This document shows, piece by piece, positions 1 to 64,000 of a stretch of 64,000 nucleotides of DNA. The notes under the pieces were generated by a model. It did no database searches, was not told where the DNA came from, and saw nothing but the letters and a program-made list of their open reading frames with translations. The stretch is from a virus. Position numbers and translations under genes: made by a program. Position 1 is the first letter of the stretch. Each line of letters begins with the position of its first letter. The stretch is taken from the IMG/VR virus record IMGVR_UViG_3300021964_000013; one strand, 5' to 3'.

Positions 1-394
1 AGAACATAAGCTAAACGAGATTCGTAAAGACAACGGAAAAGACAAAAAGCTTATGCAGATGTTCTTTAACAGTATATTCTTGTCTATAGATGAGAAAGTA
101 GAAAACGATGAAGAATATGCACATCAAGTAATTGACACATCTAAGCCGTATACAATAAATAAGATAAACGACTACCTCATGGATCTCATGTCTAGAGTAT
201 TAGAAGAAAGAGAGTATGAGGTAATAAGGTTGTCTTACGGTTTAGACTGCGATAAGCATTCTGCAAAACAAATAGCTGAGATCGTCGGCATTAACGTTGA
301 TACCGCGCACGTACGTGTGTCTCAGATTAAACGTAACGCACTGGAAAAATTAATGCAACGCGTAGATCGAAACATGTTATTGGAGTTCATGTAA
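1..394 (+). CDS. RNA polymerase sigma-70 family factor, C-terminal part (5' end outside the window)
   Basis: Region-4-like sequence LEEREYEVIRLSYGL...SAKQIAEIVGI...RVSQIKRNALEKL; frame is open upstream of the ATG at 53. Confidence 0.8.
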   Translation, partial: EHKLNEIRKDNGKDKKLMQMFFNSIFLSIDEKVENDEEYAHQVIDTSKPYTINKINDYLMDLMSRVLEEREYEVIRLSYGLDCDKHSAKQIAEIVGINVDTAHVRVSQIKRNALEKLMQRVDRNMLLEFM

Positions 395-407
395 TTAAAA
401 AACCAAA

Positions 408-481
408 GCGCTTGTAGCTCAGCTGGATAGAGCATCTGCCTTCTAAGCAGACGGTCATAGGTTCGAATCCTATCAGGCGTA
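408..481 (+). tRNA. trnR: tRNA-Arg (anticodon TCT)
   Basis: Cloverleaf: acceptor GCGCTTG/CAGGCGT, D arm GCTC/GAGC, anticodon arm TCTGC-CTTCTAA-GCAGA, T arm ATAGG-TTCGAAT-CCTAT; no encoded CCA. Confidence 0.95.
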
Positions 482-497
482 CTAAAATTAATAAATT

Positions 498-965
498 ATG
501 AAGTTAGAAGTTTTAAGATTTAGTAGTGAAAAAGACAGTACAAATGGGTTATTATTCGATGTCTCAGACGGGCGTTCATTCCTTTGTTACACCCTTGAAG
601 ACGAACACAGAGACGAAAAAGTTATGGCTGAAACTAGAATCCCCGCAGGAACATACAGGATTACTCTCAGGACGACTGGAGGATTTCACGGAAGATATCT
701 AAAAAAGTATGGCCAAGACTTTCACAAAGGAATGCTATGGGTACGCGATGTCCCTAATTTCGAGTATATTCTTATTCATACTGGTAATACTGATGAGCAC
801 ACTGCTGGGTGTCTTATTGTTGGTGACAGTCAACAGGCCAATTTTGGCGAAAGCGATGGTTTTATTGGATCAAGCAATGCGGCTTATAAAAGAATATATC
901 CTGCTATTGCTCAAGCACTTACGTCAGGTGAAGAAGTCGAAATAACATATATCGACTACGATTAA
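498..965 (+). CDS. DUF5675-like L,D-peptidase/transpeptidase-fold protein (possible cell-wall hydrolase)
   Basis: Motifs CYTLED, RIPAGTY and ILIHTGNTDEHTAGCLIVG (HxGN...GC). Confidence 0.7.
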   Translation: MKLEVLRFSSEKDSTNGLLFDVSDGRSFLCYTLEDEHRDEKVMAETRIPAGTYRITLRTTGGFHGRYLKKYGQDFHKGMLWVRDVPNFEYILIHTGNTDEHTAGCLIVGDSQQANFGESDGFIGSSNAAYKRIYPAIAQALTSGEEVEITYIDYD

Positions 966-1019
966 TTCTTCGAATTATTTTTGTATATTTATATTATAAA
1001 ACAGTTAAATCAAAATTCC

Positions 1020-1544
1020 ATGGGTAAATTACATGAGAAGTTATCTGCTATCCAGCAGGACTTTAAATCCAAAAAAAGCCGTTACAACAGTTTCGGAAAG
1101 TACAACTACAGAAGTGCTGAAGACATTCTTGAAGCACTAAAACCAGTCAATCTTGAATGGAATGTGTATTTCACGATTACAGAAGAGTTTATACCTGGTC
1201 AAGTACCTGTTATAGTATCTACCGCTACGATCTCTGATGGCGTAGATGAAATCTCAGCTAAAGCGGTTGTTGGTGTTGATCTACTACAAAAAGGTATGCA
1301 AACACCACAAGCATTTGGCTCTGCAAGCTCTTACGGCAAAAAGTATGCATTGGGTAACTTACTACTCATTGATGACACCGCCGATGCAGATGCTACAAAT
1401 AATCATAGCAAAACAAAGCCTGAATTAAAAGGCGATGATCTAGAAAAAGCAAAAAGTTACATTAAGAATGGTGGTAGCGTAGCTGCTATCAAGTCTAAGT
1501 ACAGCTTATCGAAAGAAGTAGAACAACAACTCGCAACACTCTAA
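1020..1544 (+). CDS. erf: ERF-family single-strand annealing protein
   Basis: YNSFGKYNYRSAEDILEALKP and QAFGSASSYGKKYALGNLLLIDD are typical ERF motifs; ATG 1020 preferred over TTG 981. Confidence 0.85.
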   Translation: MGKLHEKLSAIQQDFKSKKSRYNSFGKYNYRSAEDILEALKPVNLEWNVYFTITEEFIPGQVPVIVSTATISDGVDEISAKAVVGVDLLQKGMQTPQAFGSASSYGKKYALGNLLLIDDTADADATNNHSKTKPELKGDDLEKAKSYIKNGGSVAAIKSKYSLSKEVEQQLATL

Positions 1545-1545
1545 G

Positions 1546-2286
1546 ATGACAAGAGAGGAAATAATCAACAAGTTAGACAAAGACGAACACTACTACGGTG
1601 AGTTTGGGCGTCAGTACTTAAGTAATTCAGATATCAAGACGTTGTTATCTAATCCACTAATGTTCAAGCAGCAAACCGAAAAAACTGTTCCAATGCTAAT
1701 TGGTGGTTATTTCCATACTCTTGTTTTAGAACCCGAGAAGTTAAAGTCCTTCAAAGTTATAGAGTCATCAACTCGCAATACTAAAATGTATAAAGAGATA
1801 AGCGAAGGTGAGTTATGCATGCTTCAGAAAGAAGCGGACATGTGTGAACTTATGTCAGAAGCTCTTCTTGAAAACACTGTTTGTAGAGAGATGATTAGAG
1901 GTACTGGTAACTCAAACATTGAGTACGAAGTACCTGGTATAAAAGAAGTTGAAGGCAAGATGTGGAAGGGTAAGGCTGATATACTCAACCATGATCTTGA
2001 ACTAATTGTAGATATTAAAACGACTTCTGACTTGAATAAGTTTAGAAAGTCCGCTTATACCTACAATTATGACTCACAGGCCTATATATACAAAAAGATG
2101 TTTGGTTATGATATGGTATTTATAGCCATAGACAAAAACAACTATCAAATAGGCGTGTACGATTGCTCTGATAACTTTTTAATCAGTGGTCACGACAAGG
2201 TTGTTAGAGCTATCGAAGCGTATGAGTTGTTCTATGAGAACGACAATTTTGATCCTAAACAGTATTTTATTAACGAAACACTTTAA
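1546..2286 (+). CDS. PD-(D/E)XK exonuclease (RecE/DUF3799-like)
   Basis: LSNSDIK, G.YFH.LVLEP, KGKADIL, IVDIKTT, YDSQAYIY; adjacent to ERF. Confidence 0.8.
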   Translation: MTREEIINKLDKDEHYYGEFGRQYLSNSDIKTLLSNPLMFKQQTEKTVPMLIGGYFHTLVLEPEKLKSFKVIESSTRNTKMYKEISEGELCMLQKEADMCELMSEALLENTVCREMIRGTGNSNIEYEVPGIKEVEGKMWKGKADILNHDLELIVDIKTTSDLNKFRKSAYTYNYDSQAYIYKKMFGYDMVFIAIDKNNYQIGVYDCSDNFLISGHDKVVRAIEAYELFYENDNFDPKQYFINETL

Positions 2287-2290
2287 AACC

Positions 2291-2602
2291 ATGGCAGGTA
2301 TTATTAAAGCGTCAATTGACTTGACAAAAATCCCGAAAGAAAAAATAGTAGACGGGAAAAAAGGTAAGTACATCAATATCGTAGTTAACGTAAACAACGA
2401 TGTAGATCAATTTGGTAACCAAGCGTCTGTTGTAGTAGACCAAACTAAGGATGAGCGTGCTGCTAAAGCAGCTAAGACGTACTTAGGTAATGGTAAGATC
2501 GTATGGTCAGATGGCCAATTTCCAGATCCAGCACCTTACGATAACTCACACAATGGTGCACCAAAACCAGTAGCACAACCAGCGGACGACTTGCCATTCT
2601 AA
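2291..2602 (+). CDS. ssb: Single-stranded DNA-binding protein (Bacteroidota-phage type)
   Basis: ASIDLTKIPKEKI...GKKGKY...YLGNGK core and an acidic DDLPF tail; start moved to ATG 2291. Confidence 0.75.
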   Translation: MAGIIKASIDLTKIPKEKIVDGKKGKYINIVVNVNNDVDQFGNQASVVVDQTKDERAAKAAKTYLGNGKIVWSDGQFPDPAPYDNSHNGAPKPVAQPADDLPF

Positions 2603-2605
2603 TAA

Positions 2606-4318
2606 ATGCAAGTACATACGACCGAGATTAACGGATTTGAAATCAATGAATTCAACCGTTATAATCTTGAGACCGGTAAGACACAGGGGGTTTGTCCTCT
2701 GTGCTCTGCCGATCGAAAGAAAGAGAATCAGAAGAAAGCTTGTGCTTCTTATGATTGGGAACGCGGTCTCGGAACTTGCCACAATTGCAACGAAACATTC
2801 CAACTACACACTTTTAAGCGTAAAGGTTCTGCAACAAAGGTCTATGTAAGACCTGAGCCAGAACAAATAAGCCCAGTAAGTGAAAAAGTTGAGACCTGGT
2901 TTAGCAAAAGAGGTATAAGTGTCAACACCTTGAGTAACTTAAAAGTTACATCTGGTGATGAGTTTATGCCTCAAACAGGTAAGACCGAGAGCGTAATAAA
3001 GTTTAACTACTTCATAGCCAGTGCTTTAATAAACATAAAGTACCGAGACGGCCGTAAGAACTTTAAACTTTATAAAGGCGCTGAGAAGGTATTCTACAAT
3101 CTAGACAGCATAGCTAATACCAACGAGTGTGTTATAGTTGAGGGCGAAATGGACGTTCTCAGTTTACACGAAGCGGGTATTAAAAACGTTGTGTCAGTGC
3201 CTAATGGCGCTACAATTGGAAATAATAACCTTGATTACCTTGATAACTGTATTGATTACTTTGTTGACAAGGAGAAGATTATTATTGCCGTAGACAACGA
3301 CGAAGCTGGCCAAGCGTTACAAGCAGAACTTGTACGTAGACTAGGTGCTGAAGTATGTTACATAGCGGATTTTGAACCCTGCAAGGATGCTAATGAGTAC
3401 TTAATTAAGTACACGCCAGAGGAATTAGCAGAGGTTATAACAAAAGCCAAACCTGTACCGTTAGAAAACGTAACAACATTTAGAGACATTGAAGATGATG
3501 TCATAGACTTTGTTGAGAACGGTTTTAAACCTGGGTACCAAGTGGGTTTAGATAACTTTGATAACATATTCAGTACTTATACAGGTCAGTTTATAACCGT
3601 AACTGGTATACCGTCAAGCGGTAAATCAGACTGGGTAGATCAAATGTGTGTTGGTTACAACCGTAACTATGGTTGGAAAACAGCATACGCGTCACCGGAA
3701 AACACTCCTACATACCTACACGCTCACAAGCTTGTAAGAAAACTATGGGGTGGTATGCCTCAAAGAGCAGACGTTGGTTCAGAAAACTGGAAAAGAGTTA
3801 CTGAGCATGTCAACGACAACTTCTTTTTTATAGATATGGAGAGATATAGCCTTGATTCTATATTAAAAAAAGGAGCTGAGCTTGTTAAGCGAAAAGGTAT
3901 AAAATGCTTAGTAATTGACCCTTACAATAAAGTAAGAGACCTCAGCGGTAACATGAGTGACGTAAACATGTATACGATGGAGTACTTGACAAAAATCGAG
4001 ATCTTCGCAAAAAAGTATGATGTTTTAGTTATCATTGTAGCTCACCCAACTAAAATGTACAAAGACCAACAGGGTAATATTGAAGAACCCACTATGTACA
4101 ATATTAAAGGAGGTGGTGAATGGTACGACGCGAGTTATCACGGTTTGCTAGTACACAGGAACTACGAGCTAAAAACAGTTAAGGTTAAAGTACTGAAGGT
4201 AAAATTTCAGAATTTGGGTGAAAATGGCGCTGAGGCACACTTCAAGTGGGAGGCGAACTCAGGCCTGTATCAACCAATGCCTGATATAAATGAGCAAGCA
4301 CTTCCTTGGGAAAGTTAA
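2606..4318 (+). CDS. T7 gp4/Twinkle-like primase-helicase
   Basis: Zn finger CPLC...CHNC, TOPRIM motifs VEGEMD and DNDEAG, Walker A GIPSSGKS, LVIDPY, VAHPTK. Confidence 0.92.
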   Translation: MQVHTTEINGFEINEFNRYNLETGKTQGVCPLCSADRKKENQKKACASYDWERGLGTCHNCNETFQLHTFKRKGSATKVYVRPEPEQISPVSEKVETWFSKRGISVNTLSNLKVTSGDEFMPQTGKTESVIKFNYFIASALINIKYRDGRKNFKLYKGAEKVFYNLDSIANTNECVIVEGEMDVLSLHEAGIKNVVSVPNGATIGNNNLDYLDNCIDYFVDKEKIIIAVDNDEAGQALQAELVRRLGAEVCYIADFEPCKDANEYLIKYTPEELAEVITKAKPVPLENVTTFRDIEDDVIDFVENGFKPGYQVGLDNFDNIFSTYTGQFITVTGIPSSGKSDWVDQMCVGYNRNYGWKTAYASPENTPTYLHAHKLVRKLWGGMPQRADVGSENWKRVTEHVNDNFFFIDMERYSLDSILKKGAELVKRKGIKCLVIDPYNKVRDLSGNMSDVNMYTMEYLTKIEIFAKKYDVLVIIVAHPTKMYKDQQGNIEEPTMYNIKGGGEWYDASYHGLLVHRNYELKTVKVKVLKVKFQNLGENGAEAHFKWEANSGLYQPMPDINEQALPWES

Positions 4319-4319
4319 C

Positions 4320-4541
4320 ATGGGTACATACGAATTTACAGCAGCAGAATATAACGCTAGAACTTGGTGCAACAAGAATAACATTTGGATGACACCAGTT
4401 GCTAAGAATACTAAACAATGGTATATCGAAGTTAGGGTTAATGGTGATTCGCGTATGTCGCCAGTTACTTACGGTAAAGACGAAATATGGAGAAAATGTT
4501 TTGAATTCTACATGTTCTACTACAAAAAACTAAACAAATGA
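4320..4541 (+). CDS. Hypothetical protein
   Basis: Fills the gap between helicase and next gene, ATGA overlap with it; ATG 4320 avoids overlapping the helicase. Confidence 0.6.
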   Translation: MGTYEFTAAEYNARTWCNKNNIWMTPVAKNTKQWYIEVRVNGDSRMSPVTYGKDEIWRKCFEFYMFYYKKLNK

Positions 4542-5182
4542 AAGACAGATTTTGGGACGCTAACGAAGCGTTTGAGTACTACTTGGATAAAATACGGCAG
4601 TTTGGCTGGAAAACAGAGGTTGGTACTAAAAAAATAAGCAACGTTGGGTTTTATATAACCAATCCAGCTAAAAACGAAATAAAAACTCCAGAACGTAAAT
4701 GGAGTAAAGAGTATGCGGAAGCCGAATGGCAATGGTACTTATCCGGTGATCGTCAAGTATCTAAACTAGGCGAGATATATGGTAAAGTTCCAGTAATATG
4801 GCAAAAAATGGCCAATAGCGTTGGTGATGTCAACTCGAATTATGGTTGGCAATGGCAACGCGAGCATCAAATTGATTATGTTGTATCAGAGCTTAAAGCA
4901 AACCCTAATAGTAGAAGAGCGGCTATAAGTATATACGATGGTAAAGAGTGGCCAACTTACAGAAAAGATACTCCCTGTACCTTTGCTATACACTTTTCCA
5001 TTGCGTCGGGCCGCTTAAACATGACCGTTATGATGCGTTCTAATGATCTCTGGTTTGGTTTCTGTAACGATCAGTACTGTTTTTCAGAACTACAAAAATT
5101 AATAGCAGAGAGACTGAGTATACCAATAGGTGAATACTACCACTTTGTATGCGACTTACACTTATATGAACAACACTTCTAA
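4538..5182 (+). CDS. Thymidylate-synthase-fold enzyme of the dCMP hydroxymethylase (T4 gp42) type
   Basis: IWQKMA...VNSNYGW, NPNSRRA, catalytic PCT, MRSNDLWFGFCND (Asp at the ThyA Asn177 position), LHLYEQHF. Confidence 0.8.
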   Translation: MKDRFWDANEAFEYYLDKIRQFGWKTEVGTKKISNVGFYITNPAKNEIKTPERKWSKEYAEAEWQWYLSGDRQVSKLGEIYGKVPVIWQKMANSVGDVNSNYGWQWQREHQIDYVVSELKANPNSRRAAISIYDGKEWPTYRKDTPCTFAIHFSIASGRLNMTVMMRSNDLWFGFCNDQYCFSELQKLIAERLSIPIGEYYHFVCDLHLYEQHF

Positions 5183-5186
5183 AATT

Positions 5187-5954
5187 ATGTATTATATTTA
5201 TCATATACCTGGTAAAAAGATTGGCGTGGCGCGTAATCTTAAATACAGGGTAACGCTAATGCAGGGTTACAAGACCGGTGAATACGAAGTTCTTGATCAA
5301 AGTGAAGATATTGATTACATATCTGACCGCGAGATAGAACTTCAAAAGGCTTATGGCTATAAGGTCGATCCTGTGCTTTATAAAAATCTTTTTAAATCAT
5401 CTAAAACAACAAAAGCCATGATCACATTCAGTAGTCAAACAACGACGTTCCCATTCCCAAAGAAAGAACTAAGAACCAGTTTGGTACCATATATTGGACA
5501 TATGTGGGAAACAGAAGACGGTTTATTAGAAATAAACAGTAAGACAATTGACTGGATCGCTAAAAACGCGTGTAAGTCGATGTTTAACGAGGATAAAAGT
5601 TATATTTATAATAAAGCATTTGCTGAGTACTTGCAAGAGCAAGAAAACGAAGGCATCGATATTTTTGATAACATACGCCAGTGGGCAAGCGAAAGAGGCT
5701 TGTACGACAAAGGTGATGTAAAGACGCAGTACGTAAAGTTAATGGAAGAAGCTGGCGAGCTCGCGCAATCTATTATCAAGAGTGATGATGCTGAGTTTAT
5801 CGATGCTATTGGTGACATTGTTGTGGTCTTAACTAATCTAGCTCACTTAGGTGGTGTCAAGATCGAAGACTGTATTCAATCTGCTTACAATGAGATTAGC
5901 AACAGAAAGGGCGCTATGGTTAATGGTTCATTCGTAAAACAAGAATCATTATGA
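5187..5954 (+). CDS. MazG-like NTP pyrophosphohydrolase with an N-terminal GIY-YIG-like domain
   Basis: C-terminal KLMEEAGELA...DAIGDIVVVL...AYNEISNRKG; N-terminal YYIYH..KKIGVARNLKYR. Confidence 0.75.
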   Translation: MYYIYHIPGKKIGVARNLKYRVTLMQGYKTGEYEVLDQSEDIDYISDREIELQKAYGYKVDPVLYKNLFKSSKTTKAMITFSSQTTTFPFPKKELRTSLVPYIGHMWETEDGLLEINSKTIDWIAKNACKSMFNEDKSYIYNKAFAEYLQEQENEGIDIFDNIRQWASERGLYDKGDVKTQYVKLMEEAGELAQSIIKSDDAEFIDAIGDIVVVLTNLAHLGGVKIEDCIQSAYNEISNRKGAMVNGSFVKQESL

Positions 5955-6193
5955 GACAGAAGATAATTAACTTCCGCGATCCCGTTGTCGAAAAAGTAGT
6001 CGACAAGTTTGTTGATAGATCAGATGTAGGTTACGTTAAATACGGTAAGACGCTAGATGAAGAGAGACGTACAAAAGTCAAAGACTTAGCAGATTACTTG
6101 AACGATGTCCAGGAAGAACTAATGGATGCCATATTGTATATTCAAGCTGCTAGAGATGAAATTAAAGACCTAGCAAATGAAAAAGAAGAGTAG
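5951..6193 (+). CDS. Small all-alpha NTP-pyrophosphatase-like protein
   Basis: GYVKYGKTL...DVQEELMDAILY resembles the MazG EExxD acidic motif. Confidence 0.5.
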   Translation: MRQKIINFRDPVVEKVVDKFVDRSDVGYVKYGKTLDEERRTKVKDLADYLNDVQEELMDAILYIQAARDEIKDLANEKEE

Positions 6194-6662
6194 TAAAAGA
6201 GGTCCTGTAAGAGCTAAAAAAGTAGAGTACGACGGTATAAAGTTTCAAAGTGGCCTAGAAAAGTACATGTACATGGCTCTTAAAAAAGCAGATATATCAT
6301 GCCGTTATGAGATCGAAAGCTTTACTCTTATAGATGGATTTAATTTTAAAAACAAATCATACGAAAGACAGTCAAATGGTAAGGGAGAATATACTGAGAG
6401 AGGCAATAAAAAGATACGTCCAATCACCTACACACCGGACTTCACAGGTCCAGGATTCATCATCGAGTGTAAAGGAAGAGCAAACGAATCATTCCCAATT
6501 AGATGGAAATTGTTCAAGCGATACGTCGCTTTAAAAATGCCAGGAGTTACATTGTATAAACCTCAAAATCAAAAAGAATGCGACAAAACGGTAGAACTGA
6601 TACTCATAAAAAGAAGAGTTCAGCAGACCATGCTTCTAAAGGATACAAGACAAGACAAATAG
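6177..6662 (+). CDS. PD-(D/E)XK endonuclease (T7 endonuclease I/DUF1064-like resolvase)
   Basis: YDGIKFQSGLE, TYTPDF, IIECKG motifs. Confidence 0.75.
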   Translation: MKKKSSKRGPVRAKKVEYDGIKFQSGLEKYMYMALKKADISCRYEIESFTLIDGFNFKNKSYERQSNGKGEYTERGNKKIRPITYTPDFTGPGFIIECKGRANESFPIRWKLFKRYVALKMPGVTLYKPQNQKECDKTVELILIKRRVQQTMLLKDTRQDK

Positions 6663-6751
6663 ACAGGTATGTTAAGTGGTGTATCAATACCAAAGGATAC
6701 GTGAGATATAGAGACATTATTAACCAAGTAGAAAAATACAAGCTACAGTGA
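6578..6751 (+). CDS. Hypothetical 57-aa basic protein (not in ORF track)
   Basis: MRQNGRTDTH...VEKYKLQ*; GTGA overlap with the next ORF. Confidence 0.45.
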   Translation: MRQNGRTDTHKKKSSADHASKGYKTRQIDRYVKWCINTKGYVRYRDIINQVEKYKLQ

Positions 6752-6933
6752 AAGAAACATATTGGGAGATATCCTTTGGTACTTACCCAGGTATATTACT
6801 GGGATTTAGAACATATCAAGAAGAGGATGAAGTTAAATGGGATGGTGATCCTGCTGTAATGACAGAGCGCAACCACGTTTTATACATTCCTTTCGTAGAT
6901 ATGTGTATTAGAATAATAACCCTTCAAAAGTAA
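6748..6933 (+). CDS. Hypothetical protein
   Basis: ORF within a tightly packed operon. Confidence 0.6.
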   Translation: MKETYWEISFGTYPGILLGFRTYQEEDEVKWDGDPAVMTERNHVLYIPFVDMCIRIITLQK

Positions 6934-6937
6934 AAAA

Positions 6938-7039
6938 ATGACAGACGATTTCGAAGACTTCGTAGACATGCTTGAACAAGCAGAACAACCAACTTGCAGT
7001 TTCGACAACCCTGAAGATTGCGAAGCTTGTGGGTCATAG
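6938..7039 (+). CDS. 33-aa peptide resembling the class I ribonucleotide reductase alpha C-terminal redox tail
   Basis: MTDDFEDFVDMLEQAEQPTCSFDNPEDCEACGS*, preceded by an A-rich leader. Confidence 0.6.
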   Translation: MTDDFEDFVDMLEQAEQPTCSFDNPEDCEACGS

Positions 7040-7139
7040 TAAAAAAAGAGATCAAATCAAGCGCGCAACTGAACCTAAAAAATGGTGTGCAAAAGAACCT
7101 AAAGAGTGTAACTGCAAAAGAAGTTGTGATGAGAGATAA
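7029..7139 (+). CDS. Possible 36-aa Cys4 micro-protein
   Basis: GTG-start ORF MGHSKKRD...WCAKEPKECNCKRSCDER* bridging its two neighbours. Confidence 0.35.
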   Translation: MGHSKKRDQIKRATEPKKWCAKEPKECNCKRSCDER

Positions 7140-7299
7140 TAGAGTTGATAGTATACTACATGAGTTAGCTATACTACACAGTGGTCTCGGTACTGATTCA
7201 ACCGAGAGAGAGAAAGAAACGGTTTTAAATAAAGAAAACTACCTAAGAAAAAAGATAGCAGAAATAGATAAAGATTTAGAAGAAAGACTTTTTCCTTAA
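7129..7299 (+). CDS. Hypothetical protein
   Basis: Last + strand gene; ATG 7129 is more plausible than TTG 7018. Confidence 0.55.
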   Translation: MRDNRVDSILHELAILHSGLGTDSTEREKETVLNKENYLRKKIAEIDKDLEERLFP

Positions 7300-7363
7300 A
7301 TCTTTATTGTTACATTAGTGGAGTCATTGCTCCCAATGGTTTTTGATTAAACACTGTTTTTCT

Positions 7364-7400
7364 AAAAGTGGTATGTGCAGATTTTGCATGTACCACTTTT
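7364..7400. terminator. Bidirectional terminator between the convergent transcription units
   Basis: AAAAGTGGTA-TGTGCA-gattt-TGCATG-TACCACTTTT inverted repeat with A/T tails on both sides. Confidence 0.75.
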
Positions 7401-7981
7401 TATTTTTCAGTGGCATACTTAACACCCATTATGGTTCCAACTATACTAAACGAATTAGTTAGCAGTATACCAAACAGATTAGACCAAGTACTTTCTATTA
7501 TCTTAGAATCATAACCCTGGTACAAGACAAACATATATAACAAAGATGTTATAACACCTACGCCCACAATAACTCCTAATGCAAGCTTAACAATAATACC
7601 TACTAACTCAAACTGAGTTTTCTTTTGCATGACCTCTAAGTCATTTAGAGCCTCATCTCTTAAACTTTCAGCTGCTTTTTTAGCATCTTCAAGTTCTTCC
7701 ATCTTATCCTGTAGATCTGATAAGAGAGCTTTATTTAATACGTTAGCTTCTTCAAGCTCTTTGTTCTGAGCCTGTACCTGCTTAGTAATGTCTAAACGCT
7801 TACGTCTTTGAGCTAAGTCTTTTCTTTTACACTCTTCAATGTAGTCTTTAACTTCATCATCAGTAGTCTTAGCCAGCAGCTTAACAAAGTTTCCTTCTAT
7901 GAAAACTTTCTTAGACTTGGCTTTAAGTATAGCTTCCTTTACCGTGTCTTTAGAACTAATCACCGCAGCAGTGTATTTCAC
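7400..7981 (-). CDS. Coiled-coil protein with two C-terminal transmembrane helices (start may be GTG 7963)
   Basis: Long charged helical region, then hydrophobic LVGIIVKLALGVIVGVGVITSLLYMFVLY and LFGILLTNSFSIVGTIMGV. Confidence 0.8.
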   Translation of the reverse strand: MKYTAAVISSKDTVKEAILKAKSKKVFIEGNFVKLLAKTTDDEVKDYIEECKRKDLAQRRKRLDITKQVQAQNKELEEANVLNKALLSDLQDKMEELEDAKKAAESLRDEALNDLEVMQKKTQFELVGIIVKLALGVIVGVGVITSLLYMFVLYQGYDSKIIESTWSNLFGILLTNSFSIVGTIMGVKYATEK

Positions 7982-8126
7982 AACTATCCAAGTAGGTATT
8001 ATCAGGATTACCGTTAGTTACATATCCTGTTTCATACTCTTTAGTATTACTATTAACTAAAAAACCAGCTAAACCTACAAGCAAGAAGAATATAATAGCA
8101 ACCCTAAATTCTATAATCAGTTTCAT
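7956..8126 (-). CDS. 56-aa single-TM/signal-anchor peptide with a Cys/His C-terminus (not in ORF track)
   Basis: MKLIIEFRVAIIFFLLVGLAGFLVNSNTKEYETGYVTNGNPDNTYLDSCEIHCCGD*; TAATG coupling to the receiver gene. Confidence 0.7.
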   Translation of the reverse strand: MKLIIEFRVAIIFFLLVGLAGFLVNSNTKEYETGYVTNGNPDNTYLDSCEIHCCGD

Positions 8127-17194: not shown

Positions 17195-18634
17195 TTATTG
17201 TACAGGACCCAGACTACCAGGTGTGGATTGCGGACCTACGTTTATTACAGGTAAAACCGGTTTGTTCTTTTCAACATTCATTATAGCAGCGTCAGTTGTG
17301 GCATCGTTACCAAACTTACTCTGTATAATAGCTGATGTTAGATCTTTTTGAGTAGACTCATCGTATGGGTCTACAACATAGTAGTCCTTATCGGTTATAA
17401 TTAACATGTCACCAGGAGAGTACTCTGACTCTAGAAAATCATTTATATCACTTTTAGAGTAACCTATCTTAGATAATGCATCTACAGCTGAAGCTCCACC
17501 GCCGCCGCCTATATAAGTAGCATTTAAAACGGTTTCATTAACGTATTTAGCACCTATCAAAGGTTTAGTATCGCCATCCATTATCTTACCCATGTACTCT
17601 CTACCTAAATCAGAGCGATCTTTAGCGTCTACTTGCCTAAGCTCTGCGGCTGTCATATTAGAAGCCGTTGTTAATCCAGCTGCTTTTTGCTTTTCAGCTA
17701 AACTTATTGATCGGCTTATTGACCTAGAGTCTGCTCTATTTTCTTTAGATATTACCGCTTGGTAACCAGACTGTGCTGATTCTCTCAACACATTCATATA
17801 GCTATTAATAACAAACTGTTCTAGTTCTTCTTGTCTTTCTGGGTTTTCAAGTAAGTCAATATCTTGAACACCAAGTCCACCAGGTATAATATGGTCGTCA
17901 GTAGCCATAGATAAAACAGCATCTCTTCCTCCTTTTTTAATTTGTTGTTGAAGCTGCATTCTAACCATCTGCTCTCTACCTTTATCCATAGGAGCACCTG
18001 ACTGGTACAATTGATCACTTAAGTTTAGTATCTTGGTAGCTGTCTCGTGGTCTTTGTAATGGTACTTTGGCACATCATCTAGTGTAGCACCTTCACCATA
18101 TACTAACCTACCTGTTTCACCAATACCAAAAGGCACTTGATCTGTAGTTATGTTAGCTATAAAGTCGATGTCTTCTGGCTTGTTACCATTAGATATCATA
18201 CCATTATCAAAGTCCTCTATAGCTTGGTACTTTAACTCTTTTAATCTTTCAAAATCAGCATTAAGATTAGAAAAAGACTGAGTTATAGAGTTCATTTTAT
18301 CAACAGCCTCCATGTATATAGGAGAATCTGGGCTATTGCCAGAAGCTAGCTTTGCGTTTTCAAAGAATTCATTGCGTGCGTTGATCAACCACTTGTTCAC
18401 GTCACCACGCATAGACTGAGGCACCTTTTCGATATCCACGTTAGCGGGCATGTTATCGATGTAAGACCCCATTTTAGCTTCAGCCTGTTTCTTAAGCTGC
18501 CTACGGTAGTTCATTTCAACATCAGCTTCTTGGCTAGCTTGCATTACTGCAGCTGCGCCAGAACCCTGTGTTGGTTGACCTACATAACTTCTAGCTGCGT
18601 ATCCAGCTCCTTTTATTAAATTCGCGTCTGCCAT
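17195..18634 (-). CDS. Internal virion/ejection protein
   Basis: Lies between nozzle and large protein; Ala/Gln-rich N-terminus. Confidence 0.6.
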   Translation of the reverse strand: MADANLIKGAGYAARSYVGQPTQGSGAAAVMQASQEADVEMNYRRQLKKQAEAKMGSYIDNMPANVDIEKVPQSMRGDVNKWLINARNEFFENAKLASGNSPDSPIYMEAVDKMNSITQSFSNLNADFERLKELKYQAIEDFDNGMISNGNKPEDIDFIANITTDQVPFGIGETGRLVYGEGATLDDVPKYHYKDHETATKILNLSDQLYQSGAPMDKGREQMVRMQLQQQIKKGGRDAVLSMATDDHIIPGGLGVQDIDLLENPERQEELEQFVINSYMNVLRESAQSGYQAVISKENRADSRSISRSISLAEKQKAAGLTTASNMTAAELRQVDAKDRSDLGREYMGKIMDGDTKPLIGAKYVNETVLNATYIGGGGGASAVDALSKIGYSKSDINDFLESEYSPGDMLIITDKDYYVVDPYDESTQKDLTSAIIQSKFGNDATTDAAIMNVEKNKPVLPVINVGPQSTPGSLGPVQ

Positions 18635-18643
18635 TTCTAAAAA

Positions 18644-19297
18644 TTATTGGTCAATACCAAATATAGAGTTAGTTAAAGGTCCTCTACCATCTGTTTTAGT
18701 AACGTAATCACGGTAAGCCCCAATACCAGCGCTTCCCAGTTGTCCTAGACCTTGGAAAACTTGGTTTGTAGCTTGATCTCTAGCTGCTCTAGATTCACCA
18801 AGTGCTTGCTGCGCCATACCGAGCTCTGTACCAGCTTGCTCTCTCTGCATTTGCTGAGACAAGTAGTCGCCTTTACGCTCCATGCTCTGTATACTCATAG
18901 CACCTTGAGCGGCAGCTTGTTGGTTAGCGGCCTCTTGGTTACCAATACGAGCGCCAGCTTGTAAAGCATTTTGGGACTGTTGGTTAGCCATAGCTTGAGC
19001 TAGTGAAGCAATACCGCTACCACCAGCCGCACCTGAAAGTTGGTTCATAGTGTTAGCCATGCCCTGCTGTTGCTGCTGAGCGATGAAATCAGCTTCTTGC
19101 TGATTAACAGTGAGATCCTCCATGGGGTTCTCCATGTTCGCGTACGGATTTGTAGTATCAAGGTTTTGATAGTTAGCCATCGTGCGGTTGAAATCAGACT
19201 GAGCTTGTTTCATCTCTGATCTTCTTCTTTTTCTACCGTACAGTGTCTGACCTATGTTTAATAACCCAGCCGCCGCTAAATATGCTGGTATTGCCAT
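18644..19297 (-). CDS. Internal virion/ejection (pilot-like) protein
   Basis: Gly/Ala/Gln-rich with a hydrophobic N-terminus (AAAGLLNIGQTL), first gene after the nozzle. Confidence 0.65.
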   Translation of the reverse strand: MAIPAYLAAAGLLNIGQTLYGRKRRRSEMKQAQSDFNRTMANYQNLDTTNPYANMENPMEDLTVNQQEADFIAQQQQQGMANTMNQLSGAAGGSGIASLAQAMANQQSQNALQAGARIGNQEAANQQAAAQGAMSIQSMERKGDYLSQQMQREQAGTELGMAQQALGESRAARDQATNQVFQGLGQLGSAGIGAYRDYVTKTDGRGPLTNSIFGIDQ

Positions 19298-19329
19298 AAC
19301 TTATTTTCTTAAATTATTATTACATGTAG

Positions 19330-22300
19330 TTAGCTACTGACAAATATTTCAGAGTTAACTGCGAATAGTTCTTTATTAGTTCCCGTTGTGTTAGTCATTT
19401 TAACCGATGCGTAGTAGCCAACTAATCCAGAAGTGTTGATCTGACTGTTTTTAGCAAAGAACACGAAATCACCATCTTCTATGCTAGTACCACCATTATC
19501 ATAGTCTATACCTTCCGTGTTGTTCACGTCTACATAGTACTGTCCACCTGTAGCTCCAGTATCAGCACACGTACCTATCTTGTAAATATTACCATTTGAT
19601 TTCTGGTAAAAAACAATATCATCAGCCGCTTCTTGTAAAGATACATTTATCTCGTTATTAAATATTAGCCTCATTGTAGGTGTAACTGTACCTACTATAT
19701 CTAAGGTATCTATACCTTGAACTGAAAACTCACTTGTATCTAAAGAACCAGACTGGGTGTTGTTGTCCCAAGCATCTTGTCTACCTCTAATATAATTATA
19801 ATATATTCCCTCTTTGTTTTTCCAAGTAACTACTTCACCGTCTTGCTGATCAGTATCTACAGTAGCCGTCCAGCCAGAATCACCCTCGTAAGAAAGCGTC
19901 TTAAAGTTCTTGATTCTAGAAGCCTCATCGTTATGTAGTAGAGTTACTGATGTGTCGTACTGAATACCGTAGTAGTTAGCTCTAGTATTGTTAGTGTGAG
20001 CGTATATATTACCGTTTTTAAAAGTATAGTACACTGAGTTAAGCGAAACACCTGTCTCAGGTACAAAGCTTAATCTAGTCGACCAACCATCTACGCTTTC
20101 TTTAAAAGCTAATGTCTCGCCGTTAACAGTTACATTGTAAGACGACATGTCTTCGTTAAAAGAACCGTGTATCGCGCCAGAGTGTGCTGTTAGAGCGTCT
20201 GTAATAAAGTCTGACATACCTTTAGATGCTACATCAGTGATACCGTCTCTAGACAGTCTTATAACAGCTCTTCTAGATTTGTCTACGAAGTATGCTCTAA
20301 AACCAAAGCTTACAAAAGACTCTGGATTCTTAGATATACCATACTCACCAACATAAGGAGTCGATTGACCCAATACCCTATTTGTAGATACAAGGTTAGC
20401 ATTACCATCCGCATTGTAAAGCGCATCTTTATTAGCGAGTACTCTAAATACTTTATCCTCACAAAGAACAATAAGATCAGTGTCTCTAGCGTGAAGTTTT
20501 TGTATTGTACCATATATTGGGTTGAGGTCTTTTGTTATTTTCTCCGCGGTGTTAAACTGGTTAAGGTTGTTCACTCCAGATGTGGAGTTGAATATACCAC
20601 TGTAAATCATACCGTGGCCTCTTCTCTCTTGAGAGTAAACCTCTTCAATGGTACTAGAAGCTTTAACACCTTTACCCATTGTCTTGGCGTTGAAGTCGTC
20701 TCTAATTCTATTAGATTCAACACCGTTGCCAAAAGAGTACACATTGAAGTAATCTAACACTTGCTCTGTTTGCAACTGAGCGATTGGTATTGCTTCTGTA
20801 GCTTCGAAGAATATATCTAGATCAATAGCCTCGTTTGGTTCAACTTCAAAAACAGTAGGGTTAGGAGAACTAAGTGTAATAGTGTTCTCATCAAAAACTA
20901 TAGGTAATAACCTTTTTCTTTTAGATATCCTTACAGCATCAGCTGTAAAGTCCTCATCAGTAAAAGGTGTAGTCATTTTTATGTTCCAGTAGTAACCTGT
21001 TTCATCGTCAGTGTCTCCAGAAGACAATGGTTGCCTGTCGTAACTACCTTTTGTAACAGTGTCTACAATATATAGTGAGCTCCAAGAGTTATCAGTGCTA
21101 TTTTGGAACTGAATCACATCACCACTGCTAATAGCCGCATCGAATGCATTACCGTTAGTGCCAAAGTCTATATTATTGCTGTCGTATGGTGCAAAGTAGA
21201 AACCAAACAAGTCAGAACCAATTGTTGGCTGACCATGTGAGTCGATGCTTGGTTGAGCGTTAGCGTGTTCTTCCCAAGCAAACATATCTAGAGTAGCAGG
21301 TGGCGTGTCGGTAGCGTCTGGATCATCAGACAGTGTGTTCTGTATATAAGGAACTCTCTTTAAACCGTCTTGCTCATAATCACTAGGGTCATTTGTAAAG
21401 TTGTATATAACACTTTCTTCAAATAGAACATCTCTGTTGATCTTAACAAAGAATCTTCCCTGGTATTCTTTTCTAGCTTCTTTTTCTTTTTTGTATACCT
21501 CTACAGTGAAATTATCAGAGCTAGAAAGACTTTGTATAAAACCAACATCAGTTAGTTTTTCTTTTGTTGTTATCTCGTAGCAATCATGTGAATCACCAGT
21601 ATAACCACCTCTTTCTATCTCGTAAAACTGGCTAACATTGGTACCTCTTCTAAATCTTATGTAAGAATCGTAATCAAAGGACTCAAAGAACTCTGGATTT
21701 TCAGCTGATGTTGGTCCTTCAAACTTGAACGTCTTTAAGTTGTTAGCGACTGGAGTATCAGAACCTTTAACCACTTCTGAGCCCGTGTTGTAGACTCTTT
21801 TTATAGAAACAGCATCTGGTACTTCATTCTGTATATCTAAGATCTTGTATCTAGAAGGCGATATAACAGGCTCATCTGAGTTGTGTTTTTTCTTAAGTGT
21901 AAGGAAGTCTCCCTCCTGCACTTTATTACGCTCAGCACTTGGCATAGACAACCAAACAGTACCGTCTGAATCATCAGCATAGTACCTATCAAGTACGATG
22001 TTGTAGTATTCATTAGATATGTCCTTAACGTAGTATTTAAAATGCGTTGCCCAAGAAGGAGCGTCTTGACCAGACTCAGCTTTTATTCTATTAACCTTGC
22101 TTGATTTGTCTATGTCTACTTTTATAGTAGAGTAGTCATTCGTAAAAACAGGTGTTTCTCTACCGTTAGTATCTAAATAAACAATACCTATTTGGTAGTT
22201 TCTCAAAGATTTTACACTTGACTCAGGTGTTTTAACACTTGTTATAGAGTTAGACTGTAAGCTAACTGTAATATCAGCTTCATCAGTGATGTTGTAACCC

Positions 22301-23610
22301 TGAACGTAGTTACCATACACAAGCCTATTACCTATAACCTCTTGAGATTTAGCTTTTAACGGAACGTTGTCATATGCTCTTAGTAACTGGCTAGATTCCA
22401 CTAGGTTACTAATCAGCTCTGATGTTATAGAGTAATTTGTTCTTGTAGTAGGTATAGACTCAACCTTGTACACGTTGGGTGATGAAGAGTCTTTATATAA
22501 AATATCTATATACTCTACGTCGGCTGGTGGTGTTTCAAACCCGCTTATGGTCAATCGCCTTAGGTTGTTTATCATGCCGGTATTATACGCGTTCATAGAT
22601 ATATACCTAAAATCACCGGGTACAAAAACAGCATTAGTCCAAGGTGAAAAACCAGAGACTTCGCCATCAACATATCTCCATCTGTAAGCAAATCTAGGAA
22701 AAGACAATTCAAACATTGGTCTTTCTTCTTCAAGAATACACTTCCATGTGTACTCTATAGATTTTATATCAGACGATATAGACTGTATAGTACCAGTAAC
22801 AAACCTTAGTAAAGCACCAGTTATAGAAACAACTTCTATTCTAACCTGGTACTCATCTTCGTAGTTGTTATCGTTTATCTCACTAGCTGTCAGTACGATG
22901 ATATCACCAGCGTTCCAGTTAGGAGAATCACTTACAGTAAAAGATATAGAGCTACCTACTTCTCTAGGCACTTTGCTGCCGCCATAAAGCTCTGTAAAGT
23001 CTTGTTGAGTGGTTACGTAGTTCAAGCCAGAACCAACACCAGATCTAGTAGTTGAAGAAGCCACATAGTGTGGCCTTTCGTTTGGTTTTTTCTTTATAAC
23101 AGTAATATCTGAAGCTATAAAGTCTCTACCATATACAGTCGTTTGGTCTTGACCAGTTTGGTTTGTACCGGACTTAAATCTTGATATTAGTATTTTTCTA
23201 GGCTCATTAAGATCATCTGTCCACATGAGCATACCATCGAACACGTTTACGCCAGTGATTAAGTTGCCGATGCTGAAGTTTAATACACTGTTGTAATCCA
23301 CTATAACAAAAGATACAACCTCGTTTGACTCATTGTACTCTAAAACAAAGTCACCTTCGTCTGCGGTTACAAACCAATATATCTTATTATTCTGTGTGTC
23401 TTTTACATTACCAATGCAGGTAGCGTTTGTAAAGTTAAACGAAGACTTAGCTGTGTTGCCAAGTACACTTTCTATTGCTCCTACATCAGAACCCTCAGAG
23501 TTACTAACCTGTACGTTCAGTGCATCTCTGTACTGACCGTTAGGCACAAGCCTCTCATCAAGGTCTTTATTCATTTTACCTGATGTGAAAACGCGCTTTA
23601 ATTCTGGCAT
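19330..23610 (-). CDS. Tail nozzle/stabilisation protein (P22 gp10/crAss muzzle-like)
   Basis: N-terminal FTSGKMNKDLDERLVPNGQYRDALN, GNRLVYGNY, YGISKNPESF; 1426 aa. Confidence 0.8.
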   Translation of the reverse strand: MPELKRVFTSGKMNKDLDERLVPNGQYRDALNVQVSNSEGSDVGAIESVLGNTAKSSFNFTNATCIGNVKDTQNNKIYWFVTADEGDFVLEYNESNEVVSFVIVDYNSVLNFSIGNLITGVNVFDGMLMWTDDLNEPRKILISRFKSGTNQTGQDQTTVYGRDFIASDITVIKKKPNERPHYVASSTTRSGVGSGLNYVTTQQDFTELYGGSKVPREVGSSISFTVSDSPNWNAGDIIVLTASEINDNNYEDEYQVRIEVVSITGALLRFVTGTIQSISSDIKSIEYTWKCILEEERPMFELSFPRFAYRWRYVDGEVSGFSPWTNAVFVPGDFRYISMNAYNTGMINNLRRLTISGFETPPADVEYIDILYKDSSSPNVYKVESIPTTRTNYSITSELISNLVESSQLLRAYDNVPLKAKSQEVIGNRLVYGNYVQGYNITDEADITVSLQSNSITSVKTPESSVKSLRNYQIGIVYLDTNGRETPVFTNDYSTIKVDIDKSSKVNRIKAESGQDAPSWATHFKYYVKDISNEYYNIVLDRYYADDSDGTVWLSMPSAERNKVQEGDFLTLKKKHNSDEPVISPSRYKILDIQNEVPDAVSIKRVYNTGSEVVKGSDTPVANNLKTFKFEGPTSAENPEFFESFDYDSYIRFRRGTNVSQFYEIERGGYTGDSHDCYEITTKEKLTDVGFIQSLSSSDNFTVEVYKKEKEARKEYQGRFFVKINRDVLFEESVIYNFTNDPSDYEQDGLKRVPYIQNTLSDDPDATDTPPATLDMFAWEEHANAQPSIDSHGQPTIGSDLFGFYFAPYDSNNIDFGTNGNAFDAAISSGDVIQFQNSTDNSWSSLYIVDTVTKGSYDRQPLSSGDTDDETGYYWNIKMTTPFTDEDFTADAVRISKRKRLLPIVFDENTITLSSPNPTVFEVEPNEAIDLDIFFEATEAIPIAQLQTEQVLDYFNVYSFGNGVESNRIRDDFNAKTMGKGVKASSTIEEVYSQERRGHGMIYSGIFNSTSGVNNLNQFNTAEKITKDLNPIYGTIQKLHARDTDLIVLCEDKVFRVLANKDALYNADGNANLVSTNRVLGQSTPYVGEYGISKNPESFVSFGFRAYFVDKSRRAVIRLSRDGITDVASKGMSDFITDALTAHSGAIHGSFNEDMSSYNVTVNGETLAFKESVDGWSTRLSFVPETGVSLNSVYYTFKNGNIYAHTNNTRANYYGIQYDTSVTLLHNDEASRIKNFKTLSYEGDSGWTATVDTDQQDGEVVTWKNKEGIYYNYIRGRQDAWDNNTQSGSLDTSEFSVQGIDTLDIVGTVTPTMRLIFNNEINVSLQEAADDIVFYQKSNGNIYKIGTCADTGATGGQYYVDVNNTEGIDYDNGGTSIEDGDFVFFAKNSQINTSGLVGYYASVKMTNTTGTNKELFAVNSEIFVSS

Positions 23611-23613
23611 TTT

Positions 23614-24480
23614 CTAGTGTTTTATTTGTTTAGACTTGCCTCTTAGAGTTTGTGTTAGCTCTTCTAGTTTAATGTTAGACAAACGAAGTTTAGCCTGTCT
23701 CTTAGCGGCGAATCTCTCTCTTTTAAACCTAGCAACGATGTACTCAGGCGTGTTAGCTCTAGTGGCTAGTATAGCGTGAGCAACGTGTTTATACACAGCT
23801 TCTTCTACAAACTTATGTACCTTCATCTCAGCATCTGTAGCTACAGAATCACTAATATACTTTAACGTGATTGTTTTACCAACCATCTCAGAACCAAAGT
23901 GAATCTTGCTTTTGATCTCGTCGATGTAGAACGTACCGTTGATCTGTGCGTGTTGAGGATCAATACCAAACCTGCTGCCATACGTAGCGTCGAACTCTGG
24001 AGCGTCATCATCAGCTGTATTGTCTGTCGTAGCTGTTTTAAACTTGCCCCATGTATCTGAATCAGAAGCCAAAAGTAAATTACCGCTACCATCAAAAGTG
24101 TAGTCGTAATTAGAAGCTTGTAAAATAGCGCTAGGGTTAGATGTTTTAGAGGCAGGGTATATAATTCTTTCAATACCAGCATCGTCAACCCAAGTCATCT
24201 TAACGTAGTTAACATAATCATGAGGCAACACCATAGTTAAAGAAGGTGGTATCTCTATCTCTTGAGCCTTGTGAGACCTTAATGTATCATAGCTCAACTC
24301 CTGCAAAGCCCTGTGAGCGTGAAACGCTACATCAGTTCTTTTAATCTTAGAGATAATTTTATCCTCACCAACGTAAGCAATAATAAAGTTATTGATGAGA
24401 TCTTGTATGCTTACAAACTGATACCCTCCAAAGTCGGACCCAGTGTAGTAATCTTCTTGTGTTCCGTTAAATAATCCCAT
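23614..24480 (-). CDS. Tail ring/adaptor structural protein
   Basis: LPHDYVNYVK motif; lies between capsid and nozzle genes. Confidence 0.65.
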   Translation of the reverse strand: MGLFNGTQEDYYTGSDFGGYQFVSIQDLINNFIIAYVGEDKIISKIKRTDVAFHAHRALQELSYDTLRSHKAQEIEIPPSLTMVLPHDYVNYVKMTWVDDAGIERIIYPASKTSNPSAILQASNYDYTFDGSGNLLLASDSDTWGKFKTATTDNTADDDAPEFDATYGSRFGIDPQHAQINGTFYIDEIKSKIHFGSEMVGKTITLKYISDSVATDAEMKVHKFVEEAVYKHVAHAILATRANTPEYIVARFKRERFAAKRQAKLRLSNIKLEELTQTLRGKSKQIKH

Positions 24481-24483
24481 CTA

Positions 24484-25176
24484 TTATTGTTTTTCTTCTT
24501 GTGTATCCCTAATTTCTTCTTGAACAGCCAGTTGGTATATACTAAGGTCTCTAACTTCAACCCCGCACAACGCTAGTATGTTAATCACTAGATCAGTTTC
24601 TTCAGATGGGTGTAGTTCAAAGTCTTGTGAACCAGTAGCTTTGTACTGTGCGTTACCTGCTACAGTCTGGTAGTTCCAAATAACTTTAGCTGGTTTTTTA
24701 ATATAGTTCAAGCTTACGGTTTTAGTGTTGTCAAACTCATTGTTACCATACACTTTAAAACCACTATTATCTTTTACGTATATAGGTCTAACGTCAGTAG
24801 GCTTTGCTAGAGGCGCTTGAGCTATGTATAAGTATTCATTTTTGTTTACGCGCTCAACTTCTTTGTTGCTATACACAACTGTACCAACCCTGTAAAGATC
24901 AGATGGTGGTAAGAAATAACCCGCGCTGTAAGAGAGTGTAGCGGTTTTTTCAAACTCGCTTATTTTTTCATTTAGATTATCAAGCATGTCTGAGTACTCG
25001 GTATCATTACCGTGCATCCTACCAAACTGATTGATATCATAAAAGTATTGCTCGAACAAGTCGAGCTGTGCTTGATTGGCAAAAAGGTTGAACTCCTCAG
25101 GTGTTACATAACCTCTTTGTTCTTTGTTAAGGATAGCTAGTACCCTTTGATATACAGTATCTACACTTATTGCCAT
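24484..25176 (-). CDS. Tail ring/adaptor structural protein
   Basis: LNKEQRGYVTPEEFNLFANQAQ, LNYIKKP, DFELHPSEE; position in the virion block. Confidence 0.65.
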   Translation of the reverse strand: MAISVDTVYQRVLAILNKEQRGYVTPEEFNLFANQAQLDLFEQYFYDINQFGRMHGNDTEYSDMLDNLNEKISEFEKTATLSYSAGYFLPPSDLYRVGTVVYSNKEVERVNKNEYLYIAQAPLAKPTDVRPIYVKDNSGFKVYGNNEFDNTKTVSLNYIKKPAKVIWNYQTVAGNAQYKATGSQDFELHPSEETDLVINILALCGVEVRDLSIYQLAVQEEIRDTQEEKQ

Positions 25177-25189
25177 TTCTTATTGTTTT

Positions 25190-25227
25190 GTTGAAGGGGT
25201 GACCTATATTATAAATCACCCCTCAAC
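25190..25227. terminator. Intergenic hairpin
   Basis: GTTGAAGGGGTGA...TCACCCCTCAAC inverted repeat without a clear U tract. Confidence 0.45.
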
Positions 25228-25230
25228 TAT

Positions 25231-25998
25231 TTATTTCAACCTTTTTTCGATGTTTTGGTAAATTTCAATACCATCATCGGTTTTAAAGAAGGCTGCAAGT
25301 GCTGAATATGGGTTTTCATCAAACGGCACAGTCATTACTTTTCTACCGTTGCTCGCCCAATTAAATGTTCTTTGATCATCAGCAAGTTTAATGATACCAG
25401 CTTCGACAGCTTTGATACCAAAGTTTCTGATGTGAACGTTCTCATCGTTAGCTAGCTCAACAAACAAACCTGGGTTTCTCTTAGCAAACACCATAAGGTC
25501 TCTTCTGATCTCCTTAGAAGTCATCTCTGTAACTCTAGAACCGTATTCTACCCTTAAGATAGCTTCAGCGTTGTCAACATCCATCGCTGCGGCTAGGTTT
25601 AATGCTTCTAATTCTGCTTCGATGCCACCTAATTCATCTACAGCTTCTTTAACAGCGTCAAACTCTGAAAACAAAACATCCTTCAAAGGGTGATACATTG
25701 AAAGTAGTTTTTGTAAAGCTTGCTGCTGCTTCGGTACAAACAATGTACCATCTCTAAAAATAATATGAGCCAGGGTCACTGGACCTTCTTGCTCATCTGC
25801 AAAACAAGAACGCATGTTAGTTGCGTATCTTAGTTCTCTCTGGTATCCTAACTCTTCGTCAAACCAGAGTAGTGGTCTTTTTTCTGTGTGACGCGATGGA
25901 ACCGTCATCACGATTGGTCTCTTGTTACCAATTAGATAGTATACTCTATCTTTCATTTCCCAGCCTACAGCTGGTTTTTCTTTAGCTTTCGTTGCCAT
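25231..25998 (-). CDS. Hypothetical protein following the capsid gene
   Basis: 255-aa ORF in the structural operon. Confidence 0.6.
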   Translation of the reverse strand: MATKAKEKPAVGWEMKDRVYYLIGNKRPIVMTVPSRHTEKRPLLWFDEELGYQRELRYATNMRSCFADEQEGPVTLAHIIFRDGTLFVPKQQQALQKLLSMYHPLKDVLFSEFDAVKEAVDELGGIEAELEALNLAAAMDVDNAEAILRVEYGSRVTEMTSKEIRRDLMVFAKRNPGLFVELANDENVHIRNFGIKAVEAGIIKLADDQRTFNWASNGRKVMTVPFDENPYSALAAFFKTDDGIEIYQNIEKRLK

Positions 25999-26011
25999 AA
26001 TATAATTGTAT

Positions 26012-26075
26012 AAAAAAAAGAGTAAGAATTACCCCCGCCCGAAGACGAGGGTAAAATCTCACAAAAATTACTCTT
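26012..26075 (-). terminator. Rho-independent terminator after the major capsid gene
   Basis: Minus strand TTACCCTCGTC-TTCG-GGCGGGGGTAA inside an outer AAGAGTAA/TTACTCTT stem, followed by a T run. Confidence 0.8.
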
Positions 26076-27495
26076 AGACAGTAGTGTCTTTGAACAATAA
26101 GAAGTTGTTAGCTCCTTGAACACACAAACATCTTTCAGATAGCATGTGTACGTTCATTTCATCAATGTCGCTAGTGTAGTTACCACCAACAGAACCAGTG
26201 ATCCAAGACTTCATACGACGATCGTCAGCTTCAGAAGCTCTGTAACGAACGTGTAGGAATGGACGTTGGATGTTTTTACCTAGTGTTTGGTCGTAAACAG
26301 TAGAAACACCTGCTGGTACAAGAACACCGTCGATATCGCCAGTCAAACCGCGAGTTGCAGCGTCGTTCAAGTATTTCCAGTCAGTTTTGTAGAAGTCGTA
26401 AGAACCTCTGCGGAATCCAGAGAAACCTAAGTTCAACGCCATGTCTTCGCTGTTTTCAAATACTCCGTAAGAAGTACCGCCAGAACCGTAAGAGTTAGCG
26501 CGAGCAAGCATGTTGTCGATAGCCAAGCTAGTACCACGATCTAAGAAAAGCATGTTTTCTTCGATAGCACCTTGCTTGTCAAGCTCTTGAAGAACTAGAT
26601 CAAACTCAGCAAGACCAGTCAAACCAGTAGCGTTGTTGAAGTCGTGATCGTTAAACTGAAGACCTCTGCTTTCGATAGCAGCGAACAAACCTTCAGTACC
26701 ACGTACAGTCTGAGAAGCAGCATCGGTGATACCAGAAGCAGCTGTTACTTTCTCAGCTTCAACCATAGTCATTTCCAAGTAGTCTTCGAAACGTAGGCGA
26801 GTTTCGTGCTCAGACTTCAAGTACCATAAGTAACCAGAAGTACCCAACTCAGAAGTAACCTCAACCCAACCGATCTGAGCAGTGTCAGAACCGTTGATGT
26901 TGTATTTGTCTTTCATGATGATTGGAGAGTTGCTGAACTTTTGGAAACCTGCATCGATAGATCCAGACATTCCAGCAGCACCTTTACCAAACTCAGAACC
27001 AAACACGAATACTTTCAAGTCAGGGTTAGTACCTGAAGCAACGAAAGCAGCTGGCCAAGTGTCGCTATCGTATGGGTAAGCCTCGATGCTGTTAGTTGTA
27101 ACAGACTTAACGAAAGCACGAACGGTAGTAACACCTACAGCAACGATAACAGTTTGGTTAGCGCGGATAGCGTGACCAGTGATGTTGATAGTGTTGTCAG
27201 TAGCGTCGTTGGCAGTAGCAATAACAGCGTCGTCGTAAGCAACGTGCAAACGGCCTTGTTCTGTCCATACAACTTCGTCAGAAGCCATTGGCATTTCAGC
27301 ACCAACCATTCTCAAGAATGATGATACAGAACGGTTACCGTAGCGCTCTACTTCTTTTTCGTAAACCTCAGGCAAGAATTGCTTGGTGAAGTTAAAATCG
27401 TTGTCTCCAATAGACAAGTAGTTCTTATCGAACAATGTTTTAGTGGGTGACGGTGTCAACCCTGCAGGGTATGCCCCTTGTGATGCAAAACTCAT
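26074..27495 (-). CDS. Major capsid protein
   Basis: 473 aa following the scaffold, biased codon use, strong terminator; QFLPEVYEKEVERYGNRS, WTEQGRLH, LNLGFSGFRRGSYDFYKTDWKYLND. Confidence 0.85.
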   Translation of the reverse strand: MSFASQGAYPAGLTPSPTKTLFDKNYLSIGDNDFNFTKQFLPEVYEKEVERYGNRSVSSFLRMVGAEMPMASDEVVWTEQGRLHVAYDDAVIATANDATDNTINITGHAIRANQTVIVAVGVTTVRAFVKSVTTNSIEAYPYDSDTWPAAFVASGTNPDLKVFVFGSEFGKGAAGMSGSIDAGFQKFSNSPIIMKDKYNINGSDTAQIGWVEVTSELGTSGYLWYLKSEHETRLRFEDYLEMTMVEAEKVTAASGITDAASQTVRGTEGLFAAIESRGLQFNDHDFNNATGLTGLAEFDLVLQELDKQGAIEENMLFLDRGTSLAIDNMLARANSYGSGGTSYGVFENSEDMALNLGFSGFRRGSYDFYKTDWKYLNDAATRGLTGDIDGVLVPAGVSTVYDQTLGKNIQRPFLHVRYRASEADDRRMKSWITGSVGGNYTSDIDEMNVHMLSERCLCVQGANNFLLFKDTTV

Positions 27496-27513
27496 TTCTA
27501 AATGTGTTTAAGT

Positions 27514-28713
27514 TTATTTTCTAATTTTCACACGCAGTCTACCAGAATCATCTCCACTAATCGCTCTAACCTTAAAGCCGCCAACTTGAGTGGATTGCTC
27601 ATGAGTACCTCTTGGACTCATATCAACATTCTTAGAACGTTGTGCGCTTTCCTTCATCGCGTCAGCTTTACCTTGTTGGTAAAAGTGATTAGCCACAGCA
27701 TCTGCGTTCATTGCTGTAAACAAGGCTTTGTGATACCCCTTAGCATCTCCTATAGTACTGTCTTCTCCTAAAAACTTTTTAGTGAAATTACCTAGGTCGC
27801 TTTGTTGATCCTTAACCTTACTAGCGTCATTAACATTAAATCGGTACTTCTTATCTCCAACCTCATATTCAAAACCTTTGAAGTTCTGGTTGAAAACTTG
27901 AGCGGTTTTATCCCTAAACACCGATGTCTGCTTTTCAGCTAGCTTGAGTGACTCTTCATTTTCCTTATTATAGCGATCGAAAAATTCAACCGCTTTCTGC
28001 TGTTCTGGCGTAAGCTTAGAACCAGCTTTAATATCATCGTAATACTTACCCTTCATTTCGTTCAAGTGTGACTTTGCACGCTGAACCTCTTCTTTGTAGA
28101 GTAACTTCTTACGTTTAATATCTCTATCGTCGTCTAGTTCGTCGTCGTACGAGTAACTGTCTTCGATCAAGAAATTAATCTCATCATCATCAAGGTGCGG
28201 TTTAGTCACCTTGTAGTATTCTCTAACAAGTTGTTGCTCGTCTAACGAATCAACATCTTGGTTTAATCTAACGTAATCCTCGAGAGTTCCACCAGTTTCG
28301 TTCATGAACTCAACTAGCTTCTCGATGTTTTCAGGTAAATCAACGCTTACCTTTTCTTCTTTTGTTTCAGTAGGCTCAGGCTCTACCTCAACATTTTCAG
28401 CCTCTGTTTCTGTAACTTCCTCTTCGTCTGTTACTTCTTCGAGCACCCGTACTTCTTGAGCGGGCTCTCCGTCATCTTGTACGGACTCATCTTCGCTGGG
28501 CTGTTGTACATCTTCGCTGGGCTCTTCCCGTACTTCGCTGGGCTCTGACACTGGCAGTTCATCGTCGGACACCCGCATCCCGGTTTGCTCGGCATTTTCG
28601 CTTTGTACATCTTCTTCTTGTTTAAAGTTTCTTAAATCAACTTTGATTACACCATCATCTTCGGCTTGAGCCTGAACTTTTTGTTCTTGGCTCACCATGT
28701 TTTCTTCTTCCAT
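27514..28713 (-). CDS. Capsid scaffolding protein
   Basis: Acidic low-complexity N-terminus and helical C-terminus; between portal and capsid genes. Confidence 0.75.
   Translation of the reverse strand: MEEENMVSQEQKVQAQAEDDGVIKVDLRNFKQEEDVQSENAEQTGMRVSDDELPVSEPSEVREEPSEDVQQPSEDESVQDDGEPAQEVRVLEEVTDEEEVTETEAENVEVEPEPTETKEEKVSVDLPENIEKLVEFMNETGGTLEDYVRLNQDVDSLDEQQLVREYYKVTKPHLDDDEINFLIEDSYSYDDELDDDRDIKRKKLLYKEEVQRAKSHLNEMKGKYYDDIKAGSKLTPEQQKAVEFFDRYNKENEESLKLAEKQTSVFRDKTAQVFNQNFKGFEYEVGDKKYRFNVNDASKVKDQQSDLGNFTKKFLGEDSTIGDAKGYHKALFTAMNADAVANHFYQQGKADAMKESAQRSKNVDMSPRGTHEQSTQVGGFKVRAISGDDSGRLRVKIRK
28431..28610 (-). CDS. Nested out-of-frame 59-aa basic SPAK-repeat protein inside the scaffold gene
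   Basis: MYKAKMPSKPGCGCPTMNCQCQSPAKYGKSPAKMYNSPAKMSPYKMTESPLKKYGCSKK*; A-rich leader TTTAAACAAGAAGAAG. Confidence 0.65.
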   Translation of the reverse strand: MYKAKMPSKPGCGCPTMNCQCQSPAKYGKSPAKMYNSPAKMSPYKMTESPLKKYGCSKK

Positions 28714-28749
28714 GTCTAAATAAAATATTAAAAGATACTATTAGTTATA

Positions 28750-31173
28750 TTACCTAGGTTCAAAATAACCTAATCCCATACTTCCGGTAAGCGTATCATT
28801 ACCAGAGGATTCAAAATCTTTTGGTGGTTTATTGCTTTTTCTTTGATCAATTAGTTCACTTTGTTGGGTAGCTTGAATTTTTGTTCTTTTATCCTTCCTA
28901 TCCTCCTTGTACTTTTCGTTTTCTTTTTTAGAACCAACGTCAATGTTTCTAAGTTGCATGTTATACTCAAACTCCTTAGCCATAAGCTCTTTCTTAATAT
29001 TAGCCTCTGTTTGCAGTTTCTGCATATCAAGCTGGGACTGTAGTTGAGCAAGTTGAGCTTTTCCTTGAGAAATAACTTGTTGTTTCTGTGCTTCTGCTTG
29101 AGCCACAGCCTGTTGCGTTTGAGCGTTTGCCTGTGCTTGCGCTTGCATATTCTGCTGCGCGATCTGTTGATCTCTCTCCTGCTTTTTCTTTCTACGTAGC
29201 TTAAGCAATTGGTTTGCTAACTTAACGTTTTTAATTTCCCTAACATCGATAGCATCTTCCAAGTCAACAGACTGCTGCGCTAAAGCTTGCTGGATGTTGT
29301 TTTCAAGCATTTGCTTTTCTTCTTCATCTGGCGCAAGCTCAATAAAGATACCAAAATCGTGAAGGTGTAAATCGCTTAACTCACCTAGAATTTCTGTTTT
29401 ATGTGCACCTATTTTATTTATAAGAGCGTCTTTCATTGGCGAGAACTCAATAACATCAGATATCATCAATGAAATACCTTCAGCGAGCTCAGCTGTCAAG
29501 AACAAGCTAGACTGTAAGATGTGTCTTGTCGCTGTATTAGAGTTAGCAGCGGCTAGCTTTTGCACACCAACCAAAGCGTGTTTATCAGGCATAGAACCGT
29601 CACGTGCCTCGTTAAGACCCGTAACATCACGGATCATCTGCAAGTAATAGTTGTATGTATTGATAAGTGCTTGTATTTTCTGGCCACCAGCAGCCGATGT
29701 CATCTCTTGAATAGGTACTTTACCTGGATTCATATCACCATCCGACGTGAATGACCTACCTATGATACTACCCGTTTGGAAGAACATATTAAGTGCTTCT
29801 TGTGGGTTGTAGTTTGTACCATTACCTAAATCAATTTCAGCCAAGCCATCAGCATCGATGTAAATACCATCCGGTACCATACGGGTCAACACTTGTTGTA
29901 GTTTCAAATGTGTTAGCTGAATCATATCAGCAAAACCAGTGATTCTTGATACTAGTGATTCAATGCGACCTTGGTACATTCTCGGTGCAACGAGGCTGTA
30001 GTTCATTTTAACCTTAGTGTCATCACTCTTAGGCCTCATCATGTTCTTAGCCATATCCCACTTAAGTAAGATATCAGTACCTAAAATCAAAGCACCTTCG
30101 TATAAAACCTCTAAAGACCTAGATACCTTGCTAAACTGACCTGCTAATTCAGCTGGTGGATCAAACTGATCGTCTTTTAGAATAACCTTGCTGGCGCCTG
30201 TAGCTGTTTCTTTAACCTTGTAAACCTCATTCATGTAGGTTTTGTAGTTAAAGTAAAGTATTTGCACGGTGTTAGCGTCTATAGTGTGGTTGTTTCTAGG
30301 TGAGTTACTGTAGTGACCTCTATCGTAGATGCTTTTCTTTAGAATGTTATCTAACTGGTCATCAGTAAGATCTGGAAACTGCTTTTTAAGCTCGTTTACA
30401 GGTACGTTTTTAACTTCACCTACGTAGTATATATCATCAAAGTATGGAGACTCAGAAAAAGAGTATACCATAGCAGATGGATCAACATACTCAACTTTAA
30501 TACCCTCTGACTTGTTAAACGTGTTTTTGACACAAGCCATACCAAGAACAGTGAGATCATAGTTAAGCCTTTTTCTTATGTTTTCATACTTGTTATCTTC
30601 AAGTATAGTTCTAATAGCTTGCTCTTCAGCGATCTCAACACCTTGCTTGTAGCTTAACTGCATGTGCAGCTCAAGCTCTTCCGTGCTGTCAGGTAAAGTT
30701 TGCTTTGGATTTTCGTACAAGCTAACACCAAAAGCCTGCTCAGCAAAATCTGATAGCTCTTTAGTTTGCATGTCTTTTAAAATAGACTCCATGTATTGTG
30801 TACGTTTTGATACACCGTATGGATCCTGTGCAAATGCTTTTACATCATACGTTCTCTCTGAAATACCGTTTACAACGATATCAACAAATTTAGGTATGAT
30901 AGGTACTGGTTTCCAGTCAAGGTTCAAGTATGATAGGTCACCATTGATGGATAATTCGTCTTTGTATTTTTGAATAGACTGCTCTCCACGAGCATACTGT
31001 CTTCTGTTGTGAAACGTCTCCTGGTTACTGTGAAAACGGTATACACCACCATCTCTCTTAAACCATTCGTCTTCGATTGCCTTAGCAACTTTAAGCCCAT
31101 ATTCTGAACTTACTTTTTCTAAATCACTAGCAACTTGGCTAGGAAAATAACTCTTTACAACTGACTCAGCCAT
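28750..31173 (-). CDS. Portal protein
   Basis: 807 aa directly after terminase; LNLDWKPVPIIPKFVDIVVNG, MIRDVTGLNEARDG; Gln-rich C-terminal coiled coil. Confidence 0.85.
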   Translation of the reverse strand: MAESVVKSYFPSQVASDLEKVSSEYGLKVAKAIEDEWFKRDGGVYRFHSNQETFHNRRQYARGEQSIQKYKDELSINGDLSYLNLDWKPVPIIPKFVDIVVNGISERTYDVKAFAQDPYGVSKRTQYMESILKDMQTKELSDFAEQAFGVSLYENPKQTLPDSTEELELHMQLSYKQGVEIAEEQAIRTILEDNKYENIRKRLNYDLTVLGMACVKNTFNKSEGIKVEYVDPSAMVYSFSESPYFDDIYYVGEVKNVPVNELKKQFPDLTDDQLDNILKKSIYDRGHYSNSPRNNHTIDANTVQILYFNYKTYMNEVYKVKETATGASKVILKDDQFDPPAELAGQFSKVSRSLEVLYEGALILGTDILLKWDMAKNMMRPKSDDTKVKMNYSLVAPRMYQGRIESLVSRITGFADMIQLTHLKLQQVLTRMVPDGIYIDADGLAEIDLGNGTNYNPQEALNMFFQTGSIIGRSFTSDGDMNPGKVPIQEMTSAAGGQKIQALINTYNYYLQMIRDVTGLNEARDGSMPDKHALVGVQKLAAANSNTATRHILQSSLFLTAELAEGISLMISDVIEFSPMKDALINKIGAHKTEILGELSDLHLHDFGIFIELAPDEEEKQMLENNIQQALAQQSVDLEDAIDVREIKNVKLANQLLKLRRKKKQERDQQIAQQNMQAQAQANAQTQQAVAQAEAQKQQVISQGKAQLAQLQSQLDMQKLQTEANIKKELMAKEFEYNMQLRNIDVGSKKENEKYKEDRKDKRTKIQATQQSELIDQRKSNKPPKDFESSGNDTLTGSMGLGYFEPR

Positions 31174-33385
31174 AATCTTCTATTATCTGCGATCTTGAAC
31201 CGCTATTTTTATATCGTGCAATACCTAAATTTATTGTCCTTGTGCCTCTGTCAGCTATTGGTTTGTACAAATGTCTGTTGCAAGCCATAATTGCTAAACC
31301 TGAGCTAATAGAAGCATCGTATTTTGTACGCTTACTTATATCGAATCTACTCCAATCGTTAAGCGTCCTATTTAGATACATAGTACCATAGGTACCATCT
31401 TCTAAATAACCAACATGTTTCTCTATATACGTCTCGATAGCAGCAGCGTGTGCTTGCTTTATATCTTCGCTAGTGTTAGGAATACCACCAATCTCTTTTT
31501 CAGTAACTGATAGCTTGTTCCAAACTTTATCTGGCCTGTTCATTGAGAAACCTCTGTAACCTCTTTGTTTTAAAAAGTATAGAAACCTAGGTTTGTTATT
31601 CTCTGCTAAAACAGGCATACCGTAAAACACTAGTGCTTTTAATATATCTTCAAAGAAGATCTCAGCTGTTTTCGGCCTAGCAACGTATTCAAGAAAAAAG
31701 TGGTTCGGAGGTGCATTTTCCATGGAAAACTTAGTTAAACCGTGTAGCGCACCATTTGAACCCTTACCATCAACTGTTCCACTGATATCGTAAGAGTCAC
31801 ATCCGAAAGCGCCAAGGTGTTCGTTTCCAGGATATTTTACCCCATTTTTTATAATCACTCGATTTTGCAGTTGTTTATCTGGAACCCAAGAAATTATAAA
31901 CCTACCTTTAGGATCTGGGCTAAAAAACACCTTAGTATCTTTAACACCGTTCTCCCAATGAAAAGAACCTCTAGTTATCAAACCGTCTCTTACAGAGCCC
32001 TCGTTGAAATCTATTTGCTCATATATCTTAGCTAGATTAAATATACTGTTTTTGGTTTCATCCCTAAACGCATGTTCTTCTGTACGAGGAAACTGTCTAT
32101 AGAATTCATTTAAAGCATCTTGGTCTTTTTTTAAACCTTCTGCTTCGTTTTCCCAGTTTTCAATAACACCGATGTCAATGTATTCTCCGAACGGTCCTTC
32201 AACCGATTCTTCAGGGGTGTCAAATACGGGATTACCATACTTGTCAATAAAGCCCTCGTAGTTCCATTCCATCGGTATAAACAAGCTGTACAAGCCAGAT
32301 CTTGTTTGTCCATTTTTATTTCGTTCGGTGACGTCAGAGTCGTTGTACAACTTCTTGAAGTTATCACCTCCTTTATCTAGCGAGTTAGATGTTGACCCCA
32401 TCATACACTTACCTATAATCCTAGATCCAAGTCTAAGACAGGTCTTTGTAACACGCCAGTTATTAAGTATATTGTCAGGTCTTTCCCACTTACCACTTTC
32501 ATCGTGAACGAGTAGTCTTAACTTTTCACCATCGTAAGAGTTATCACCTGTGTTTTTCCAGTCAATAGTAGTATCAAGACCTTCCAGTATTTCTTCGTCA
32601 CTTTTCTTAATGTTCTTTCTAGTGAGTTTCGATGCTGGTACTCTATACGCAAGTTCAGACTTTGGTCTGTCCATACCATCTTGTATAGGCTTAAAAAAGA
32701 AAGGGTAGTTTACGGATATAGGTACAACCTTATCAGTAAACATCTTCTTTGCATCAGCACCAGATTTTGATAGTATACCAAATCTAGCGTCAGATGTTAT
32801 AGTTGCTTGATTTACGGTTTCAGAGCTGGACATGAAGCTAAAACCGCTACGTCTGTTTTTTAGATAGCACATGCCGTATGATCTGTGATCAGCTTTGCAC
32901 GCCTCCCAAAATATAAAGAACAATCTGTTAGCTTCCCTAAAATCAGGCTTACCAACATCAATCTTTGTCCATTGTAGGTACATATAGTGTGTACCGGTTA
33001 TATAAGTTGGCTTACCGTTGTTGTAAAACCAAAAGCCATTATCTCTTCTATTAAACTCTTCGTCTATATAGTCTTCCCAGACCTCCTTAAAATCATCCGG
33101 GTAATCTTTCCAATCAAATACACTCTTTATGTTTTTAAGCTCCTTAGGATAGTCTAATGACATCCATCTGTCCTCTTTAAACTTATGTGTGTTTGATTCT
33201 TTTGGTAAAGCTATACGTAGGTTTTGTATTTCGTATATCTCACCGATTTGACCAGTCTTACTGATAACAATAAAGTCAAACTCCTTATTGTAGCCGTACT
33301 TCCATTTTTTAGCGCGATTATATCTCTTAACCGTGCTTTCTTTTATAGGCTGTACAACCTTGTATAGAGTTTGTTCATACATCAT
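31166..33385 (-). CDS. terL: Terminase large subunit
   Basis: Walker A-like KNRRSGFS, Walker B LLVHDE, MGSTSN coupling motif, nuclease motif FGCDSYD. Confidence 0.9.
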   Translation of the reverse strand: MMYEQTLYKVVQPIKESTVKRYNRAKKWKYGYNKEFDFIVISKTGQIGEIYEIQNLRIALPKESNTHKFKEDRWMSLDYPKELKNIKSVFDWKDYPDDFKEVWEDYIDEEFNRRDNGFWFYNNGKPTYITGTHYMYLQWTKIDVGKPDFREANRLFFIFWEACKADHRSYGMCYLKNRRSGFSFMSSSETVNQATITSDARFGILSKSGADAKKMFTDKVVPISVNYPFFFKPIQDGMDRPKSELAYRVPASKLTRKNIKKSDEEILEGLDTTIDWKNTGDNSYDGEKLRLLVHDESGKWERPDNILNNWRVTKTCLRLGSRIIGKCMMGSTSNSLDKGGDNFKKLYNDSDVTERNKNGQTRSGLYSLFIPMEWNYEGFIDKYGNPVFDTPEESVEGPFGEYIDIGVIENWENEAEGLKKDQDALNEFYRQFPRTEEHAFRDETKNSIFNLAKIYEQIDFNEGSVRDGLITRGSFHWENGVKDTKVFFSPDPKGRFIISWVPDKQLQNRVIIKNGVKYPGNEHLGAFGCDSYDISGTVDGKGSNGALHGLTKFSMENAPPNHFFLEYVARPKTAEIFFEDILKALVFYGMPVLAENNKPRFLYFLKQRGYRGFSMNRPDKVWNKLSVTEKEIGGIPNTSEDIKQAHAAAIETYIEKHVGYLEDGTYGTMYLNRTLNDWSRFDISKRTKYDASISSGLAIMACNRHLYKPIADRGTRTINLGIARYKNSGSRSQIIEDYG

Positions 33386-33660
33386 CTAGACCTTTTTTCA
33401 GCAAAGCCAGAAAAAGATTTCTTTTGTTCTTTTTCTATAGGCTTATTCTCTAGCATAGCCTCTTCTTCAGTAATCTTGTTTAAGATCTCTAAAGCGTCTA
33501 GAATAGCTAGTTTTTTTGTGGCTGCAGCATTTTTCAACCTGTCCGCGGAAACATCATCTTCTGTCTTAGTAATAATAGGCTCTTCAGCAACTTTAATAAG
33601 TTCTTCAATAGCTTTACGACCAGCTCGGATTATATTCCTTTTTGTCTCCTTTATGTCCAT
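33382..33660 (-). CDS. Putative terminase small subunit
   Basis: Small helical protein immediately upstream of terL with ATGA overlap. Confidence 0.5.
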   Translation of the reverse strand: MDIKETKRNIIRAGRKAIEELIKVAEEPIITKTEDDVSADRLKNAAATKKLAILDALEILNKITEEEAMLENKPIEKEQKKSFSGFAEKRSR

Positions 33661-34210
33661 AGTTTATGGTTATAGCTGCGGAGAGAACACGGTATAAACG
33701 TTCACCGTCTATAACAAACTCATATTCACTCCGGGGTGTGAACCCTACAATGTCGCCCTGCTGCAGACCTTGCGCTTGTAGATCATCACCCAACATTTTC
33801 AATACACCTATATTTGGTAGCTCTTTTTCCGTAGTCCACATATCGTCAGACTCCAATGGTTTTACGAAACAATAACCGTCCAGCGCTTTCCATTCGCCAC
33901 CGCGTTTGTACGCAAAGACCTGGTCTTCTTTACAGAAGTAAGTATCCTCTGCAAAAAAGCTACGGCTATTCTTTTCGTTACCTCTAACATCGTAAAACCT
34001 TCTAAAAACATTGTGATGAACTATAACGTCATCACCAGGTTCAACACCGCCGCAGTGTCTCAGCGGTGCACCCGTAACAGTACCAACTCTATTTACATAC
34101 CTGTGGTCTTGTAGATCAGTATTAAGTATAAGCTCTTTTTTACCAAGCTTTTTCTTATTACTGTTTCTAGTTCCCTTGGGCGTTACAACAAAGTCAAAAA
34201 CAGATCTCAT
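33614..34210 (-). CDS. Tandem GroES-like (co-chaperonin fold) protein
   Basis: Two GroES-like repeats: FVVTP...GTVTGAP..VEPGDDVIV and FVKP...GVLK...QQGDIVGF..RSEYEFVIDGERLYRV. Confidence 0.55.
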   Translation of the reverse strand: MRSVFDFVVTPKGTRNSNKKKLGKKELILNTDLQDHRYVNRVGTVTGAPLRHCGGVEPGDDVIVHHNVFRRFYDVRGNEKNSRSFFAEDTYFCKEDQVFAYKRGGEWKALDGYCFVKPLESDDMWTTEKELPNIGVLKMLGDDLQAQGLQQGDIVGFTPRSEYEFVIDGERLYRVLSAAITINYGHKGDKKEYNPSWS

Positions 34211-34431
34211 TAATATTCTAAATTATACTCAACCGCGATACCCATGTTTTTATTGAAATCTTTCCAAGGTATCACACTCTCGTCTTTAGTTATATAGATA
34301 CTAAATCTATCTTCTTCTTCAACGATACTAGTTATTGTATGCCCTCCGTAGACCTCTTGGCCCACGGAGTAATGCATAGCTTCGTTTTTATAATCTCTTC
34401 CGATGCTGATCTTTCTAATCAGCTTGTCCAT
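34210..34431 (-). CDS. Hypothetical protein
   Basis: 73 aa, translationally coupled to the next gene. Confidence 0.65.
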   Translation of the reverse strand: MDKLIRKISIGRDYKNEAMHYSVGQEVYGGHTITSIVEEEDRFSIYITKDESVIPWKDFNKNMGIAVEYNLEY

Positions 34432-34436
34432 GATTA

Positions 34437-34688
34437 TTATACAGTTTCAGCTTCTTGTACAGCCTCTTCGTACTCACCGTTTTCTAAATTAACAGTGATC
34501 GAACCGTACTCTTTTTCTAGTTTTTCTTGCTCTAGTTTTAAAGCTGCTTCCAGCTCCATAACTTGAGAGACTAACTGAGACTTTTGGTACTCTAGATCAC
34601 CTAACGTGCCTTTTGCACGGTTAAAATTAGAAACAGCTTCACGTACTGCTTGTAATTCTTCTTCTTTAATTTTTTTAGCTTTTGCCAT
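34437..34688 (-). CDS. Small coiled-coil protein
   Basis: Helical hairpin followed by YGSITVNLENGEY. Confidence 0.65.
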   Translation of the reverse strand: MAKAKKIKEEELQAVREAVSNFNRAKGTLGDLEYQKSQLVSQVMELEAALKLEQEKLEKEYGSITVNLENGEYEEAVQEAETV

Positions 34689-34716
34689 GATTAAATGATT
34701 TTATTATATATCCTAT

Positions 34717-34724
34717 CAAATATA
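34717..34724 (-). promoter_or_regulatory. Bacteroidota-type -7 promoter box (TATATTTG)
   Basis: TAnnTTTG about 30 nt upstream of the ATG at 34688, in an intergenic gap. Confidence 0.5.
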
Positions 34725-34754
34725 ATGCTATTATTGTAAAGTATGACACAATGG

Positions 34755-35720
34755 CTATAATTGTACAACCGACTGCCCATTAGCTGATGCAAAATCATAG
34801 TTGCCACTGTCGTCCGCAGCGTTTGCAGAAGGAACAGAAGTAGATGTATCACCAAATATAAGGTCGGTACTTAACGAAGCATCGGAAGCAGATATAGGTG
34901 TACCAGAATTGTATATAGAACTGATATTACCAGAAGTCAACAGCTTGTCCCACATATGCATATACATGTAATCAGCAATACGGCTACCACCAGTGTTATG
35001 GTCGTTACCACAGAACGTAAGTTCATCAAGCGTCATATTTGAACGAGAGCCGTTATTTGATACTGCTGTTGAGGTAAGCTCTGAACCGTTCCAATATATT
35101 TTAAAAGCAGCTGCTGCGGTAGACTGGGATGCGTCATATGTCAATACTAAATGTACAAAGTTGTTTCCGTTAACATTTCCTCTGTTAGAGCTAGTCCAAG
35201 TGTTTGCACTGCTGGTTCCAGTACCAGTCGCTGAATTATTACCATGTAACGCCCACTGTCTATCAAAATTAGATGAGCTACTTCTGTAACGTGCTATAAG
35301 TCTATTAAGCCCGTAGTCGTACTGTAGGAATAAGCGGTTTGCAGTAGAAGTTGTACCAGATGGTGTAAGATCAAACACGATTAAATTAAGATCTGTAGCA
35401 GTCCACTGAGGTCGTATCCACAATGAAATACTGAAGTCCTCTGTAGTAGACTGAACGGGTTTATCTGTAGCTGTATCCCATTTAATATCATTGCTCAAAT
35501 CCCAGTAGTACTGCGCTGCAGGCGCTGCACTATGGTCGTAACTATACCACTCGCTAATAGCGTGAGGCGTATCGGCGTTAGGCGTACTAGTGCTGTTTGT
35601 ATTAATAGTTTCGTAACCTCCTTCTGCTGCGGTGGATATTGAAAACTCAGATCCTGCTGCTTGATTTAACTCAGCGATTAACTGTGAGAACTTAATCTGT
35701 CCACTACTTTGTAGAGCCAT
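34755..35720 (-). CDS. Tail-associated protein with a LamG/concanavalin A-like domain
   Basis: MALQSSGQIKFS...ISEWYSYDH N-terminus; FSISLWIR, VHLVLTYD, KIYWNG, WDKLLT motifs. Confidence 0.75.
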   Translation of the reverse strand: MALQSSGQIKFSQLIAELNQAAGSEFSISTAAEGGYETINTNSTSTPNADTPHAISEWYSYDHSAAPAAQYYWDLSNDIKWDTATDKPVQSTTEDFSISLWIRPQWTATDLNLIVFDLTPSGTTSTANRLFLQYDYGLNRLIARYRSSSSNFDRQWALHGNNSATGTGTSSANTWTSSNRGNVNGNNFVHLVLTYDASQSTAAAAFKIYWNGSELTSTAVSNNGSRSNMTLDELTFCGNDHNTGGSRIADYMYMHMWDKLLTSGNISSIYNSGTPISASDASLSTDLIFGDTSTSVPSANAADDSGNYDFASANGQSVVQL

Positions 35721-38700
35721 CTAGTTTTGCTTTTAGTTCATCAATTTGTTTTTGCTGTTCCTTAATAGCCTCAATAAGAAGACCCGTAATGTTTCCATAC
35801 GCAACCCCTAACATTCCGTCCTCACTTTCATGAACAACCTCTGGTATAATCTCAGCAACCTCTTGTGCTATAACCCCGGTAGAACGCTTTTCCTCGCCTA
35901 TCTTATTAAAGTTAACGCCTCGTAAGGCTGTAACTTTTTCAAGAGCATTAGGAATAGTTTCTACATTCTCCTTAACTCTAGCATCAGAATAAGCGATAAT
36001 GTCACCAGTAGCGGTAAAAGTACCTGCAAGCGCATTACCACTAGAAGAAAGATTTCCTAATCCTACCTCCCCTGGAGAGTCAATAGTACATGCAATAGTT
36101 AAATCATACGGGTCTGTATCTATACCATTTGAAGTATCCGTCCAGTTTATGCTAATACCAGCACCCTGCACGAATTTCCACTCATTAGCATTGTTGATCT
36201 GTACCTCTGTACCATCACCATCCTCTACAAAAAAGCCAGTCATGTTCCCAGTAGCACCAGTAGCAATCGCTGTAATATGCCCATTAGCATCTACAGTAAT
36301 AGTGTCAATCTTTGTTCCGTTAGCAGTGTCACCGTAAACACCACTTAGGGTAGAAGTATCTTCATGTGCGGTATATTGTTCCGCGGCAGGAATTGTAGTG
36401 CTGTTAAATGCGTTAGCCCCAAATGTAAAACTTTGATTAGTTGCCCCACTTACACTAAATACAAGTGTGTTAGTACCATCGGTTCTTTCAATACCATCAA
36501 GGTAATAGTTAGTATCACTACCCCCAGAAGTTACTGTGCTAAACGAAAGAGTGCCACTACCATTTGTAGTGAGCACTTGACCGCTTGTTCCGTCAGTTAC
36601 ATTTAATTCTGTGATTCCAACAGAGTTTGCTGCAATACCAGTTAAGTAAGAAGAAGCAGCTGTACCTCCAAGGTTGGACGCGTCATAAACTTTTTCAAAC
36701 TGAATGTCTGGCTGTCTTAGGTAAATTGTTTCGTTACCGTGACCAGTCCAGTTAAGAACGACTAAACTAACATAACCATCGTTTCCTGCGGTATACGTGC
36801 GTTCGTAGTTTGTCCAAACATTAGGAACTGCTCTGTTCTCTTCCCAACCAGTATCTCCAGAGGATTCTTCTACTACAACAATTTCCGAAGTACCAGAATT
36901 ATTAGAGACATGGGTTTTTCCATCTGGCATATCTCCATTGTATGCATAGAGTCTTATATATAACCCATCGGTTGAAGCAGTAGTTCCTTTTAGCATTATA
37001 GTAAAACGAACTTTATCACCAGCCTTTACTCGTATTGCTTTAAAAATAGCTCCAGTAGAAGTATCTCCAACTCCGCTTAACGCTATAGCGTCCTCTGTAA
37101 AATTATAATTTACATACGATGTTGAAGCGTTTCCATATCCAGATACCCAACCCAAAGCACGAGCCATAAAGTGTTGCATTTCACTTTCTGTGTAATATAA
37201 ATCATTGTGGTTGTGAGAAGGAAGCGACTGTAATGCGCTATCAGCTAAAAGCCCTTGTGCTGCTGTAGCATAATCAGTAGAAGCTGTTGCGGCTGCTGTT
37301 CCTAGTGTTGGTTTGTTTTTAATAAACGCATCTCCAGTAGTTGCATTCCAGTCCGACTGTACATTTGAATCACCTACAGCAGTATTGCCCGCCATTGCTG
37401 TGGTTGATGTCGTTCCGATAGTAAGCGGTGTTAAGTTACCGCTATTGTAAGCCGTATACTCGGTTACAGTTATATAACCATCTACAGTAGTGTTTCCATC
37501 AGCGCCAGTGTTTGAATAAACAGCAAAACTTCCATCGCTAATATGACCAGTTGCTGTTAATTCCGCATATTGCCCAGATTTAATATAAACATCTACAACT
37601 GTATTACTAACATTCACTATCCCAATTTCCTGAACTACTTCAGATGAAGCAGTAGAGTGGTTATAGAAAACCACATCGTAATTATTGTCATTATTAAGCT
37701 GACCAACTATGTGACCCATAGCAGGGAGAGAGTTGTCACTATAAGATGTACTTCTACCTGCAAGCGTAATCATAAATCTTGAAGACTGCGCGCTAGTAAT
37801 CCTTGCTATTCTCCAGAATGAATTACCAGTAGAAGCTGTATTATCTAAAGCCCTCCAATTATAAAACTTAGAGTTCCCATCAGTAGTAGTACCCTTGGCA
37901 AAAGTTATTAGCTCCGCAGCTGTATCAGCACTTGTAGCAGAAATAAAGTCTGTTGCGGCGGATGCAGAAGCTGTCCCTAATGTAGGTTTGTTTTGTATAA
38001 AAGAGTCTCCAGAAGTGGCGTTCCAATCAGACTGAACATTTACCTCAGCTCCACTAGCAATCCCATCTAACTTAGTTTTATCTGTAGAAGACATAAGACC
38101 AGCCGTAGAGGTAGTTGCATCATTATACTGAGTATCTGTTGATCTAATCTCAATGGTGCTATCAGTCTGAGTCAATGATGTTGCACCTGCTCCAGATAAG
38201 GTTACAGTACCAGATACTTCAGAGTTAGCAACTCCAACAGATGTAATAGTATCGGTATTAGCAGTCTTGTTTGTCCAAGACATTGTGCCGTCTCCGTCTG
38301 AAGTCAATACTTGTCCAGAAGAACCGTCACCAGATACATTAATTTGGTCAGCACCAATGCTGTTGTTTTTAATATTAAATGTTAAATCATATGGGTCTGA
38401 ATCAGAGCCAGTAGATGTGTCTGACCAATTAATATTAATACCAGTACCCTCAACAAACTTAACTTCCTTACCATTAGAAATAGAAACCTCAGTACCATCT
38501 CCATCTTCTAATATGAAAGAACTCATATATCCACCAGAAGCGTGGTTGCCCCAGCTGTAAGCGGTATCCCAGTTACCAGTATTGCCTCCACTAATAGTAC
38601 CCTTAGCTCGTATCATACCATTAGTAAGACTAGTTACAGAGTCTACCACATTTCCAGCTGCTGCTGAAGAAAGTGCTGGCACTGAAACGTAAGCCGCATC

Positions 38701-40329
38701 TCCAATGATGGTCATTTCTAATGAAACCGTAGCGCCTCCGTTAAGCAAAACCTCTACGTCTCCATTATTAATTATACGAACACCTTTAATCCATTTGTAG
38801 TTGTTGTTTGTACTTGTTAGATAATCTAATATCTGAATATGTGCATTACCACCTAGATATCCTTCAGAAACAATAAACGCTACAGAGGAGTGAGCATACC
38901 CACGTAAGTAACAAACTACTGGTGAGTTTCCAGAATCCGTTATCTGGAAGAACTTGTACCAGCTATCTACATCACTCGCTGTGTCAACTGAAGAATAAGT
39001 TTTGGTAACACCCCTTGGGTATCTAGCATCCGACTCTGTTTCTGTGTAATATCTATCGTCATGATTATGAGACGCAGCCGCATACGTATTAGCAGTAACA
39101 CTAAACGTTGTATTTGTCAAGGTCAATCCAGTTCCAGCGGTGTATGTGGTATCACTTGAAGATGTACCAGCACCTATAAGAGTTCTAACCTCTGCGGCAG
39201 ATACACCACCAGTTAATGAAGGAGTAGACCCATTAGTAGTAATAGCAGCAAAGTCGTTTCTGTCTAGTGTGTCAAAGTTGGTGTATCCCGTCTTATCTGA
39301 AGCTTCTGAGATAACCCATCCATTACCCCATTGAGCAGTAGCTGAACTAGCGGTATACCCAAACCATAAATCTTTAGCAATAAGTTGAGCGTAGTTGCCT
39401 CCCTCACCGCTGATAAAGAAAGCGGTATTCCCAGAAGAAGAGTTTCTACATACCTCAATAGTCGGTGTATGGTAGGGGTTAGAACATTCATATCTAAATG
39501 CTTGAAATCCTCCGTTAACCTCTGGGTTCCAGTAACCGTATATTTTTATTTCGCCTCCTTCACCCGAAGTATTATAATTGTCTTGGTAAACCAAAGTAAA
39601 ACCACCCATTGAGTAGTTGTCTTGTGGAACTTCAGTCTGAATAACTAAATAGTCAAGGTTCCCACTATTGTTAGAGTAAGAAGCGTGTACCTTACGCCAT
39701 TGGTGCATGTCATGTTCCGCACCAGATGCTTGAGCTAAATTCTCATACTCTAAAGCATAAGTGCCAGCGTGGCTGTGCGATGCAGTAGCAAACGCTGAAG
39801 AGGCTTCATACGCTGCACTACCAAAGATTGAAGACCCAAGCTTTTTCCCTTGCACTCCATTGTCAAGAATAACAAAGTGGTCTTGTGTAGGAGCAAACGT
39901 AGAGGTGTTATTAGTTAACTCTGTAAGATCTACATTAAAAGTAGTGGTGCTTAGGTCTAATAACGTACCAGCGCTATAAGTCGTGTCTGTCGATGATATT
40001 GTTACCGTACCACCCGCAGAGTACGCTACGCCAGCGTTAGTGCCTGCAACGATGTTTAAATCGCCTCCAGAGCCAACAGTAGTTCTTTGTGTATCGTTGG
40101 TCTTTAAATTCCAGCTTACATAGTTATCGTATGTGGCAGAACTAAAAGCCAGTGACCCAAGTGTACGTTTTTCTACCTCAGTACTATTTAACACCAAAGC
40201 TGTAGTGCTTGTGGTGTTTGAGTCAGTAGTACCAATAAGAAGCTTTGCACCTACCTCTATATTCGCGTCTGTAATTAATGTATCACTAGTTAAATCTAAG
40301 TGTCTTTTAGAACCTGTTACCGTAGCCAT
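35704..40329 (-). CDS. Tail fibre with a C-terminal peptidase S74 intramolecular chaperone
   Basis: YSDARVKENV...GVIAQEV...VAYGNITGLLIEAIKEQQKQIDELK; internal repeats. Confidence 0.88.
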   Translation of the reverse strand: MATVTGSKRHLDLTSDTLITDANIEVGAKLLIGTTDSNTTSTTALVLNSTEVEKRTLGSLAFSSATYDNYVSWNLKTNDTQRTTVGSGGDLNIVAGTNAGVAYSAGGTVTISSTDTTYSAGTLLDLSTTTFNVDLTELTNNTSTFAPTQDHFVILDNGVQGKKLGSSIFGSAAYEASSAFATASHSHAGTYALEYENLAQASGAEHDMHQWRKVHASYSNNSGNLDYLVIQTEVPQDNYSMGGFTLVYQDNYNTSGEGGEIKIYGYWNPEVNGGFQAFRYECSNPYHTPTIEVCRNSSSGNTAFFISGEGGNYAQLIAKDLWFGYTASSATAQWGNGWVISEASDKTGYTNFDTLDRNDFAAITTNGSTPSLTGGVSAAEVRTLIGAGTSSSDTTYTAGTGLTLTNTTFSVTANTYAAASHNHDDRYYTETESDARYPRGVTKTYSSVDTASDVDSWYKFFQITDSGNSPVVCYLRGYAHSSVAFIVSEGYLGGNAHIQILDYLTSTNNNYKWIKGVRIINNGDVEVLLNGGATVSLEMTIIGDAAYVSVPALSSAAAGNVVDSVTSLTNGMIRAKGTISGGNTGNWDTAYSWGNHASGGYMSSFILEDGDGTEVSISNGKEVKFVEGTGININWSDTSTGSDSDPYDLTFNIKNNSIGADQINVSGDGSSGQVLTSDGDGTMSWTNKTANTDTITSVGVANSEVSGTVTLSGAGATSLTQTDSTIEIRSTDTQYNDATTSTAGLMSSTDKTKLDGIASGAEVNVQSDWNATSGDSFIQNKPTLGTASASAATDFISATSADTAAELITFAKGTTTDGNSKFYNWRALDNTASTGNSFWRIARITSAQSSRFMITLAGRSTSYSDNSLPAMGHIVGQLNNDNNYDVVFYNHSTASSEVVQEIGIVNVSNTVVDVYIKSGQYAELTATGHISDGSFAVYSNTGADGNTTVDGYITVTEYTAYNSGNLTPLTIGTTSTTAMAGNTAVGDSNVQSDWNATTGDAFIKNKPTLGTAAATASTDYATAAQGLLADSALQSLPSHNHNDLYYTESEMQHFMARALGWVSGYGNASTSYVNYNFTEDAIALSGVGDTSTGAIFKAIRVKAGDKVRFTIMLKGTTASTDGLYIRLYAYNGDMPDGKTHVSNNSGTSEIVVVEESSGDTGWEENRAVPNVWTNYERTYTAGNDGYVSLVVLNWTGHGNETIYLRQPDIQFEKVYDASNLGGTAASSYLTGIAANSVGITELNVTDGTSGQVLTTNGSGTLSFSTVTSGGSDTNYYLDGIERTDGTNTLVFSVSGATNQSFTFGANAFNSTTIPAAEQYTAHEDTSTLSGVYGDTANGTKIDTITVDANGHITAIATGATGNMTGFFVEDGDGTEVQINNANEWKFVQGAGISINWTDTSNGIDTDPYDLTIACTIDSPGEVGLGNLSSSGNALAGTFTATGDIIAYSDARVKENVETIPNALEKVTALRGVNFNKIGEEKRSTGVIAQEVAEIIPEVVHESEDGMLGVAYGNITGLLIEAIKEQQKQIDELKAKLDGSTK

Positions 40330-40340
40330 TATTTATTTTT

Positions 40341-42023
40341 TTATTTTTTACCTCTAATTTTCTTTCTAGATATTTTGTATGGTATTGTAGCGTCTTTAAC
40401 AGATTCATACAAGCTACCATAAGAAATATAATCAAATGTAGATGCGATTTTGTAGGGAGATTTATCAGATTGACCTACTGCTGTATATTTTATTCTTAGT
40501 TGAGTTCCAGAACTAGTAAATGTATGGTATGCAGTTCCAGTGGCACTATAAGTCTCCCAAGTACTTCCATTGTTATTACTTACATAGTAAGATATAGAAC
40601 AACCACTAGGTGTATAATGTCCTATTTTTTCTAAGTGTACAAAATCAACATTAGCACTGTTGTCTAAAGTAAAAGCTCCATAAATTATTTCCCAGTTACC
40701 AATTAATCCATTTCCAATGTCATTAGACCAACTGACATAAGTATGACCATCATACCCATAACCAAGTTTTATCCAGTAAAATGTTCCGTCAGCAGATTGC
40801 ATTCTAAAAATAGGTGTACCATAGTCAGACCTATAGCTTCTTCCTCGTCCTCCGGTTGTAGTATCTTCAGTAGTACTATCGTGTCTATAAACACCTACTA
40901 TTTTGTCGTTGTCTTGGTCTATCCAACCGTCTAACATATTGCGCCCTCTGTCCGAAGTAGTAGGACAAAAGTTTGAAAATCCCGGATTTCTTATAGAGTG
41001 TTCATTAGTGATAGTCTGTACCTGCCCGCCTGCTCTAAAATAGTTGCCGTATCTCTGACCATTAGCAGTATCTTCAGTATAGTATTGACTAATTACTACT
41101 GGGGCTTGTGTGCCTGTTAAACATCTTGACATATCTATTTTAGCATGGCGGCTATTACATCCTACAATTAAAATGTTAGGCGCATTTACAGGGTCTGGAA
41201 TAAACAAACCTTGTTCATATGCATCGTTTCCAAGACCAGCATCTGATAAATCCACCCATACTACTGATGGAGAAGATGTAGACGCATCATAAATTACAGT
41301 CATGTTTGCATTGTAATATGTACAATAAAACATTCTGTCATTCTCTTCGTCATAAAACAGAGTACCACGATAACCATTTCTATCTATAGTAGCACTACCA
41401 CTTCTTTGCTGAGTAGTAAAATCAATTTTTTCTACAGTACCGTCTGTAATATCTCTACGAAGTATAGCCTTGTAGTGAGTAGCACTTTCATCAACTCCAT
41501 AAACCCAATCTCCCGCAATGCTAAGACCAGAGTAATACGAACTACCAACATCAGCTACGGCAGAACCCCCAGCACTCATAAATGTACCTCCTGACTCTAC
41601 TAGTGTAGGTGCGTTGCCGCTAAAGCAGTTTGTGTAATTCCATATAGAATAACCGTTGTTGTCGTAAGACATTATCACAAGTTTCTTACTAGGCTTGTGT
41701 AACACAATAGACTGATTATTAGCATCGCCATATGCGCCTGAAGGGTCTGTGTTGCTATACACTCTAGTAAAAGAACCATCATTGTTTAGTTTAACAATGC
41801 CCATTCCAGCTGCCCAAGACGCATGAATAATTAAATCTCCGTGAACACCATATCCATGCGGAAATCCTATTACGTCATCACTGCCTTCGCTGTATTGAGA
41901 GGTCTTATTGCTCATGCCTCTTTTCCATGCAGGAATAATATTACGCTGCCCCTCATAGTCATTAGCTACAGCACCTGTAATGCTTTGTATATCTGAACGT
42001 GTAAGAGATAAGTTTTTAATCAT
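40341..42023 (-). CDS. Tail/receptor-binding accessory protein (beta-rich)
   Basis: 560 aa between the two fibres; YYVSNNNGSTWET...QLRIK C-terminal domain. Confidence 0.55.
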   Translation of the reverse strand: MIKNLSLTRSDIQSITGAVANDYEGQRNIIPAWKRGMSNKTSQYSEGSDDVIGFPHGYGVHGDLIIHASWAAGMGIVKLNNDGSFTRVYSNTDPSGAYGDANNQSIVLHKPSKKLVIMSYDNNGYSIWNYTNCFSGNAPTLVESGGTFMSAGGSAVADVGSSYYSGLSIAGDWVYGVDESATHYKAILRRDITDGTVEKIDFTTQQRSGSATIDRNGYRGTLFYDEENDRMFYCTYYNANMTVIYDASTSSPSVVWVDLSDAGLGNDAYEQGLFIPDPVNAPNILIVGCNSRHAKIDMSRCLTGTQAPVVISQYYTEDTANGQRYGNYFRAGGQVQTITNEHSIRNPGFSNFCPTTSDRGRNMLDGWIDQDNDKIVGVYRHDSTTEDTTTGGRGRSYRSDYGTPIFRMQSADGTFYWIKLGYGYDGHTYVSWSNDIGNGLIGNWEIIYGAFTLDNSANVDFVHLEKIGHYTPSGCSISYYVSNNNGSTWETYSATGTAYHTFTSSGTQLRIKYTAVGQSDKSPYKIASTFDYISYGSLYESVKDATIPYKISRKKIRGKK

Positions 42024-42175
42024 GACAACTCATTAATTTTATTTGTTGCCTCTTCAATAGAATTGGCACAAGATTTACGACCACGCAGGTCTTCTATCCC
42101 TTTTTCGTTTAAAATCTGTAAATGGTTTTGAGCATTTGCTAACACCCTTTGCCAATATTGTAAATCATCTACCAT
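42020..42175 (-). CDS. 51-aa helical protein (not in ORF track)
   Basis: MVDDLQYWQRVLANAQ...KINELS*; fills the gap exactly, ATGA overlap. Confidence 0.6.
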   Translation of the reverse strand: MVDDLQYWQRVLANAQNHLQILNEKGIEDLRGRKSCANSIEEATNKINELS

Positions 42176-42176
42176 A

Positions 42177-45100
42177 TTAAGACTCTATTACTTCTACCCA
42201 AAACTGATGGAATTTATCTAAATCGTTTGACCCTATTTTATACATGTAAGAAGAATTGTTACCACTATATACTAGTGTTGCTCCTGTCCGTGTTAAATCT
42301 CCTGAAGCAGCTTCAGCATCCATGTAAATTTCTACATGATCTACAAAACGAGAGTCCGGCATTTCGTACTGAATATAATAAGCAGTATTTAAGTTTACAA
42401 CAGACATATTAGCAACGTCTAATGCAGCTGCGCTAAATGCTCTGTTAGCAGTTCCGGCTGTAGAATATATACCGCTCTTAACAGCATATACTCTGTAGTA
42501 CATTGTATCTGATACACTGAACGTAGCGTCAATGACCGTCATTGATGAAGCTACATCTTCTTGCGGAACATGAGCAATCATTCCATAAGAACCGGTAGAA
42601 CTGCCTACCGCAGACCATACTTGGTAGTAATCTACATCTGGTGTAGAAGATTGAGAGAATGTTATTTCTATAGTCTCTCCAACTACAGCGGTGGAATCAA
42701 CACTTGGTGTTGCAGGGCTAATGTCTTCTAGGTAAGCAATGCTGTTAAATGCATTGCTTCCAAGAGTACGTTTTTCTATTTCATTACTTGATCCTAATAC
42801 TAATGCTGTTGTTGAGGTAGCATTTGCGTCAACTGTGGAAACATACATCCTACCTGCTACAGTAACAGTACCAGAGAATGTTACATTGTTAGTAGTTCTT
42901 CCACCAGACATAATAGCTGCACCATTCGTACTATTATCATGTCTACGTAAAGACCAAGTACCATTACCAGTGTTTGGTTGGAATCCAGAAGGTAGTAATG
43001 CGTTTGGATTTCCTTCATAGTATAAAGACAATCCGTATTTATCAGCGGCTGCGTCTGTGTTATTGTGTTCACTAAAGAATATACGACCCGAACCTTCTCC
43101 GCTAGAAGCACCTGCAACACCCTCAATAAGAACCGTACGACCATTGTCATCTGCCTCAGCACGTTCACCTAAAGAGAATGTTTCGCCACCAGCAATGATT
43201 AAATCATTACTTACTATTGTAGTAGAATCTGTTATATTAATTCTTCCACTACCACCGGTATTAAGATTTATAGCATCTGTACCAAAAGTAAAGCTTGTAT
43301 TGCCATCACCCTCATGATAGATACCATCTGCAATGGTAATGTTTGTAGAGGTCAAAGACCCTGCAACATCAAAAGTTGCACCAGTACCAGAGAACCTAAG
43401 TATATTGTCATCAGTATCATCTACAATAGCAAGTGTCATGTCGCCACTTGAACCAGACTTAAATACAATACCTTCTCCTGGGTCTGAAATCTCTAATTGA
43501 TTAACACCAGTAATATTAAAGTTTGTACCAGATATACCTCCATTAGCAAGAGTAAGTCCGTTAATACCACCAGAAGCTGTAAGTGTGTTTGCTACTGTAG
43601 TAGCTGTGTTATTAACTTCTAGTCTTTCTGTACCTCCAGTTACTACACGCCATTGGTCACCAGCGTGAAACTGCATATAAGTATCAGTGTCACCAGTATG
43701 ATAAATACGGCTAGGAACATACAGGTCATTACTTATTTCAGTATTATGACCTCCATCGCCAAGCAATATTTTACTGCCATCATTCCAAACATCTATTGCT
43801 CTCTTTATACCTATATCTCCTCCATCCCAGCTAAACCAAGTTGAAACACCAGTACCTATTCCGAAAGCAAAACCATCTTCTGTAGCAGACCTTTGAACGT
43901 AGAAAGAGTTAGCCGTTATGTCAGTGCTGCTCCATTTCCAAGGAAGTCTTAATGTACCAGTCATCGTATCACCACCAACTGCTACAAAAGCTGTAGATGC
44001 TGACGTTGCAGCAGTACCTAATCCAAGGTTAGTTCTTGCGTTAGCAAGCTCCGTAGAGCTAAGGCTCTGATTGTTTACATCAATACGTAGTCTGTTGCCG
44101 AGGGCAGTAGACATCGTAGTGCTAAAGCTAGCATCATCTCCAAGAGCAGCTGCAAGTTCATTTAAGGTATCTAGTGCAGCTGGTGATGAATCTACAAGGT
44201 TTGATATAGCTGTGCCAACATAAGACTCTGTAGCAACGGCGTTTGAACCAACCAATACCGAACCGCCATATGTAACTCTAAATATATCCCCAACACCATC
44301 TTTTGCAGACCCAAAAATAATAGCATTATTATCCCCGCTTAGATTTTCTCCATCGTACTCAATGTACATAGAGTCACTTGTGGTAACACCCTCTCCAAAG
44401 GTTATTGAAGCACGACCATCAGTATAATGGCTTCCAGTTCCGATACGCATGCCATCTTCAAAAATGGTCATACCCGTAACCGTACCACCAGCTAGCGGAA
44501 GGAATGAAGTACTGCTAAAAGCATTAGAACCTAAACTACGCTTTTTAACCTCTCCAGCAGCGCCTAACAATAAAGCGGTGGTTGCTGTTGTTGTTGCAGC
44601 TACACTACCTATATACAGTTTTCCTGCTAGCGTTGCATTTTGTGACGTGTCTAAGACTAAGGCATTTGTACCGTTAGTTCTTAGGACTATACTTTGATTA
44701 GAAGGCTTAATAGCTATTGAAGAATAGTTACCCGCTCCAGATGCTCTGGCTTGAAACCTCATGTCTGATAAGGCATCTGTACTGCCTACAGTTTCTATAT
44801 ATAATCCACCAGAATCAGCATTTGAATAGGTATAGCTTGAAGCATTTGCAGTTGCCCACTTAAAGTTGGAGTCTAACTTTAACTCTCCAGTCATTGTACC
44901 CCCAGCCGTCATCAACGCCCCCGCAGCAGCTACATTAGTAGCATCCGTTACATCAGCACTGTCTTCAACACCTGTAGCTGTTGAATATGTATTTGTATCA
45001 ACAGATATTACACCGCTTGCGTTTGTTTTTAGTAAACCAGCTCCGTAGGCATTGAGTATAATTGTACCATTGTTTTGTATTCTAAGCCTTTCTTGTATCC

Positions 45101-47891
45101 CATTAGTAACGTTGGTAGATGTGTAGAAAGTTAAATGAGATCCTGCAGAATATACATCATCGTATATTGCTGCCATTTGTGCCTGTACACCTGGACCTCC
45201 ACTAGATCCATCTTCACTATAAAATTCAATCTTACTCCAAGGATTAGTTGTATCTCCTTGTCCTGTTGCTGCATTACCTGCATCCGTTAAACGGAGAGTA
45301 ACTGGGTTTGTTATTGGTGATGGATCTGCACCTGCATTGGCACTGATTTCTAGATGAGCATCTGGACTAGTAGTTCCAATACCTACGCTGCCACTTGCAG
45401 TTATATTGTTGTAGAATGATGCGTTTTTGTTCTTATCTAATCTTAAGACAAGATTTGGAGAGTTAGCTCCAGCAGAGTCTGTGTAAAACTCTAAATAACC
45501 GTCAGCAGTGTTACTTACAGTGTCAGTTCCTCCCTTTATTGCTGCTCTTAATGTTTTATTGTAATTACTTCCATCGTAATAATTGTCGGTAAATGTAATT
45601 ATAGAGCCCTTTTGGTCTGTATTAGATTCCCAGTTATTGTATAAATCTAAGTGAGCGTTACTTGCAGATATACTACCTTGAGATACGTGTTCTGAAGCTT
45701 TGGCAATCATAAGCCTACCGGTCATTGTATCACCACTGACATTAACCAAGTTAGTGTTAGCCCAAGACTCGGAGGCAAGACCAGTTAGCTCTGTATCTAC
45801 ATAGTCTGTCGTAGCGTACCCTGGATCTGTAGATGGAACCCACGAAGGAGTAACATCCGCATTGTTAGCTACACCAGTAGCCGTAGAGTAAGTATTTGTG
45901 TCTACTGTACCATCGGCTTTCAAGAAGCCTGTCGCAGCCGTGTTAGTCTTAAATCCAGCTGCGTGTATATAACCATCAGTATCTATGTGTGATACCTTTG
46001 TAGTAGAAAAATTAAAGGCTACAATATCTTCAACATCGCCTTGATCTGGTTGTATACCTGTATTGCTAATAGTAAGAGCAGCACTTGCTGATATAATGCT
46101 ATTACCTAAAAAATCAGAGGTTGTGTAAATATCTCCTACTACATGTAACTTTTGTGCAGGGTTATCAGTCCCAATACCAACTCTACCTAATCTATCAACT
46201 CTAAATCTTTCAGCAAGTGATGTACCTGCTGCACCAGCATCGGTATCTGCGTTGTTTGTGTATACCACAAACGCACCCATTCCCTCTTCTGCTTGAGACG
46301 AAGCACTACCATCATTGTTACCAACTTCAGCACCTATTCTTACTTGCGGAGTTTCATTAGTGTTGGAATCAACAAACGTAAAGTCAATAAAAGATTTCTG
46401 CTCTACTAAGTCTCCGCTGGTGTCCTCTTGCTTAAGTGTTAATAATGTTAAATCACCGTGACCTCTTTTGATAGTTAAGTCACCAGTCATTGTGTCTCCA
46501 CTAGAATCTACATAAGATGTAGTATCCACGGAAACATCACCGTTAGCATCAGTAGTCAAAAATCCTGCACCGTATGCTGGAACTTTTAACGTACCGTCTT
46601 GGTCAATTAAGAATCTACTCGTTTCTGTACCAGATACCAAAGATTTAATTTCAAAGCTTTGCGCTCCTGCGTAGTTCCTTGTTTCAAGAAGAATACCATG
46701 ATTCATGTCATCATGAAGCATCTTAATGGTAGAATCTAGCTGACCAGTATCACCACTATTTCCACTATCTCCTCTAAGTATAAGTGTAGCAGTTCCTGCC
46801 GAAGTAGCTTGTATTGTACCAACCACTTCTAGCTTCTCACTAGGACTCGTAGTACCAATACCAACGTTGCCAACTGCTTGGTCTACGTGCTGAATTCGCA
46901 TAGTTTCGTAGAACAATGGATTTCCATTAGTGTCAGTACCAAAAGTATGACCGAATGCCATATCTGTGTTATGACCGCCCATAACGACAACTCCGCCTCC
47001 ATCAGCTTGACCAATACTAAATCCTCTAGAGGTGCTATTAGCTCTAGTTAAGTCAAAAGACCAACTATAATCTGACCCCGAAACAACAGCTGGAGTTCCA
47101 ACTTGAAGCTTAAATCCAGGACTTGTAGTTCCAATACCAACGTTGCCAGAAGAGTTAATGCGTACACGTTCAGAGCCATTTGTGTATAAACTGGTAATGC
47201 CGTGTGTCCAGTTAGTGTTGTTTTTCTCAGTTTGACCGAGAATCATTTGACCTCCAGCAGCACCTACAGTTCCGGGTGTATACGAAATCGCGATCTGTTT
47301 GTCCCAATCCCAATCACTAGAAAGATTTATTGTATTAGTTGTAGAATTGCCAATAACCCATAAATGGTCAGAAGTGTAACCAAGTAAATCAATAGCTCCG
47401 TTAAAACGTAGACGATTGTATCCCCCCATTTCAAGCCTAACAGCTCCTTGAGCAGTTGGTTGGGGTACTGTTATTTTCCCGGTTGTAGCAACCTCAAGTG
47501 CATTTGTTGTCCCTAAAGCAGAAGATGCAGCAAGCACAAACTTATCAGAGTCTGAGTTGTCAATACCCATCGTGTATTGCTGGGTACTAATCTTAAACTG
47601 CATACTGGCATCACCAGTATTACCGTCTTCAATAAGAAGTTTTGGATCTGTAGTTTGGTAATCAAAGACGTGAAGCTGCGCGGCTGCATCTACAGAAGCT
47701 TGATAAGTGCCAATGCGCACACCGCCAGAATTGTAGTATATATTATCACTTGAAGCAGTACTCCAAATGTTTGAAGCGATGTAATCAGTTCCAGCTGTTG
47801 CGGCTACGATATTACCGTTGGAATCAACTTTTAATAAAGATCCAGCCGTTACCGTGCTTAGATTTGGTGTGCTTAAAAATTTTATAGCCAT
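42177..47891 (-). CDS. Long tail fibre protein
   Basis: 1904 aa with GNVGIGTTSP and GDTMTG repeats, an LVDSSPAALDTLNELAAALGDD motif and an FN3-like C-terminus. Confidence 0.85.
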   Translation of the reverse strand: MAIKFLSTPNLSTVTAGSLLKVDSNGNIVAATAGTDYIASNIWSTASSDNIYYNSGGVRIGTYQASVDAAAQLHVFDYQTTDPKLLIEDGNTGDASMQFKISTQQYTMGIDNSDSDKFVLAASSALGTTNALEVATTGKITVPQPTAQGAVRLEMGGYNRLRFNGAIDLLGYTSDHLWVIGNSTTNTINLSSDWDWDKQIAISYTPGTVGAAGGQMILGQTEKNNTNWTHGITSLYTNGSERVRINSSGNVGIGTTSPGFKLQVGTPAVVSGSDYSWSFDLTRANSTSRGFSIGQADGGGVVVMGGHNTDMAFGHTFGTDTNGNPLFYETMRIQHVDQAVGNVGIGTTSPSEKLEVVGTIQATSAGTATLILRGDSGNSGDTGQLDSTIKMLHDDMNHGILLETRNYAGAQSFEIKSLVSGTETSRFLIDQDGTLKVPAYGAGFLTTDANGDVSVDTTSYVDSSGDTMTGDLTIKRGHGDLTLLTLKQEDTSGDLVEQKSFIDFTFVDSNTNETPQVRIGAEVGNNDGSASSQAEEGMGAFVVYTNNADTDAGAAGTSLAERFRVDRLGRVGIGTDNPAQKLHVVGDIYTTSDFLGNSIISASAALTISNTGIQPDQGDVEDIVAFNFSTTKVSHIDTDGYIHAAGFKTNTAATGFLKADGTVDTNTYSTATGVANNADVTPSWVPSTDPGYATTDYVDTELTGLASESWANTNLVNVSGDTMTGRLMIAKASEHVSQGSISASNAHLDLYNNWESNTDQKGSIITFTDNYYDGSNYNKTLRAAIKGGTDTVSNTADGYLEFYTDSAGANSPNLVLRLDKNKNASFYNNITASGSVGIGTTSPDAHLEISANAGADPSPITNPVTLRLTDAGNAATGQGDTTNPWSKIEFYSEDGSSGGPGVQAQMAAIYDDVYSAGSHLTFYTSTNVTNGIQERLRIQNNGTIILNAYGAGLLKTNASGVISVDTNTYSTATGVEDSADVTDATNVAAAGALMTAGGTMTGELKLDSNFKWATANASSYTYSNADSGGLYIETVGSTDALSDMRFQARASGAGNYSSIAIKPSNQSIVLRTNGTNALVLDTSQNATLAGKLYIGSVAATTTATTALLLGAAGEVKKRSLGSNAFSSTSFLPLAGGTVTGMTIFEDGMRIGTGSHYTDGRASITFGEGVTTSDSMYIEYDGENLSGDNNAIIFGSAKDGVGDIFRVTYGGSVLVGSNAVATESYVGTAISNLVDSSPAALDTLNELAAALGDDASFSTTMSTALGNRLRIDVNNQSLSSTELANARTNLGLGTAATSASTAFVAVGGDTMTGTLRLPWKWSSTDITANSFYVQRSATEDGFAFGIGTGVSTWFSWDGGDIGIKRAIDVWNDGSKILLGDGGHNTEISNDLYVPSRIYHTGDTDTYMQFHAGDQWRVVTGGTERLEVNNTATTVANTLTASGGINGLTLANGGISGTNFNITGVNQLEISDPGEGIVFKSGSSGDMTLAIVDDTDDNILRFSGTGATFDVAGSLTSTNITIADGIYHEGDGNTSFTFGTDAINLNTGGSGRINITDSTTIVSNDLIIAGGETFSLGERAEADDNGRTVLIEGVAGASSGEGSGRIFFSEHNNTDAAADKYGLSLYYEGNPNALLPSGFQPNTGNGTWSLRRHDNSTNGAAIMSGGRTTNNVTFSGTVTVAGRMYVSTVDANATSTTALVLGSSNEIEKRTLGSNAFNSIAYLEDISPATPSVDSTAVVGETIEITFSQSSTPDVDYYQVWSAVGSSTGSYGMIAHVPQEDVASSMTVIDATFSVSDTMYYRVYAVKSGIYSTAGTANRAFSAAALDVANMSVVNLNTAYYIQYEMPDSRFVDHVEIYMDAEAASGDLTRTGATLVYSGNNSSYMYKIGSNDLDKFHQFWVEVIES

Positions 47892-47931
47892 ATTGCAATG
47901 TCAAATATCTGGAACTAATGTAATAAATTAA

Positions 47932-47968
47932 AACCAGAGAAGGTGGGCTATGCCACCTAACCCTGGTT
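47932..47968. terminator. Intergenic hairpin
   Basis: AACCAG..AGGTGG-gctatg-CCACCT..CTGGTT; T run follows on the minus strand. Confidence 0.5.
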
Positions 47969-47995
47969 CATGTAGTTAATCAACGCTTTGTTGTA

Positions 47996-49282
47996 TTAAT
48001 TTCCTATGTTCGAAATATCTAAAGCGCCTACTAAGCTAGTCATACAGATGTAATCTCCGTCATTCACCGTGTCTGCAAATCTAACCTCAATAGCATTGGT
48101 AGTTGTTCTAGCAACCTCTACAAATACTGTTTCGTAACTAGTAGCGTCTACAATTTGTACGTTAACAAGTTTGCTACCCAAACCATGCGTTACCGTGTAG
48201 GTGTTACTAGACTTAGAAACGTTGTCACGGCTAACAGCATTAAGTAAAATACTATGAGAACCTACACCAAGAGCAGCACCGATATCGGCAACTGATCCAC
48301 GTTTCATTTCTTGCGTTAAACCAGTATCTTGGAATATAACGTAGCTCTGAGATGTTACGGTTTGTGTTCCGAAAGAACCAACCCAAAGACCACCTTCAGT
48401 ACGCCAAATATCGTTTGTCTCGTCCCAGAAGAACTTCTTATTAGTATCGGTACCACGCTCGATTTCAATACCTGCGTCCTGAGAGGCAGCGGCGGTTTCG
48501 TCAGCGTTAAGTACAATAATGTTATCACCAATATTCACCGTGTTAGAGTCAACAGTTGTTGTTGACCCTTGTACTGTTAGGTTACCAGAGATAACAAGGT
48601 TACGGCTACTACCTACAGTTACGTTAGTACCATCATCACTAAGTGGAGAGTCTATTAACTGACCGTTCGTATCATCCCACATTAAGAGGGTATCGTCCGA
48701 TAAACTAGCGTGGTTCTTAAGTGCTACAGCGTTTGTTTCTACAGCAATACCAGTTCCTGCACCTACATCTATAGTAGTAGAACCACCAAGCGATGTTGCT
48801 CCAGCGGTAGCAGTAAGACCTGCGCCTCCAGTAACAGTAATACTAGAGTTAGTTAAAGATGCGTTAGGAATAGAAGCAAGCTTTAAGCTTGTTCCGTCAA
48901 TCGCAATACCTGTAGCCGTACTACACGTAAGGTAAGCAGAAGTAGAACTGCTTACATCGTAGAAGAAAATAGAATCAATTGCACTTTCTCCAGAAATTGC
49001 TGCAAGAGATTCAAGACCTAAGTGAGAGAGAGATACCGTAGCATCACCACCAGAACCATCTGCTACAGAAATACCAGTACCAGCACTAATAGAACGAACA
49101 TCACCTGTTACGTCGAGCCACTCTGTACCGTCGTAAACGTATAGTTTTTTGTTATTAGCTGTAGTGTTGAAGTAAATTTGCCCTTCTGTGCCAGAAGAAG
49201 GCTGCGTGTCTGTAGGGTGAATAGCAGCATTGAGGAGCTGTAATCCACCTAAGTCAATATTACTTTTGTAAAGAATTGCCAT
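47996..49282 (-). CDS. Tail fibre/structural protein
   Basis: GNLTVQGSTTTVDSNTVNIGDNIIVLN...AGIEIERG; C-terminal VTHGLG domain. Confidence 0.7.
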   Translation of the reverse strand: MAILYKSNIDLGGLQLLNAAIHPTDTQPSSGTEGQIYFNTTANNKKLYVYDGTEWLDVTGDVRSISAGTGISVADGSGGDATVSLSHLGLESLAAISGESAIDSIFFYDVSSSTSAYLTCSTATGIAIDGTSLKLASIPNASLTNSSITVTGGAGLTATAGATSLGGSTTIDVGAGTGIAVETNAVALKNHASLSDDTLLMWDDTNGQLIDSPLSDDGTNVTVGSSRNLVISGNLTVQGSTTTVDSNTVNIGDNIIVLNADETAAASQDAGIEIERGTDTNKKFFWDETNDIWRTEGGLWVGSFGTQTVTSQSYVIFQDTGLTQEMKRGSVADIGAALGVGSHSILLNAVSRDNVSKSSNTYTVTHGLGSKLVNVQIVDATSYETVFVEVARTTTNAIEVRFADTVNDGDYICMTSLVGALDISNIGN

Positions 49283-49290
49283 TTTTTTTA

Positions 49291-49986
49291 TTAGTTTAAG
49301 TAAGCTTTACCGCTTGTTGAGTTTACAAATTTCACAGTTAAGTTATTGGTGTCTACATATTCAACTTCAGCAACAACCTGTATGTCGCTTGAGTTAACTA
49401 TAGTCACCGAAGGGTTTTTATTTAACCCGTGGTTAATCTCCCAAGTAGTAGAATTAACTTCTTGAGAGTACACATAAGTCTTATCACCTGTTCCTGATGA
49501 TACTGAAATTATAAAGTATTCATTATCAGTAAAAACACCGTTTCCATTTAAAGAGTCTACAGAAACCTGCAAGAAGTTGGGATAGTTTACACTTATTGAT
49601 ATATCGTTTATGCTATACACGCAGTACGTATCTTGATCAGAGTAGCTAGACATTATAATCTTTTCAGAAACAACTCTCCTAACAAGCTTCTCTATAGACT
49701 CTCCTTTAGAGTTATACCTGCTAATTAGAAAAGATGTGAAGCCAGTCATACTAGTGTTATTACCGCCAAAGCTTGATCTAGCGATAGTAGCATAACCAAG
49801 ATCGTCAACAGAGTTGACAAACTTCATGCTAAACTGTGTATTAGACTTTACAATGTCGTTTTTACTAAAATACTCGCCTATACTATCAAGCGAGTAATTT
49901 TTAGTAGAACCCGAGCTATCCGTACCTAGTACTTTATCTTGCCCAGATACATTAGTATCTAACTCGTAATTCTCTAATCTAGCCAT
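49291..49986 (-). CDS. Structural (tail-associated) protein
   Basis: C-terminal TWEINHGLNKNPSVTIV...SGKAYLN domain. Confidence 0.6.
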   Translation of the reverse strand: MARLENYELDTNVSGQDKVLGTDSSGSTKNYSLDSIGEYFSKNDIVKSNTQFSMKFVNSVDDLGYATIARSSFGGNNTSMTGFTSFLISRYNSKGESIEKLVRRVVSEKIIMSSYSDQDTYCVYSINDISISVNYPNFLQVSVDSLNGNGVFTDNEYFIISVSSGTGDKTYVYSQEVNSTTWEINHGLNKNPSVTIVNSSDIQVVAEVEYVDTNNLTVKFVNSTSGKAYLN

Positions 49987-50434
49987 CTTTTGAGTTTTTT
50001 ACAGCTGATCCGAAGAAGTAGCCGAATATACTAAGCACTATACCCTCACAGATACCTATAAGGTGTATCCAGACTTCCTTATTGTTCTCAGGGATATCAA
50101 GATACACTATAGCATAAATAATGAATAAGAACGCTCCTAAACCGGTCAAGCCAGTTAGGTTAAACATGAGATCAAACTTCTTTGTTTTAGAAATCTCAAC
50201 CTCTCTTTTCCGCGCACTGTCCCTGTCTGCTACCTCTAGCTCGTAAAGCTCTCTAACCCTATCGTGTAGTAGTTTTTTCTCTTCTGGTGATATAGAATCA
50301 TCAGAGTCGATTAAGTTCTTAACTATACCAAGAGCACCAGAGTCGGGGAGTAGATCACCAACCATGTCAATGACATTTGGTAACTTTTCAGCCAGTAATT
50401 TACCGGCTTTGGTATCTTTAAGTTTTTTAGACAT
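49979..50434 (-). CDS. Holin-like membrane protein
   Basis: DRDSARKRE motif, two TM helices, C-terminal YFFGS. Confidence 0.65.
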   Translation of the reverse strand: MSKKLKDTKAGKLLAEKLPNVIDMVGDLLPDSGALGIVKNLIDSDDSISPEEKKLLHDRVRELYELEVADRDSARKREVEISKTKKFDLMFNLTGLTGLGAFLFIIYAIVYLDIPENNKEVWIHLIGICEGIVLSIFGYFFGSAVKNSKDG

Positions 50435-50639
50435 CTTTATTAAAAACCACTTTGTAAAGAGACCTTGTAGCTTCAGCCACCCTCTTTAAATACTTTTTAA
50501 AAATACCAGCTTGTTTTTCAGCTTCGTCTGGTACGAAGTTTTTATTCTCGTCTTTAATCTCACTTAAATGCAACAAAACTAAGTAAGTTGCGATGAGTAC
50601 GAGTACTATAAGTAGTAACCACATAATTAACATTTCCAA
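50427..50639 (-). CDS. Small membrane protein
   Basis: N-terminal TM helix followed by DENKNFVPD. Confidence 0.55.
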   Translation of the reverse strand: MEMLIMWLLLIVLVLIATYLVLLHLSEIKDENKNFVPDEAEKQAGIFKKYLKRVAEATRSLYKVVFNKDV

Positions 50640-50902
50640 CGGCGTCTAGCAGCTCTACCTCTTTCAGAGGTCCAACCTTTCGATCTAGCACAGAAAGATT
50701 TTCTACGCTTAGCTGCTTTACTACCTGGTTTAACATCCCCAGTAACAGCTGTCTTTAACTTGCTGCCTGGGTTTTCTTTTCTATAACGCTCAACGCCTTT
50801 TTTGGTCATACCAGCCCCTTCTTCAGTTGTTCTGAAGTTACGACCTTCGCCTTTCGTTGTTTTTCTAACCTTTTTAAAAGGTGAGTCTTGAACGTAAGCC
50901 AT
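50627..50902 (-). CDS. Small basic protein (DUF6321-like)
   Basis: GMTKKGV..YRKENPGSKLKTAVT...RRKSFCARS...RRRWKC. Confidence 0.7.
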   Translation of the reverse strand: MAYVQDSPFKKVRKTTKGEGRNFRTTEEGAGMTKKGVERYRKENPGSKLKTAVTGDVKPGSKAAKRRKSFCARSKGWTSERGRAARRRWKC

Positions 50903-51015
50903 TATTTCTTTCTTGTTCTTTTAGTGATAGGCACACAGTTTGGTACTTTCTTACCTCCCTTTTCTTTAGTCCCTATCATTTCATAGCCTTTCCAGCAAGG
51001 TTTACTTTTTGCCAT
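50902..51015 (-). CDS. 37-aa basic peptide with a CWKGY...VPNCVP motif (not in ORF track)
   Basis: MAKSKPCWKGYEMIGTKEKGGKKVPNCVPITKRTRKK*; TAATG coupling. Confidence 0.7.
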   Translation of the reverse strand: MAKSKPCWKGYEMIGTKEKGGKKVPNCVPITKRTRKK

Positions 51016-52540
51016 TTCCAAAACCTTTCATTTTAAAGCCACTAGATTGGTTTAATTTACCAGTGACGATACCTTTTGCACTTCTAGTAACATTCTGCGT
51101 TACAGAGCGTCCAGGAGTGCTACTATCAATGTTTTGAGCACCTGTTGTCTCACCAGCGCTTGCTTTTTTGCTAGGTCCCCACATTTTAGCAGGTGATTCA
51201 CCGTACATCATTCTTGATTTATGCGTACGTCTCATTTTAAACGCTGATCTAGAGTTTTCCATGTCTTCAGTCAACATAGCGTCAGCCTCAGCCGAAACAA
51301 CATCTTCAATGCTCTGACCATATGATTCACTCATTTTAGGTAGATCAGATGAAGGTGCTTCAACACCAGCCATAGGGTCTGAGTCAATACCTTTACCACC
51401 TACTGGACCTGCTGGACTTGATGGTTTTTCACCAAACATTTCTGTAGAAGAACTTTTCTGTGGTTTAGATGGTGCTTCAGAGCCCATAGGAGCTTTTGCA
51501 TCAACACCACCTAAATCTCTTAGATCAAAGTCTTGCGCTTCGCTCATAGCGTCAGCTGGCTTAGTCATATCAACCTTAGCCAGTGTTTCAGCGCCTTTTG
51601 ATTCAGCTTGAATTCTAGGTGAAGTTTTAGGTACTAGGTTAACCTTAGCTTCGGGTGTTCTTGCGGCTTCAGATTTTTGACCGCCATTATCAGCATACTC
51701 TTCGTAGCTCATAGCCTCGGTACCGTCAGCTTTGATCAACTGACCAGCTTGTTGCTCGCCCTGAGGCCTACGGTTCATGTCTGTTCTAATAGTATTGCGT
51801 CTGTTAGCTTGGTAGCCTTGAGAGGTAATCGCATCGAAACCTTCAGTTCCTTCAATACCACCATCAATACCGATCTGTCTTTGAGCAATGTTACCCTGAC
51901 CGTAGCGCATGCGTTGTGCGTTACCGATCTCAGCATCGTATTCAGATTGGTCGATAACACCTTTGTTTAATGCTTTATTAAGGTTACGCTCAGCTTGGCG
52001 ACCTCTACGCTTTTCGTCTCTTACAGATGCACGTTGTGTTCTTCTAGCAAAGCGAGCTTCCCATGGGTAGAAAGTATCTACTTTATCAGCCTCGCGGTAC
52101 TCAGTTGTCTGAGGACTCGCTTCGATATTTCTGGTACCTGATGCTTCTGTTCCAGGTGTAGCTGGTGTAGCAGCTTCTCTAACACCGTCTTTGACCTCTC
52201 TAGAATATCTTCTTTCTTTCTGCTCTGGAGTCTCGTTAGCTAGGTATTTTTTCCAGTTTTCGTTAGACATTTTATTGTCATAACTACCTGTTACCTTACC
52301 TGGTTTAGCTGGTGAACCTGCGGATGCTGGTGTAACATCAACTTGGTCGTCAACATCATACTTGTAACCGCCTTTGTTTACGGTCATAGCACCTTTCTTT
52401 TCTGGTACACCTACTTGGTTACCGCTTGCATCAACCGCTTTTAAAGGCGTAGATTTACTTCTGTGCGTAATAGGTTTACTTCCCATACTATTGTTTTTTA
52501 TAGGCTTCCTTTTCCCATGGCAGGGACTTTGCGCCTTCAT
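51002..52540 (-). CDS. Low-complexity 512-aa protein with STPLK/SPAK/FKM motifs
   Basis: Disorder-like composition with basic termini. Confidence 0.65.
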   Translation of the reverse strand: MKAQSPCHGKRKPIKNNSMGSKPITHRSKSTPLKAVDASGNQVGVPEKKGAMTVNKGGYKYDVDDQVDVTPASAGSPAKPGKVTGSYDNKMSNENWKKYLANETPEQKERRYSREVKDGVREAATPATPGTEASGTRNIEASPQTTEYREADKVDTFYPWEARFARRTQRASVRDEKRRGRQAERNLNKALNKGVIDQSEYDAEIGNAQRMRYGQGNIAQRQIGIDGGIEGTEGFDAITSQGYQANRRNTIRTDMNRRPQGEQQAGQLIKADGTEAMSYEEYADNGGQKSEAARTPEAKVNLVPKTSPRIQAESKGAETLAKVDMTKPADAMSEAQDFDLRDLGGVDAKAPMGSEAPSKPQKSSSTEMFGEKPSSPAGPVGGKGIDSDPMAGVEAPSSDLPKMSESYGQSIEDVVSAEADAMLTEDMENSRSAFKMRRTHKSRMMYGESPAKMWGPSKKASAGETTGAQNIDSSTPGRSVTQNVTRSAKGIVTGKLNQSSGFKMKGFGNGKK

Positions 52541-52823
52541 TCATTTTTGATCGTTTGTATACTTTACCTTTCCAGTACACGTTTTGATCATCATAGTCCA
52601 AGTCTCCCCTGTTCATTTGATCAATGTGCACCTTTTCATGAGAGATAGCCTCTTTAACCTTGTTAAGCGGTGTTGAAGGATCTACATATATAGAACCGTC
52701 TTTATTGGCCTCGGCCACAACACCTTCTTCAAGCTTTTTCAAGAAGATAGGTGTACCCGGCGTACTTTCTTCAGCTACCACTCTATCAAGCTTGCTGAGG
52801 TTATTCCTCATTTTATATGCCAT
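52488..52823 (-). CDS. Small zincin-like metallopeptidase
   Basis: ISHEKVHIDQM (HExxH) and a downstream WEKEAY glutamate. Confidence 0.65.
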   Translation of the reverse strand: MAYKMRNNLSKLDRVVAEESTPGTPIFLKKLEEGVVAEANKDGSIYVDPSTPLNKVKEAISHEKVHIDQMNRGDLDYDDQNVYWKGKVYKRSKMNEGAKSLPWEKEAYKKQ

Positions 52824-53263
52824 TATCTTTCACTGTCTTTAATCATGTCGTCTACACCAGAGGAGTAAACCTTGCTAGAATAGGATTTTCGTTTACTGAA
52901 CACACTTCTTTCGGATGTTGGTATATCCTCTTCACCGAGTAATATCCTATATATCCTGCTTATCAAATGCTTACCTTTAGTGCTGACAGTATAGATCGTG
53001 TATTTCTGCGTTGTTCTATTCCTCTCACGCCAGACTGTAATCCAACCATCTCTACGTAAACGTTCCCATCTATGTTTGTCCCAAGAATATGTCTTAGTAC
53101 CTACTTTAAAATCATTACGCGTAAATCGGTTTTTGCAATCTAAATAGATTAACAATTCAAGGTCTGCATCGTTGATACTGTATGTCTTACAGGCCCATTT
53201 TCTAACGAGCCTGTAGTACATAAACAGTTTCATATCTCTTATGTCAGATGAGTCTAATTTCAT
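52823..53263 (-). CDS. Winged-helix-like protein
   Basis: DLELLIYL...RLRRDGWI...YTVSTKGK is MarR/wHTH-like. Confidence 0.5.
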   Translation of the reverse strand: MKLDSSDIRDMKLFMYYRLVRKWACKTYSINDADLELLIYLDCKNRFTRNDFKVGTKTYSWDKHRWERLRRDGWITVWRERNRTTQKYTIYTVSTKGKHLISRIYRILLGEEDIPTSERSVFSKRKSYSSKVYSSGVDDMIKDSER

Positions 53264-53523
53264 TATTCGACTAGAACTATATCTCCAGCTGTAATAACTT
53301 GGTAGGACTCTCCGTTGTAATCGATAACATGACCTGAGTGCCTATCGTAGTAGACCACCTCGCCTTCTTTAATGACATCTTTGACTTTATCGCCTACACT
53401 GACAACGTCAGCCTTTAGGTACCTATTGTCACTATCCAGGTTATCCGTGATCTCAAGACCACCAATAGTCTTAGATTCTATCTTGTGGCGCTTTACTAGC
53501 ACATAAAAATTAACTGCGCGCAT
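53263..53523 (-). CDS. groES: Co-chaperonin GroES
   Basis: KTIGGL mobile loop, VVSVG..VIKEGEVVYY; directly after groEL. Confidence 0.85.
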   Translation of the reverse strand: MRAVNFYVLVKRHKIESKTIGGLEITDNLDSDNRYLKADVVSVGDKVKDVIKEGEVVYYDRHSGHVIDYNGESYQVITAGDIVLVE

Positions 53524-55078
53524 TTTCTATTCTTTTGTTTGAGATTACACAATCGGCTGAGATAATTGTCTTGACAACGCTAACCGCGTTAGACAATGCT
53601 GTTTTAGTTACTAGCACTGGGTCGATAACACCGGCTTTTACCATATTGGTAACTTTTCCAGTCATAACGTTGATGCCTGTGCCTTTAGGTAGCCTTTCTG
53701 TCATTGGCTCTAGGCCAGCGTTTTCTAAAACGGTTACAAAGGGGTAGTCAATAGCGGCGAGCAAGACTTCCTCTCCCATGTTCTTGGCACTGATTCTTTC
53801 AGACGCGTTACGCAGTGCAACGCCTCCACCAGGTACGATGCCGTCCTTAAGTGCTGCTTTTGTTGCATACAAGGCATCTTCGACCCTGTCTTTCTTTTCT
53901 TTAAGCTCAACTTTTGATAGTGCACCCACACGTACAACTCCAACATGGCCAGATAACATACCAAGTCGTTGTTCAAGTTTAGCTTTGATGTATGGGTTTT
54001 TTTCATCTTTAATTTTCGCTTCTACGCTTTCGATACGGTCAAGCGCTTCTTGAGGCGTCTCTTCAACAGTAATCACAGTGTTTTTACTATCTGTTACTGA
54101 TTTTAACGCTCTACCTAAGCAACTTGGGTCAATCATATCAAGATCATCACCTAATTCCTCGTTCATCACCTGTGCGCCTGTGATAGCAGCAAGATCAGCA
54201 ATAGTGTCTTGTCTCGTTGGTCCAAAGCCCGGAGGATCGATAATATTCACCTTGATATTACCTTTTACCTTGTTCATTAACAAAGTTTGCAGTGGCTGCT
54301 GCTCTAGCTCAGCTACAATAAGTAATTCCTCATTGTTCTTAATAGCGTGTTCTAGGATGTTTTGTATCTTACGGATATTAGGTATTGGTGAAGACACAAT
54401 AAGTACGAGAGGGTTCTCTAAAATAGCTCTACCCTTGTCCTTGTCAGTGATTAAGTAGGGTGATTTAAGCCCAGAGTCAAACTGCGTACCGTCAACAACG
54501 TCTACATAGGTGGCTTCTGTCTCACTTTCTTCCATCAACACAACGCCGTTTCGCCCGACTTGGGAAAAAGCATCAGCAATTATGCGCCCAAGCTCGGTAT
54601 CGTTGTTTGTTGAGATAGTCGCAACATCATAAAGCCTTTCTTCAGTGACGTCGATGCTAATTTTATCTAGGTACATGAGCACTTTTATCAGTGCAGTGTC
54701 CAAACCATCACGAATCTCACGGTTGCTTGCCGTCTGCCGCGCCTTAATCGCCAACATCAGCATATTGTACGCCAATATTGTTGCTGTGGTCGTACCGTCA
54801 CCAGCCTCTTTCACTGTATTGCGCGCTGCCTCCTTAATAAGTGTTGCCCCCATATTCTCAATTGGGTCCTCTAAGATCACAGACTCAGCAACTGTAACAC
54901 CATCTTTGGTGATTACTGGTCTTCCGAGCGCATCTTCATAGATCACACACTTACCAGAAGCCCCCAAAGTGCTACTCACCGCTTCAGCGAGCTTTCTTAC
55001 ACCTTCTAAAAGGCCATTTTCTGCCTTTGAACCAAACACAAGGTCCTTTACAATTTCACTAGGTTGATTGAATTCCAT
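53510..55078 (-). CDS. groEL: Chaperonin GroEL
   Basis: [30 protein letters not shown] motifs. Confidence 0.95.
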
Positions 55079-55109
55079 ACTAAAACATCTTTTTTTATTG
55101 TTCTAGTAT

Positions 55110-55117
55110 CAAATATA
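55110..55117 (-). promoter_or_regulatory. Bacteroidota-type -7 promoter box (TATATTTG) upstream of groEL
   Basis: TAnnTTTG about 30 nt upstream of the groEL ATG. Confidence 0.5.
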
Positions 55118-55143
55118 CCCATTTATGGGTCGATTTTAGAATT

Positions 55144-55389
55144 TCACCCCTTGGTATTGTACTTCTTAGTGCCTTTTCCGTGCCCAGAGCGGTTCTTTTT
55201 CACACTAACGAACCTTTTTTCGTTGTGGTCATAGTCCATACCATCGATATTTCGCCCAGCTTTCTTAGCTGCACGTCTCTTTCTCTGGTTTTCTGCACGC
55301 ATACGCGTTCTACGCGGAGATTTTGCCTCGGCTAGATCCCTAGCCCTCTTACGCCGCAACGCGGCCGCTGATAATTTTTGCTTAGCCAT
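55144..55389 (-). CDS. Very basic small protein with a degenerate HNH-like motif
   Basis: Arg/Lys-rich; GMDYDH...KNR. Confidence 0.55.
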   Translation of the reverse strand: MAKQKLSAAALRRKRARDLAEAKSPRRTRMRAENQRKRRAAKKAGRNIDGMDYDHNEKRFVSVKKNRSGHGKGTKKYNTKG

Positions 55390-55711
55390 ACTTCTTATTC
55401 AAAGGAGACTTGCCCCCAGGAATAGACAAACCAACATTGTTATACGCCGGGCTGATCTTCGCAGAGTTTTTCTTCTCCCTAGATGCGTACGATGCTTTGT
55501 TTGCTCTCTTGCTCGCGTTCAAAGGAAAACCATCAGCACCAACGCCTGTCTCTGCAGCTCTAGCAGCATCGTTAGCCATATTAGCAGACTCAATAAACTT
55601 CTTGTTAGACTCGTCCTCCACCATCTTCTTTGTAACCTTGCTGCCAGGTCCAACCTGCTTCAACGGTGAACCCAAACCTCTAGGGCCACAGCCTTTTCTC
55701 TTATATGCCAT
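55382..55711 (-). CDS. Basic protein with MAYK/SPLK motifs; first gene of the late strand
   Basis: MAYKRKGCGPRGLGSPLKQ...KSPLNKKYG. Confidence 0.65.
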   Translation of the reverse strand: MAYKRKGCGPRGLGSPLKQVGPGSKVTKKMVEDESNKKFIESANMANDAARAAETGVGADGFPLNASKRANKASYASREKKNSAKISPAYNNVGLSIPGGKSPLNKKYG

Positions 55712-55905
55712 CTTGTATTTCTTTTAATGTCTATATACTAAATTACGCCTTTTTTTAATGTGTTAAGGTATATAGGGGTTTTGTATAATGCTATACATAT
55801 AGAGCTACAGCCGCGTTTTACAAAGTGATTTTCTAAACCCGGGCCTGGGTGCGTTTACGTTTTACCCTTTTAGGCTTTTGGCCTTAGCTGTATCTCTATG
55901 CTATA

Positions 55906-55936
55906 CACAGAAAAGAAACTCGGTCGGGCGTATAAT
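55906..55936 (+). promoter_or_regulatory. Early promoter motif copy 1 (CACA-N8-ACt-N10-TATAAT)
   Basis: Upstream of 55970; one mismatch in the ACG box; overlaps TATATTTG at 55936-55943. Confidence 0.75.
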
Positions 55937-55969
55937 ATATTTGATTATTAACCCACTAAATATCTAATC

Positions 55970-56209
55970 ATGGGAAAGACAAATGTAGTAGGCAAGAAAA
56001 GATTCATCATTGCCAAGAGTATGATAGGCAAAGGCCTACAAGTAGAAGTAGAAACTCGCACAGGTAATACATTCAAGTATGACCACGACCAAATCTACAC
56101 ACTGTTCAAAGAGAAGTTCGACAGTATGCCATGCTTCGATAAATATGGCAACTACACGAACAGCGACAATCTACCTAAGTTCGTACGCGAAGCACTAACT
56201 AAGAAGTAA
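55970..56209 (+). CDS. Triplicated early protein, copy 1
   Basis: Paralogue of the 56571 and 57007 ORFs; has its own promoter. Confidence 0.85.
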   Translation: MGKTNVVGKKRFIIAKSMIGKGLQVEVETRTGNTFKYDHDQIYTLFKEKFDSMPCFDKYGNYTNSDNLPKFVREALTKK

Positions 56210-56216
56210 TAACCAC

Positions 56217-56236
56217 GGGGCCGCTACGGCGGTCCC
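56217..56236 (+). other. GC-rich hairpin with a cUACGg tetraloop and no U tract
   Basis: GGGGCCGC-TACG-GCGGTCCC. Confidence 0.6.
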
Positions 56237-56251
56237 ATTAACCACTCACTC

Positions 56252-56428
56252 ATGAAGTCAATCAAAGCAAAACGTCAACAATCAAGCGTAAGTGTAATAG
56301 CACTATCAGCAATAGGCTTAGTAACAGCATCCATGTTTAAGGAAGCAGCATATGACTCAGTTCTGGTATTCCAATCAATCATGGCACTAAGTATGCTAAC
56401 AGGAGTTATCAGTATACTAACGGATTAA
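56252..56428 (+). CDS. 58-aa two-TM membrane protein (not in ORF track)
   Basis: MKSIKAKRQQSSVSVIALSAIGLVTASMFKEAAYDSVLVFQSIMALSMLTGVISILTD*. Confidence 0.6.
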   Translation: MKSIKAKRQQSSVSVIALSAIGLVTASMFKEAAYDSVLVFQSIMALSMLTGVISILTD

Positions 56429-56463
56429 GGATCCAATACATCGCAAAGCGGCAACTATCAATT

Positions 56464-56488
56464 GAGGATCTTCGGGTCCTCTTTTTTT
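56464..56488 (+). terminator. Rho-independent terminator
   Basis: GAGGATC-TTCG-GGTCCTC-T7. Confidence 0.85.
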
Positions 56489-56507
56489 ATCCTCACGCTA
56501 TGCTATA

Positions 56508-56538
56508 CACAGAAGGAAAACGCGGTTATTCGTATAAT
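56508..56538 (+). promoter_or_regulatory. Early promoter motif copy 2
   Basis: CACA-gaaggaaa-ACG-cggttattcg-TATAAT. Confidence 0.8.
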
Positions 56539-56570
56539 AGAGTTGATTATTAACTAATACCATATATACA

Positions 56571-56816
56571 ATGGGAAAATCAAATGAAGCCAAAGTGGCA
56601 AAGAAAAGATTCATTATCGCTAAATCAATGATTGGCAAGGGACTGAAAGTAGAGGTCGAAACAAGAACAGGTAACACGTTTGCCTACGATCATGATCAGA
56701 TCTATACTTTGTTCAAGGAAAAATTTGATAGTATGCCTTGCTTTGAAAAGTACGGTAACTATACTAACTCTGACAACTTGCCTAAGTTTGTTCGTGAGGC
56801 ATTGACCAAGAAGTAA
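56571..56816 (+). CDS. Triplicated early protein, copy 2
   Basis: 68 of 71 core residues identical to copy 1. Confidence 0.85.
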   Translation: MGKSNEAKVAKKRFIIAKSMIGKGLKVEVETRTGNTFAYDHDQIYTLFKEKFDSMPCFEKYGNYTNSDNLPKFVREALTKK

Positions 56817-56852
56817 TACTTCAATTACATCGCGATCGCGGAACTACCTACT

Positions 56853-56878
56853 GGGGGCCTTCGGGCTCCCTTTTTTTT
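56853..56878 (+). terminator. Rho-independent terminator
   Basis: GGGGGCC-TTCG-GGCTCCC-T8. Confidence 0.85.
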
Positions 56879-56949
56879 ACATATACTTCAGGATCCTAAG
56901 GATATGATATTCTTGAGGATCTTTTTTTATACCAACGTGTATAGCACTA

Positions 56950-56980
56950 CACAAAAAGAAAACGAACTTCTTCGTATAAT
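56950..56980 (+). promoter_or_regulatory. Early promoter motif copy 3
   Basis: CACA-aaaagaaa-ACG-aacttcttcg-TATAAT. Confidence 0.8.
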
Positions 56981-57006
56981 GAGACTGTTAATCAAATATA
57001 AGTACT

Positions 57007-57243
57007 ATGAGTAAAAAGATCGAGACAGTAGCAAAAAAGAGATTTGTCATCTCTAAAGGCCTAATCGGAAAAGGCGCAGTAATTGAGTTTGTAAATGCCA
57101 AAGGTGATACTTGTGTATACGACCACGATGTAGTGTACACTCACTTTAAGGAGAAATTTGATGGCATGCCTTGCTTCGAAAAGTATGGGAATTACACCAA
57201 CTCAAAGAACTTACCAAAGTTCGTTCGTGAGTTTTTAGGTTAA
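57007..57243 (+). CDS. Triplicated early protein, copy 3 (more diverged)
   Basis: KKRFVISKGLIGKG...YDHD..Y..FKEKFDGMPCFEKYGNYTNS.NLPKFVRE. Confidence 0.85.
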   Translation: MSKKIETVAKKRFVISKGLIGKGAVIEFVNAKGDTCVYDHDVVYTHFKEKFDGMPCFEKYGNYTNSKNLPKFVREFLG

Positions 57244-57253
57244 TCCTAAGATT

Positions 57254-57286
57254 AGGGCACCTTCGGGTGCTCTTTTCTTTTTTTTT
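57254..57286 (+). terminator. Rho-independent terminator
   Basis: AGGGCACC-TTCG-GGTGCTCT followed by a long T run. Confidence 0.85.
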
Positions 57287-57414
57287 GCACTTTGCTATAC
57301 ACAAGAAAAAAACGGAAATGCAGATCCAACTAGGTGTTAAATACTATGACAATAGCCCCCTACTAAGATCTCTTAACAGGCTAATGTCACACTTTTTGAG
57401 ATCCTCAGATTCTA

Positions 57415-57445
57415 CACAAAACCTCAACGACTATCCTGATATAAT
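57415..57445 (+). promoter_or_regulatory. Early promoter motif copy 4
   Basis: CACA-aaacctca-ACG-actatcctga-TATAAT. Confidence 0.8.
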
Positions 57446-57468
57446 ATAACTGCAATTAATGCTCACTC

Positions 57469-57669
57469 ATGACTATATATCGTATACAGATCCAAAAAGA
57501 TAACTCTGTTAAAGTTTTAGAAACTAAAAACAAACCCAGAGGCATTGTTTTAAACCCCCACCTATCATCTATGTTATTAATGAAGTATCCACGTTTGGCT
57601 ACTGGCAAGATAATCACTCTGAGAGCATCTCAGCTGTACCTATTAATCAACCAATACTACGAATCATGA
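57469..57669 (+). CDS. Hypothetical early protein
   Basis: Downstream of promoter copy 4. Confidence 0.6.
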   Translation: MTIYRIQIQKDNSVKVLETKNKPRGIVLNPHLSSMLLMKYPRLATGKIITLRASQLYLLINQYYES

Positions 57670-57875
57670 CCTGTACCTGCGGTAACGATGTCCACCCAAT
57701 CAGGATTAAATTTGGCTACACGTCCTGTGTTAGTTGTTCCACAACTCAAAAGATAGCCTGTATCCCCATTACTAACCATAAAACCGGCAATACTATCCAG
57801 TTGGTTGATCAGGCCACGGCAACACGTGTCGCTAAGTCCTCACGGCGTAAAGGCTACGGTACATGCCTACGATAA
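57666..57875 (+). CDS. Small zinc-finger protein
   Basis: CTCG...CVSCS; ATGA overlap. Confidence 0.65.
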   Translation: MTCTCGNDVHPIRIKFGYTSCVSCSTTQKIACIPITNHKTGNTIQLVDQATATRVAKSSRRKGYGTCLR

Positions 57876-57878
57876 CTG

Positions 57879-57909
57879 CACAATTCAATTACGAAGTTCC
57901 TTATATAAT
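57879..57909 (+). promoter_or_regulatory. Early promoter motif copy 5
   Basis: CACA-attcaatt-ACG-aagttcctta-TATAAT. Confidence 0.8.
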
Positions 57910-57926
57910 ACACTTAAATAATGCAT

Positions 57927-58082
57927 ATGAAGCCATTCATCTATCAGGACACTGTTATCAGTAACCCACACTACGACGAGACCGGCCGCTTTGTGGTCGA
58001 TCCAGTAAACTACTACGGTCAAGCGTACCTTGACTACCTCGAAGAATTAATTTCAAATACTATAACCAATGGGAGCAACTAA
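57927..58082 (+). CDS. 51-aa hypothetical protein (not in ORF track)
   Basis: MKPFIYQDTV...ETGRFVVDPVNYYG...*; directly after promoter copy 5. Confidence 0.55.
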   Translation: MKPFIYQDTVISNPHYDETGRFVVDPVNYYGQAYLDYLEELISNTITNGSN

Positions 58083-58356
58083 TATCCATTATGAGTTTCC
58101 GCTAGTAGATGCTGGCGGCAGAGAAGTAAGTGCGCGAGACGCATACAACCAACTAGTAGACGAGGCGCTATCATACTACGGTAGCGATCCTTATTCCGGT
58201 ACTATCGCTACATGCGAGTTTGCAGGCAGTATACGAGCGCCTAAAGATGACGACGAGTATGATGATCTACTCGATCGTATAGACAAGCGCGAAGTTCGTT
58301 ACTACAAAGACGAAGAGGCTAAGCGTTGGGTATTCATTGGCTGGGCAGCATGCTAG
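58069..58356 (+). CDS. Hypothetical early protein
   Basis: MGA...DAYNQLVDEA..YYGSDPYSGTIAT...FIGWAAC. Confidence 0.7.
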   Translation: MGATNIHYEFPLVDAGGREVSARDAYNQLVDEALSYYGSDPYSGTIATCEFAGSIRAPKDDDEYDDLLDRIDKREVRYYKDEEAKRWVFIGWAAC

Positions 58357-58368
58357 AAATCAAGTAGC

Positions 58369-58602
58369 ATGAACAAGCAATACAAATACATTACTGTACT
58401 CGACTACACTAATGGTCAGGTTTATATCTACGACTACAATAAAGACAAGTACAGTGCAAAACACTTTGTAGAAAACAGGCACGATCTAAAAATCGTTCAC
58501 TACATGGTACACAATTACAAGCCAGCTTTATGGACAAGCGACATGTACTTCTGCAACCGTGAAGAAGCATATAAACTATTTAATGAAAAAGCAGAGCAAT
58601 GA
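58369..58602 (+). CDS. Hypothetical early protein
   Basis: Operon packing. Confidence 0.6.
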   Translation: MNKQYKYITVLDYTNGQVYIYDYNKDKYSAKHFVENRHDLKIVHYMVHNYKPALWTSDMYFCNREEAYKLFNEKAEQ

Positions 58603-58805
58603 GTAAATTAAAACTAACGGAATTTCAAATCGAAGCAATGGGTGATATACTCGGTGACTACATTGAGCATAACTTCCACGAAGTAGTAGAGCGTGTCCTT
58701 GAATATGGTATACCTGAAGAGTTTGAAGATGTGTCAGACTATATAGATGCTATCGACCCAGAAGAGTTTGATAAGGTCATACAATACCTAAAGTCAACGC
58801 TGTGA
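58599..58805 (+). CDS. Acidic hypothetical early protein
   Basis: Operon packing with ATGA overlap. Confidence 0.6.
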   Translation: MSKLKLTEFQIEAMGDILGDYIEHNFHEVVERVLEYGIPEEFEDVSDYIDAIDPEEFDKVIQYLKSTL

Positions 58806-58978
58806 ACAAGATGATAAGGTGCTTAGAACGCCACGCCTATGCCCCTGAGATGAATAAGTTGTGGTTTGAAGATGGTTCCTACGTTACAATGCCTCAATGC
58901 GTAGACCTTGATGAAGCAGAGATGAGGCTTAAATACGGTTTATACGAAGAGTATGGAAGAGCAGAAATCACAGATTAA
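58802..58978 (+). CDS. 58-aa hypothetical protein (not in ORF track)
   Basis: GTGA overlap; fills the gap. Confidence 0.45.
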   Translation: MNKMIRCLERHAYAPEMNKLWFEDGSYVTMPQCVDLDEAEMRLKYGLYEEYGRAEITD

Positions 58979-59099
58979 AGAGTGGTTAGACGCCACAGCA
59001 GAAGAGATGTTTGGTGAGTTTGGTTTCACCACTTGTGATGAAGATCAGCAACTAACACTTATCTCGCATTTAGTAAACAGTATACTGCATGCTAAATAA
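58953..59099 (+). CDS. 48-aa hypothetical protein (not in ORF track)
   Basis: MEEQKSQIKEWLD..AEEMFGEFGFTTCDEDQQ...*; ends just before promoter copy 6. Confidence 0.55.
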   Translation: MEEQKSQIKEWLDATAEEMFGEFGFTTCDEDQQLTLISHLVNSILHAK

Positions 59100-59102
59100 C
59101 TG

Positions 59103-59133
59103 CACAAATCACATACGACTTACCTCGTATAAT
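59103..59133 (+). promoter_or_regulatory. Early promoter motif copy 6
   Basis: CACA-aatcacat-ACG-acttacctcg-TATAAT. Confidence 0.8.
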
Positions 59134-59139
59134 TAATAC

Positions 59140-59203
59140 GTAGTGCGTAAAGCAAGTTACCAGCACGCTTCATGTTATACGGTTTGGTTAACGCTTGCAC
59201 TAC
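59140..59203 (+). ncRNA. Candidate structured RNA hairpin
   Basis: Stacked helices GTAGTGC/GCACTAC, AAGC/GCTT, GTTA/TAAC, CCAG/TTGG starting at the expected +1. Confidence 0.5.
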
Positions 59204-59204
59204 A

Positions 59205-59290
59205 GGGTGTACACTGGCATGGCTGCCCGGGAGTTTTTTAGGTATTCTCTCGTTAGGTTAATAATCTAGGTTCGAATCCTAGTACACCCA
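59205..59290 (+). tRNA. Atypical tRNA/tRNA-like element (Leu-TAG-like loop)
   Basis: Perfect acceptor GGGTGTA/TACACCC plus discriminator A; perfect T arm CTAGG-TTCGAAT-CCTAG; irregular D and anticodon arms; loop TTTAGGT. Confidence 0.6.
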
Positions 59291-59310
59291 CTAACTTTAA
59301 TTCTATAAAC

Positions 59311-59751
59311 ATGAGTGAACTCAAAATCGAAAGGCCATGCCACCTATCACTTTTGTACTACGTCACCGACGATGTGTACGAAGCAGTCCTACAATCATGC
59401 AGTAAGTACTCGTATACAGGTCTTGGTGCGTGGAACGAGCTAGCGAGTAATTTTATACTATCTAGCGTAAGCTACGGTACTATTCAAACTATCTTGTCTA
59501 ACCACGGTGCGATGCACACTACAAGCCATATGGATACGTATGAGTTTATACTAGGTGTTGAAGTAACTGAAATGATAGAAAAAGATGTCCCAAGACGCGA
59601 TTGGCCAACAGTATATGCAGATCTTGTTGCCGCAGGTTTCCGTAACCGTGCGTACAACACCGATCACGCAGTAGACTGGGTGCTTGACGGCGTCATTATC
59701 AACAAAGAGAGTGTTCATTCTAAACTAGCGCTAGATGAGGCAGGAAACTAA
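59311..59751 (+). CDS. Hypothetical early protein
   Basis: 146-aa ORF. Confidence 0.65.
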   Translation: MSELKIERPCHLSLLYYVTDDVYEAVLQSCSKYSYTGLGAWNELASNFILSSVSYGTIQTILSNHGAMHTTSHMDTYEFILGVEVTEMIEKDVPRRDWPTVYADLVAAGFRNRAYNTDHAVDWVLDGVIINKESVHSKLALDEAGN

Positions 59752-60166
59752 AACAAGGCTTGTTAAAGCCGCTAAGTTTGCTTTAAGGCAAGCAGGCTTG
59801 AGAGAAATTACCACCGAGCGTCAAAGCAAAAACGGTACAACAGCATGGCGATGTGATAAGTCAGGCTATGAATTCTCAGAATACGAGAGCGGTTATATCC
59901 GCAGGCAAAGCGTGCCAAGCTTTTACAAAGGCAAAAACAACGCGATATACCAAATCAACCCAAGGCACAGCGTCAAGGAAACGCTACCATCAGAGCTTAT
60001 ATGGTACCACGGTAAAATGCGAAGGTTAGAAGAGCGTGTAGAAGAAACGTCTGAGTTCGAGATGATCGAAGACCAACACAGTCGCTTGCTATACATGCTT
60101 GCGTTCTACGTACGGAACAAAGACCGCTTCATCCATAATAAACATATTAAAGATATAATGTCATGA
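59735..60166 (+). CDS. Hypothetical early protein
   Basis: EITTERQSKNGT...YESGYIRR...YQINP. Confidence 0.65.
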   Translation: MRQETKTRLVKAAKFALRQAGLREITTERQSKNGTTAWRCDKSGYEFSEYESGYIRRQSVPSFYKGKNNAIYQINPRHSVKETLPSELIWYHGKMRRLEERVEETSEFEMIEDQHSRLLYMLAFYVRNKDRFIHNKHIKDIMS

Positions 60167-60348
60167 GTTACTTAAGCGAGTGCTGTGGTGCTGAACCACA
60201 TAGACTTTATTACTTCGAAGACGACATGGGTATATGCGGTGCTTGTAGCGAGCACGCTCATTTCGAAGAATGGGAAGAAGGTGCTGATCCTGAGATGAAG
60301 CATTGGGAACAAATGATCGCCTGGCGAGAAAAATTCAGCGGTGATTAA
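60163..60348 (+). CDS. Small zinc-binding protein
   Basis: SECCGA...GICGACSEH. Confidence 0.65.
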   Translation: MSYLSECCGAEPHRLYYFEDDMGICGACSEHAHFEEWEEGADPEMKHWEQMIAWREKFSGD

Positions 60349-60351
60349 CCG

Positions 60352-60382
60352 CACAAATCGATAACGTGGCACCTTATATAAT
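60352..60382 (+). promoter_or_regulatory. Early promoter motif copy 7
   Basis: CACA-aatcgata-ACG-tggcacctta-TATAAT. Confidence 0.8.
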
Positions 60383-60401
60383 AACAGTGTAATCAAATTA
60401 A

Positions 60402-60671
60402 ATGCTTATGAGCAATACAGAGTTTCCAAAATGGTACAACGGCCCAAAACTACAAGCCAGTACCGCAGTCAACCCATTCACAGGTGTAAAACGTGATCTC
60501 AATGAAGTAGAATACAGTATCTACGCTATGGTAATCAATACAGAACGTGACGTCGAGCGTATGGGTGGTGTATTCAACCCAGCCACAGCAGAGTTGCAGT
60601 CTAAAATGGCAAAAGGCATCGCTTGGTTTCGCAGTCATAGCGTCGACGCATACTTTGATCTTATAGACTAG
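60402..60671 (+). CDS. Hypothetical early protein
   Basis: PKWYNG...VNPFTG...KGIAWFR....AYFDLID. Confidence 0.7.
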   Translation: MLMSNTEFPKWYNGPKLQASTAVNPFTGVKRDLNEVEYSIYAMVINTERDVERMGGVFNPATAELQSKMAKGIAWFRSHSVDAYFDLID

Positions 60672-60673
60672 TT

Positions 60674-60883
60674 ATGACACGAGACGAAGTAATGAACAAG
60701 TGGATATGGCTGCCGCGTCTACAAATGAAGGCGGCCATCCACTTCAACAAAAAGTACAACGAGATCACACCAGATCAAGAGTACGAGATCAGGCTAATCA
60801 TCCTGAAAGAACGCGAAGAGCGTGAAGCGAAAGAAAAATCAATTCAAGAATTTTATAAAAGCAAAGGCTATGGCTCACTCTAG
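60674..60883 (+). CDS. Hypothetical early protein
   Basis: Operon packing. Confidence 0.55.
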   Translation: MTRDEVMNKWIWLPRLQMKAAIHFNKKYNEITPDQEYEIRLIILKEREEREAKEKSIQEFYKSKGYGSL

Positions 60884-61013
60884 TGAAGAATACATCTCAG
60901 ATGAAGAGTTAAATGCGATTGGTATGTCCCGCGAAATGTGGGATCGCTTACGCGAGGAAGAAGAGCGCTACGTTATATCGTGGGCGCATAGTGTTAACAG
61001 AAATAATCTATAA
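60870..61013 (+). CDS. Hypothetical early protein
   Basis: Start moved to ATG 60870 to reduce overlap. Confidence 0.5.
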   Translation: MAHSSEEYISDEELNAIGMSREMWDRLREEEERYVISWAHSVNRNNL

Positions 61014-61015
61014 AA

Positions 61016-61243
61016 ATGGCAGTACTTTACAAAGATGCGATGAAGAGATTCATTGATGAAATCACAGATGCTTGCAACCAGCATGAAATTCTTTATGCAG
61101 ATATGGTGCATCAAGAGAGTCTTTTCGACTTTCAAGAGCAGTTTATAGCTGCTTTAATGAATGCCCATGAAAATGGCTTGTTCACTCAAGAGCAGTTACT
61201 TAAGTTCAACTACGTATTCGGTATTACTAATGAAAAAGGTTAG
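61016..61243 (+). CDS. Hypothetical early protein
   Basis: Operon packing; A-rich leader. Confidence 0.6.
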   Translation: MAVLYKDAMKRFIDEITDACNQHEILYADMVHQESLFDFQEQFIAALMNAHENGLFTQEQLLKFNYVFGITNEKG

Positions 61244-61466
61244 TATACAAGTAGAGCTTCACGTGATAAGAAGCGAGTACTATGACTTTTTAGTAGAAGT
61301 AGATGTGCCAGAGGATGTTGACACTAATAGCAGTGAATTCGATATAAGCGAATTAGAAGAAGAAGCAGAATCACTCGCGATAGAAAAATACTGGTCCGAA
61401 GATCAAAGGCCATACGACGCGGAAACAGACGATATAAATCTTATAGAATTTGAATTATGGGACTAG
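61230..61466 (+). CDS. Highly acidic small protein
   Basis: About one third Asp/Glu; start at ATG 61230. Confidence 0.6.
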   Translation: MKKVSIQVELHVIRSEYYDFLVEVDVPEDVDTNSSEFDISELEEEAESLAIEKYWSEDQRPYDAETDDINLIEFELWD

Positions 61467-61852
61467 ATATGTACCTATTTCGCTTAAAGCGAGAAGCATT
61501 AGATAATCCATCATACAACATGGATGAAGACGGCGAAGAAGTAATGTATTGGCGTAAAGCCAATGCTATACACCGCTGGTTTACAGATGGTTACGAAAAC
61601 GACAACCTTGAGTACCTTGAGTGTGAAATAGATAAGCTACAGATCCTTAAAAAGCAATGCCAAGAGGATATCGACAACAAGGATAATCCAGATCATAAGA
61701 AAAATTTAGTTACTGCTAGTGGTTTTTTCTGGGGCGGTATGGAATATGACGAGTGGTTCTACAAAGACTTACAAGAGACTGTAGACAAGATCACTGAGTT
61801 AGAGCAAGAACACGAAGAAGGTGATGAATACTTTTACTACGCGTGGTACTAA
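61457..61852 (+). CDS. Phage protein of unknown function (MGLDMYL...YWRKANAIHRWF type)
   Basis: Recognisable motifs, including GFFWGG.EYDEW. Confidence 0.75.
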   Translation: MGLDMYLFRLKREALDNPSYNMDEDGEEVMYWRKANAIHRWFTDGYENDNLEYLECEIDKLQILKKQCQEDIDNKDNPDHKKNLVTASGFFWGGMEYDEWFYKDLQETVDKITELEQEHEEGDEYFYYAWY

Positions 61853-61855
61853 CTG

Positions 61856-61886
61856 CACAGACCAATTACGTACCGCTATGTATAAT
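61856..61886 (+). promoter_or_regulatory. Early promoter motif copy 8
   Basis: CACA-gaccaatt-ACG-taccgctatg-TATAAT. Confidence 0.8.
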
Positions 61887-61906
61887 ATACTAAATATCAA
61901 ATAGTT

Positions 61907-62155
61907 ATGTCAGAATCAAATTACAAGTACTCCTTAGAGTACAGAGAACGCCACGGCTTTAACGGTGCAGATTTATACTGGATGGAAGAAGCATTCAAGC
62001 TTTTCAGTGAAAAAGCCGCAGAAGAGTTAGAGCAAGAAGAAAAATCAGGTAAAACATTAATATACACTGCTAGTTTCTTTCCACAAATGTTCGAAGACAT
62101 ATTAAGTAAAGCTAAGCAATGGTCAAACCCTCCTAAAGTATACGAGGATGAGTAA
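61907..62155 (+). CDS. Hypothetical early protein
   Basis: Downstream of promoter copy 8. Confidence 0.65.
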   Translation: MSESNYKYSLEYRERHGFNGADLYWMEEAFKLFSEKAAEELEQEEKSGKTLIYTASFFPQMFEDILSKAKQWSNPPKVYEDE

Positions 62156-62297
62156 ACAAAAGCAACTAAAAAACGATTGCTTGTTACTAGCTAATATGGA
62201 ATTCCAAAAAGCTAGGCATAAAGACAAGAGTGAATTACAAGAACGTGCTGTAAAGGCATGGGCACACATTATAAAACTAATCGAAACTTCATACTAA
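62148..62297 (+). CDS. 49-aa hypothetical protein (not in ORF track)
   Basis: Fills the gap; TAATG coupling to the next gene. Confidence 0.5.
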   Translation: MSKQKQLKNDCLLLANMEFQKARHKDKSELQERAVKAWAHIIKLIETSY

Positions 62298-62974
62298 TGA
62301 AAAAAGTAATCAAATCCTGGTTGTTCAAAGACGAGCTAGAAGCTCTACAACGACTACAAGAATCTGTCTATGACAATATAGACGAAATCTCAAAAAATAC
62401 TAGTGCAATAGTAAACTTTGGTGAACAAGTAGAAAAAGATCACCCTACGCATGACACTGTTTCCGATATGATTGATACCGCTCTGGTTGATTCGGAATTT
62501 ATCACACAATCATGTCTTGAAGAGGCAATATCGGATTCTGAGTTTGTCAGTGAATATGACTTGCAGTCTAAGCTTGACGACTACATAACAGAGTATGACG
62601 TTGAAGATCGTTTAGAAAGCATGTTCAATGATCACAAAAGCGTTGTTCGCGAAGAGTTGCAAGAGTTTATTACCGTTGCAATCCACGCTGCTATACACGC
62701 TATCGATGACCTAGAGTCTTACAAGCGAATAAAGCGCTACGCAGACACTGATTTCTGCACCTCTACAGACTTTGAATTACTTAACGATCAATTAAGTATA
62801 TTAGAGCACAAGATCGATGATGTTGAAATCAACGCGGATTTAAGTGTAAGCACTGTAGTTGAGAAGCATATAGATCAGTCAAAAGAATATATTAATGCAA
62901 GACTACAAAACATAGACATCGAGTCTGAGCTTAGAAGCTTGCTTTTAAAACTACTTAACCATGATGCAATATAA
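62297..62974 (+). CDS. Acidic helical protein with short internal repeats
   Basis: DSEFITQ/DSEFVSE/DDYITE repeats; start at ATG 62297. Confidence 0.65.
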   Translation: MKKVIKSWLFKDELEALQRLQESVYDNIDEISKNTSAIVNFGEQVEKDHPTHDTVSDMIDTALVDSEFITQSCLEEAISDSEFVSEYDLQSKLDDYITEYDVEDRLESMFNDHKSVVREELQEFITVAIHAAIHAIDDLESYKRIKRYADTDFCTSTDFELLNDQLSILEHKIDDVEINADLSVSTVVEKHIDQSKEYINARLQNIDIESELRSLLLKLLNHDAI

Positions 62975-63212
62975 GGTTATTTATGAGGTACAAGAAGTGT
63001 TTGATGACGTAGAAAACGCTAGAAAGTTTAGAGACTCTATCAGTAAAGACGATAAAGTTAAAAACATTAGCTTAAAAATCAGCAGTGTAGACCCGTTTGG
63101 TGATCATTTCGATGTTAATTCAAGTTCAGCTGAGGTTAAAAATAATGAAATACATCCAGATAGTGCGCAAGGCCAGTGGATGAAAAGATTTAACAATAAA
63201 GATGTCAAGTAA
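62961..63212 (+). CDS. Hypothetical protein
   Basis: Operon packing. Confidence 0.55.
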   Translation: MMQYKVIYEVQEVFDDVENARKFRDSISKDDKVKNISLKISSVDPFGDHFDVNSSSAEVKNNEIHPDSAQGQWMKRFNNKDVK

Positions 63213-63342
63213 ACTGCACAAAATAGTTGACACCAACAAAAGGTGTAAGCACATCAAAAGAGAAGGTGAGAGTTGCAGATTAAACAACAACTGCACCTAT
63301 CCAAATTGTAAAATAGAAACCTTTAACACCAAAGAGAAATGA
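63202..63342 (+). CDS. 46-aa Cys4 protein ending in TFNTKEK (not in ORF track)
   Basis: MSSKLHKIVDTNKRCKHIKREGESCRLNNNCTYPNCKIETFNTKEK*; ATGA overlap inside the repeat. Confidence 0.6.
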   Translation: MSSKLHKIVDTNKRCKHIKREGESCRLNNNCTYPNCKIETFNTKEK

Positions 63343-63346
63343 AAAC
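63317..63346 (+). repeat. Gene-junction repeat copy 1
   Basis: AAACCTTTAACACCAAAGAGAAATGAAAAC. Confidence 0.85.
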
Positions 63347-63761
63347 TGAAGAGTATACTAATCGATATGGTGACACATTCACCTTTGAACTAAACGAACG
63401 GGGTAACATCCAATGGAGTGGTAACTTCAAACATTGTCGTTTTGGTGCTGCTAATGTGTATGATGATGCATACAATGAATACAAGAGGGATGGTGGTACA
63501 CTATCTATGAAGGAATTCATTAATGAAGTACACGACATAATTAGAGATGAGAATGGTGACTATGTTTCTCCAAGTCGTATCGGTCAATCATATCGTGAGT
63601 TGGTTTACTCCGATTGGAATACCATTACAATGGTAGACCCAAGTGGTGGTCCATACATCACTAAAGGTGTAGATATGAAGTTGTTTGGGTTTGATGGTAA
63701 GATTGTAAATGGATTTATCCCCAACGAAGATGGATACGAAATAGTGATAGAAAACCTTTAA
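63339..63761 (+). CDS. Hypothetical protein (repeat-bounded cassette)
   Basis: Starts in repeat 1 and stops in repeat 2; NRYGDTFTF...MVDPSGGPYI. Confidence 0.75.
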   Translation: MKTEEYTNRYGDTFTFELNERGNIQWSGNFKHCRFGAANVYDDAYNEYKRDGGTLSMKEFINEVHDIIRDENGDYVSPSRIGQSYRELVYSDWNTITMVDPSGGPYITKGVDMKLFGFDGKIVNGFIPNEDGYEIVIENL

Positions 63762-63780
63762 CACCAAAGAGAGATGAAAC
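63752..63780 (+). repeat. Gene-junction repeat copy 2
   Basis: AAACCTTTAACACCAAAGAGAGATGAAAC. Confidence 0.85.
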
Positions 63781-63869
63781 AGATTAAACAATTCTTTAAA
63801 CACCTTGCTTGGTTAGAGCAGGAAAGAGTAAAGGCAATGATTTATTGTGGTAGACCCACATCTATTTAA
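63774..63869 (+). CDS. 31-aa peptide (repeat-bounded cassette)
   Basis: MKQIKQFFKHLAWLEQERVKAMIYCGRPTSI*; starts in repeat 2 and stops in repeat 3. Confidence 0.55.
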   Translation: MKQIKQFFKHLAWLEQERVKAMIYCGRPTSI

Positions 63870-63889
63870 CACCAAAGAGAAATGAAAAC
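63865..63889 (+). repeat. Gene-junction repeat copy 3
   Basis: TTTAACACCAAAGAGAAATGAAAAC. Confidence 0.85.
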
Positions 63890-64000
63890 ACCAATGCAAG
63901 AGTTGATTGAGCAACTCAATGAATTAGAAGCAAAGTTAACCTCATTAGAGGATGCAATGTATCGTGGAGGCGTAAGAAACGCTAAACGATTAGCAGAGGA
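63882..64000 (+). CDS. Hypothetical protein (cassette, runs off the window)
   Basis: MKTPMQELIEQLNELEAK... open to the window end. Confidence 0.6.
   Translation, partial: MKTPMQELIEQLNELEAKLTSLEDAMYRGGVRNAKRLAE

What the first reader, a model, noticed from the sequence alone, without database searches (positions are those of the whole stretch)
55970..57243. First early gene is triplicated as separate transcription units and synonymously recoded
Seen: three paralogues, each with its own promoter and UUCG terminator. Copies 1 and 2 differ at only 3 of 71 core residues, yet by hand count about 45 of 66 synonymous codon pairs differ, including AGT/TCA and AGC/TCT Ser switches. Inference: strong selection for dosage of an invariant protein right after entry (typical of stoichiometric anti-defence or host-takeover inhibitors). 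DNA divergence would prevent recombinational collapse or escape a single CRISPR spacer. Copy 3 may hit a variant target.
Basis: partly seen in the sequence, partly recalled or inferred. Interest (0 to 1): 0.7.

Follow-up and report, generated by a model that had tools for sequence, protein, structure and literature searches.

The report
Three old copies of one early phage gene
A marine Bacteroidota-type phage carries three separately transcribed copies of a tiny, very conserved, basic protein of unknown function at the start of its early genes; the copies are real, but their differing codons reflect great age under strong purifying selection, not deliberate recoding.

Summary
Three paralogous ORFs (55970-56209, 56571-56816, 57007-57243, + strand) each follow a phage-type promoter and end at a UUCG-hairpin terminator. 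Copies 1 and 2 differ at 3 of 71 core residues, yet 45 of 66 synonymous codon pairs differ.

The "recoding" reading is not supported. Synonymous sites are at saturation: 47 of 70 differ against 39-40.5 expected (P 0.03-0.07). Across 56 multi-copy relatives, within-genome codon identity equals the saturation baseline. Orthologous copies change synonymously no faster than GroEL. Some younger duplicates elsewhere still share DNA.

New here:
- The family is large (371 clusters at 50% identity) and uncharacterised.
- It occurs as 1-4 tandem, separately promoted units in many ~60-kb metagenomic podophages.
- It was duplicated or homogenised separately in three clades.
- Copies within a genome co-vary at protein level.
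- Copy 1 has capsid-like codon bias, which points to high expression.
- The same domain sits at the C-terminus of cellular proteins with UDG-fold or HEPN domains. The protein is basic, so not a DNA mimic.

Function remains unknown. The scan had noted only this same stretch before (the promoter series), not other DNA.

The parts
55790..55797 (+). GCTATACA box upstream of the array (box 0)
   Evidence: 13 copies in the window vs 2.7 expected by chance; 5 of them lie within 55.79-57.30 kb
55900..55936 (+). Promoter P1: GCTATACA box fused to ACACA-N8-AC(T)-N9-TATAAT, with TATAAT at 55931-55936
   Evidence: the same motif precedes copy 1 in relatives
55970..56209 (+). Copy 1 (79 aa, pI 9.55), type A; codon bias like the capsid-like gene
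56217..56236 (+). Stable UACG-loop hairpin with no U-tract; not a canonical terminator
   Evidence: -18.4 kcal/mol, z -3.9
56252..56428 (+). 58-aa ORF co-transcribed with copy 1, hydrophobic by eye; found at the same place in relatives but only 38-66% identical
56464..56488 (+). Terminator T1: UUCG hairpin followed by seven T
56502..56538 (+). Promoter P2: GCTATACA box plus ACACA-N8-ACG-N9-TATAAT
56571..56816 (+). Copy 2 (81 aa, pI 9.52), type A
   Evidence: AF2 model pLDDT 85.6
56853..56878 (+). Terminator T2a: UUCG hairpin followed by eight T
56890..56930 (+). Second hairpin followed by seven T (T2b)
   Evidence: -13.9 kcal/mol
56938..56980 (+). Promoter P3: inverted box (GTATAGC) plus ACACA-N8-ACG-N9-TATAAT
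57007..57243 (+). Copy 3 (78 aa, pI 9.3), type B; forms a distinct orthologous group in the clade
57254..57285 (+). Terminator T3: UUCG hairpin followed by a T-run
   Evidence: -17.6 kcal/mol, z -4.7
57294..57311 (+). Fourth GCTATACACA box with no TATAAT at the usual spacing (orphan)
   Evidence: sequence read
57343..57396 (+). Invariant bipartite element (TGACAATAGCCCC.TACT - N15 - CTAATGTCACA) that follows the array in all clades

Best explanation
This is an old tandem array of an uncharacterised ~9-kDa basic alpha/beta protein family. It heads the + strand (presumed early) block of a ~60-70 kb podophage of Flavobacteriia-type hosts. Each copy is its own transcription unit, with a phage-type tripartite promoter carrying a GCTATACA box and an intrinsic terminator.

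The c1/c2 duplication predates the radiation of the window's clade, and the type A / type B split is older still. Orthologous genes of that clade are themselves close to synonymous saturation. The paralogues are therefore fully saturated at silent sites, while purifying selection keeps the proteins nearly identical (omega well below 0.05). The codon differences are a result of age, not a selected recoding.

The multi-copy state is kept, and has arisen or been homogenised separately in three clades. The likely reasons are that the phage needs much of this protein immediately (copy 1 is codon-optimised like the capsid gene) and that the copies have partly specialised (type A vs type B).

The likely molecular role is stoichiometric binding of a nucleic acid or a nucleic-acid-handling target. 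This is inferred because the protein is basic and the same domain is the C-terminal module of cellular proteins whose N-terminal parts have a UDG fold or a HEPN domain.

Shown: the anatomy, saturation, family distribution, fusions and codon bias. Inferred: early timing, the dosage rationale and the binding function.
For: - Anatomy.
- Saturation: 47/70 observed vs 39-40.5 expected.
- Within-genome pairs stay at about 0.40-0.48 identical codons in every amino-acid-identity bin from 0.6 to 0.95, and 0.30 for the single pair above 0.95, which is the window's own c1-c2. Between-genome pairs rise to 0.73.
- Two-fold sites: 0.52 within genomes, equal to the baseline.
- GroEL orthologues in the clade are already at 54-64% identical codons. 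c1, c2 and c3 orthologues are at 52-69%, so their synonymous rates are ordinary.
- Against the 95%-identical relative L114, only 2 of 190 synonymous codons changed, while GroEL shows 9%.
- Copies per locus range from 1 to 4.
- In the tree, copies group by major clade. Within clades A and C they form position-specific orthologous groups.
- Each copy has its own promoter and terminator in clades A, B and C.
- Codon bias: c1 0.76 vs capsid-like gene 0.82, against 0.44-0.55 in the other window genes tested.
- pI 9.3-9.6.
- 371 family clusters, including proteins in which the domain is C-terminal.
- P0165 scores 31.7 bits for HEPN_Swt1, above the 27.5 cut-off.
- The N-terminal family of P0135, P0152 and the L111 431-aa protein folds with pLDDT 95.9. 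All 50 best PDB matches are UDG-superfamily proteins.
Against: - In the window's own clade, within-genome c1-c2 codon identity (0.39) is below the cross-genome non-orthologous value (0.46) in 34 of 36 genome pairs. The window pair (0.30) is the lowest of all. That is a weak hint of extra divergence.
- Within-genome copies are more alike in protein than cross-genome c1-c2 pairs (0.882 vs 0.848, permutation p 0.00045). Simple ancient duplication with independent evolution does not predict this.
- There are no expression data.
- No structural or sequence homologue of known function was found.
- The fusion partners suggest a nucleic-acid context but do not prove it.
Confidence: 0.6

Rival explanations
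1. Selected synonymous recoding. Selection actively drives the DNA of the copies apart while holding the protein constant. This would prevent recombinational loss of copies or targeting of all copies by a single CRISPR spacer.
For: - The window's c1-c2 pair exceeds the saturation expectation marginally (P 0.03-0.07), with 13 of 37 two-fold sites identical (my count from the table).
- In clade A, within-genome codon identity is 0.39 vs 0.46 for cross-genome paralogues.
- Protein-level co-variation within genomes occurs without DNA similarity.
- The longest exact matches between coding regions are only 14, 9 and 11 nt.
Against: - There is no family-wide excess: 56 genomes give 0.52 vs a baseline of 0.52, with a sign test pointing the other way.
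- Orthologues show no faster synonymous change than GroEL, and less at short range.
- Younger duplicates keep 62-67% identical codons (L001, L106).
- The repeated promoters themselves keep a 17-nt identity.
- The clade-A comparisons are not phylogenetically independent.
Confidence: 0.12
2. Stoichiometric anti-defence or host-takeover inhibitor that binds a host protein. High early dosage explains the multiple units. Genome-specific shared residues in the copies track the host target.
For: - Position at the head of the presumed early block with strong repeated promoters.
- Extreme conservation.
- Within-genome co-variation of residues.
- The domain is fused to a HEPN domain and to a UDG-fold domain, and to an HNH-like motif seen by eye, in cellular proteins that may belong to conflict systems.
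- The neighbourhood of the L111 fusion gene holds only ORFs without Pfam matches, one with a nuclease-like C-terminal motif by eye.
Against: - No PADLOC hit for the domain itself.
- A basic protein is not a DNA mimic.
- No identified target.
- Invariance across clades that presumably infect different hosts argues for a universal target such as nucleic acid.
Confidence: 0.2
3. Phage transcription regulator or operator-binding protein. It would bind the GCTATACA boxes or the invariant bipartite element next to the array and so control early promoters, in the manner of Cro.
For: - The protein family, the GCTATACA box and the invariant element co-occur. Boxes number 21 and 10 in two family-bearing genomes, against 1-4 in three cultured relatives without the family. 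The element is present only in the former.
- Five boxes flank the three units.
- The element is an invariant inverted repeat with no covariation, as expected of a protein-binding site.
- The protein is basic.
Against: - The co-occurrence may simply reflect phylogeny.
- No DNA-binding fold was recognised.
- A regulator rarely needs three strongly expressed copies.
- The box overlaps the -35 region and may be read by RNA polymerase itself.
Confidence: 0.15
4. The copies were assembled by recombination between different phages (cassette shuffling) rather than by duplication in place. On this view their DNA was never similar within this genome.
For: - Mosaicism within the array. L125 pairs an L016-like copy 1 with a copy 2 whose protein is identical to that of L009.
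- ORF58 is 48% identical between the window and L114 although the flanks are 95% identical. L114 also has a ~360-nt insertion between units 2 and 3.
- Variable small ORFs lie between copies in relatives.
Against: - Copies group by major phage clade in the tree.
- Copies share genome-specific residues.
- Codon-level orthology by position is traceable across the clade.
Confidence: 0.12

Closest known systems
Host-takeover and early-gene modules of lytic phages, with many small genes behind repeated strong early promoters and terminators. Examples are the SPO1 host-takeover module and the terminal-repeat 'Tre' genes of Twort-like/Kayvirus phages (recalled from general knowledge; Kayvirus transcript maps: PMC7698491).
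   Same: Small proteins of unknown function sit at the head of the early region. They are arranged as several short transcription units with near-identical promoters. Paralogous families occur.
   Different: Here one single family is repeated 1-4 times and is among the most conserved proteins of the phage. The promoter is a distinct tripartite type, not a canonical sigma-70 promoter. No homology to those proteins was found.
T7 gp0.3 (Ocr), the first early gene, a stoichiometric anti-restriction DNA mimic (from general knowledge)
   Same: It is the first gene transcribed on entry, small, and needed at once in quantity.
   Different: Ocr is strongly acidic and single-copy. This family is basic (pI 9.3-9.6), multi-copy and unrelated in fold.
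Concerted evolution of duplicated bacterial genes by gene conversion, such as tufA/tufB (from general knowledge)
   Same: Paralogues within a genome resemble each other in protein more than expected from their age. Some genome-specific residues use the same codon in both copies.
   Different: tuf copies stay nearly identical in DNA. Here silent sites are saturated and the longest shared stretch in the coding regions is 14 nt. Any conversion must be rare and short-patch, or the co-variation is parallel selection.
UDG-superfamily and Swt1-like HEPN (PF18731) proteins that carry this domain at the C-terminus
   Same: The ~70-residue domain, with the invariant YxHD and PC(F/W)xKY motifs, is the same.
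   Different: The phage proteins are the stand-alone domain. The enzymatic partners are absent from the phage array.

Membership tests
Intrinsic (Rho-independent) terminator | G+C-rich hairpin directly followed by a U-tract | tested here: met
   T1, T2a and T3 are UUCG hairpins followed by 7-9 T, and T2b is a hairpin followed by 7 T. The hairpin at 56217-56236 lacks the U-tract and does not qualify.
Sigma-70-type promoter (TTGACA-17-TATAAT) | Both hexamers at 16-18 nt spacing | tested here: not met
   A perfect TATAAT is present. No TTGACA-like -35 is found, and the scan does not list P1-P3. ACACA and ACG blocks sit at fixed spacing instead.
Bacteroidota primary-sigma promoter (-33 TTTG / -7 TAnnTTTG; consensus recalled from general knowledge) | TAnnTTTG at -7 and TTTG near -33 | tested here: inconclusive
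   By eye, only P1 has TATATTTG overlapping the TATAAT. P2 and P3 do not, and no TTTG lies at -33. No dedicated scan was available.
Ocr-type DNA-mimic anti-restriction protein | Strongly acidic surface that mimics DNA | tested here: not met
   pI 9.3-9.55, with K+R 14-16 vs D+E 9-10.
Paralogues homogenised by gene conversion | High DNA identity between copies, including silent sites | tested here: not met
   73% and 64% DNA identity. 47 of 70 silent positions differ. Longest exact match is 14 nt.
Paralogues homogenised by gene conversion | Within-genome copies more alike than cross-genome paralogues | tested here: met
   At the amino-acid level only: 0.882 vs 0.848, permutation p 0.00045, 9 genomes.
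PD-(D/E)xK / Hjc-like nuclease fold (for the small protein) | Significant structural match | tested here: inconclusive
   Best VIA Z is 3.6 (splicing endonuclease). Hjc, D212 and PvuII give Z 2.5-3.0 or Foldseek E above 1.
Uracil-DNA glycosylase superfamily (for the N-terminal domain fused to this domain in P0135, P0152 and the L111 431-aa protein) | UDG alpha/beta fold | tested here: met
   Model pLDDT 95.9. The top 50 Foldseek PDB matches are all UdgX, TDG, family-4 UDG or SMUG1, with probabilities mostly 0.9-1.0, best E 6e-4 and TM 0.33-0.59. Catalytic residues were not examined.
Swt1-like HEPN (PF18731) in fusion protein P0165 | Score above Pfam gathering cut-off | tested here: met
   31.7 bits vs cut-off 27.5, E 2e-7.
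Known anti-phage-defence or counter-defence protein families | Match to a PADLOC model | tested here: not met
   No PADLOC hit for copy 2. Only the HEPN part of P0165 hits PDC-M34B weakly. No anti-defence library was available.

The most novel reading that the evidence does not exclude
The paralogues are held identical in protein, with genome-specific residues shared by both copies, while their DNA is kept at or below random codon identity. That would mean selection maintains 'same protein, maximally different DNA', to block recombinational collapse or single-spacer targeting. Alternatively, the protein, the GCTATACA boxes and the invariant bipartite element form one self-contained early regulatory module, unique to this uncultured phage lineage.
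Probability: 0.12. Interest if true: 0.7.

Novelty: new member of a known kind. Interest (0 to 1): 0.42.

Why it matters
This family is one of the most conserved proteins of a widespread lineage of uncultured aquatic (marine and freshwater) Bacteroidota-type podophages. It forms 371 clusters at 50% identity and gives 281 hits in IMG/VR. The phages place it first in the presumed early block and express it from up to four autonomous units, yet nothing is known about it.

Its domain also ends cellular proteins with a UDG fold or a HEPN domain. The family is therefore a concrete candidate for a new nucleic-acid- or defence-related binding module.

The case is also a useful caution. Near-identical paralogous proteins with scrambled codons look engineered, but age plus purifying selection explains them.

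Tried and rejected
- Pfam gave no hit and PHROGs only E 0.04-0.05 noise for the three copies and ORF58. PADLOC gave no hit for copy 2.
- blastn and tblastn against 50,697 phage records gave no match.
- The profile search in Panino, ctfjg026 and elemoE gave no match, but without a positive control in that call. The nearest held record G001 also gave none.
- The PDB sequence-profile search returned only noise, E 0.5.
- Foldseek against PDB and BFVD found nothing at E<=0.001. VIA wide gave a best Z of 3.6.
- The atlas shape search returned only unnamed hypothetical clusters. The atlas feature search gave no usable hit.
- The homodimer prediction gave no verdict (score 0.02). It is not evidence either way.
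- Rfam found nothing relevant in 55.5-62 kb.
- A DxDGD motif scan of the giant virion proteins, looking for a virion RNA polymerase, found nothing in the 2519-aa protein.
- The contigs carrying fusion proteins P0165 and P0152 were too short to give context.
- Two literature searches returned nothing specific to this family.
- An apparent 4.9-kb terminal duplication in one IMG/VR contig was judged to be an assembly overlap, not extra copies.
- The idea that the C-bias of copy 1 explains the below-0.5 identity at two-fold sites was rejected on arithmetic. An unbiased partner gives 0.5 whatever the bias of the other copy.
Full report
**Observation.** The window region 55.7-57.5 kb holds three + strand ORFs: c1 55970-56209 (79 aa), c2 56571-56816 (81 aa) and c3 57007-57243 (78 aa). 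They are clear paralogues. A family profile run over all six frames of the window finds only these three.

From KKRF to the end, c1 and c2 differ at 3 of 71 residues. 45 of the 66 identical multi-codon positions use different codons, including AGT/TCA and AGC/TCT serine switches. Over the full length there are 6 amino-acid differences in 79 aligned codons and 47 of 70 differing silent positions. Nei-Gojobori dN is 0.076, with pS above the 0.75 limit, so dS is saturated. c3 differs from c1 and c2 at 28 of 77 and 26 of 78 aligned residues.

**Transcription signals.** Each copy is preceded by ACACA-N8-ACG-N9-TATAAT at fixed spacing, at 55905, 56507 and 56949. Four more copies of this promoter type lie downstream, at 57414, 59102, 60351 and 61855.

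P1-P3 also carry a GCTATACA box fused to the ACACA block; it is inverted at P3. Five of the window's 13 boxes lie within 55.79-57.30 kb, against 2.7 expected in the whole window.

UUCG hairpins followed by T-runs end the units at 56464-56481, 56853-56870 and 57254-57273. A second hairpin plus T-run follows c2.

One correction applies. The hairpin directly after c1 has a UACG loop and -18.4 kcal/mol but no U-tract. A 58-aa ORF (56252-56428) lies before the first real terminator, so unit 1 is bicistronic. This ORF is found at the same place in relatives.

**Context.**
- The window is a tailed-phage genome. It carries giant virion proteins, tail-fibre domains, a primase-helicase and GroEL/GroES.
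- Its capsid-like protein is 44-52% identical to those of Flavobacterium, Cellulophaga and Maribacter podophages.
- The array sits where the minus-strand structural block and the + strand block of small ORFs diverge.
- That the genes are early is inferred from this position and from the promoter series. No expression data could be obtained.

**The family.** Pfam and PHROGs gave no significant match for the three copies, and PADLOC none for copy 2. A word-index search found 59 close proteins in metagenomes, several pairs of them on the same contig. A profile search of 1.84 billion representatives found 371 clusters at E<=0.001. IMG/VR holds 281 matching stretches, mostly on ~60-68 kb contigs.

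Eighteen positions are invariant over the 34 sequences aligned: R13 F14 I16 Y39 H41 D42 F52 M55 C57 F58 K60 Y61 Y64 T65 N66 P71 F73 R75. The proteins are basic, pI 9.3-9.55.

AlphaFold2 gives a confident model (pLDDT 85.6, pTM 0.71): four strands, three short helices, a strand and a C-terminal helix. No solved or viral predicted structure matches it convincingly.

**Copy number and architecture in relatives.**
- All eight loci first fetched had 3-4 tandem copies.
- The first 97 loci had 1, 2, 3 or 4 copies in 42, 33, 17 and 5 cases.
- After adding metagenome loci and dereplicating, 105 loci gave 49, 36, 18 and 2. These are lower bounds, because many loci end near the array.
- In the window's own clade almost every copy has the ACACA...ACG...TATAAT motif upstream.
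- In two more distant clades, each copy has its own related box (GCTATACA or GTATAGCA), a second conserved block, an A/T-rich -10-like block, and a UUCG or GAAA hairpin with a T-run.
- Separate units per copy are thus a conserved design, not a peculiarity of this genome.
- Variable small ORFs are interspersed between copies in relatives.

**Age and origin of the copies.** In a maximum-likelihood tree, copies group by major phage clade, with support 95/87, 91/84 and 96/93. Within clade A, type B (c3-like) and type A (c1/c2-like) copies are separate starred groups. Within clade C the copies form groups by position. The multi-copy state therefore arose, or was homogenised, separately in the three clades and is old within each.

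**Test of 'recoding'.**
1. *Saturation expectation.* Drawing codons independently from the window's own codon usage predicts 39.1-40.5 differing positions of 70 for c1-c2. 47 are observed (one-sided P 0.03-0.07). For c1-c3, 31 of 47 differ against 25-26 expected (P 0.05-0.09). c2-c3 is exactly at expectation, 26 vs 26.8.
2. *Family-wide.* Within-genome pairs keep about 0.40-0.48 identical codons in every amino-acid-identity bin from 0.6 to 0.95. The single pair above 0.95, the window's own c1-c2, has 0.30. Between-genome pairs rise from 0.45 to 0.73. At two-fold sites, where independence cannot give less than 0.5, the 56 multi-copy genomes pool to 0.521 against a baseline of 0.519. More genomes lie above 0.5 than below (33 vs 21).
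3. *Rates in orthologues.* GroEL orthologues of the clade share 54-64% of codons, and c1, c2 and c3 orthologues share 52-69%. Against the 95%-identical relative L114, only 2 of 190 silent codons changed, while GroEL shows 9%. Silent sites of these genes thus evolve no faster than elsewhere, and more slowly at short range.
4. *Younger duplicates.* Some still share DNA: L001 c1-c2 have 62% identical codons and L106 c1-c2 have 67%.

Together these results say that the silent sites are saturated because the duplicates are older than the clade. They were not driven apart by selection.

**Residual signals.** Two observations are not explained by plain ancient duplication.
- In the nine clade-A genomes with two type-A copies, within-genome codon identity (0.386) is below that of cross-genome non-orthologous pairs (0.461) in 34 of 36 genome pairs. 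The genomes are related, so this is weak.
- Within-genome c1-c2 protein identity (0.882) exceeds cross-genome c1-c2 identity (0.848), permutation p 0.00045. Several genome-specific residues are shared by both copies, often with the same codon, for example TCT/TCT, AGT/AGT and CAA/CAA in L009.

Rare short-patch conversion or parallel adaptation to a common partner would explain the second signal. The data cannot separate these two.

The longest exact matches between coding regions are 14, 9 and 11 nt. The promoters keep 17 nt.

**Dosage.** Copy 1 uses C-ending NNY codons at 16 of 21 positions (0.76), close to the capsid-like gene (0.82). Other window genes tested give 0.44-0.55 and c2 and c3 about 0.5. 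c1 orthologues show the same tendency in most relatives. This fits translational selection on the first gene and supports the high-output reading. It does not lower the expected identity at two-fold sites.

**Functional leads.** Some family members are long proteins with this domain at the C-terminus.
- P0165 has an N-terminal Swt1-like HEPN domain, 31.7 bits against a cut-off of 27.5.
- P0135, P0152 and a 431-aa protein on a 188-kb Flavobacteriales MAG contig share a ~250-aa N-terminal family with no Pfam match. Its model (pLDDT 95.9) matches only UDG-superfamily structures among the best 50 PDB hits.
- P0123 shows an HNH-like Cys/His pattern by eye, but Pfam does not confirm it.

A basic stand-alone domain whose cellular versions are tethered to enzymes that act on DNA or RNA most simply suggests binding of a nucleic acid or a nucleic-acid-handling target. 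This is inference. An Ocr-like DNA mimic is excluded by charge.

**Co-occurring DNA elements.** The GCTATACA box is abundant in two complete family-bearing genomes (21 and 10 copies). It is at background in three cultured relatives without the family (1-4 copies).

A 54-nt bipartite element follows the last copy, at window 57343-57396. Its 13-mer TGACAATAGCCCC occurs once per locus, on the + strand, in 56 fetched loci of all clades. It is absent from the three cultured relatives. In the alignment it shows 34 invariant columns amid unalignable flanks. The element contains an invariant inverted repeat with no covariation, which fits a protein-binding site better than an RNA helix.

Whether the array's protein binds these elements is an open and testable idea.

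**Verdict.** The dosage part of the interpretation gains indirect support. The selected-recoding part is not supported, and the anti-defence role is untested. I rate it a new member of a known kind (paralogous early-gene arrays in lytic phages), of moderate interest.

Noticed in passing
window 57343-57396: Invariant single-copy bipartite element, TGACAATAGCCCC.TACT - N15 - CTAATGTCACA, with an inverted repeat TGACA.TAG / CTA.TGTCA. It lies about 100 nt after the last copy in most loci. The 13-mer occurs once per locus in 56 loci of all clades and is absent from three cultured relatives. There is no Rfam match and no covariation. It may be an operator, origin or packaging site.
   Followed up: partly
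window 55905-61886: Seven copies of a fixed-spacing promoter type, ACACA/GCACA-N8-ACG-N9-TATAAT, on the + strand only. Related tripartite motifs precede the family's genes in distant clades. The motif is neither sigma-70-like nor Bacteroidota-like at -35, so the polymerase or factor that reads it is unknown.
   Followed up: partly
window 56252-56428, compared with L114 3182-3355: The 58-aa ORF between copy 1 and its terminator is only 48% identical to its counterpart in a relative whose flanks are 95% identical. This is a local hypervariable or swapped cassette. The same relative has a ~360-nt insertion between units 2 and 3.
   Followed up: partly
L111 4993-6285 (Flavobacteriales MAG contig), with P0135 and P0152: An unannotated ~250-aa family with a UDG-superfamily fold (model pLDDT 95.9) and no Pfam model. 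It is usually stand-alone and is sometimes fused to the phage-type small domain.
   Followed up: partly
window 53263-55078 (- strand): The phage encodes GroEL (522 aa). A GroES-like gene is called at the corresponding place in relatives. Both are conserved across the clade, next to the divergent promoter region.
   Followed up: no
window 9619-17178 (- strand): A 2519-aa ORF with no PHROG match and no DxDGD motif. Its role (virion RNA polymerase or other injected protein) is open.
   Followed up: no
window 55970-57243, compared with L114: Between the window and a 95%-identical relative, the three copies show 2 synonymous changes in 190 codons, while GroEL shows 9%. Copy 1 has three amino-acid changes and no silent change, and two of the three move towards the copy-2 state.
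   Followed up: partly
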